Source: Macrostomum lignano (lineage: Eukaryota). Taken from it: 64,000 nt of DNA. Below, in pieces: positions 1-64,000 of the stretch. The number at the start of each line of letters is the position of its first letter. The first letter of the stretch is position 1. Below the pieces are notes generated by a model. The model saw nothing but the letters and a program-made list of their open reading frames with translations. It did no database searches and had not been told where the DNA came from. The position numbers and the translations under genes are program-made. The stretch covers positions 1 to 64,000 of the forward strand of contig NIVC01002364.1 of assembly GCA_002269645.1 (NCBI GenBank), written 5' to 3'.

Positions 1-422
1 TTCGAAAAAACATTTGTCCACCTTAGACAATCATTGATGTGTCTACATCAGTTGCACTGTACTTGCTAGCATTATTTTACGGTGCACAATATACCAATAG
101 TTAGTCGTACTAATAATCCATATTTATGGCTAACCATCAACACAATGTTATCGGTGTGTCGTTATAAAAATTCTTCCGACCACTGTTTGGTAGCGGTCGT
201 TTTTGATTGTTTCTAATTTATACAAATTTATTAGCCGTTTATACGCTAAAGCTCCACGGTTATAATATTCGTACTCGTAAATGCATGAGCAATTTGTTCA
301 CTGTACTGTGCGAAAAGTTAGTACTTGTTTTAATATGACTTAGGACTTAAGTAGTTGCTAGATCTATAGAAAACGAACTGTCCTGTGAATCTTGCTTGAA
401 TGCAAACAATACCAAATTTCAG

Positions 423-12809
<12,387 letters not shown>

Positions 12810-14074
12810 GTGAGACACCTGACGAGGCGTTAATTTGAGCGACTGTCAAAAAAAAACAGATCTAACTGTACAAGGACTTGAACTACTTGTAGTAGCACAA
12901 TTGCTAGTTTAATCTATATACATAACCTAAAATAACCTTGCGCGTCACTCGTGAAAATTTTTTAATAACTCTTTTCGAATGACGAATTGCAGACCTAGAG
13001 ATCGTGAAATCGACCATTTTCCAACGGTCGTATAAAAAAGCAAAAAACGCTAATTTTGCTACTGAGTAGTAGATATAATGGCATTTTTGTACGAGTGATA
13101 TTCTAGTCGATTTTTTAGCTTTTTAGGTTCGTTCTCCAACCGTCATTCAGCTGATAGTGGCGCGAATCAGGCGCTAACGGTTGATTTTCACCTGTCAACT
13201 TTGATGAAACTGCGCGCTTCCGTGTTTATTTATACACACCTGCGGAGAATTAATGATTGCTGGTCCTTACTGTTTATCTATATTGGCTTCAATATTGCTT
13301 TCTTACCTGTAGCTAATAATGCATGTGCACATGTAGCAGGTGCGCTGATAGGTCTATAAGAGTAACGTGCAAACGTAAAAAAATTTAATTAGGTTTTCTA
13401 AAACTCTATTTTCTTATCTCACCCGCCGTTAATTAGCAGGTACAAGTAATTACTCGCATGCAGGATATTGCAGGTGTGTACAATTGTCACTAATGTGAGG
13501 ATTTGATCTTGCTATTTGATGTACGTGTACATGCACGAGCGTAGCTGCATTATTTCCTACTTCGATGCTATTGAATTAATCATATATATTAAAAGGCATT
13601 AGCTGCGTATTTTTGCGCGTGCCAAGGTTTCAAACTTTTCAGAGCCTGCATAGCGCTTCTTGTAGTGTTTAAAATAACAATTTTTATCCCAAACTATATG
13701 CACTGCATATTTATCAGAATTCCCACTTTAGCCAATATGTTATGAAAATAATTACTATCTAATGCTTTAATTATAATAGTGAATTACAACTGTAGTTTCC
13801 GGCTCCGCTTCGCGCAGTTAATTCTGTTAATCTCCTTATTCACTTAATCAAGATTATCAATTTTATCTATCAATAAAATATATATATACGATAAATGCTT
13901 CAAGCAACTGGTATCAGTGCCTGTGCTGCTAAAAGCATTCTTACATGTACTGTAACGTCATTTGAGTTATTAAATAATTTTTTAGAATTTACCTGTGCAG
14001 GAATTTCAATTGAACGGCGTCGAAACTCTAAAGGGGCGTCAATATTTGGTGACTAGGTAGGTATCCCTGTCTCT

Positions 14075-14730
14075 CTGTGGGCGCCCCTAGCTGCCTCTTT
14101 GTTGTCGCCCCTGTTTATTGGTTGGCGCCCCTGTTTATTGGTTGGCGCCCCTGTTTATTGGTTGGGGCCCCTGCCTCTTGGTTGTCGCCCCTGTTTATTG
14201 GTTGGCGCCCCTGTTTATTGGTTGGCGCCCCTGTTTATTGGTTGGGGCCCCTGCCTCTTGGTTGTCGCCCCTGTTTATTGGTTGGCGCCCCTGTTTAATG
14301 GTTGGCGCCCCTGTTTATTGGTTGGCGCCCCTGTCTCTTGGTAGGCGCCCCTGTTTATTGGTTGGCGCCCCTTTTTATTAGTTGGCGCCCCTGTTTATTG
14401 GTTGGCGCCCCTGTTTATTGGTTGGCGCCCGTCTCTTGGTAGGCGCCCCTGTTTATTGGTTGGCGCCCCGGTCTCTTTGTTGGCGCCCCTGTTAATTGGT
14501 TGGCGCCCCTGTCTCTTGGTAGGCGCCCCTGTTTATTGGTTGGCGCCCCTGTTTATTGGTTGGCGCCCCTGTTTATTAGAAGGCGCCCGTTTATTGGTAG
14601 GCGCCCCTGTTTATTGGTTGGCGCCCCTGTCTCTTGGTGGGCGCCCCTGTCTCTTTTGGCACTCGGGGTCTCCTGGTGGGCGCCCCTGTTTTTTGGTAGG
14701 CGCCCGTTTCTCGGTGGGCGCCCCTCTCGC
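14075..14730. repeat. 20-bp minisatellite (tggcgcccctgtttattggt)
   Basis: Period 20; explains the WLAPLFIG-type ORFs. Confidence 0.95.
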
Positions 14731-14751
14731 TTAGTGGTCAACCGTCTCAAT

Positions 14752-14826
14752 TGGCCGCCCACGGAGTCGAACCAGAGGTCCCCTGCTCTCAAGAGTCAGA
14801 AGACAGGCTCTGACACTAAGCTGCTC
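14752..14826 (-). mobile_element. tRNA-derived SINE head fragment
   Basis: Reverse complement has A-box-like agcttagtgtcagagc and B-box ggttcgactcc; no intact cloverleaf. Confidence 0.4.
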
Positions 14827-15214
14827 TACTTCTCTACTTCGCAGTCGTTCCCGCCAGCCGCAATCGCAATACCATCCGTGCTTTTACGAAAGTCGAAAAT
14901 CGAAGTCAATAACACAATTTAATTTCTAATAAGCCAATCTTGCATTATATTAATTGTAGCACAAAAATGATAAATAAAAACTGGCTTTATTTCGAAAATC
15001 AAAAACTTAACAATAATTGTCTAATATACAAAATTTATTAAGCGCATTAGTTTTTAAAGTAAATAATAATCACTGAATGGTTTGAGTGACGCAATGGATC
15101 ACGTGGTACATCTAAATTTTGTATCATTTATTCATAATATGACGCAAGATGCACTTTTAATTCGGAGGCAATTTGGCTTGTTAATACATGCTGATGTCAT
15201 AATCTGGCAAAAAT

Positions 15215-15480
15215 TCCATACAGCCAATCAGATAATCGCAGCGATTTCTTCCAGCCAATTAGAGAATCGCAGCAATATCCCCCAGCCAATCAGACAATCG
15301 CAGCGATTTCCTCCAGCCAATCAGAGAATCGCATCGACTTCTTCCAGCCAATTAGAGAATCGCAGCAATATCCCCCAGCCAATCAGACAATCGCAGCGAT
15401 TTCCTCCAGCCAATCAGAGAATCGCAGTAATATCCCTTCAGCCAATCAGAGAATCGCAGCAAACCTTCTGGCCAATCAGA
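15215..15480. repeat. Degenerate tandem repeat containing CCAAT motifs (cagccaatcagagaatcgcagc)
   Basis: Visible; explains ORF 15082-15573. Confidence 0.8.
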
Positions 15481-16864
15481 ATTCAGAGAATCACAGATAA
15501 CTCAGCACTAACAATCGCAGTAACGGATGATATATACCCAGCAAATTTACCGATTAAATTTAGAAAAAGCTAATGTTAATCCGAAGCGAAAACAAGTTGG
15601 AAAAAACAAAAAGCAACAGAAAATTAATCTGCATGTGCATCCTACCTGAGGCTCGACTACAGCAAACAGACGCAACTTTAATTTAGTATGACAAATATGC
15701 AAAAAAGAGGGGCTTAAGTGCCATGTAAGTGGTCGTCATGGAAACTGGATTTTATTACTGGTTAGTTCGCGCTTAAAAGGCCACAAAGTTTAGAGTAAAT
15801 CTATACATAAAAAAATAATTAGACGGCGAAAAGTTCACAATGCACTGAGCAAATAGGCTAGGTAATCAAATAACACTATAAATAAATAAACTCAAAGCAA
15901 ACCAATAGGAACTTTTTTCGGCCAGAAACAGCTAATACATGTACGTGACGATGGCTTAAAGCGTTTTACACTTACAAAATTTACCTATAGATTTCACATC
16001 TATAGATGCTGTAATCTATAGTCAGTAAGGCAGTAAAAGCAAATTATTGTTGCTAATGAGGGTAGAAGCACCTTGGGGTTAAAAAATGATGTAGTAGTAA
16101 CTATTAAAAATAAACATCAATTGGGATTGACGTGGGAAGGTCGCATGCGAATATTTTAATGCCTATAATACGATTAAATGGAAATTATTACATATCGCTG
16201 TAATAAATGAATACAGCTTATAAACTTTATCCAGTTTCGGCCATAGACTAAAGTTCAAAACCAATGAAAATAAATGTGGCACTATTGTAGGAGGGCTGCT
16301 GCGGGGTTTCGGCCATAGACTAAAACTCGGAGCCTATGAAAATACATGTGGCACTATTGTAGGAGGGCTGCTGCGGGTTTCGGCCATAGACTAAAGCTCG
16401 GAGCAAAGTACACTCTGTGCCTTGGGGTCTACCCTCACGAGTGTTAACTGTTGTGCACACAAGCCCAAAATGAATGCAATCAGGTTTAGGGAATGGCCAA
16501 TATAAAAATTTAATTTAACCTAGTTCTGCTATTGAGTGCTGACCAAACACATTTTACAAACCATAGTGCAATAATCAATATAAATAATATCCGAATCGAT
16601 AATTATAACTATAATAGACGGAGTTTGACGGATGGATTTAACACGAATATAGAAACAATACAATATTGAAACACAATTGGAATGCTTTTGGTTATTAGCT
16701 AGCTAGCAAAACATTTAAACTCGCACTACTTAAAATAGTAGTAGATTGACAAAAAAGAACATTTCGTACTAATAGTTTGATAAAGTGAATCAATTAATGA
16801 CATTTATTGTCTTCGTTTTAAAAGGCTTTAACAATGGATTTAGTGAATTAGAAGACAAATAAGT

Positions 16865-19800
16865 CTAGGACGCTTTGGCTTTCTGGCTATTACTAATATT
16901 AGTGAAATAGTCTGCTTTGACAAGGCGGACCAGCAGGACGATGTTCATAACGCTGATGACAACCAGACCGGAGGCGCCTAGCAGAGCCACTGGAAGCGGC
17001 AGCAGGCGCCAATTTGACCAAATCCAACGAACCATCCAGGCTGTGGTGATGCCGCGAAATGTCACCAGAGTGCCTGCGTAGTGTGCCAGAATTAACTGAG
17101 TTAGCAACTGACGCGACATCTGAGCCTGATAGCGCCAAATTAGGGCAGGAATAGGCGCCAAAAAAAGAATTTAGACACCAACTTTGGAATTAAGGCACCA
17201 AAGTTGGAATTGAGGCGCCAAAGTTGGAATTGAGGCGCCAAAGTTGAAATTGAGGCGCTAAGGTTGGAATTTAGGCGCTAAGGTTGGAATTGAGGCGCCA
17301 AAGTTGGAATTGAGGCGCTAAAGTTGGAATTGAGGCGCAAAATGGGGTTAAGGTGGCGCTAAAGACAGGCGCCAAATGGGGTTAAGGTGGCACTAAAGAC
17401 AAGCGCCAAATGGGGTTAAGGTGGCACTAAAGACAAGCGCCAAATGGGGTCAAGTTGGCGCTAATTACAGGCGCCAAAGGCCAAGCGACCACTAACGACG
17501 TGTTCAGTTTCAAACACTCACCAACATTAGCCGCGCATAGAAACCGATAAACAATCGAACTTCGATTTGCTCTTCGCAAATTAGCCAGCTGTCTGGCATG
17601 CAGAAATATCGAATTGACCTCCATGAATAGGGACACCACGGCGAAGGCGACGTAGGTCCTCTGAACAACAGCCAGACCGTAGGTGATAAAAATCTAAAAT
17701 TATGATTTGATTTTTCATTGACAAAACATTTCAATACGAGTACTTTTCAAACTGTAAAAAGAGCAACCAAGAAATTATTTTATTGACAATTTTACTGATA
17801 ACTTGTCAAAACTGCAACTTTCTAAAGCCCAATTCTGTCTCTTAGGTGGTGGCGCCTCTGTCTCTTATGTGGTGCTACTGTCTCGTAAAAACTTATTGCA
17901 ATTTCAGAACAGAAAAGATTTGGCTGTCTATTCTCTGAGAATTTATCATCAAGTTCTATCAATTTTAAAAATAGTTGCAATAATTGGTGCTACTTTTAGT
18001 AGCTCATAAAAAGATGAAGAAAGTTGCCATATTTTAATAAATTCAAAGTTTTACTGGCGATAAGTTTGTTCATCTTGAATAATAAAATATTTCCGAGGGC
18101 GCACAGAAGATAGATAAACAAAAAATGAAACCAATTGTCGTTTCTATAGTGCAACGAATAAGTGAACTGTTTTAATCATGATTTTTACTCACCTTTTTGT
18201 ACCGTTCCAATCTATTGTTTTATAGATTATTGAGGTTATAAAATATTATAAATATTTGTTAAAATAAAAAGCTTCAGTGGCCTATACTTGTCTAATTTTT
18301 AAAGTACATTTAGCGTAGATTAAGTACAATTGGTTTACGATTATTTTGACACGTTTATGATGCTTCAGTGTGGGTTAATGATGGTTTAGTGTGGGTTAAT
18401 GATGGTTCAGTGTGGGTTTGGGATGCTTCAGTGTGGGTTTGGGATGCTTCAGTGTGGGTTTGGGATGCTTCAGAGTGGGTTTGGGATGCTTCAGAGTGGG
18501 TTTATGATGCTTCAGTGAGGGTTTATGATGCTTCAGTGTGGGTTTATGGTGCTTCAGAGTGGGTTTATGATGCTTCAGTGTGGGTTAATGATGCTTTAGT
18601 GTGGGTTAATGATGGTTCAGTGTGGGTTTGGGATGCTTCAGTGTGGGTTTGGGATGCTTCAGTGTGGGTTTATGATGCTTCAGAGTGGGTTTGGGATGCT
18701 TCAGAGTGGGTTTATGATGCTTCAGTGAGGGTTTGGGATGCTTCAGAGTGGGTTTATGATGCTTCAGTGTGGGTTTATGGTGCTTCAGAGTGGGTTTATG
18801 ATGCTTTAGTGTGGGTTAATGATGCTTTAGTGTGGGTTAATGATGGTTCAGTGTGGGTTTGGGATGCTTCAGTGTGGGTTTGGGATGCTTCAGTGTGGGT
18901 TTATGATGCTTCAGAGTGGGTTTGGGATGCTTCAGAGTGGGTTTATGATGCTTCAGTGAGGGTTTATGATGCTTCAGAGTGGGTTTATGATGCTTCAGTG
19001 TGGGTTTATGATGCTTCAGTGTCGGTTGATGATGCTGCAGTGTCGGTTGATGATGCTTCAGTGAGGGTTTATGATGCTTCAGTGTCGGTTGATGATGCTG
19101 CAGTGTCGGTTGATGATGCTTCAGTGAGGGTTGATGATGCTGCAGTGTCGGTTGATGATGCTTCAGTGAGGGTTTATGATGCTTTAGTGTCGGTTGATGA
19201 TGCTTCAGTGTGGGTTGATGATGCTGCAGTGTCGGTTGATGATGCTTCAGTGAGGGTTGATGATGCTTCAGTGTGGGTTGATGATGCTGCAGTGTCGGTT
19301 GATGATGCTTCAGTGTCGGTTGATGATGCTTCAGTGAGGGTTGATGATGCTTCAGTGAGGGTTTATGATGCTTCAGTGTCGGTTGATGATGCTTCAGTGT
19401 GGGTTGATGATGCTTCAGTGAGGGTTTATGATGCTTCAGTGTCGGTTGATGATGCTTCAGTGAGGGTTGATGATGCTTCAGTGAGGGTTTATGATGCTTC
19501 AGTGTCGGTTGATGATGCTTCAGTGAGGGTTGATGATGCTTCAGTGAGGGTTGATGATGCTTCAGTGTGGGTTGATGATGCTTCAGTGTGAGTTTATAAT
19601 GCTTCAGTGTGAGTTTATAATGCTTCAGTGTGAGTTTATAATGCTTCAGTGTGAGTTTATAATGCTTCAGTGTGAGTTTATAATGCTTCAGTGTGAGTTT
19701 ATAATGCTTCAGTGTGAGTTTATAATGCTTCAGTGTGGACTCATTAAGTTCCATAGCAATTTTAGGAAACTTCAGCATGGGTTTGATACTTCAATGTGTT

Positions 19801-22800
19801 GCTGCGTACCTAAGCCCATTAGCATACGACCAATGCAAACCCAGTTTATAAAGTTCTATCATAGTTTTTGTCATACAATATATGATTTTTTATTAAGTCA
19901 AAAGTCCACAAAGAAAACTGCAAGCTAAGATAAGGCAGGGTTGCAGAAAGAGCCAAAAAATTCTAAAGTCAGCCGACTACGCCTATCAATAGAATAGCGA
20001 GATTAACCAGTTTAAAGCTACCCTTTGCACCCTTACATAGAACGGAGAAATACTGCAAACTTGAGCTATAAAAAGTCACGCCACTAAAAAGAACGCAGCA
20101 CACTAGTTGAAATAGTGATAATTGAGCTACCGATCAAAGGGCAAAAGTGCAGACTAATTAGAATTCACAACTCAAGACACGACATTAAGTCTGCCAACTT
20201 ACAATAAAATGGTGAAATAGTAGTTCAATAGTTTCCGTTGAAACCTTTCTTCGTAGCATGTGAATAGAGTCGTGTACAAAGTAGCCTGGAATGCAATACG
20301 GTAAATGTTAGTAGAAGGTTAGCCAGTTAGATACAGGATCTAAGAGTAGATCATTGCTGAGGGCCAGATGAGAGTGGGAAGGAGAGGAAATGGGGGAGAG
20401 AAAAGAAAAAAGATGAAGAAAAGAGATAACAGAAGAGAGTAGAGGTGAGAGGCTAGATGAGAGATGGGATGAAGGAGAAGATAAGAGGAGGGGGGAGATG
20501 AATGGAGAAAGGATGAGAGATGAGAGATGAGAGCGCGCCGGGGGGTTGAGGGTCATTTAAAGTCATGGAAATTGCTGCAACTTTAATTTTATACATTAAC
20601 TCCACAGTATGTTTATGTAATAAAAATTACCTAACGAGAAGCAAATTAAACCGAGGGCCAATGGTGTACAGGTGCTAACAACATCTTCCAACATTGCTGG
20701 TCGCAGGTAAACACTAAAAATTGATTGGAGAAAGGAGGATTAATGTTCAGACATAAATAATCAAATATAAAAGTTTAAAATGAGAATTATAAAAAAGCAA
20801 TATAAAGCCCTAGCCTTTTATTATGAGAATTACCCTACCCTTTGAATTTGCAGAAGTTGCAGAAGTCTGCAGACTCCATGCTTACAGATTACTTAAATTT
20901 GACAATTAATAGAAGTCGAGACATCCAAGGAAAATACTGAACTTAAATTAAATAGTGTCTAGCTTTGAGAGAACCATTTGGCATTCAGAGTTGAGGATCA
21001 AGATTCAAAAAGTATACTTGATATGTCATGATATGCACTGAAACCAAAACTTTCCCATAAACTAACCCTAGAATTTCCCATAAACTAACCCTAGATTTCC
21101 CATAAACTACTCCTAGAAATTCTCATAAACTAACCCTAGAATTACCAATAAACTACCCCTAGAATTGCCCATAAACTATCCCTAGAACTGCCAATAAACT
21201 ACCCCTAGAACTGCCAATAAACTACCCCTAGAACTGCCAATAAACTAACCCTAGAACTGCCTATAAACTACCCCTATAAATGCCTAGAAACTACCGCTAG
21301 AACTGCCTATAAACTACCCCTAGAAATTCCAATAAACTAACCATAGAAATGCCTATAAACTACCCCTAGAAATGCCAATAAACTACCCCTAGAATTGCCT
21401 ATAAACTACCCCTAGAACTGCCTATAAACAACCTCTAGAATTGTATATAAACCACTCATAGAATTGCCAATAAAATACATTAAGAATCATATAAATAATT
21501 TCAATACTAGACCTAAATGTCTATGGTAAAAATTATTGTCATTATAGTAGCAAAATTGGGGGCAGGGGCAAGCTCAATATCAAGTGCTCAGGAACCAATA
21601 CAACACAATGATCAAGATAGCAAATTTTTACTATGATTTATTTGAAATTGAAGACTTCTAGACTTATACCTATGCTAAATACAGTCTTGGAATATCCACA
21701 ATGAACTATTCAAAGTTTATAAAGTTGCAGCACCAGGTCAATCAACCGTTTACAAATGGTGCTTAAGTTCTATGGCTTTGAAGTATTTCCCCTGGCCTTA
21801 GCTCCTTGGACCTGCCAGTCATGATCAACAAGGACAATAGAACTGATTGAGACTTACCAAGCTTTTGTTGAAGAAGATTCAAAAGTTCATATCCAAGACC
21901 TTACTGACTTAGTAGAAATTAGAAAAAACAACTGCACAAAATTTTTATTTGCACTTGGATTTCCAATTTGAAAAGTTTTAGCTATCTGGATTCTGCAAGC
22001 TCTCCCTAACAAGAATAGGTTGGCAGGCTTTTAGCTAATTTTTGACAACACTAACATAAAGTAAAACAAAAGGTACTAGCTTAGACAAGGGGGTTATTGA
22101 CTATATTTAACAACCACAGTGAAGTTTGAGAAGCTATGTTGCTTGCAATGGGCAAGAGGCCTTGATAAAAGATTGGTTGAAAAGAGAGTTTTAGCAAATC
22201 ATTGACAATTTTACAAATATATAATCAATATAAGGGGACATTATAGTACCAACTAGTACTATTTATTACTACCATGTTTTTTAACAGTTCTGACTAGTTT
22301 TTTCTAAATATTCTCAATGACTTTCTAGATAGGCAAAAGAATAGTCATGTTACATTTGTCATTTATCTAAAAATGTATAAATTTTTGCTTAGGTTTCTTT
22401 TATATAAATAAGTCATTTTCTGGTAAAAAAAGAAAAATGTATAGTTAGTATAAATTAAGGGGAGTTATATATATGGTAAAAAAATGGTTAATTTAGGGAA
22501 AAGGTATACAGATCCTGGACTATTTGTCTGCCCTGGGCAAATGGCCAGTGGACTATTTGTCTGCCAGATTATTTGTCTGCCCTGGGCAATTGGCCAGTGG
22601 ACTATTTGTCTGCTGGTACTAAATAGTGGATGTGGTAACTGATATAGGTTTTTGGACACTTCGGTAACAAGATGCTTCTGTGACAGCTGTTTCAGCAACA
22701 AGTCATATTGGTAACAAATGTTGCAATAACTTATAGCATAATAGAGTTCCTAACTTTTTTATAGTCATTTAATGCGTCACTAGAGAAATCCCAACTTCAA

Positions 22801-25261
22801 AATAGTATAAGTGTATATATGACACTTCTCACTATACATATATTTTAATATTTACATATATATATGGCGAAATCCAAAAACGTGGGATAAAACGGTAAAA
22901 CAAATCTGCGGACATTCGATGGAAAGTAATGTATCTAAAAAAGGTTTTTGAAAGATAGATAGGTCTTTAGAAAATAGTTCTGGATAAAAACTATTGTTTT
23001 CATGCTTTATATTGTTGAATAAATAAGAAAAAACCACAAAAAAGCATTTTGAAAGTCCGAGTTGACCGATTTGCAATTTTTTGTTTCACTTTTTTTTTAT
23101 TATTAAACAATTAATTTTAAGACTTGTAGGCCTTAGAGAAGGCTAATTTTTTTACTACTTACAAAACAGAAAGTAATCTGTGTTTTACTTTTTATTCAAT
23201 TCAAAAAGATGAAGTATTTCTAAGGATTTCAAAGTTTTTCTAAAACCATATAAACTCGCAAAAATTCATACTAATATAAAGTGCAAAGTTTGCCAGCAAA
23301 CATCTTTTTCTAAAAGTAAATATATCGCTAATTCCTTGTTGCAAAATAATCTTTAAGTTGTTTTCTTTCATTTAAATATCAACTTGCATAGTATTAGTAT
23401 TTGTAATATGCCTATATTTAGACTTAAAAATTTTGGGTAAAAAATGGTACCACAAAATGTGAACCCGGCATCCAAATCAGATGCTTACTGTATGCTCATT
23501 AAGCGACGAAGAACAATGAAATTACACTAAAACATGTATCATCGCGGCGTGTATGCAGGAAAAAAAGAATTTTCCAAATCGCTTCAGTAGAAGCTGAGTA
23601 AAATGCAATTTTCCAATCCTTATGGGAATTCCAATGTGTTACCCGGCTTCCAAATCAGATGCTTACTGTATGCTTATTAAGCGACGAAGAACAATGAAAT
23701 TACACTAAAACATGTATCATCGCGGCGTGTATGCAGGAAAAAAAGAATTTTCCAAATCGCTTCAGTAGAAGCTGAGTAAAATGCAATTTTCCAATCCTTA
23801 TGGGAATTCCAATGTGTTACCCGGCTTCCAAATCAGATGCTTACTGTATGCTTATTAAGCGACGAAGAACAATGAAATTACACTAAAACATGTATCATCG
23901 CGGCGTGTATGCAGGAAAAAAAGAATTTTCCAAATCGCTTTAGTAGAAGCTGAGTAAAATGCAATTTTCCGATCCTTACGGGAATTTGTATGTTTAAATA
24001 ATAAACTTACGTTGAATACAATTTATTGCAAACGAACTCTACAAAATACACGTTGTCAAGAGTAACGAAAGTGATAAACAAATAAAACCTTAAAATAATG
24101 TTAAATATGTTGTAGAATTATAGAGTGTAACATTATAAGATAGTTAAAGTTAATAAAATACATTATTATAGCTTTTCAATCATTTTCATTAGACTCATTT
24201 TAGGTCGTAATTAAACTTACCGTTTTAACAAATCATTTTATTAAAAATAAAGCTATACGAAAATAATTTGTGCTTTAATAGACTTTTTTACTTTTTAAAA
24301 ACTTGAATAAATTTATTTTATAGCTTTATTGCTTTCAAATTGCCAAAAACGAATTTTCATAAAACTTGCCCCCGATTTTTGGATTTCCCCATATATATGA
24401 TACTTCACTTAGCAGATACACTTTACATGTATATAGCCAACTTTTTCTTCATTTTTGGAATATAATTGTTTGAAAAAAATAGGTGAAAAACATTTAGAAT
24501 CCTCTTAATTATTAGCGCAGTATCTCTTAAATTTTTTTAAACTTTTCAATTTGGACTATTTGCCTGCCTGAAGACAAATAACTGGCAGACTAATAGTCCG
24601 ATACCTAGGCATACAAGGTGCCTTCTATTGAAATTGAAATTTTTTTATATAGATTATAAAAATCTACTAGTAATCTTTAATAATAATTTACACATCTTAG
24701 TAATCTATATTTTCAAATGTAACTTTTTGGATCAATATCAATGTATATATTATAGAGCAATGGGAAGGCAAATCTAAAATATTGATAATACACCAAATTA
24801 AGCATTGGTATATAAACTAGTATATAGAAAGGCCCAAGACAAAATGCTTAAATAAAATAATATATTCAGTTATTAATAAAAATATTATACACTTACCAAA
24901 TAAAAGCAAGTGGGCCACTAACAATGGAATGAATTTCTGATAAAAATATATTTTGCATTTTCCAAATTTTATTATTTTTATTATTTTTGGAGCTATCACT
25001 TTTGTTAGGCCTAGCCATGTGGCCATTTGAACTTGCTGTTTGTAAGTCTAAATCAGTAGTTAAAGGATGATTCCCATTTATTTCAACACAAGTTTTTGAT
25101 GGCTCTATAGCCAATTGAGAAAATAGCAGGTAGTAAACCAAAGAATTCGGATTTTGAGACACTCTCTTTAGCAAATAATCTATTGTTGCAAAGAAAGCAA
25201 CACTAAAAAAAATTACTAATGCTGAAGGCACTGCTTCAATGCAACTTTGAACTTGATACAT
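16865..25261 (-). CDS. TLC (TRAM/LAG1/CLN8) domain membrane protein, TLCD1/2-like, 303 aa
   Basis: Exons 25261-24897, 20713-20631, 20285-20203, 17693-17522, 17073-16865 (912 nt, all phases match, GT-AG). Motifs WKMQNIFLSEIHSIVSG, FSLGYFVHD, ELLFHHFI, MEVNSIFLHAR, TFRG and MNIVLLVRLVKAD. Confidence 0.9.
17170..17430. repeat. 20-bp (gaggcgccaaagttggaatt) and ~33-bp tandem repeats in the last TLC intron
   Basis: Visible. Confidence 0.85.
18353..19735. repeat. 21-bp minisatellite (gatgcttcagtgtgggtttat and variants) ~65 copies
   Basis: Visible, inside TLC intron 3; explains ORFs 18368-19591 and 18837-19778. Confidence 0.97.
21055..21470. repeat. ~21-bp minisatellite (aaactacccctagaactgcct)
   Basis: Visible, TLC intron 1. 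Confidence 0.9.
23464..23990. repeat. 178-bp tandem repeat, 3 near-identical copies
   Basis: cccggc anchor at 23464, 23642 and 23820. Confidence 0.95.
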
Positions 25262-26074
25262 TGCTCTTTAACTTTAAATAGCCTGGACGCAATACTAACT
25301 TTGAGACAGTTTATTAATTTGCAACAAAATGTTAACGGTTTCAACTGTTCTCTTCTATTACTAACACGTTACATAGGCCCTAATATTGCTTATTAAGTTG
25401 AGCCATTAATTGCAAGTAGACGGTGGCTCCAGAAATGAGAGAACTAGGGCCTAACTAACGGCCTAGCCTAAATTAATGTTAAATAAATAAAATCTAATAG
25501 TTAGTAGTACTACAGTCACTGAATTGTAATGGAACAAAGTATAGGATTGCTGAGCTAGTGTAGACTACTACGGCTGCAATGCAAAATAAAAGGGTAGGTA
25601 AATAGGTAATCGATGCAAAACAAGCGCTAATAGATCTTTATAAAAAATACAATGATTTCTACGACTTGTCAGTAAAAAACTTGGCGTTAGTGCCACTATT
25701 TATAAAACTATTACTTAAAGACGAATTGCCCAGACAATGGACAAAATGAGCTATCCAACTATCGTTTTTTTTAAAGTACACGTGAAACCTAAAATAGATT
25801 TTATTTAAATGAGATTTCTTAGGAGATAACCCAGTATAACAAAACTCTTTATTTAAAACTTTTTATGCTGCGTGTAGCGGCTCGTGTGCTAAGATTATTA
25901 GTTAAGAACATTATACAGTTTTCGTATCAAAAATTTAATCATTACTGTATACAATAAAAAGCGTTGGCTCAAAATTCTAAATAAACTATGTTAGTCTTTT
26001 TTTCATTCTTCCGATAAAATAGCTATATACTGCCTTTATCCTGGTTACCGCAGGAATAAAAAGTATCCATAAAT
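25262..26074. promoter_or_regulatory. Candidate bidirectional promoter region between the divergent TLC gene and MKS1
   Basis: The inferred start codons are 813 bp apart, head-to-head. A weak X-box-like GTTACCGCAGGAAT lies at 26044-26057. Confidence 0.4.
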
Positions 26075-29000
26075 ATGGGTTCAAACGAAAAGAACCTAAT
26101 TGGTGTTTATCAATGTCACCCGGAAGATGACATCAAGAATCTTAAAATAAGGTTTGTTTTTTCATTTTTCTTTTTTAGCTATATTTTACCACATGACTTT
26201 AATACCGATGCCGATGGAAAAACATATTCCTTTCTGTGGCTGGCAACGAAAGGGGCAGCGGCTTCCCCACGCCCACTCCGCCCCTTTTGTGTTCTCGTAC
26301 CCTATATCCTTTGGTTGTGCCACTGACTGCTCTGCGCGAATTTTGGATTATATGATTCTTAAGCAGTTATGGCTTAAGCCGTTAACAGGGAAATTACTGA
26401 ATTCTTATAGTTTTTTTCTTAAGTATCTTGTTGCAGTGGTTTATTTACTTATAATAAACTATTCCACCGATGTCGCCAAGTTATTGTAGGGCACTTTTAT
26501 TATTCTCTAAATCCCACCGCAATCACCAAGTTGTCGTGGGGGAGTTTAATGTTATTGAACCTTATCTCAATGTGCCATCAAGTTGTTGTAGGGGGGTTGG
26601 CTATAATTCTATACTTTTATTATATTAGCTTATTAGATTTGTTATGAGCCACTAAAATACGGTGTTATGGAGGTAAGATTATGGGCTTTCACGTAAGTAC
26701 GGATTGCCCTGGTAGCGCGCAGTGCCCGAGCGGCAAGACACTGTTCAGCTAGGGGGAGAGGGGGGGTGACTAAGTCCTAAGCAGCGTCCTCCAATGGATC
26801 GAGGTTGCCCGGTGAATTTCAATTTCCTCTTACGGATTTGCTCTTGTCAGGTACGACTTTCTCATTGGTTGTTCAATTCGAATATTTCTATTGGGATATT
26901 TCTCCCTTTTTTATTGGCTGGCTACGCCTCTGCTCTTTGCAAGTACGCAATTGGCTCTTAGACTATTCGTCTTTTACTCTTGGTAATTTCTACCTTCTGT
27001 CCTATGAGCATTCGCTCTTAGTTTTCTAGCAAATGAAGGAAGACTTTAGCAAAATTCGCTTATTCAATTTGTTAGGCAGATAGCCTTGAACCAAAAACGG
27101 TTGCCTCTCTGGGCGCTGAATTTACTTGTATTTATAGTAGAATTGGGGTGGGGGACCAGCTACATTTAAACAAAAAATTCTTTCCCTAGTTATGTTTCTA
27201 TAGCAACGCGAAAATTTAAATTGGGCCTACAGCAATCTTTATCTGCTTTTGATGAGAAAACTTTAATTTATTTTAATTTCAGAATCAAAGTATGGAAAAT
27301 AACGACTGATAAAAACGAGGAAGAAGTGTATGACTTTAAATGGCAAGAGAAAGTCTTCAGCGTGCGAGAGCTAGAGAAATACAAAGACGTTACTGACGCA
27401 AACGCTACGGACCACGAGAAGCGATGCAAGAAGCTTCTAGACCAATGGAAGTGAGTATTAGATTGCATTCTGACTTTGATTAGATTTAAATTTTAACGCG
27501 TGTTTAACAAGACAATACATTTGTTGAGCAATAACGAATATAAAAAATTTCCAGGCAAATGCGACACAAAATGCTCAAGGACCACAGGCTGTACTCACTC
27601 ATCGATGACGAGATAGCTTTGGAAAGTGAAGAAAAGGTAGGAGCTGCGTCATGTTTTCTATCAAGTCACTTTAGATAATCTAAAAAATATTGCTACAAAA
27701 AATTTCACCAAAGGATCGCGTGACGGATTACGAAGACGAAAAACTCACTGCTACCGAGGTCGCCTTCAGGGAGGCTCAACGAACTCAATCGGATGATGCA
27801 GTTGGTCAGCAAAGGTCAGCTGATTTTTTTAATGACACTTCAATCCACCTTTTCTCCCAATGAACACTACTCACGTTTGCTAGTAGGAAGATGGATCATC
27901 TCAAATGCAAAACCTCCAGGACATACGAAAGTCATTTGAAGCTATAGGATTCGTTTGGTCCGATGGGGTTGCGCTACTGGAGTCTGGCAAACCAATATGA
28001 AATTCATCGATGGCAATTAAATTACGGTATTTTTCAAATTCACAATATTTCACCTTCCGTTGTACTTCCGGCTTGAGAAACAAATAAAAGCAAGATGTAT
28101 TTTTATCAGAAGGCTGTCTTGGAGGATGGCGATGATGATTAAAGACAAAAATTTGTTTTCATAAGGACAAATCATCGCTTCTTTACTCTTATATTCGCTG
28201 TCATTTTCACTGTTAAACATTGCGATTGTTTTTCATCCATAAGACCAAACTTTAAATTTTAAAATGACACCAATGAATTGCAAATAAAAAAATGGTAAAC
28301 TCCCTTCATCGCATTGGCCTCTCCCCTCACGCGGATTCAGAAACGCGGCCACCCAGTCTGCGGCCAGCGTCCTCACCTCCAACTTGGACAGGGAGCAGTT
28401 CCTCCGGCAGTTTTTCACTTCGCCAAAGTCGCAGCGAATGCGCGTCATGTTCGACTACAGGCCGGTGCTGCGGCCTGAGGAACCGCCCGCCCCGGCTCCG
28501 GCTGCGGATGGTGCCGAAGAGGATCCGACCGCTGAACCACAGGTGGACACCACCCAGAAGCTGCTGTGCACCATCACCTACGATCCTAGGGACCGGTTGT
28601 TGAGCTTGCAGCCGGACTTCACCAAACAGCCGCTCATTGTTGGTGAGTCATCATATTGCTGGAGGCATGTTCGTTTTGTCACTCAGTTCAACCCTATAAT
28701 TGTCACTCAGTTCAACCCTATAATTGTCATTTAGTCCATCCCTATAATTGTCACTCAGTTCAACCTTATAATTGTCACTCAGTTCAACCCTATAATTGTC
28801 ATTCAGTCCATCCCTATAATTGTCACTCAGTTCAACCTTATAATTGTCACTCAGTTCAACCCTATAATTGTCACTCAGTTCAACCTTATGGACAAGTCGT
28901 GGTACCTGCGGTTTAGGCTACTGGTTTTCTATTTGCTGCTAAGGATTTTACTAGTGGATTATTGTCTGCTGCACTGATTTGAGATTTGGTAGAATCGCTG

Positions 29001-32000
29001 CCACCAGGTTCCTGCTGTTCCCTAATTCTAGCTTTAGGTTTAAAGAACTGAGTCAGGACACCAATTTAGACTTAGTTAACACAAAAAAATATTTAATAAA
29101 AGTAAATTATGGTACAAAAGTTAGTTTTGTTTTACATTAACTCCCTATTCCCGCTATAGTGCTTTGGGCAAGACTCCCAGTATTTAGAGGCAAGACTCCT
29201 CTGTGCAATCCTAACCCTTATATTTCCCTTTCTTACCACATCTGCGTGACTTTCTGAGTTAAACAGGAGAAGACACTCCAACAAACAGGTTTTTCTTTCC
29301 CAAGAGCCCAACTGCTCTGTAGTTCTAAAGGAACCCCAATTTTATCCACTTACCCCCGCGCTAATTATTTCCCCGGGTTGAAACTACTGATAGTAGGGTA
29401 AAAGCATATCCAAACCTGTAAAATTTCCGTTTCTAAAATAATGCCCTACTACACTTATAATTGTCACTCAGTTCAACCCTATAATTGTCACTCAGTTCAA
29501 CCTTATAATTGTCACTCAGTTCAACCCTATAATTGTCACTCAGTTCAACCCTATAACTGTCACTCAGTTCAACCCTATAACTGTCACTCAGTTCAACCCT
29601 ATAACTGTCACTCAGTTCAACCCTAAATATTTTCTGCAATTTCATTCTCACCGCTTCAGGCAATTGGCGCTACACAATCGAAGACGTGTCAACAAAAATG
29701 TCAGAAGCTGAACGAAATCGAGTCCTGTCTCAGGAAAAGGAGGTGAGGAATGACACCGTATTATTGATGGTTGATAAAGGTAACTCAGCTACAAGTACAA
29801 AGTGTACTTAAGCACGCATTGACCCCTCCCTCACCTGAGCAGAGAATCAAGCTCAAATCGGAGAGCAAGCAGGTATTTCGACAAATCGATTTCGAAATGC
29901 CAACGGAACCCCTGCGGGTGCTGGTTCGAGGAGAGATAATGACAGCAAAGCACTTTGAGTACGATCACCTGTATGTGCACTTCTTCTTGGACCTGACTCC
30001 CGGTAGGTTTTATTAAATTAATTATGTGGATTTATTTACGATATTTTATCGAACATTAAAATTGCGTCACAGAGGCTTGAATCGCATTTAATTCATTTCT
30101 ACGTCAAGTCGTAACTATAATTGAAAAAAACTAAAATAGTTTTACGACTAGTGCAGTAGTGATTAAATTTGTATTCAGTTTATCATTTATCGTATTATTC
30201 CCCATATTTCTACTATCAGTAGTGTATTAAATAAAAGTTCATAATGAATAGTTTTATGCTTGTAAAATTCAGCAATTTTTACTGAAAGTAAAGAATCAAG
30301 AAAATGTTGTTCTGCGTATAGTAAATTTTTCGTGAATTTTTATATAGAACATTTGTTGATGGTCAGCCCAGCATTTACGATCTATAAAAACTTAAAAAGA
30401 TTTACGGCTCGTACTATCTATAAAATTTCGACTCGTACTGAAGAAAGCTCTATAAAGCTTGTGAAAAGAGAATGCAAGTTTATTGGAATCTGATTCCAAT
30501 TCTGATTTTGAGCACAGAATTAAAACAAACCAGCCGATCTATGCTTGGTTGAAGATCAACTTTGAGGCTATCTGATTTGTCTGTTAAAAAGGTTCTAAAT
30601 GTTAACATCTTTGTCAAAAGCAAATGAATTTTTTTCGGAAGTTTTTAACGATCTTCGTGCAGTCTTTAGCAGAGCATAAAGCCATTGAATAAATAGCTGA
30701 TTAACTAATTTTTCAACTGTTTCATAATTTCAGATTGGTTTGTAAAAACTGCAGCCGGACTGTCCGGCACAACGCAAATTTGTGCTACAAAAGTGGAAGA
30801 AGTTGTAAGTTCGTGAATTTTTTATTTTTTTAGAGTTCGTGAATTATTGGCGTTGGGATCACTCTTAATTTAAAATAAAAGCTGCATGCTTATCACGGAA
30901 CTTTGTTAAATTGGAATGATAATAGTTCAAATAGCTTTAGCTTATCAGTACTAATTATATTTATTGCGCATGCAAAGAATTTGCATGTATTTGTTTTAAT
31001 ATTTGGTCGCGGTAAAACAGACTGATTAAAACAAAAAATAGGATTGTTATATAAAATACCGATACAAGCATGCACGTAGTAGATTCGTCATTTAGATTAA
31101 AACTGAATTTTTTTTCAATTATATTTTCAACTCCTGTTAAACACACATGGTACCATTTTCAGCTAACACCAATTGAACGAAAGGTTTGTATGGAAATCGT
31201 TTCTCGAGTTTTTGCCTCTTTGATAGTGTAGGTTTACGGAATAAAATATTGACTTGTTCTATTCTGCAACGCAACCAATTTTATTTCTAGACCTTATGTT
31301 CGAAACTCCTTGATTTCTGTATTTTCTATCATTCGCACGTACTAATAATTTAAACTTCTAAATGAAGCAAAAGCAGGTAAACTAAAGTCGCCATGCCTTA
31401 TTCCGCTCAGAGAGTTTGGCTCTCATCTCAATGAAAAAAATTAATTTTATATTATTAGTTTCATGTTGTGACAATTATCTTTGAATTATATTGGATCAGA
31501 AATTCTACAAATACAAAATCAATTTATGTAGCAGCACCGTGATCTCTGCTACTTCTAGTAACTTAAAGGAATACATGTATTATTTAATAATCTATTTTTC
31601 CTAGAAATTCAAATTCAAGCTTCGCATGATTTTGACTCGTTCTATTTTTACGCATTAAATTCCGCATTTTCAGGACGACGTGGCTCATTTCTCATATCCG
31701 TTTGAGTTTGAGATCTTCTTTGAGCGGCTGGTACCGGCTGGGGAGGACGGTGAGTAGTTTAGAGATTTGATACTTAGTATCAGGGAATATTTTATTTATC
31801 AATAATGCGATTGATTGAGGAACCATACTGCCACCGACCGCTGCCCACAGATTACACATTCCCGCGCTGGCCCATCATGTATTTCGAGGTGATGTCGCAG
31901 GACAGCTGGACTCGACACCGGACCGAGGGCTACACCTATTTGACCCTGCCAGCTACCCCGGGACCGCACGACTTCTGTCTGCAGTGCTGGCGGCCCACGG

Positions 32001-32055
32001 GCAACTCCGTTGTGTGCGAGCTGCGGCGCTTCTTCATTGGTCAGTTGGCTGTCTG

Positions 32056-32152
<97 letters not shown>

Positions 32153-32169
32153 AATCTATCTTCTATCTA

Positions 32170-32226
<57 letters not shown>

Positions 32227-33345
32227 GTGGTACACCGGAGCTAGAGGACAGCACATTCACCAACGTGCCAACCGACTTCGACGGTACCCACTTGAGCAAG
32301 TTCGGCTTCAACACGGAGACCACTGGCGAGCTGACGGTGCGGCTGCACTCGATTCACCAGTCGGCCCGACTGGCCGAGCTTCGCAACGCGGCAGCCGGGG
32401 TCGGCCCTGGCGGCGTCATGCAGAGCGGCGCCGGCGCCGGCAAATTCTCTAGCGACTTTGGCGGAGCCGCCGGCCCGAGCTTCCTGGACCTGCACAGGGC
32501 GCTGAGTGAGTGCCAGGCTTTGATATCGATGTTTTTCACTCGGATTGTTTAAGGAAACTGCAGCTGCATATGTGCACGCGTTTCATATATGTACAAATAC
32601 CTTAGCAGATCATGGACAAATGGATCGCTTTCACAGGCTCAAAGTTTCACTAATTCGAAGCTTCACAAGCTGTAAGCCCCACAAGCTGTAAGCTGTAAGC
32701 TCCACAAGCTGTAAGCTGTAAGCCCCACAAGCTGTAAGCTGTAAGCTCCACAAGCTGTAAGCTCCACAAGCTGTAAGCTCCACAAGCTGTAAGCCCCACA
32801 AGCTGTAAGCACCACAAGCTGTAAGCTCCACAAGCTGTAAGCCCCACAAGCTGTAAGCTCCACAATCTGTAAGCTCCACAAGCTGTAAGCTCCACAAACT
32901 GTAAGCTCCACAAGCTGTAAGCTCCACAAGCTGTAAGCTCCACAAGCTGTAAGCTCCACAAGCTCCACAAGCTGTAAGCTCCACAAGCTCCACAAGCTGT
33001 AAGCTCCACAAGCTGTAAGCTCCACAAGCTGTAAGCTATAATCCTTTATTCGCATGCCTATCTATCGTACATGCAGCCTGAAAACAAAGTCCATGCGATT
33101 TGCAACCCCGAAAACGACCTTGCTTGCACACACAATGTCTAGACGCATTCCAACGAGCCCGTCAGCGCCTTCAAGAGGCCAGACGGGCTCACGTGACGCT
33201 CGATCATCGTCAGCAGCTCGACTTGCAGCAGCAGCAGCAGGAACAGCAACAGCAACTGGAAGCAGATCCGGATGCAGAGCAGCTCATGCGAGAGTACAGG
33301 GAACTCGCATTGGCGCCCGATGGGGCCGCCGAGTCTACAGCTTGA
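26075..33345 (+). CDS. MKS1: Meckel syndrome type 1 protein ortholog (B9/C2 domain, ciliary transition zone), 614 aa
   Basis: Exons 26075-26151, 27283-27450, 27555-27636, 27714-27814, 28341-28642, 29660-29742, 29789-30002, 30734-30804, 31674-31749, 31851-32039, 32227-32505, 33143-33345 (1845 nt, phases match). MKS1 hallmarks: [86 protein letters not shown]. Confidence 0.95.
28676..29625. repeat. 24-bp minisatellite (ttgtcactcagttcaaccctataa) in two blocks (28676-28888, 29450-29625) separated by ~560 bp of unrelated sequence
   Basis: The same unit is visible in both blocks within MKS1 intron 5. Confidence 0.92.
32050..32222. repeat. (TCTA)n followed by (TA)n microsatellites filling MKS1 intron 10
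   Basis: Visible; the (TA)n runs up to the acceptor acag at 32223-32226. Confidence 0.97.
32660..33037. repeat. 16-bp minisatellite (ctccacaagctgtaag)
   Basis: Visible; explains the [15 protein letters not shown] ORFs. Confidence 0.95.
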
Positions 33346-33699
33346 TTGCGTGCACGTGTACTTTAAACTAAAGTGCACGTGTACTTTTGTGACTAAAGTG
33401 CATATGTACTTTTATTATTTTTTCTATTTTTTTATTTCCTTCTTTGACTGCCAGTAGCAACTTCTGAATGAAACTATTATTTCTTTCTTAGTCTTTTTTC
33501 ACTTTTCGTCAAAGTATTTCTTCAGAGGCGGAATCATAAATTAGTCTGTCTATTTTCTATTTTGACGTTGTGCAACTTCTATTAGACTTGTCTTAAAGAC
33601 TCTGCCACAATCAAGGGGCTTTGATTGAACGTTTTATTAATGACATTAGTAAATTAGCCTTACTGTCCAGTCCGCCGACTCCCCTGAGCAGGCACACAA

Positions 33700-33905
33700 G
33701 CGCGCGGATATGTACGCAGCGGCCCCTTAACTTTATTTATCGTTAGGCATGTACACTTCACTGTGCCTTGGGGGTTGGCCCTCAAGCTGGGCGTTAATTG
33801 CACGAGCAGAGCCAAGCCTAAATTCCAATATAGCTCCAAAATCAATGCACTTGGAATCGAGCCTGGGCCGCTGGCATATCAGAGCGCCGCGCCAGATCAC
33901 TGGCT
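33700..33905 (-). mobile_element. SINE-like dispersed repeat family member (related copies at ~51735-51860 +, ~59405-59615 -, ~60333-60470 +, ~63790-63970 +)
   Basis: Shared core gtgtacatgcctaacgat(a/t)a..aaagt.aggg.cgctgtaca. A B-box-like ggctcgattcc is present on the minus strand in the 33.9 kb and 59.6 kb copies. Confidence 0.6.
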
Positions 33906-34174
33906 TTTGTAATCTTCATTACACTACCAATACTTTATTTGATAGAACACTACTACAGGTAGCTCGTAATACTTCTATAAGTACTCTTCTCTATTTTTCT
34001 ATCTCTATTTCTGAATATTTTCCAAGAACTCAAAGATAGAAAGTTTCTGTTGGAGACACCTTTTATTATACGTGCTGGAATCCTTACTGCAATCTCAGGT
34101 AGCAGCATTGAGAACCCAGAAAAATACCAGGAATCTCAATCGGGACCGACTTCCATTTTTTTCAAAATCCACAG

Positions 34175-34455
34175 ACCGGTTCCGCACAGCCCGAACCCAG
34201 CTGGTGATGGTGCAGAAGGCGGCGTCGCCCTCGTTGATGATGAGCCTGCAGCAGCAGCAGCTCATTTCTGGTGGCGGAAGCGGCGGCGGTGGTGGTGGCA
34301 CCGACTCGCCTCCCCGGCCGGCTCCGAGACGACGATTGAGCAACGGCAGCACCGTCGCAGCAGCCGAGGATGACGATGATCAGCAGAGACGTGGCGGAGC
34401 TGGCGACACCCTTACGGCCGAGTACATGCGGCACATTCAATCTAGGGAGGAGTGA
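34175..34455 (+). CDS. MKS1: Candidate alternative terminal exon of MKS1
   Basis: Polypyrimidine tract plus cacag acceptor at 34174. Phase 1 matches the donor at 32505. The joined peptide N-RFRTARTQL parallels [10 protein letters not shown] of exon 33143. GC-rich codon style; stop at 34455. Confidence 0.6.
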
Positions 34456-34854
34456 TAATCCACTTGGCGAATTTCGAGCTGTAGTACTTTTGGTATAGCG
34501 TTGATGTAAAACAAATTTTACTAGGTCACTTGTTATAAACCTACCTGTACAACATAGTCCATAGATGAAGTGTCCAGAAATGGCTCAAGATATGCTATGG
34601 AAGTTTCCAATAAGTAAATTATTGCTAGATCGCGCATGGTTCTCCCACTTATGTACCTGATGGTCCAGTAGTGAATCCATTGGGGGAGGGGCTAATGGGG
34701 CTTTAGCCCTCCCGCCTGAGAAATGCTAAACTCCCACAGACAGCACCCCTCAAGGACAGCAGCCCTCAAAGACAGCTTCCTCACCTCAAAGAAAACTCCA
34801 TCAACGACAGTACCCCTCAAAATCAGCTAGCTCCCTTCAAAGATAGCTCCCTTC

Positions 34855-34970
34855 AAAGACAGCTTCCCTCAGGGACAGCTCCCCTCAAGGACAGCTCCCC
34901 TCAAGGACAGCTCCCCTCAAGGACAGCTCCCTTCAAGGACAGCTCCCCTCAAGGATAGCTCCCCCAAGGA
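34855..34970. repeat. 16-bp minisatellite (cagctcccctcaagga)
   Basis: Visible. Confidence 0.85.
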
Positions 34971-35731
34971 CATCATCCATCAAAGACCAGCTTCCATAGA
35001 AGGCTTCTGCGGGTCTGCAAAGACCAAAGCGAAACACAGACTTACGTGTACACCTTAGGGTACAGAAAGACAATAAAATTTAATAAGGGCTGCTATGTAC
35101 ATTGCACTGAACTTTGCGTATTCGTGTTAAGTAAATTTAATATCTATTTCAATCGGTGCAGTGCATCGATATTTAGCTATTTTATATTTCCGCTATCATT
35201 GGTTCACACATTATTTCAACCGATTGATTTGATACAGCGACTGAGTTGCGTGGGTGTTGACTTGTGTAATTATTAATTATAAAGTTACCCTTATTTACTG
35301 ACAGTGACTGCAGCTGTATTTTCATGATTTTAGAATAATTTCTTCTTTTAGGCACTTGTGATCTTTAACGTACTTGATTACCACTGTTTCTACATACATT
35401 CTGCTAATTCATTTAGTTACAGGAACTTCGACATGTATGTACAATCTTAAGATTGATTTCTGGCTGCTATTTTGGCATATTATAAATACAACAAAAGTTT
35501 TTAACTGTCAAAACGTATCAAATACAAAAACCGCAAACTTTGGCAGATGTTTTAAACGTTTTAATTTTTGCCTCCGGATGATTTCCATACAGCCATCTGA
35601 CCTCGGAAATATTAAGCATTGTCTAAGGTACGCTGGTAGAGACTCTTGTGAAATTTTAGCTTGGGGTTTGAGAATTTGAATGGATTAAAATGCTGTTTTC
35701 ATATATAGTATACGTGTTGTAGTTTGTCATA

Positions 35732-35897
35732 AACTCACCGTCCACTGGCCGCAGGTCTGGCGCGAGCCGGATGAGAACGAAGAGCTGCAAGCTGCGCTAC
35801 TCAAGTACGCCAACAAGCGCAATGTGAAACAAAAACCACAAAGTCCTGTAGAAGAGCGTCTAGCGCGATTCTACGAACTTGTAACGGAGCTCCAGAA
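35732..35897 (+). pseudogene. Orphan 166-bp copy of coding sequence 44719-44884 of the giant gene
   Basis: Direct comparison shows 4 mismatches in 166 bp and no indels; the flanks are unrelated non-coding sequence. Confidence 0.92.
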
Positions 35898-36253
35898 TAC
35901 CTTATAACTTGTATCTTGATGCCAGCTATTCCTGCTTGCCAAAAATCCTATTAAAATGTTAACTTTGTACACAGCACAACAGAGCGACTTTGAAAAGCAC
36001 GTCAGAAATGACTTTACCTCGGCTTACTACTTATAGTAGTCGCATAGAGCATTATAACTATACTACCGCAATGGACTTTTTTTCGAATTTTATGTAGTTT
36101 TTACCCACGAAAACGCTATCGCTTATTGACAACCTTGATGGCTAGGCTGATAAAAATGTTTTGAAAACGCAAGAAAATGAATTTTTGTTCAGCAATCTTC
36201 GACTACAGCTATATTTGGTACGCTCGTGACGAGAACAGCTGACTCAGTGTACC

Positions 36254-36393
36254 CAGAAGACTACTTCTTTGATAATATGAACCCGAGTCAGTTACTACAC
36301 ATCCTGACTTGACTTGACTCGCACATATACTTTGCTGTCGGCGTCGCACATTCTGCTAATCCCTGAAGAGCCTTCTAGGGTAGGTGGAGAAGA
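36254..36393 (+). repeat. Dispersed repeat; second diverged direct copy at ~50851-50998
   Basis: Shared cagaagact..tacttctttgataata..cacatcctgacttga..gactcgcacat..cacattctgctaatccctgaagagcc..gtaggt.gagaaga. Confidence 0.85.
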
Positions 36394-38719
36394 CATTATC
36401 ACCAGCAGCTCAAGTGACATTTAGTGACGATCTGCAGCAGCCTTTTAAAATCATTTTTAAGGGCAGAGTTTGACTCGTAAAGATCGAAATAATTTGATAT
36501 GCATATAATCATCATGAAGAGTAGCAATGCTCAAAATATTAATTATTATTAAATGCGCGAAAAGAGGGCCACAGAAATACACCTGCTATAATTACGACTA
36601 AAAGCAAGCAGTACGTCTCTTCTAAGAAAGTCTGTGTCTCGCTCTTGCCAGCCTAGTCTATTTGGTTTATTTTCCACAGGTTCTGTGCTACAGGGCACAA
36701 GAAGCGAAGACTAAGCTCAATGGGTTTACGTGTGCGATTACAGTTTTTTCCGCTGGAGGAGAGTTGTGCCAGTATTTGTTTTGTTTGTTGCCATGGCTCA
36801 GACTCCTCGAGGCGGGGTTCGACTGACCCTACCCAGAACAGGTTTGGCACATTTTAAATTGTACTTTGTCTTTTTTGCGTGCCCCCACCGTTTCTTATCT
36901 CTCTTGCTATCCATATCTCTGACGTCAATGCTTTCTTAGTTCTACTTCTGAAGTAGCTAGCTCTCTTACTTCTGCAGCCCAGCCTGTCTTGCTCATTCTA
37001 TTTCTACTTTTTCTGCCTCAAAGCAAACAGTACATACGCTGATCTCTTTATTGTAATAATTTAATTTGGAAATAACACTTGATTGATTTGCTTTGACAAC
37101 TCCCAACTGTTTTGCCAGTTGCGGCTGCCTAAACGACAGCTCCAGATGCGCATGGGCTGAGCTGGAAGATCGCGATGAAGGTCGCGGAATTATTCAATTT
37201 GCTCATTGTAAGGTTACGGGCTAAAACTACATGTTTTACGCTTGTGCAGTGTAATACGTGCAACCAAATATATGCATTTAGTGATTCATTTAACGAGTAT
37301 AGACTATTGAGCAGCTTTCAGATCAGCATGGTTTATTACCCTTTCCTGTCGAATTACGAGCGACTGGCTAAAAGAAAAGTCGATAGAAATAAAAATCACT
37401 CATAAGATCATCAGATAAGCCAAATAAAGTGAATCCACCCAGTGTGCTTCGGAATTCCGGGTATGAATGTTGCACAAGGTCGGTTCTTTAACTGGACTCT
37501 TAAGTGACTTAATTCACGGACGATCTAGCTACCGCCCTAACTACGTCAACGACACCGACGCACTACGGGGCGCTTTCGACAACCGTCTCGATCCTCTGGC
37601 GGTTTGGCAACCACTTCCAAATAGACTCTGCATTATAACAATCTGATGCCAAGCGTGAATTTCCCATATCTACGCTCGTATTTCCCAAATTCACCATCAA
37701 TTTCAAGCAAGCCAGGCAAGCAAGAGTAAAATGCACAACGCTCGGGTATTATTCAGTTGATTCAGTTGTTACGCCCGCTCTGTGTGTTTAAGACGTCATA
37801 TTATATTTTTTCGTATGTGTCTCGAATTCATACCAGGTGCCAGCTAGTAAGCATAACGCCATAAGCTTCTCTTTGAATGCTCTTTCTACATCAGACAGAA
37901 AACTGTATTCAATATGCTTAAGAGTGCTGACAAATGAGAGCCAGTACAAATTCTGTGGTTAAAAAAACTAACCGAAGCGAGGCAAAGACAGAGCGAAGGC
38001 GACGCATTCGACGGCCTTATCCGATGATGCCCAGAATTGAGACAATAAAATAATAGGCTTTTATCAGACCCTCTGAGGTACAAGCGTAGCTACTTGATGT
38101 ATTTTCTAACCCCGAGATAGACGCGCAAAATGTCTAGACATAATGACAGCCTGCAGCTACAGAAACCTAATGTAGAAAGCAAGTGTACACCATTCGACAG
38201 AAGGAAAGTAAAACGTTATCATCTATAAAATGCAAGGTAGCAACTTTAGGCCTCCTTCATGGTTAAAATTACTGTTTGGAGCTCCGTTTTATTCTGTCTA
38301 TAAAGAAGCAATTAGCTTGTAGCTATAAAAACAAAGTGAGTAAATTCAAATTGAAACTTGCTAATGCTGAACTTCATATGGTGCTAGGTAGCTCTTGCCT
38401 ATAATTTTAACCTAAGCGAGAGCCAACGGTTCCTCAATTTTGGCACCAGCTCGTATTTATCGAGGTAATTACATAATTTTTTGTGTTAGTCTAAAGTTTT
38501 GATGTCATTCATTTGTTTTTATGACGATGGTAATATAGCAAACGTATCAAGTCTACAAAAGTCTGACTAAGAGCCTGATAGAAAATTTTGTTGAATTTAG
38601 ACATCATCAAAGAGATATATCTTCATGAAAACTTCACTGAAAATAGCCTACTGCGTCAGATTGTCCCATGCTCGTATGCTTATTATCAGTAGGAATACCA
38701 AGCCATTTTTCCGCCCGTC

Positions 38720-39440
38720 GAACTCCACCCCCATGACAATTTTTTTTGCTGCGCCGTATTGGAGCAACGCAGGCACATGAAATTCAAGAACACGGGCTAA
38801 CTTTTTACGGCGTCCGGGTGATGACTGAATGCCTGAGAGACTAGCTGAGGCTGTCCCGCGGTTGAGGCTTGCCCATTGTCAAGACTTGATCAGCGAAACT
38901 CGAGAAATTCTTATCAGGCTGCTCATAGTCACCTGGTGTAATCCGTTGAAGGTGCCGACGGCGTCGGGGTGATGATGGAAGGCTCGAGAGACTATCTGAG
39001 GATACCTAGCAGTTGAGGTTTGCCCACTGTTGAGGATGGATCAGCGAAACAAAAAAAATTTGCAACAGCGTGTCCATAGTCACTTGGTGCCACCTGTTGA
39101 AGGTCCAGAAGCTCCGTCTGGGAGAAGGCCAGTGACCAACAAAGTCAGAGCTGATGAAGACACATCAGCTAGTCGACGTGCTGATGAAATTTGGAGACTT
39201 GGCAAGGCTGCACTGAGGCGCAGTGCTGACTGGCGCACAAGGGTGTACTGAATACCTGGCGCTTATGGGAAAAATCCGACCTTCTGGCAGAATCGTCGAA
39301 TATCTCGTCGGTCCGGAAAGCTGGCGACTTGATTCTTGTTTGCGAAGGTGCGCAACAAAAAGTTAGCCCGTGTTCTTGAATTTCGTGTGCCTGCGTTGCT
39401 CCGTTCCGGCGCAGCAAAAAAAATTGTTAGGGGGGGATTC
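38720..39440. mobile_element. Inverted-repeat-bounded (foldback/MITE-like) element; ~70-bp IRs at 38736-38806 and 39357-39427; internal diverged ~150-bp tandem duplication
   Basis: The reverse complement of the right arm matches the left arm (acaatttttttt(t)gctgcgccg..ggagcaacgcaggcaca.gaaattcaagaacacgggctaacttttt). No TSD was identified. Confidence 0.65.
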
Positions 39441-39599
39441 CCCCCCCCCCTCTTGGTAGTTCTACTGTTATTCAACGCTTCGAAAACATTTCGTACGACT
39501 GCTAAAACTATACGAATATTAAATTCATGAAACAGTCATGCGCTTGCGCATATCGTTTTGGAGGTAGATATTGAGGAATTTTTGCTACGAGTGACGAAA

Positions 39600-42500
39600 A
39601 TGAATCATTGTTATGACAAAACCATATGTGCAATCTACCATTATCTCATGCACCTTACACCCAATAAAATTTCGCAACCACTTCTCGAAGAGAACCACTT
39701 TGCACAAAACATTGCAGAACATAAAACCAAGGATGAGCTGGGGAGGATTTTTGAAATTCCTATTCGGCGCAGCCTGTCTGCTGGCGGCGGCTGCAGTGAC
39801 ATTTTTTTTACCGTTTCACTTACTGTCAGCGTCCTCATCTCCGGACTGACCAGTGCGGGCGTAACTGCTCTCTACGGCGCTTGGAGTAATCTGGATTGGA
39901 AACCATTCTGGAAAGAGGTTGGCCTAGGCGCCTTGATCGGTGTAGTCAGTGGTGTCTTTTCTATTGCTGCCTCTGCTGCCACAGCCAGTTTAACTGCGAA
40001 TATGCGAACATGGGGCTTTAAAGCCTTAGCTACGAATTTATTGATACGGGGTGCGGCAGGTGCTATCACAGGTACCATTGCTAACGCCGTTATTAACTTC
40101 GTGCAAGGCAGGGCATGGAACGAAAACCTTCTTCGCGCTGTCTTCTCGACCACTCTCGCCGCCATTGTTCCTATTGTGTTCGAACGACCATCAATCGAAC
40201 GATGCATCAAAAAGTTTATCACTGAGCACCTTCCAAAAATTACAGCAATACAAGAAATCCTTGCCCACACTGTGTCTAATATCGTTGGACAGCTGGTATT
40301 CACCGGTACAGTAGATCAATCCCTTCTTCTTTGCTCAATGGCAGGCGGTTTGGCCATCACCGGAGCCCGTTACTGGCGGGCCAGTAGACAGCAGCAACAG
40401 CCGAGTCAGTTGGTCAAAGAAGGTAACCCAGAAGCCCCTGAAGATAACCAGGCGACCGATGGAAAAAAGCAGAATGTAACAGCAGAGGAAACCACTCAAG
40501 AAAATAGACAACAAACGACAACCCAGAAACAAGAAAGCACACAAAAGGCAAAAAAACCGTCCAGCTCGGCAACGACAAAGACTACTCCAGAAAATACACA
40601 AAAAACGACAAACCAGAAACAAGAAAGCACACAAAATGCAGGAAAATCGTCCAGCTCGGCAACGACAAAGACTACTCCAGAGAGTAGACAAAAAACGACA
40701 ACCCAGAAACAAGAAAGCACACAAAATGCAGGAAAATCGTCCAGCTCGGCAACGACAAAGACTACTCCAGAAAGTAGACAACAAACGACAACCCAGAAAC
40801 AAGAAAGCACACGAAATGCAGGAAAACCGTCCAGCTCGGCAACGACAAAGACTACTACAGAAAGTAGACAACAAACGACAACCCAGAAACAAGAAAGCAC
40901 ACAAAATGCAGGAAAATCGTCCAGCTCGGCAACGACAAAGACTACTCCAGAAAGTAGACAACAAACGACAACCCAGAAACTAGAAAGCACACGAAATGCA
41001 GGAAAACCGTCCAGCTCGGCAACGACAAAGACTACTCCAGAAAGTAGACAACAAACGACAACCCAGAAACAAGAAAGCACACGAAATGCAGGAAAACCGT
41101 CCAGCTCGGCAACAACAAAGATTACTCCAGAAAGTAGACAACAAACGACAACCCAGAAACAAGAAAGCACACAAAATGCAGGAAAACCGTCCAGCTCGGC
41201 AACGACAAAGACTACTCCAGCAAAAATATATGGAGCAGCACTAAAACTACAACAAAGTATTCACACTGATCACCTTCTCCCTCGTCACAGCGACACTGGA
41301 GGATTTACCCTCCTAGGTCATCATGGTGACTTCCCTCCACCATCTGCTTCAACGCTTGAAAGAACCGATGAGACTCTGAAGCCTCTGAAGCCTCTGAAGC
41401 CTCCGAAGTCTCCTCATCCCGAAGGAAATGAGCTACCAATGCCACAGACTGGTCATTCTGAAAAACCGCATAATGCTGAAAATCATAATTTTATGCATTC
41501 TGCAAAAACACATGACAAAATAAAAAAAAACAGTGACCCAGAAAATCTCTCGCCGTCAGAAAATGCCTCACTGCCAGGAAATTCCACAGCGCCAGAAAAT
41601 GCCTCACCGCCAGAAAATGCCTCACCGCCAGAAAATGCCTCACCGCCAGAAAATGCCTCACCGCCAGAAAATTCCTCACCGCCAGAAAATGCCTCACCGC
41701 CAGAAAATTCCTCACCGCCAGAAAATTCCTCACCGCCAGAAAATGCCTCACCGCCAGAAAATGCCTCACCGCCAGAAAATGCCTCACCGCCAGAAAATGC
41801 CTCACCGCCAGAAAATGCCTCACCGCCAGAAAATGCCTCACCGCCAGAAAATGCCTCACCGCCAGAAAATTCCTCAGCGCCAGAAAATGCCTCACCGCCA
41901 GAAAATTCCTCAGCGCCAGAAAATGCCTCACCGCCAGAAAATTCCACAGCGCCAGAAAATGCCTCACCGCCAGAAAATTCCTCAGCGCCAGAAAATGCCT
42001 CACCGCCAGAAAATGCCTCACCGCCAGGAAATTCCTCAGCGCCAGAAAATTCCTCACCGCCAGGAAATTCCTCACCGCCAGGAAATTCCTCACCGCCAGG
42101 AAATTCCTCACCGCAAGGAAATTCCTCACCGCCAGAAAATTCCTCAGCGCCAGGAAATTCCTCACCGCCAGGAAATTCCTCACAGCCAGGAAATCCCTTG
42201 CCGCCAGAAAATCCCTCGCCGCAAGGAAATCCCTCGCCGCCGGAAAATTCCTCACCGCCAGAAAATTTCCCACCGCCAGAAAATCCCTCACCGCCGGAAA
42301 ATGCGCTACCAATGCCGCAGACTGATCTTGCCGAAAAGCCGCATGATACTAAAAAACAAGATTCACCCAAAAAGACCAGTAACCGACAAAAAGACGCACA
42401 GAAACAAGAAAGCACACAAAAGGCAAACGATTTGTCCAGCTCATCCACGACAAAGACTACTCCAGAAAATATGCAAGAAACGACAACCCAGAAACAAGAA

Positions 42501-45500
42501 AGCACACAGAAGGCAAGCGAATCGCCTAGCTGGAAAACGGTAAAAGAGACTCTAGAAAATGGACAAGAAGATAATAGAGCAGCTGTCCTGAAAGATGTCT
42601 CGGCCAACAATGGCAAAGCGCATGCAATCAAACAGACGGATTTGGCTGTCGAGAGTACAACTTCGGTAAATAGACATGGAGCAGCGTCGCAACAACAGAA
42701 TGCTTACACTGATCACCCTCTCCCTTCAAAATTTCATGGCACAATCACTTCATCACATCCGGAAAATCCGGCACCGCAACCAACTCGTCTTGAAAGTCTT
42801 ACCCCAACAAGAATAGAAATGCTTTCTCATGTTGCGTCAAGTATCGTTGAGCAACTCGTATCGAACGGCGAAACTGATCCCGCTCTTCTTGCTTGCTCAA
42901 TGGCAGGCTGCCTGGCTATCACCAGAGCCCGGTACTTGCAGACTATTAGAAGGCAGCAACGGTCCAGTGAGTTGGTCAAAGAAGATAATAGGGAGGCCCC
43001 AGAAGATAACCGGGCCACCGATGGAAAAAAGAAGGATGAAGCAGCAGAGGAGACCACTCGAGAAAATGGACAAGCAGGTAATAGAGCAGCTGTTCCGAAA
43101 GATGTCCCGGCCAGCAATGGCGAAGCGCTTCCATCAATACCAGAATCCGGTCGTGCTGAAAAGCATCATAATACTGAAAAACCATATACAATTAAAGAGA
43201 CCGGTGACTCACCTAGAGAATTGCTCAAAGAGTCCCGCGACGCGAAAAAACAGGCAGTGTCACCAATGTTGGAGACTGCTCAGGATGAGGATCCTAAAAG
43301 TTTAAGCAACTACGCTTTGGGCACAGACGCCTCATTGCATGCCTCGGCATCTTTTACAAGCAACAGTGGCACTGCTAATACGGATCGTTCTCGAATGCCC
43401 GAAGGAGCGATTTGTGATACGCTTTCGCCGCCGCCTCCTCCACCGCCACCAGCCGCTCTAAATGTAGGATACCAGCAAGCTCAGCAAACTATCAAGAAAG
43501 AGAGGGCGCCTCTCATATTCAGCTCCACTATGGAGCTCTTACAGTACAAAGCGCAACGCAAACGAGAAGCGGACGAAGCCAAGCAGTTGGCGCACATGCC
43601 GTCGCCTAAAACATTCGAGACAGCCACTTCGAGGACAGCAAGTGATGCTGCTAGCCGAAGCTCTGGGGGCATTGGAAGAGGGTCACAAAATGCTGACTTG
43701 CAACCCTTTGGAATGAACACTGCTGACTCTGATAACAAGGAGTCAGGAAAGGAAGAAAAGGACACACCTAAGCACTTTCAAAATGATCGAGACGAAAAAA
43801 TTCATCCGCAAGCAGAGGCGTCAGTTGAGAGTTTCTCAGTTAAGGTATCTGCCGACTCCGCCCCTTCATTGAATCTGTGCAGAGTGGTCCCTCTGATTCT
43901 GTGGGACGAAAAGGATCAAAAGTACAAAATGGGAGATCCTGCTGAGTGGCAGCTGCCCCAAGGGCTCAAGGTAATTGCGGTCAGTGGGTCTATGCGGAGT
44001 GGAACCACCACATTTATTCACGACCAGATTATGGACTTCGGCTATCAGTTCACGGAGAACCAGATCGCTGCCACCCTGTTCAAGGTCGGAGTGGTCATGT
44101 ACGTATTGGAGAAGGAGAAAGTCGTGTTTCTGGACATTTGTGACAATATCGACAACATCAGCGGTGCTCTGGACAGCAGCGACTGCACAGAAGAGGAAAA
44201 AATCGAGCAAGGCTTCTGTCCAGCTGGAAACTTCTTGTTGGACCTCTTTGGCTTTGCTGCATCCACCCACTTTATCCTGCACTGCTCGATTGACCCCGAG
44301 CTTTCGGAAGTCGACTCGCAGAGTATCACAAAACCGTTCATTTACGCCAAGATGAAATTTCTCGCGTGCAATATTGACAAGTTTCTCCAACGCGGAGGTC
44401 CAGCACAGCTCAGCGTGGTGCTCCGCGCAAAGAAGAGCAAAGTCATAGTGCGCTACGCAGACGATTGGGATGAAACCATTATGCTCAATTCCAACGCGGT
44501 GGAATCTGACTCTGACTTTCAAGATGATGTCGTAGAAGACAAGAAGCTGATGCAGCTCTTTCCCGTCAGAAGGTTCTACCCGCTGAAGTATTATCCTGTT
44601 CAAGGTGGGATCTCAGTCCGAACAAATGAGAAACTCTCAAAGCAGCGAGAGGCAATCAAGGAGGCAATTCAGCAATCGAAAGTTCACTTGGCGTCATTTC
44701 CCAACGAATATCTGCCAGAACTCACCGTCCACTGGCCGCAGGTCTGGCGCGAGCTGAGTGAGAACGAAGAGCTGCAAGCTGCGCTACTCAAGTACGCCAA
44801 CGAGCGCAATGTGAAACAAAAACCACAAAGTCCTGTAGAAGAGCGTCTAGCGCGATTCTACGAACTTGTAACGGAGCTCCAGAAGTATTCTGCAGAAAAG
44901 TTTCCGGAACACGACCTACTCAGCAGGTTGAAAGAAGCGCAGGAATGGTGTCACGCGAAGACAGAAGAGTTTCAGCAGTCTGTCGAGGACATGCGAGATC
45001 CGACCACTCCATTCCAATGCATCCTCAAATTCGCGGAAATCATTCTCAGGACTGGACTCAGCATCTCTAATCTCAGGGAGGTGGAACTGAAAAATCGCTG
45101 CTTGGAAACCAGTCTAAGAGGCTACACTGTTCTCATCTGGTGCGAGGAGCCAATGCTGGAGTTCCTCTTTGCCAGATTAGCAATCAATGAATTCTCTGCT
45201 CTGAGCCTCCTCACTGACGAAGCCGTCTGCACAATGTTCGATGGTGCTTGGATGTTTTTAGCCCGAGCCGCCGACTTTGGCTACAAGCTGTCTCTGGCCC
45301 GGCACGGTGTGGTGGGCATCGCGATCCGCTGTCTGGCATCCAATCGATTTTTCCCACAGTCCAGCAGGATGCGCTTCTACATACTGCTCACACTGAGGAA
45401 TATGGTTGAGGATGATGTCAGATTTCCCATGAGCACATACGCCAACGACATTGCTGGAAAATATCAGCTTCCTCAGAGCGAGGTTGATTTCGAGAAACTC

Positions 45501-47171
45501 TTGTGTGAGGTGTCCTACGACGCCAAGGAGCTTGCGGAGAAGCTGGCGCTCAATGCATTTGAACGCGCTGGCGAAACAGTATCTGAAGATGCATTCATCA
45601 CAAAATATACGGAAGTGGTTCAGAGAAAACTTCGGTGCGACCCGAGCAACCAAACGACGCAAGCGGTCGGGTTGAAGGACACGGAGACTCAGAAGAGGTG
45701 GCAGCGAATCACAGGAGCCTTTTTCAATCGCCTCTTCTTCGAGATTGGAACGCGAACGGCGCGACAGATCCTGGAGCTTCGGAATGACGAATCACCAGAC
45801 GCCTATCAGATCTTCAGGGAGAAATTGTGTCGCAATGACCCGGACCCTGACTGTCTTCGGCAGCAGGCTCACATAATTCACTGCATGCTGCAACTCGAGG
45901 AGACGAACCTGTCAAAAATTATTATTAATATTCAGGAGCTCCGAGACTTCATTGTCTACCAGTTGCGCAACTTTCTTGACCTACCCTCATACCGAGCTGT
46001 CCTTGGACTGGCGGCTCAGGCAATGCATGAGGAACACCGGATGAGAAATGAAGGTGAAAAACAACAGCAGCAACAAGAAGAGAAAGTTCAGGACATGAAC
46101 ACAATGCGCCGACAAGAGCAGCGACTGCTTGAGAAGCAACAGTTCGGAGAGCTTCAGCTTCTCCTTCTGCGCAACGACTGTCTTCAGCCGATTCTGGACG
46201 CTTTGCTGAAACGCGCCATCAAGGACAGCGACACTCCAACAACCATATTCTCCCATGTTCTTACGGAGCTGCTGCTGAGCAGTGAAGAGGAAGAATATAA
46301 AAAGTTGTCTCTCGCGATTTTTGCTCAGCAAATCAGAGGAGTTCGCGCTCACGCTATTGATCAGCTGTCCCGCTGCTTGCCGAGCAAAACGGAGACCAAG
46401 GAACCCTTTGCCGGATGCTACCGCAGCGCGTCTGCCGCTCTCATGCTGTACAACAAGCTCAGCGCTGTCTACTTCCGTTGCTGCGACAGCGACGGCGATT
46501 TGTCGCTTGAGTTTCTGCGGCTGTTCTACAAGAAGCTGAGCACTGAGGACAAGACCGAGTATGCAAAAGCAGCCATCAGCTCGGAAGCTGTCGAGACGGC
46601 AGTGAAACTGGTTCTTGACCTTAACAGGTTCAAGGATCAAGACGGTGCTGAGCTGAAGTTCCAAACTCTGATTTTCCTATGGAATCTGCAGGTAAGGTTC
46701 AATGAACCAATTATTAACTTGTTAAAGTGAAGTAGCGATTATCTTTGCTGAATATTTTTATTCTGATATAGTGAATGACGCTTCAACTGACGTAAACTAC
46801 GATTCCAGGAAACATCCGGCCTCTCCCTGATCGACGCCAAGCGGAAGCATCTCGGCCAAAACATTGGCAGCCTATCCGACGTCAGGAATGTGAAACTCTA
46901 CTGGCACAAGAGACAGGTGGCCGATGAGCGAGTCGGATTCTCCGAGGAGCAGGTTGCACGGCTACTCCTCTTCCTGGAGAGCAACAGCGACACCGACAAG
47001 GTCGCCTCACTTCTTGAATTGAATTTCGCATTCAGATGGGGAGCGAAGCACGCGAAGGATTTCTGTGAGCTGCAGGACGAGAGGCAGAAGCTGTGGAAAG
47101 AAGCCAAGCTTCGGTTCCAAGCAACGCAAGCCAGAAATGCTCGACTCCGACGTTTCGAAAGGAAAGACTGA
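39600..47171 (+). CDS. Giant ~2480-aa protein: Gly/Ala-rich hydrophobic N-terminal helices, Ser/Thr/Pro-rich coding repeats, degenerate GBP/atlastin (GB1/RHD3)-like GTPase domain, helical/ARM-like C-terminus
   Basis: Uninterrupted ORF 39558-46730 (first ATG 39600). Donor CAG|gtaagg at 46691/46692 and acceptor ttccag|G at 46809 join in phase 0 to a terminal exon ending TGA at 47171. P-loop-like GSMRSGTT at 43986-44009. The true start is uncertain. Confidence 0.85.
40490..41220 (+). repeat. Coding 90-bp tandem repeat (~8 copies; TTPESRQQTTTQKQESTQNAGKSSSSATTK)
   Basis: actactccag anchor at 40581 and 40671, continuing at 90-bp spacing; in frame. Confidence 0.95.
41545..42300 (+). repeat. Coding 18-bp tandem repeat (~40 copies; PPENAS/PPENSS/PPGNSS)
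   Basis: Visible, in frame with the giant ORF. Confidence 0.95.
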
Positions 47172-49379
47172 GAAAGGACAGCAAGAGTAAATTCTTACCA
47201 AGTGTTTACGTCGTCCAACTGACCAGGAATTTTTTTCATTTAATTATTCATTAGAAGTAAGATTGGTAAATTGAAAAACGCCAATTGGAACTAGCTATGG
47301 CCATTAAATTGAATGTGTCTGAGAAAAAGAGTCTAGCGTTGCCTAAACATTTACCGCCACTCAACTCTATAATCCTACACTTATACTCGTAGATAGGCCA
47401 GCAACCCGCACGAATTAAGCATGTTAGTAAACTTTGTAGTCTTGCTAAAGTTTATTAAATTATTAAATGACTCAGATAATTTTATTGGGTAATTTAAAAA
47501 AAACATTATCACAAAATATCAGAAACAGGAGAAGACGATGAAATCATTCTGTGACCATTTTTATAGATTGTAGGGCTATCGTAGTTTATCTGAGAGCTAT
47601 TAAATGGAAAGCTCTGGATTACTTTTGATGTAATAAATATTCTACCGTAAATTGACGATAATGCTATCACTTTTTTACGTTGAAATTTTTTCAAGCGCTT
47701 TTTATTTATATATGAGCTATATTTATCCAGTTTCTGTGATGGAATTTTATTTAATAACAATTTTTTACTCTCGACTCAAACCGTCGGTTAGATTTAATTG
47801 GAATATGATCAGCAAATTTTTATTCAGTTACAATTTATTAGAAAGTGCTCACGTTTTTTGACGTTTTTTATACACTTTTGGGCTCGTTATTTCCCTGAGA
47901 GCTATTATATGGAGAGTACTCTGAGTACTCTCCATGTACTCGTAATATTCTAAAATGCAACTTGATGTTAATACTATAATTGTTCTACTGAAAACATTAA
48001 AAAACGTTTTTATCCCTATATTTATCCAGTTTTCTTCGCCGAGTGTTATTTAATATCGATTTTTTTTACTGTCGACTCCGGCCGAAAGTTTAGTTTTTTT
48101 CGGTTCTGAGCAGCGAATTTTGATTTAGTTTACAATCTTTTGTCACAATTTCTTGGAAAGTGCGGAAGCTTTATATATATTTTACACTTATAGGGTCGTG
48201 ATTGATTTTAAATGTATATTTACTTGTCTCTTATTCAATATATTTTTTGGCTTAATATATTAAATTAAAATTATTAGTGACACTGTCGCTTCTGAACTGT
48301 TCGCTTTACAACGCTTTGAACGTTGCTTAAGGAAAGCGTTATCGCGTTTATGTGTTAACGAAACGCAAAAATGGTTATTCAGTTTCTATATTTTTCATCA
48401 GTAATATTTTAAAGAAAACATACGCAGTAATTTATAGTGGCGTTAATTATTTTTTGTGATTCTGACTGCTCGCAGCAGTGAACTGGAAGACTATTGCAAA
48501 CATCGTTTAAATCTAGGGAGTTCGAATTGATTTTGCATGTATTATTGTGAGGCAGTGTCTTTTCTAACTATATTACTATTAGTAGTTAGATTCGTATTTT
48601 ATCCAACTTAACCAATCAGCTAATTTCTAGGTTTTTGTTTGAATATTATCATTTGTTTTAATTCTTGCTTGCTTAAATCTTTGCGAATTTTTGTTTTAAC
48701 GAGCACTATCCAATAGCAGCGCACTTTACCCCCTCCCAAATTTCTATACATACAGCGCCACTAAGCCCAAAATAAACTCAACCTTTGCTTTCAGTACCGA
48801 CCTGCATGCTTTCTTAGCTATAGTCTTCTAGCCTAAACGAAATCTCTACTAAAGAGACTTACATTGTTAGTTCTTTTCTAGAATAGGGAGAACTGAGGTC
48901 GTGGAGACCCAGAATAGGAGTCTGGAATAGGGAGACTGAGGTCGTGGAGACCCAGAATAGGAGTCTGGAATAGGGAAACTGAGGTCGCTGGAAACTGGAA
49001 AACCTGCTGGAAACCCTTGATCCCCGTATAACGCAGTACTTTCGGACTTATTTTAGGAAGTTAGACAGTGTCTTACCGTTTGGGCACTTATCGTCGCTAC
49101 CACGAGATTTCTAAGAAATCGAGTGAATTTAGAATTTTCTAAGAAAGAGTCTAAATTCTAAGAAAGAATTCTAAGAAAGAATTTATAAATACATGTAGGC
49201 AGAAGTTCCCCTGGAACAAATGTTTTAAAATTACAAAGTACGTTGCTTCCTTTGAGTACATAGCCCTTCTAACATTCTAAAAAGTCACAAGTGAAGTCTT
49301 AAGACATGAAAATTATTTATAATTAATATTAGGCCGGCAGTAGCTCATATTATTAGACACAACATATTTTATTGGGTAG

Positions 49380-50746
49380 TTGGGATGTGACTCAAGAAAT
49401 TATGAGTCGCCATGCAAGTCTCGGGTGGACAAAGAGTTGCGGCAACTCTATTGCTTTGTTAAGGATGGTTGGACAGCTCAAGGAATTCGAAAAATGCCGA
49501 CGTACGCACGATTTCGAGATGAGCTGGTGATCGAACATGGTGTCTTATACCGAGGTTTGCGACTATTCTTCTTCGATTCCGAAGAAGGAGCATCAAATGG
49601 TGCTAGGACTACTTCACGAAGGCCACGTTGGTGCGGATAAAATGAAGTCCATCACCAGACAGTGCGTCTGGTGGCCAGGCATTGACTCGGATGTAACACT
49701 GCATGAAAAGCGATGTGCTGCCTGCCAGGCGAACAAGGACCACGGATCATCGATTCAGTGGACCTCATGGCCTCATGGAAAGCGAGAAGTGGTGCCAAGT
49801 GCACGCAAACTATGCCGGACCTTTTAAGGGTAACAAGTACCTACTCGTGCTCATTGATGCCCACAGTAAATGGGCTGAGGTACACGTTGTGCAGTCAACT
49901 ACATCGGCAGAAACTATTCGGCGTTTCCGTAAAACATTTTCGCAAGAGGGAGTCCCAGCGACCTTAGCCACGGACAACGGTCCTCAGTTCACCTCTGTGG
50001 AGATGGAAGGATGGCTTAAAGGAATAGGTTGCAGAAATGTACTCACGCCTCCGTATCACCCTATAGATCTAACGGTCTTGCTGAAAGGTTTGTGAGACGG
50101 AACTCCTGTCACTCCACAACAGGAAAGGCACCCGCCGAGTTGATGCGTGGACATCTACTGCGCACGGTGACACTCTCTTTGGCTAAGGAACCGGTGCGGG
50201 TTAAGACCTACAGGCATGAGACGGAGAAATGGAAACCGGGTGATGTTGTTGCGAATGAGGGCAAGGCTATTGTAGGAGTGCAACTGGCCGATGGTAAATA
50301 TGGAGGATTCTACCTGTAACAGGGGATACTCTGATGCACGCACATGAAGATACTGCCGATACTACGGAGAGAAATGCAACGGAGCCAAAACAGACCGAGA
50401 GGAACAACCTCAGTCAGCGCAACCGAAAAGCGCCCGATAGATTTCATCACTCTACTCTTGGAAGACCGGATGGTACTTGAACTGAATTTTGAACCGTGAC
50501 CGGTGCAAAGACTATTGGGGAGGAGTGTTAGATGCTAAGGCCGAGATTATAGATAATCTCTTATGTTAGTTATTACCACGGTGCATACTCTATGGCCGAA
50601 ACTGTTAAGCGGTACTCTTTTCGTTGAAGTGAGCAGAGCCGCAAGGCGTGAGTAGAGATCAGAGCAGCTCAACTGGAGCACTCCAATTCGTAACTAAATG
50701 CTGCACAACTAAACCGGTTTCCTTCGTGAACCATCACAAATTAACA
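49380..50746 (+). mobile_element. 5'-truncated, frameshifted Ty3/Gypsy (K02A2.6/Mag-like) LTR retrotransposon remnant: integrase, PPT and 3' LTR
   Basis: HHCC zinc finger LLHEGHVG..K..RQCVWWPGIDSD....CAAC. rve core VHANYAGPF..LVLIDAHSKW..TDNGPQFTS..PYHP.SNGLAERFV, split across frames. Purine tract ggggaggag immediately precedes the LTR. Confidence 0.9.
50526..50746 (+). repeat. 3' LTR (221 bp) with TGTTA...TAACA termini
   Basis: Follows the PPT, has inverted termini, and no partner LTR is seen in the window. Confidence 0.7.
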
Positions 50747-51489
50747 CCTTTTAGGTGGAGTAGTTTGACAATCCAGTTGTTGCTCGTATATATCATCCTT
50801 GGGTGGTACGCCCGTAAAGAAAACAGCTTGTCAGCTTACGAGAGCGCATTCAGAAGACTGCATGTACTTCTTTGATAATATATGAGTTTGAATCAGTTAC
50901 CACACATCCTGACTTGATTTGACTCGCACATGTACTCTGCTGTCGGCATCACACATTCTGCTAATCCCTGAAGAGCCTCCTATGGTAGGTAGAGAAGATA
51001 GAAAGTTTTCGGTTGAGCACAATTCACTCCGATGGTCAACTCTGAGTAAACAGTGTGCGGTGCAGCGACACCCGTTTCGATTGCGTCACGTGGCCACATT
51101 CATTTGGTGCTTGTGCTCGAAAATTGGCCAGGTGGGTTGTCATGCGATTAACACCCATGAGGTCCAACCCATAAGGCACAGATCGAGAGCGTACATGCCC
51201 GACTCAAGGACTACTCAAGTAGAAAGACGGGAAACCACAGGTTGTCAATTTTTTATTGATTTTGATAGTAGACAGACCCAATGGTAATCTTTCGATATGC
51301 CTTACCTGCTCTATTGATAATATTTAGATATCTTTTTGTTTAAAAAAATTAGGATTCTATGTTAATTATATGTTCTGTGCCTAAAAATAATAAAAATGGC
51401 ACAGATCGACCCATTGGTTTAATGCACAGCCCGGACTTTCTAATCATCGGGCCAATGACTACTCAACTACACACTATGGAATGACGGGA

Positions 51490-51635
51490 AACTACTTTAA
51501 TGAAAATATTATGAATATTATGAATATTATGAATATTATGAATATTATGAATATGAATATTATGAATAATATGAATAATATGAATATTATGAATATTATG
51601 AATATGAATATTATGAATATTATGAATATTATAAA
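51490..51635. repeat. (ATGAATATT)n / (ATGAAT)n low-complexity array
   Basis: Visible. Confidence 0.9.
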
Positions 51636-52810
51636 AATTTATGAATTTATTCTGTCATTCTTAGCCGACTGAGTAACAAAATGTGCAACAGAACAGTCCT
51701 GCCACTTGAGAAGTCCTAATTGGCTCGACGATTAGAAAGTCAGGGCCGCTGTACACCCAGTATGAGCGTGTGTATGAGTGCGAGCCTGCATACAGTACTG
51801 GCTTAGCTTGTATGTGCTCAGGAGTAAGCGGGATGGGCAGAATTGCCTCAGCGATGGACCTGTCAGGAGGATGTCCCAACAAACAAATATGGTACTAAAT
51901 TTTTAAGATTCACACCCACTTTGTAAAAAATAACAATAAACAGATTTACAATTACTAGTTTATTTCCCAGACAAGACAATGCAGGATAATATATAAATTT
52001 TATCCAAAGCTAAGGAAATACGGAAATTAATCGTTCGGATTTTATTTGTTTAATCGCAGTTTGTTTTAGTTTGTCTAATTTAGTTTTTCATAAAGGAAAA
52101 ATATAGAAAATTTTACTGGATTTGAAAAAAATAGTCTGACATTAAATATTAAAGACAGTTAACAGATAAAAACCATTGATGTTACTGCTGAGGAAAGTAA
52201 TAAATTAAGTATATATGCTGCATGATGTACTTTTAACCAAACTTTGCTAATCAGATTTTATCAGCGAAAGCAAAGTGTTTTTAACTTATTATTATAGATG
52301 ATTGGTGGGTTAGTCGATATTAAACAATAGTGAAAGATTGAAAACATACATTTAAAACTGGATTTGAAGCATTTCTTTTCTTGGAGAAACTTGACATGAA
52401 TAGGAAAAAATTATAGCTTTTTTGTAGTTTTTATAGCTCGTAGCCATGACACAGAAAATGTAACATTCAGGCAGGTGTTTAAAACAACGCCGAATAAAAA
52501 TATGGTTAGAAAAAGCGCTAAACTACTATGCAGTACATGTATAACAACACTTAGTCACGATAAAGACACAACGGGAAACAAACAGTTAATCAAAACAAAC
52601 AATAATAAGCAATAAAAAAGCTTATCGGTGCTCTGATAGAAATACCGAATAAATTTAAAGTAATTTAAAATCCCCCTTTCTGTCACAGAGAGAGCATTGA
52701 ATTATAAAAAACTGGCCATAATCTTATTATGGAATTGCAATCTCTTAGCTGGATCTGTTTTGGTACATACCAGCCTCAGCTCAGAGATCTACCATCGGCC
52801 CTCGCTAAAG

Positions 52811-52995
52811 CAGTGGCGTAGCCAGGATTTCCTTCTGGGGGGGGGAGGTCACAGTCACAGGCTCACAGCGGCAACCGGGGGCAGGGGTGCTAGGCCTCTG
52901 CGACGGGGGAGGGGGGTGCTGAAAATTTGGCCTGGATCAGCCGGCTGGGGGGGGGGTCATTACCCCCATGACCCCCCCCCCTGGCTACGCCCGCG
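52811..52995. mobile_element. MITE with TIRs cagtggcgtagccag / ctggctacgcc and G/C-run interior
   Basis: Terminal inverted repeats; the flanking direct repeat ctaaag (up to cgctaaag) on both sides is a candidate TSD. Confidence 0.75.
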
Positions 52996-53187
52996 CTAAA
53001 GCTATGATCAATAATATAATTAGATAAATATCGGAAAAAAACAAAACACAAAAATAAAATTAAAACAATGTTGTAAAATACATAATAATTATAATAAATA
53101 TTTATAACATATTTCACGATATCAAACAGTACAAGTAGCTCGTAGGCGCTGAAGTTTTGTTATAACAGTTTTGACAATTTTCCGGAT

Positions 53188-53363
53188 TTATAGATTTCCT
53201 CTGCCAATTCGAGGCTCGCCATTTTCGTCATATTCGTCTAGAAATCCCAGGTGCTCGGCTGCGGCCGCCTCCACCACGGCTCCGGCTGCACCTGGGCCGA
53301 GCTGCGAGATGGCGGTAAGGGTTTTGAAATTAAGTAGGTAAGTAAGTAAGTAAGTAAGTATCC

Positions 53364-53409
<46 letters not shown>

Positions 53410-56400
53410 TCGAATTGCTCACATCCGGTTGCGACACCGTCAGCTTGTAGTCGTCCTCGCTACCCTGCGGCGACAGGGACCGTCGGCGCTCCTCTATGTT
53501 CAAATGGCGATAGGAGGCCACCCGGGGCATTGCCAGGAATCGATCCACGTCGTTGTCCATCGGACTGTCTTGCTGTTGACCTCCTCCACCGCCGCCGCCG
53601 CCGCCACCGCCTCCGCCAAGGACTCGTTTTTGCCATTTCTTCTGCCTGTTGAGCTCGATCCAGCGCTTCCTCTCCACCTCCTGAGGGTTGGTGAGGGAAA
53701 CTCGGTGAGGGAAAGTCGGTGAGGGAGACTCGGTGAGGGGGTGAGGGAAGGGGTGCGGAAGTCTTCAATAATTTATCATTACATTCCTTTAGGCAAACTA
53801 AGAGCAATACGAGCGCAAAACCACAGCCCACCTCCTCCTTCTGGTGTTGCACAAGATCCTTCACATTGACCAACAATTCGTCGATTTTCGACTCAGTTGA
53901 GTCGTCATCCTTTGCCGACAGGCAGAGCGCCCGATTGAGCGGAAAGAAGTCGTACTTTTCGTCGTTTAACTAGGGAAAATGGAAACACAGGTAAAAATTT
54001 ATAAGCCAGGTACTGAATAAATCAGGTATCAACTTCTCCCAGTCCAATTTGCCGTACCATCTTATAGACGTGCAAATCCAGTGAAGTATAGTCATTCTTA
54101 GCCGTGTCCTCAAGGTGAATAAAGAAGAATATGTAGGCCCACATGTTGTGCTCGCTGCGCACGTGATGCTCAAAGCCCTGCCCGTGGTGCTCAAAATCGT
54201 AGTTATTTCGCGAGCAGATGAAGCAACAATTGCGCATATCAGTTTCGGCCAGCCATTTCTTGTCTCGCAACTGGCTGAATGTGTCCACTATGATGCCGAA
54301 TATGATGTTCAAGCCGATGGTGGTGATCATGATGAAGAAGGTGACGTGAAACAGGGCCATCCATATATACTGCTCAAAGGTGCGCTCGGAGGCGATCGGT
54401 GTCAGATTCTGCGGGTTTTGTGACAGACATGCGGCAAGGTTGAAGTTAGCACTGAACCATCCGGAACGTTTAAGAACTATTGTAAGTAAAAAAAAACCTG
54501 GAAAAAAACTAACTTCAATTTAATGAACTATTCGGAACTGGTGTATATGAAAAATGATAAATAAAAACAGGACTAAGAACTTCGATTTTAAAGAGTTCTA
54601 AGAAATCCCACAAGCACAAAGAGCTGCTCACCTCGAACAGATCCCCGATCAGGCCGAACCGCAGCACAGTGATGAAGCACTGGTACAGATTGCCGCAGAA
54701 CATCAGACTCTCGTCCGGCCGGAAGCCGGAGCGGAATTTAGCAAATGCGACAACGGCGTACAAGTACATAATCACGATTCCCAGAATTGACACCCAGATC
54801 AGCGACAGGCCTGAAAGCGTTCAGAGTACTACTAGAAGTAGCGTATCATTACAAACACGGGGGGAACCTTGTTTCTAAGAGTTTTTTGAAGGCTTTCATA
54901 TAGGAATTGTAGATTGTTTAGGACCGTATGTAGCTGAGTTGAATAATGCCCGAAATACAAGCGGTCGTAGAAGTACACTGTACCGGCATATGTACTTTTC
55001 CTAGTATATATTCCACACTCATTTCACGGCCCATGAAAAGATAAGGAAGGGTGGATAAGTACGAGTAATAAAGACGGAAAAGCAGTCGCGTGATGAAATT
55101 TGAACACGGTGTAAATGTAAAAATTGGAGAGCAATTGTGGAATAATGTCTAAAACTAACTGCTATTGTTATATTGGTGAACCAAATATATAAAATGAACT
55201 TGTTGAATACTCGCGGAGCTTCTTACCGTTAGTCGTTACAGCCTGAATAACGCCCTGCAGCATCTGGTTATTATTGACTATGTTCAACAGGTGGAAGGCG
55301 AAAAAGTACGGACTGTAGAAAGTGCCAGCGAAGGCGCACCCGAGAAACACCAGATAGTAGAGCGTCTGGATGGAAAACAGCCGTACAGACAGTTTGTCCT
55401 GGCCTTGCTGCTCCTGTATGGCGGATGCATTTGTTTTGTTCGTTATTAGTTTCATAGCTTCAAAACGTTCTGGGCTAACACGGTTAATTACTTTCTAAAT
55501 CTTTATCAGTTGTTGGGGAACTAATTTCCTAAAATATTAAAAATGAAATCTACTCATTACGGCAAGATTTTTACATCGAAAGTCAACTTCTGGGCACTTT
55601 ACCTACACCGGCTGCGAGGATTCAGCAAGTGTCAGACAATGTGTTTCCAAGTTTTTCAAGCAATCAAGGTAAAGTTTTAAGTTTTTTCTTCACCTGCAGA
55701 TCGTCCAGTTCGTCCAGCTCTTTGCGACGCCAACTGCGTAGTCGCCGGACAAGAGCAGCCGTCTCCGGCGGCCGAGGATGATTGGCGACAAAGAAGGCCA
55801 GCAGCAGGATGAAGGCCAGAATATCCAGCGTGTAGGCAAACGCCTGCATCCACTCGGACAATCTGGGATAGGCCGCCTTCCACCGACCGGAGGCGCTGAA
55901 TTTGTAAAGCAACATTGAATCGTATAATTTGAATTGGTGCGACTAATTCAAACATTACACTAAATTAAACATTATTAGCGAGGAACTTTATAACTTTATA
56001 AGATCAAATTTGCATATTGTCTAAAGGCCTTGTTAGTCGCTTGCGCTAGTTCTGAACTTGGACAATTTAAAATTATGAAATTTGAGCCTGTACGAGTAAT
56101 TAAGTTTCGGCTTTATGAAGTTTCAAGCCTATCAAAGCAACTATTCTAAATGTAGTAGGGGTTTAAAACAAAATAGGCGTATTTAAGCCTCACAATTGTG
56201 AGGCCTCACAATAACAATTGTGAGGCTTTTTGTGACTTTTGTTGATACGTACAAAAAAACTAAAGCGAATACACATTCGAGATTGTGTATGTGTATTCCA
56301 TAGAAGGTTTACGGATCTTGTTTTTAGGCAGGAATTCCAGAAGCAATCACCTGTAAGCAGTGGGAGTGGCATTAAAAGAGTCATTCGCCATTTCATTAGC

Positions 56401-59400
56401 GATTCCTGCGATGTCACTCCCGACAGCCGCCTCGGGAGCTTCCAGACCGATCAGCATGATGACGTTCAGCACGACAGCCACAAGAGTAGCCAGATGGTTC
56501 CAAATCATCCAGAATCTGGTCAGCGTAATGGTTACCGGATTCGACAGAACCTTCTTCTGATAGTGAATGTCGTTCAGGATGGCCTTTGTCCAATCCATGA
56601 AGTCGCGAATTTTTGTACTTGACGAATTTCGATCGACGTTCCATTTAAGTTTCTCTTTGACCTCGTCGCGTAGCACGTTCTGCGGGTTTTTCGGAGTTTT
56701 ACAATAAATTTATATTTAAAATTTGTGGGTGTATATGCTCAATAAAGGAACTAAGACATGAGGACGATGACTAACCAAAAGAAGTGTGGGTGAAGACAGC
56801 GACTGACCATATGAAAGTGAATAAACATGAGGAAGGGAGACGGTTAGAAGACTTAACAATATCGATACCAACCTTATTCTTTACTCTGAAGTGCATCCGT
56901 TGAAGATTGTCGCCTTTGACAATCTCGATGGTCATAGAGTTCTTCTTGAACAATTTGAACGCTTTTTGTTGCACATCCGTGATGCGAAGCTCTGGTAAAA
57001 ATGAGAGTAGAATAATTTGTACTTGTATATAGATTTCAGTAAATCTAAGCAGACTACAATGCTAGAAAGTAAACATTTCTGCTGCAACGAAGTACAAAAA
57101 AGCCGTCTAAAAAGCCATCACAAACGAACGTCACGTTGAAACTACGAGTATCAATTTTCCAAGGTCCGACAAAGAGATAAAACTATGACACACAAATCAA
57201 CATTTTTGCAGCGTTATTCCATAAAACTTTTTAGGAGCTGTAGGGTGGCTGCTAATTAAGACATACACTGACTATTTACAACTAGACACAACTTACTGGT
57301 ATCTACATCAACTACTAAATAGGCAGTTACAAAGAAACAGCTAAATGAATAACAAATTGTACTTTTCAGGACGCGACATGATTTTAATTTAAATAACTTC
57401 CTATTTGTCTTGCTGTTGTAGCTATAACTAATTTTAAAAATCAATAATTCCATGCAGCCAAAACCTGATTCCGTTGAATCGACCATTTTGCAGCGTAGAA
57501 TCTGGTAAGTCTATTGATAAGCTCACGCATGCGGTAATTAATGCAAGTATTTTTAAAGCGATTTTTTATCAGCCGGAATTAAAAAGCAATCGCAATCCGA
57601 TGGTGCAAACTTTTTTTCCTTGCTAGCTACTGAAATTGTGATGCTTCCCACTTTAATACTTGCATCTGCATATAATTCTACTCGTTTGTGGTTGGCTGAC
57701 TTCACCCAATGAATTGCTTAACCTTCTACTCCTCCTTCGCTAAGAGATCTGATTGGTTGAATTATTCTCTTCTAGTTGGCTACAATGAACGAACAACCAG
57801 GGAAGTCTCTACCCCAGATGTCACTCGCGTAAAAGAGCGTTCATCTACTCTTTATCAGTATCAAAACTAGCGTTTTTTGCAAACAAAGAAGAGATATTTA
57901 AACATAGGGGTAGGAACCTTTCAAAAAGTGGGGGCCAGGTTTAGTGACGGATTTAGGGGGGGGGGGCGCACAGGGCGCAAGCCCCCGTCGAGTTAAGGTT
58001 TTTTAAAATGGAAAATGCACATTATCACGCACCGATTATTTTCAGAATCCATATTGTCAGCCCTTATTTTATAAAGCGCCGCAGGCACTCATTTTAGCGC
58101 CGCAGGCACTCATTTTGGCACCGCAGGCACTCATTTTATCACCGCAGGCACTCATTTTGGCACCGCAGGCACTCATTTTGGCACCGCAGGCACTCATTTT
58201 GGCACCGCAGGCACTCATTTTAGCACCGCAGGCACTCATTTTGGCACCGCAGGCACTCATTTTGGCACCGCAGGCACTCATTTTAGCACCACAAGCGCTC
58301 ATTTTGGCGCTGCAGGCACTCATTTTAGCGCTGCAAGCGCTCATTTTGGCGCCGCAGGCACTCATTTTAGCGCCGCAGGCACTCATTTTGGCGCTGCAGG
58401 CACTCATTTTGGCTCTGCAGGCACTCATTTTGGCACCGCAGGCACTCATTTTGGCACCGCAGGCACTGATTTTGGCACCGCAGGCACTGATTTTGGCGCT
58501 GCAAGCACTCATTTTGGCGCTGCAGGCACTCATTTTGGCGCCGTTCCGTTCCTACGCCTATGTATTTAAATTTCACAAGATATTTCAAGTTTTTGAAGCT
58601 GCAACAATCTACCTACAAGCTTACTACAAACAGACCCATTTAAATTAGCATCTTCATCCAACATCCTGTTTCATCGACTTCAGACTGCCACAAGCTCGGG
58701 AATATTTTAAAAACGCGATGAATACGAGCGTAAAAGACTGAAGAGGTTGCCCTAAAACTTAAATAACCCTAATCCAGTGCGTGTGCAGGGCGAAAAAGAA
58801 AGAATAGGGGTGTCACCAGCCAGACTAATAAACAGTTTGACTTTCACATTTTCCTCACACCATTGCTCTCTCATTGGCTGATTTAGTTAGACCTGCCCCT
58901 AGGCTAAGTTTCGTCGGTATGACTTCACGGATGAACCTCTCTCCTTACTGCTCTCTCATTGGCTGAGCTAGATTATTGGGCCTGTCCTTAGGCTTATTTT
59001 CGAACGTCTGACTTTTTAATTCTCTCATTACTGCTCTCTCATTGGCTAAGCCAGATTGGGCCTGCCCCTAGGCTGAATTTCGTCCGTATTGCGTTCACCT
59101 TTGTACATCGAGGTAAATGCCAAGTTTCCAACTTGAATTTCAGTGATACTGCGCGGACAAACTACTGAAGAAAAGAGTAGACACTCTGCTTTTTTCACAA
59201 CTTTAATTGGAAGTTGCATATCTAATTGCTCTGATATCTGTGGTCTGTACCAATTTTTTATTTAAGTAAAGCTGATAGTCTAGTTCCAGTGCATTTCCTC
59301 ACACAATCTGGCGTAAATTTTGTCTATTTTGATCGATTTTAACAATATCTATTTCAATTTAAAGCTAAATAAATTCCCCACAACTTACTTAAGAGCCATA

Positions 59401-62400
59401 GCACGCGCGCGGATACGTACGCAGTCATACGCGCAGGCGCACAATCACACAGGAGTGTACAGCGGCCCTAACTTTATTTATCGTTAGGCATGTACACTTT
59501 ACAGTGCTTTTTGTGTTGGCCCATTGCGTTAATTGCACGAGCAGAGCCAAGCCAAGATTCCAATTAGCCCCAAATTAATGCGACTGCACTGGGAATCGAG
59601 CCTCGACGGCTAGGTGCTAGTCTACGGCCCCCTGCACAAAATCTACATATGATTATGCTATTATAAATAATATTTATAAATACTGCTATGAATAAATTCA
59701 TAACATATAAAAGTATATATGTGACCCCCAAAATTAATAAATAAATATTTATAGCTAATCAATACTGTTATAAGATAAAATTAGACATCATTTTCTACAA
59801 GCAGTAGTAATACATGAATACTATTGAGTTAATGTAATTGTAGTAATGCTTATAATATTCTTTCGTTACACAATTTGACCAGCCACATCTCAAGGTTCAA
59901 ATAAAATTTCAACGTAGAAGATGGTGCCAAAAATCGGCATGCAAGCTCAGAACTTTAATTGGGGATTACATCATAGCTAATATTAATGAGTGCAATGAAG
60001 TTATTAAGTAATTAGGTAATTTACGAAATTGTTATTCCGGTCCAACAATAGCAGCTACAGGAACTAAGACATTGCCATTCGATACATTGTGTGTCCCTTC
60101 ACCAAGAAATAACAAACCAGACTTGCTACCCTACCAAATAGTTTACCATTTTTGCAGCCAATTGCACCGGCTTTTTCTATATAAGAATTCAAAAAATCAA
60201 ACGATTTCATTTTTTTCGCGAGTTTTTACTGTCGAGAAACACCAAGGAACAAAAATTGGCCAGATGGGTTGTCGCGTGGTGCATACCTATCAGGGCCAAC
60301 TCCCAAAGAATAGAGTGTACGTGAATGACGACTAGAAAGGCAGGGTCGCTGTACACCCTGTGTGAGCGTGTTCATGAGTGCTGTGCCTGTGTACAGTATT
60401 GGCGCGCTTGTATAACGTGCTCAGGAGTCAGCGGAATGGGCAGAATTACTCCAGCGCTGGTTGCTAGGGTAGCGTCGCCAAGGGCAGTTATAGTATAATC
60501 GATCATTGACACTGTGCAGTTGCTAAACATATCAAGCATAGCTTATTCTTTCCTTATCTACTGATAAAGTTTTACGAGCTATTGGCAGCCAGAGACCTTT
60601 AAAACCTTCAAACCTTACGTTTGGATGGTGGAAGTTCTGGACCAGAGCATCTTAGGACCTGTCGGACCTCAGGTATCTTAAAGTTCCTCAGGTGCGTCAA
60701 CAATCATCTAGAGTCCTAGACATAAGCATCGCATCTGGTAATCTAGCTGGTACTAGTCAAAATAAAATTCGTTTGTTTTCTACTAGTTCACAGGCAGGTG
60801 AAGTGTGACAATTTCATCCGGTAGAACATACCTCTTCCATAGGGGTCTGAGTCTGCAACAGAGTAAATTAGGGGGGCAAAAGAGAAAAAGTGCGAGAAAA
60901 ATTGCTCAGCAACTGCTACAGTTGTGCTGTCACAATGTCGGGTTAATAATGCAGAAGTCTATCTAAGCACGGTCCAGAAAAATGTCTATCTTCTTTTTCC
61001 GGAACTCACCTTTCTTTCCCATCAGCGGATCGATGTCGTATAGGCGAGCCAGAATCACGTAGAATGAGAAGCCAACGTCAAAAACTGTCTCCATGAGCTC
61101 TTTCCTGTCCTCTTTGGCCTTTTCGAATCAGGGGAGGTCGGTAGGGGGTCGAAATTAGAGCAAGGTTTCATGTCAATATCACTGACATCTCATCGCGAAA
61201 CAGTAAAGTTAAACTCGAGAGGCACCGGAATGTCTCAATTTCAGTAACTCAAGAGGCACCGGAATGTCTCAATTTCAGTAACTCAAGAGGCACCGGAATG
61301 TCTCAATATCAGTAACTCGAGAGGCACCGGAATGTCTCAATATCAGTAACTCGAGAGGCACCGGAATGTCTCAATATCAGTAACTCGAGAGGCACCGGAA
61401 TGTCTCAATATCAGTAACTCGAGAGGCACCGGAATGTCTCAATATCAGTAACTCAAGAGGCACCGGAATGTCTCAATATCAGTAACTCGAGAGGCACCGG
61501 AATGTCTCAATATCAGTAACTCGAGAGGCACCGGAATGTCTCAATATCAGTAACTCGAGAGGCACCGGAATGTCTCAATATCAGTAACTCGAGAGGCACC
61601 GGAATGTCTCAATATCAGTAACTCGAGAGGCACCGGAATGTCTCAATATCAGTAACTCGAGAGGCACCGGAATGTCTCAATATCAGTAACTCAAGAGGCA
61701 CCGGAATGTCTCAATATCAGTAACTCGAGAGGCACCGGAATGTCTCAATATCAGTAACTCGAGAGGCACCGGAATGTCTCAATATCAGTAACTCGAGAGG
61801 CACCGGAATGTCTCAATATCAGTAACTCGAGAGGCACCGGAATGTCTCAATATCAGTAACTCGAGAGGCACCGGAATGTCTCAATTTCAGTAACTCGAGA
61901 GGCACCGGAATGTCTCAATATCAGTAACTCAAGAGGCACCGGAATGTCTCAATATCAGTAACTCGAGAGGCACCGGAATGTCTCAATATCAGTAACTCGA
62001 GAGGCACCGGAATGTCTCAATATCAGTAACTCGAGAGGCACCGGAATGTCTCAATATCAGTAACTCGAGAGGCACCGGAATGTCTCAATATCAGTAACTC
62101 GAGAGGCACCGGAATGTCTCAATGTCAGCTTGCTCAAGAAATAAGAGAGACGATCCACCAAACAATTGAAGTCATTGAGAACGTGACGAGTGAGAAACGC
62201 AACTAAAAAGTGACTCATCGTGTGAGTATCAAAGGATGTGCCGAACTCTTGGACGATGCCGCCGAAGGCATCTACCTACTGCCCCTAAAGTAAGCCCCTA
62301 TTGCGATTGTTATTGTAATGCAGCCGAACTCAGGCCAACTCACCAGTATCCGACGAAGAAGTCCTCCGCCCTCCTTGCCGTCGTTAAGCTGCATCTCGTA

Positions 62401-63685
62401 GCACTCAGCCATCACCCGGTATAGTGCGCCCTTATCTAGAGTGTCCTTGACCTCTCTAGCGATTATAATGGCTTCTGGCGAGTTTTCCTCAATCAGCGAG
62501 ATCACCAGATTGGCGATTGACTGGCGCAGCTGAGCGATTTGAGCCACACTGCAACCTTCGAAGTCTGAGCTACGCAAGATGAAGTTGATGTAGTCAATTA
62601 TCTTGTTGTCATACACGGTCGCTCGGTTCTCCTGGTTGCCCTGAAGAGTTTCAAAGTGAACTGTAAATGCATATAAACTGCATTAAGATTCATACAAACC
62701 AATGTTTTCTACACAGATTTAATGAGAAATGTACTATTGCCGAGTGTTACAGCGATTTTTGTAGCGTTTAAATAAGGTTCTTGACTTATAAACTAGTTTG
62801 GTTACTTCTGAGTGAGGTTGGTTACTTCTGAGTGAGGTTGGTTACTTCTGAGTGAGGTTGGTTACTTCTGAGTGAGGTTGGTTACTTCTGAGCGAGGTTG
62901 GTTACTTCTGAGTGAGGTTGGTTACTTCTGAGTGAGGTTGGTTACTTCTGAGCGAGGTTGGTTACTTCTGAGTGAGGTTGGTTACTTCTGAGTGAGGTTG
63001 GTTACTTCTGAGCGAGGTTGGTTACTTCTGAGCGAGGTTGGTTACTTCTGAGCGAGGTTGGTAAATTCTGAGTGAGTTTGATGACTTCTGAGTGAGTTTG
63101 ATGACTTTTGAGTGAGGTTGGTTACTTCTGAGTGAGGTTGGTTACTTCTGAGTGAGGTTGGTTACTTCTGAGTGAGGTTGGTTACTTCTGAGCGAGGTTG
63201 GTTATTTCTGAGTGAGTTTGATGGCTTCTGAGTGAGTTTGGAGACTTCTGAGTGACGTTGGTGGCTTCTGAGTAAGCTTGATGACTATTAAGTAAAGCGT
63301 GATGACTTCTGAAAAAGTTGGTTTCTTCGGAGTGAGATCGGTATGAAGGGTGGTATGTAGAATTCCTTGCTCATTGCATCCATCCATCCATCTTACATAC
63401 CGCACAGAATTCGTTAACAGTGGAGAACAGTTGAATAAGCAGATCGATTGTGTCGGAGTTGATATTGGCGTAGGCCACATTGATGAACTGCGACACTTCC
63501 GCGACGATGTTGAATGACTTCACATTGTCCGGCTGCTCGCGCAGGTAGTTCTGCAGTCCCAGGTGTTGACCGTCGCAGATTCTGGCGAGCACCTTCAGAA
63601 CCAGCGCGATGTAGCCGTCGTCTTTCATAGAGATCTTCGAGTCCTCCTGCTCGGAGGCGCCGATGCCAGGGGTGGAAAACGCGTC
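53188..63685 (-). CDS. ITPR: Inositol 1,4,5-trisphosphate receptor-like Ca2+ release channel, C-terminal part (RIH-associated domain, TM/pore, C-tail); continues beyond the window end
   Basis: Exons 63685-63401, 62640-62344, 61118-61010, 56991-56873, 56679-56351, 55895-55694, 55413-55227, 54810-54632, 54408-54058, 53969-53832, 53680-53423, 53301-53188, all phases match. Motifs CDGQHLGLQNYLREQPDNVKSFNIV, EFCAGNQENR, SIEIV-like TIEIVKG, GLNIIFGIIVDTFSQLR, CFICS, FEHHVRSEHNMWAYIFF, FFPLNRALCL. Confidence 0.92.
57903..58562. mobile_element. hAT-like non-autonomous element (15-bp TIRs, 8-bp TSD) carrying an internal 21-bp minisatellite (58070-58540)
   Basis: Left cataggggtaggaac and right gttcctacgcctatg (1 mismatch). 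Identical TATTTAAA at 57895-57902 and 58563-58570. Confidence 0.85.
61218..62125. repeat. 34-bp minisatellite (tcagtaactcgagaggcaccggaatgtctcaata) ~26 copies
   Basis: Period 34, head-to-tail with no spacers; ITPR intron. Confidence 0.97.
62796..63290. repeat. 20-bp minisatellite (ggttacttctgagtgaggtt)
   Basis: Visible; ITPR intron. Confidence 0.95.
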
Positions 63686-64000
63686 CTGGAATGCAAAGAG
63701 TTCAAGTTGATGGCTAGCTACTTCGAACTATTCCAGTAAAATGAGTTACGAGTAATTGCTAATTGAGTAATGACTTCAGCTTACAATTAGGTCTCTGCGC
63801 TTGACTGTTGCGCCACAAGACCCTTAGTTCGGTTCTGTGAGCACACATTTGGGGCTTGTTGTGCACGAAAAATTGGCTTAGGAAGGTTGCTGAGCGATTC
63901 ACAACTATGAGGGCCAACCGCAAGACATAGAGAGTGTACATGCCTAACGATTAGAAAGTCAGGTACGAGTGAGTGCAACGTCGCTAAAGACGTTGCGCCA

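Follow-up and report, generated by a model that had tools for sequence, protein, structure and literature searches.

The window, which is the whole stretch of 64,000 nucleotides analysed here, contains a real and functional-looking gene of the flatworm Macrostomum lignano, or of a very near relative of it, with two exons and a length of about 7.5 kb. An ORF scan of the window shows one frame open from 39558 to 46730 (2,390 codons), and the chance of such openness is estimated at ~e^-115 when about 3 stops per 64 codons are assumed. The original prediction of a single, very large and almost intronless gene agrees with this ORF and its one intron, and its start (ATG at 39600), splice donor (cag/gtaagg right after 46691), acceptor (ag/ just before 46809) and stop codon (47169-47171) are all exact.

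39600 to 46691, + strand: exon 1 as originally predicted, 7,092 nt and 2,364 codons; the paralogous locus L001 has an equivalent ORF of 2,301 codons
46692 to 46808, + strand: intron of 117 nt, GT-AG (gtaagg...ccag)
46809 to 47171, + strand: exon 2, the C-terminal tail, 120 codons and a stop

The junction WNLQ/ETSGLSL is the one used by the annotated paralogues P0002 and P0004, and homology to the nematode and fungal relatives carries on across it. The conserved intron speaks against retroposition, which had been suggested as a possible origin. The gene product is about 2,450-2,480 aa long (2,484 aa in the originally predicted frame), while the database protein for the locus, P0001, begins far downstream at Met 42900, inside the second copy of an internal duplication. 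A stray piece of the gene, 162 bp long, is found at 35734-35895.

The beginning of the protein involves two further features.

39613 to 39849, + strand: conserved-frame N-terminal ORF, with MTKPY... from 39613 and MSWGGFLKFLFGAACLLAAAAVTFF from the ATG at 39733; in L001 this frame is open and runs on into the main ORF
39802 to 39809, + strand: T8 homopolymer, the meeting point of the conserved start frame with that of the main ORF

In the window the conserved start frame (MTKPY... at 39613, MSWG at 39733) is offset by +1 from the main ORF and stops past the T8 run, at TGA 39847-39849. At this run the window is 1 nt shorter than L001 (TTTTTTTTA versus TTTTTGTGC), and no unusual RNA structure was found downstream of it (z = -0.21). 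The nematode relatives in the alignment also start with a helix before the 'ISAG' helix, and the first ~70 residues of the original prediction (MNHCYDK...) lie in a frame that has two stops in L001. Those residues are probably wrong. At the T8 run the conserved frame of ATG 39733 falls out of step with the main ORF, and the true start and the first membrane helix are probably those from ATG 39733. The N-terminus of the window copy may be damaged, or wrongly assembled, at this run.

An unlikely explanation, but one to be taken seriously, is that the window holds a decaying paralogue, in which the frameshift at the T8 run severs the conserved start and first helix from the body of the protein, and that the functional gene is another copy such as L001. 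The stop that the conserved start frame meets, the internal duplication that L001 does not have, the stray fragment upstream and the late start of P0001 are all consistent with decay. The Walker-A residue might also seem to have drifted further, from Arg to Thr, but Thr is shared with L001/P0002 (P0004 has Ala) and is thus not specific to the window copy. Against decay, 2,364 codons are still open with intact splice sites, and the main frame is open back to ATG 39600, so that a shorter-anchored product is still possible. Homopolymer differences of 1 nt are moreover a typical error of long-read assemblies, and the window assembly is presumably of that type.

A phmmer search against 1.84 billion representatives rendered 11 matches, consisting of M. 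lignano paralogues, Plectus sambesii, Mesorhabditis belari, Pristionchus entomophagus, Gigaspora margarita and 4 metagenome proteins. Distant homologues are thus found only in nematodes (Plectus, Mesorhabditis and Pristionchus), in Gigaspora and on a few metagenome contigs. No domain of the protein has a significant match in Pfam, NCBIfam or PDB sequences, and the family is unnamed, as expected from the suggestion that it was undescribed. It had also been called an invertebrate family, which is true of the flatworm and nematode members but not of the fungal relative in Gigaspora. In the three nematode proteins whose N-terminus is complete (P0006, P0007 and P0011), the order of parts is the same: a polytopic, small-residue-rich membrane domain, a disordered linker, an alpha/beta P-loop-like domain and about 700 aa of helices. 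Judged from these sequences, the family is eukaryotic with a conserved order of predicted membrane N-domain, linker, lysine-less alpha/beta domain, helices and short tail, which is in essence the order first proposed (membrane-type N-terminus, linker, nucleotide-binding-like module and helical tail).

L001 encodes the same domains in one ORF, but its repeat linker is entirely different. Between the window copy and L001, dN/dS (NG86) is 0.47 in the N-domain, 0.22 in the P-loop-like part (first 300 codons) and 0.45 in the helices, and it has also been summarised as 0.35-0.47. A patchy taxon distribution, multiple paralogues and a hypervariable linker are also expected of a conflict or immune gene, which counts against the p97-adaptor explanation given below.

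The linker extends over aa ~275-1420 (14% S, 12.5% P and 11% T), in line with the more than 800 aa of repeat linker originally reported. Three tandem arrays lie in it, each with a period divisible by 3; they are listed here with the two copies of the internal duplication.

40251 to 40514, + strand: internal duplication, copy A, the end of the N-domain and the start of the linker (aa ~218-305)
40494 to 41220, + strand: tandem array of 90 bp (30 aa) repeated 8.1 times, TTQKQESTQNAGKSSSSATTKTTPESRQ-type units
41538 to 42302, + strand: tandem array of 18 bp (6 aa, PENASP/PENSSP) repeated 42.5 times, each unit an N-x-S sequon
42399 to 42569, + strand: second, short 90-bp array repeated 1.9 times
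42822 to 43070, + strand: internal duplication, copy B (aa ~1075-1157)

The 18-bp array gives about 40 N-x-S sequons. L001 has a single copy of the duplicated segment and no PENASP array; instead, a 30-bp PTPSGHPALQ array is repeated 61 times, and the nematode linkers are simply P/T/A/Q-rich. The suggestion of fast evolution is correct for the linker, where PENASP x42 in the window stands against PTPSGHPALQ x61 in the paralogue. The disordered linker turns over rapidly by gain and loss of tandem repeats.

Kyte-Doolittle scans of all 2,484 aa place every membrane-length segment, 4-5 in number, in the first ~200 aa.

39810 to 40400, + strand: N-terminal membrane domain of 4-5 hydrophobic, Gly/Ala/Ser-rich helices, in which the positions W..F, N...G and TG are conserved

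The hydrophobic small-residue helices of the original prediction are thus present; they begin about 10 residues or less from the conserved start and reach Kyte-Doolittle values of up to 2.5. The domain aligns with L001 and the three nematode proteins, and against a nematode-only profile it scores 36.8 bits when the maximum of 1,000 shuffles is 18.4, a score by which it is homologous to the nematode N-domains. Neither Pfam, NCBIfam nor PDB gives a significant match, these searches revealed no similarity to pore-formers, Rhs or T6SS proteins, no Gly-zipper family in Pfam was listed, and no bacterial similarity was found. The sole weak match is NCBIfam BTH_I2691 (E = 0.058-0.33; 9-12 bits, where the cut-off is 150), which is absent in the four relatives scanned. 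The Gly-zipper membrane domains found in toxins and T6SS effectors (BTH_I2691 and the Gly-zipper families of Pfam) share the Gly/Ala/Ser-rich helices and the small-xxx-small spacing, but every relative of the N-domain found here is eukaryotic. The proposed pore-former or Rhs-type N-terminus therefore finds no counterpart in the searches, nor does horizontal seeding of it, in that the detectable relatives of the gene are all eukaryotic or unassigned metagenome contigs and the N-domain has nematode homologues. Because the hydrophobic segments start so close to the conserved start, the domain would be a co-translationally inserted, resident membrane anchor rather than a toxin or a conditional pore.

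The C-terminal ~1,050 aa are non-repetitive; in the secondary structure of low-confidence models they begin with an alpha/beta segment and continue as an all-helical one.

43866 to 44717, + strand: P-loop-NTPase-like alpha/beta domain; its elements are an N-terminal beta-hairpin, Walker-A-like loop, beta2-turn-beta3 hairpin and two further strand/helix units
43968 to 44012, + strand: Walker-A-like segment KVIAVSGSMRSGTTT, with Thr at the lysine position and Arg in the nematode and metagenome relatives
44121 to 44144, + strand: Walker-B/G3-like strand VVFLDICD; family consensus hhhhDxCD, no DxxG glycine
44718 to 46691, + strand: all-helical region of ~660 aa with the family motifs GLxGhT and W.hL..AA..G[FY][KR]h.L (alignment A2)

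The AF2 models are poor (pLDDT 38 and 42), and that of the P-loop-like domain is unusable. For the helical region AF2 predicts alpha-helices only (pLDDT 42) and homologues match the region, which has no match in Pfam or PDB; the helical tail of the original prediction is present, but its ARM-like character is unsupported by any profile search. The family alignment (A5) has 15 invariant positions in the P-loop-like domain. Its Walker-A-like motif is GSMRSGTTT in the window and GxxxSGRTT in relatives, the G1 lysine, G3 glycine and G4 aspartate are all absent, and the Walker A lysine is missing in all members. Sub-threshold PDB and Pfam matches all align on the Walker A of unrelated P-loop NTPases. 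Our best guess is that the module is a pseudo-NTPase with a degenerate P-loop.

The domain had been described as GBP-like, and a nucleotide-binding-like alpha/beta domain is indeed in place, but membership in GB1/RHD3 is not supported. Neither the window protein nor any relative matches Pfam GBP, which is not listed even at E <= 10, and GBP, atlastin and dynamin are absent among the PDB profile matches. The hhalign fit to GBP1 (P=0.005, probability 7%) and atlastin-1 (P=0.17) is no better than that to the controls dynamin, Ras and adenylate kinase (P 0.011-0.035), which leaves the lysine-less Walker-A-like motif as the only basis for the label. Likenesses to the GB1/RHD3 GTPases (GBP1, atlastin, RHD3/Sey1) are the short N-terminal beta-hairpin, the strand/Gly-rich loop/helix, the beta2-turn-beta3 hairpin ending in hhhhD, the long helical region that comes next and the membrane association, and GBP1 residues 12-98 are in register with the window domain in hhalign. 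The family differs in having GxxxxG[R/T]T for the G1 motif GxxxxGK[ST], DxCD for the G3 motif DxxG, a G4-equivalent strand that keeps Arg and lacks Asp, and an N-terminal, polytopic anchor instead of a C-terminal or lipid one; in the window protein a repeat linker of ~1,100 aa separates anchor and domain.

Spelled out, the model of the original prediction is an immune GTPase of GBP/GVIN-like, cell-autonomous type with a membrane-damaging (glycine-zipper, pore-forming) executor fused at its N-terminus; the helical tail would be the sensor, and release or activation of the N-terminus would make membranes permeable. This is improbable, although the order of parts is as predicted, GBP1 gives the longest hhalign alignment of five P-loop proteins (53-78 columns, over the N-terminal hairpin, P-loop and beta2-beta3 hairpin), and several M. 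lignano paralogues, a patchy distribution and a hypervariable linker would fit. A GTP-driven switch is unlikely because the three G-motif residues are all missing. The N-domain is conserved, under purifying selection and situated right at the N-terminus like a resident anchor, and dN/dS of 0.22-0.47 gives no sign of positive selection at whole-domain level. By the original prediction's own standard, that profile searches should reveal GB1/RHD3 or pore-former similarity, the immune sensor-executor reading fails and is to be regarded as improbable.

A tripartite NLR/STAND-like protein, in which a death or effector domain at the N-terminus targets the membrane, an NTPase in the centre is the switch and helical repeats at the C-terminus are the sensor, by analogy with fungal HeLo-NACHT-repeat proteins, is very improbable. 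The order of the three modules, the multi-copy and patchy occurrence and the relative in the fungus Gigaspora are compatible with it, and the Walker-B-like hhhhDxxD resembles the NACHT pattern hhhhDGhDE. Weak matches to nSTAND_NTPase5 (E = 0.037), NB-ARC (0.15) and nSTAND3 (0.27) are all sub-threshold, each in one member only, and NACHT does not reach threshold either. The Walker A lysine is lacking throughout, the Walker A-B spacing of about 45 residues with a tight beta-hairpin suggests a GTPase (TRAFAC) rather than an ASCE/STAND layout, and winged-helix, ARC, TPR, WD40 and LRR modules, or any other recognisable repeat class, were not detected.

The extreme C-terminus carries a short motif that resembles known binding sites for p97/VCP.

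47133 to 47156, + strand: RNARLRRF, VBM-like (p97/VCP-binding motif), four residues from the C-terminus

The RHBDL4-type VBM has the pattern RRhRLxRF, and its RF takes the site of the UBX FPR loop (PMC5389986). RNARLRRF fits 7 of its 8 positions, with Asn in place of the second Arg, and the p97 link of the window protein is this 8-residue match. The motif is identical in all M. lignano paralogues that reach the C-terminus (P0002, P0004 and P0005), the Gigaspora-like P0014 has ARLKRF at the equivalent place, and there is no other occurrence in any family member. The exon 2 tail scores 83 against the tail of P0014 (shuffle mean 30, sd 4.8). The nematode P0011 ends in a UBX domain, found at 26 bits (Pfam cut-off 21) and thus the one nematode protein above threshold, and a profile of the three nematode tails matches only UBX proteins in PDB (UBXN6, p47 and PUX1), at a borderline E = 0.014-0.8. 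A UBA-like hint in exon 2 falls short of significance (E = 0.07), and a profile search did not find it again.

The ~40 N-x-S sequons would fit a luminal or extracellular linker. The least credible reading is a mucin-like surface or luminal glycoprotein, anchored by its N-domain, with the S/T/P-rich, sequon-bearing linker glycosylated and the C-terminal domains outside the cell, considering that the sequon array is not kept even in the closest paralogue or in the nematode linkers, that UBX domains and VBM-like motifs work in the cytosol or nucleus (PMC5389986), that P-loop-like domains are normally cytosolic and that the C-terminal part has no cysteine-rich extracellular modules.

The best joint explanation, which we hold tentatively and at somewhat less than even odds, is that the family consists of membrane-anchored p97 adaptors or scaffolds with a pseudo-NTPase module. 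Membrane-tethered p97 cofactors (UBXD8/FAF2, UBXN4, Rep8/UBXD6) and RHBDL4 with its VBM similarly have both a membrane anchor and a C-terminal module for binding to the p97 N domain, here predicted as UBX in nematode members and as an RHBDL4-like RxhRLxRF helix in the window protein; for Rep8, the tethering of p97 to the ER membrane has been described (PMC3174242). These cofactors differ in being small (about 270-500 aa), in lacking a P-loop-like or long helical module and in having no homology to the family outside the UBX domain or motif. In a p97 adaptor of this kind, hydropathy and charge suggest that the linker and everything C-terminal to it would face the cytosol, where the NTPase-like module, as a pseudo-enzyme, and the helical region would jointly act as a scaffold, either structural or regulatory. 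The extreme C-terminus would then recruit the AAA+ unfoldase p97/VCP (Cdc48) to the anchor membrane, by the VBM-like helix RNARLRRF in the flatworm and Gigaspora-like members and by UBX in the nematode members.

The forward strand is free of stop codons from 39558 to 46730, a reading frame of 2,390 codons that is not explicable by chance and has its earliest in-frame ATG at 39600. A donor site is found near 46690 (ctgcag/gtaagg) and an acceptor at 46808/46809 (...ttccag/gaaaca), after which the frame stays open to a tga at 47169-47171. The two exons joined (39600-46691 and 46809-47171) give 2,484 codons plus a stop. The splice junction, WNLQ/ETSGLSL, is also used by two annotated Macrostomum lignano paralogues, P0002 and P0004, and homology to nematode and fungal relatives extends past it. 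Because the open frame, the splice-site sequences, the paralogue junction and the continued homology agree, the gene limits of the original prediction are exact except for the start codon.

The nearest database proteins are hypothetical proteins of M. lignano with 71-93% identity, which assigns the window to this flatworm or to a very close relative. Every database model starts 3' of the repeats and without the N-terminal region, including P0001, the model for the window locus, which starts at the methionine at 42900. The locus of P0002 on NIVC01000023.1 (L001) was used to ask whether the window holds one gene or a fused artefact. L001 has a single continuous ORF of 2,301 codons that spans the N-terminal hydrophobic domain (N-domain), the repeat linker and the C-terminal part. 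Its identity to the window is 55-67% in the N-domain and 86% in the C-terminal part. Nei-Gojobori comparisons of the two loci give a dN/dS of 0.47 in the N-domain (dS 0.38) and, in the C-terminal part, of 0.22 in the first 300 codons and 0.45 in the remainder (dS about 0.1). With ratios of 0.22-0.47 in both ends and a single ORF in L001, the ends are under purifying selection and kept in one frame, and the database gene models of the family are thus truncated. The roughly four times higher dS in the N-domain (39828-40388, about 0.38) than in the C-terminal 940 codons (43866-46691, about 0.10) suggests gene conversion or a mosaic, chimeric history.

The linkers of the two loci are wholly different. 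The window has a 90-bp unit repeated 8.1 times, an 18-bp unit (PENASP) repeated 42.5 times and a 90-bp unit repeated 1.9 times, and L001 has a 90-bp unit repeated 3.2 times and a 30-bp unit (PTPSGHPALQ) repeated 61 times. All array periods in both loci are divisible by three. An internal duplication is seen in the window copy and not in L001.

Repeated features of the gene in the window
40251-40514, forward strand: copy A of the internal duplication (aa 218-305), the last N-domain helix and the first ~50 linker residues
41538-42302, forward strand: 18-bp array of PENASP, PENSSP and PENSTA units with ~40 consecutive N-x-S/T glycosylation sequons; no such array in L001
42822-43070, forward strand: copy B of the internal duplication (aa 1075-1157), inside which the start of P0001 falls

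The locus alignment and all-frame translation reveal a start frame that is open in both loci, MTKPY...(40 aa)...MSWG[G/R]F.KFLFGAACLLAAAA.T.F. In L001 the main ORF follows on directly in this frame. The window has it (ATG 39613, with MSWG at ATG 39733) at +1 relative to the main ORF, with a stop at 39847-39849. The junction of the two frames is a run of eight T (T8) at 39802-39809, which is one base shorter in the window than in L001. The upstream frame of the original prediction (MNHCYDK...) carries two stops in L001, and in the nematode relatives a hydrophobic helix precedes the conserved 'ISAG' helix at the protein start. Because of the conserved frame, these stops and the leading helix in nematodes, the first ~70 residues of the predicted protein are probably not real; the true N-terminus probably has one additional membrane helix.

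The window copy carries either a real frameshift or a homopolymer assembly error at the T8 run. The run and the following A form a slippery heptamer (T TTT TTA), where a -1 shift would join the frames and yield a product equal in length to that of the paralogue. Programmed -1 frameshifting was rejected because the 90 nt downstream fold no better than shuffles (z = -0.21; +0.64 in the paralogue), and a homopolymer indel is favoured as the simpler reading.

Elsewhere in the window, at a distance of 3.7 kb upstream, lies a short fragment of the gene that resembles a stray duplicate or a pseudo-exon. Two further neighbours are ordinary metazoan genes with no relation to the large gene.

Other features of the window
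1427-2841, forward strand: ORF pieces with Laminin G and EGF domains (E = 4e-14 and 6e-5)
31805-32452, forward strand: ORF piece with a ciliary B9-C2 domain (E = 7e-19)
35734-35895, forward strand: lone fragment of 162 bp (54 aa, LTVHWPQVW...ELQ) with 94% protein-level identity to aa 1708-1761 from the large gene

In the segment 18001-20000 the GC skew is very high (0.44) and the AT skew negative, and long overlapping ORFs lie on both strands (18368-19591 on the forward and 18837-19778 on the reverse strand). It is probably a strand-biased repeat.

When 1.84 billion cluster representatives were searched by phmmer with the C-terminal 947 aa, only 11 matches came up, all without a protein name: M. 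lignano paralogues, two proteins of Plectus sambesii, Mesorhabditis belari, Pristionchus entomophagus, Gigaspora margarita and four metagenome proteins. The members come from one flatworm, free-living nematodes of three genera, an arbuscular fungus and a few environmental contigs. The only Pfam domain above its curated cut-off among the matches is the UBX domain of the nematode relative P0011. Three nematode relatives with a complete N-terminus (P0006 from M. belari, P0007 and P0011) have a small-residue-rich hydrophobic N-domain, a low-complexity linker, a P-loop-like domain and a helical region. A profile search with the cross-phylum alignment found M. lignano paralogues only, and a scan of metagenome contigs with a degenerate 150-nt motif pattern gave no match. 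Pfam, NCBIfam and PDB sequences were searched with the entire protein, its single domains, every relative and four profiles of the family and gave no significant match, and no description of the family was found in the literature by locus tag or by architecture. The anatomy of the protein can be stated with high confidence.

Residues ~420-475 in the linker of P0006 (GCAEPD...(40 aa)...PPCDSC) have the spacing of a zinc-dependent deaminase signature. A deaminase reading of this linker was discarded, with no Pfam family at E <= 10.

Hydropathy places four to five membrane-length segments in the N-domain (five to six with the conserved start) and none in the rest of the protein. A profile built from the three nematode N-domains alone scores the window N-domain at 36.8 bits, against maxima of 9.3 bits for 500 global shuffles and 18.4 bits for 500 local shuffles (10-aa window). 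By this difference, the N-domain is a conserved eukaryotic domain and no recent bacterial graft. A word search of 5.8 billion proteins with the N-domain gave no match and nothing bacterial, nor was any bacterial similarity seen in NCBIfam. Given the homology to nematode N-domains and these negative searches, the suggestion that the N-terminus had been horizontally seeded is not supported.

A pore-forming, Rhs- or T6SS-type N-terminus had also been proposed. Searches for toxin and pre-toxin profiles in Pfam, NCBIfam and PDB, made with the N-domains of the window and of four relatives, had no match below E = 0.03, and no profile match was common to more than two of the five members, so the proposal finds no significant or consistent match in these databases. 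One T6SS-effector match (9-12 bits against a cut-off of 150) was seen with the window sequence only. The strongly hydrophobic helices ~10 residues from the initiator methionine, the cross-phylum conservation and the purifying selection suggest, rather than prove, that the N-domain resembles a co-translationally inserted resident anchor, unlike a conditionally inserting toxin.

The alpha/beta domain behind the linker had been called GBP-like. In the seven-sequence family alignment it starts with an N-terminal beta-hairpin, hhhhhG-x3-SG[R/T]T[T/M]-x-[I/S]H and a GY pair, and continues with VGVxMYV[LF], a four-residue turn, hhhhDxCD and two strand/helix units, of which the second has hhLR at its end. 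The sequence pattern and its spacing fit those of a P-loop NTPase, in which a strand, a Gly-rich loop and a helix are followed by a Walker-B hhhhD strand within an alpha/beta sandwich. The lysine of the G1 P-loop, GxxxxGK[ST], is absent in the window, the paralogues and the nematode and metagenome relatives. The loop reads GSMRSGTTT in the window; the lysine position is Thr in M. lignano, with Ala in one paralogue, and Arg in the nematode and metagenome relatives (GxxxSGRT[TM]). The G3 motif DxxG is not present (D-I-C-D in the window, DxCD/E in the family), and the candidate strand for G4 (T/L)RD, assigned by position only, has no Asp (VVLRAKK in the window, hhLR plus a variable residue in the family). 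The spacing and the tight hairpin point to a P-loop-like, GTPase-like classification, and the sequence takes the assignment no further than a putative degenerate P-loop/GTPase-like pseudo-enzyme. The tight beta2-beta3 hairpin would speak against an ASCE strand order.

Pfam GBP (PF02263), Dynamin_N and RHD3 are unlisted at E <= 10 for the whole protein, nine relatives and seven isolated domains, and neither GBP nor atlastin came up in the PDB profile searches. The PDB profile matches are sub-threshold (E = 0.09-1.7) and nearly all align only the Walker A of unrelated NTPases; across PDB and Pfam, the sub-threshold Walker A matches include ABC, DEAH, SRP54, adenylate kinase, AAA_18 and nSTAND (E = 0.04-1.7). 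A STAND NTPase (NACHT, NB-ARC) was rejected, with matches in single members only (E = 0.037-0.27) and the Walker A lysine absent. The family profile was also aligned with the G domains of GBP1 and atlastin-1 and, for control, with dynamin-1, H-Ras and E. coli adenylate kinase; of the five sequences, those of GBP1 and atlastin-1 were confirmed against PDB 1dg3 and 3q5d (696 and 756 bits).

hhalign comparisons of the family profile
GBP1: P = 0.005 (probability 7%), 53-78 columns
Atlastin-1: P = 0.17, 19 columns
GBP1 plus atlastin-1 profile: P = 0.042, 24 columns
Dynamin-1 (control): P = 0.011, 27 columns
H-Ras (control): P = 0.023, 19 columns
Adenylate kinase (control): P = 0.035, 23-24 columns

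GBP1 gives the longest alignment, with the hairpins in register. Because this alignment is not significant and is not reproduced by atlastin-1, membership of the GB1/RHD3 class is not supported; Pfam GBP is not listed, hhalign shows no GBP-specific signal and the G1, G3 and G4 residues are missing. For the helical region, no ARM, HEAT or TPR match was found with Pfam in any family member. AlphaFold2 models from the five-sequence paralogue alignment are alpha/beta for the P-loop-like region (420 aa, pLDDT 38.4) and all-alpha for the helical region (658 aa, pLDDT 42.4), and both are unusable for fold comparison.

The nematode members run about 450 aa past the end of the flatworm protein. In at least P0011 this extension closes with a UBX domain (26 bits in Pfam, cut-off 21), and a profile of three nematode tails matches UBX proteins only in PDB (UBXN6, p47 and PUX1; E = 0.014-0.8). 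The window protein has no UBX domain in Pfam and thus differs from the UBX-type p97 cofactors in a feature that P0011 shares with them. It ends in ...QATQARNARLRRFERKD, in which RNARLRRF (47133-47156) agrees in 7 of 8 positions with RRhRLxRF, the RHBDL4 form of the VCP-binding motif (VBM, EhRRRRLxhh); on the p97 N domain, the RF of this form sits where the FPR loop of UBX does (PMC5389986). The stretch is a candidate for the basic VBM helix of RHBDL4-type cofactors, and its binding to p97 is putative.

RNARLRRF is identical in all M. lignano paralogues whose models include the C-terminus (P0002, P0004 and P0005), and the Gigaspora-like metagenome protein P0014 has ...EARLKRFSNNQ at the equivalent place. 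The flatworm and P0014 tails align end to end with a score of 83, which none of 500 shuffles reached (mean 30, sd 4.8). No VBM-like motif was found elsewhere in any family member. A weak UBA-like match in exon 2 (E = 0.07) was not recovered by profile search.

Mainly because the homologues carry, at one and the same end, two different modules that bind the p97 N domain, an adaptor or scaffold that tethers p97 to a membrane is proposed at the level of motifs; a p97 function is judged somewhat unlikely. It is rather unlikely, though conceivable, that the proteins form an undescribed family of eukaryotic p97/VCP adaptors, giant, polytopic and anchored in the membrane, whose p97-binding end was swapped in evolution. 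Such proteins would carry a degenerate, lysine-less GTPase-like module and an alpha-helical scaffold on a hypervariable disordered tether, and would bind p97 by a UBX domain in nematodes and by an RHBDL4-type VBM helix in the flatworm and the Glomeromycota-like members. The patchy distribution would then mean repeated loss or transfer among eukaryotes of one habitat.

The original prediction of an immune sensor-executor described the architecture correctly and was also right in calling the family undescribed; its GBP, pore-former, horizontal-transfer and retroposition elements are not supported. The profile searches gave neither GB1/RHD3 nor pore-former similarity, the outcome that it had itself named as a refutation. 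An immune or conflict role of the gene is conceivable, and a patchy distribution, several paralogues and turnover of the repeats would be compatible with it. The best reading, put forward tentatively, is that of a giant protein anchored in the membrane, in which a pseudo-NTPase and a helical scaffold are borne on a hypervariable tether and which may recruit p97/VCP.

The current M. lignano models of this family begin at internal methionines, so that over 1,000 N-terminal residues are missing from them, the membrane anchor among these. Should the protein be an immune effector instead, it would belong to an invertebrate system that shows no detectable relation to the GBPs of vertebrates. Provided that both the architecture and the p97 link are right, the family would add three new domain families: an N-terminal membrane domain, a lysine-less P-loop-like domain and a helical domain. 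A true p97 link would make these proteins a new class of membrane-tethered p97 cofactor and a clean natural case of unrelated p97-binding modules (UBX and VBM) interchanged at one position in homologues.
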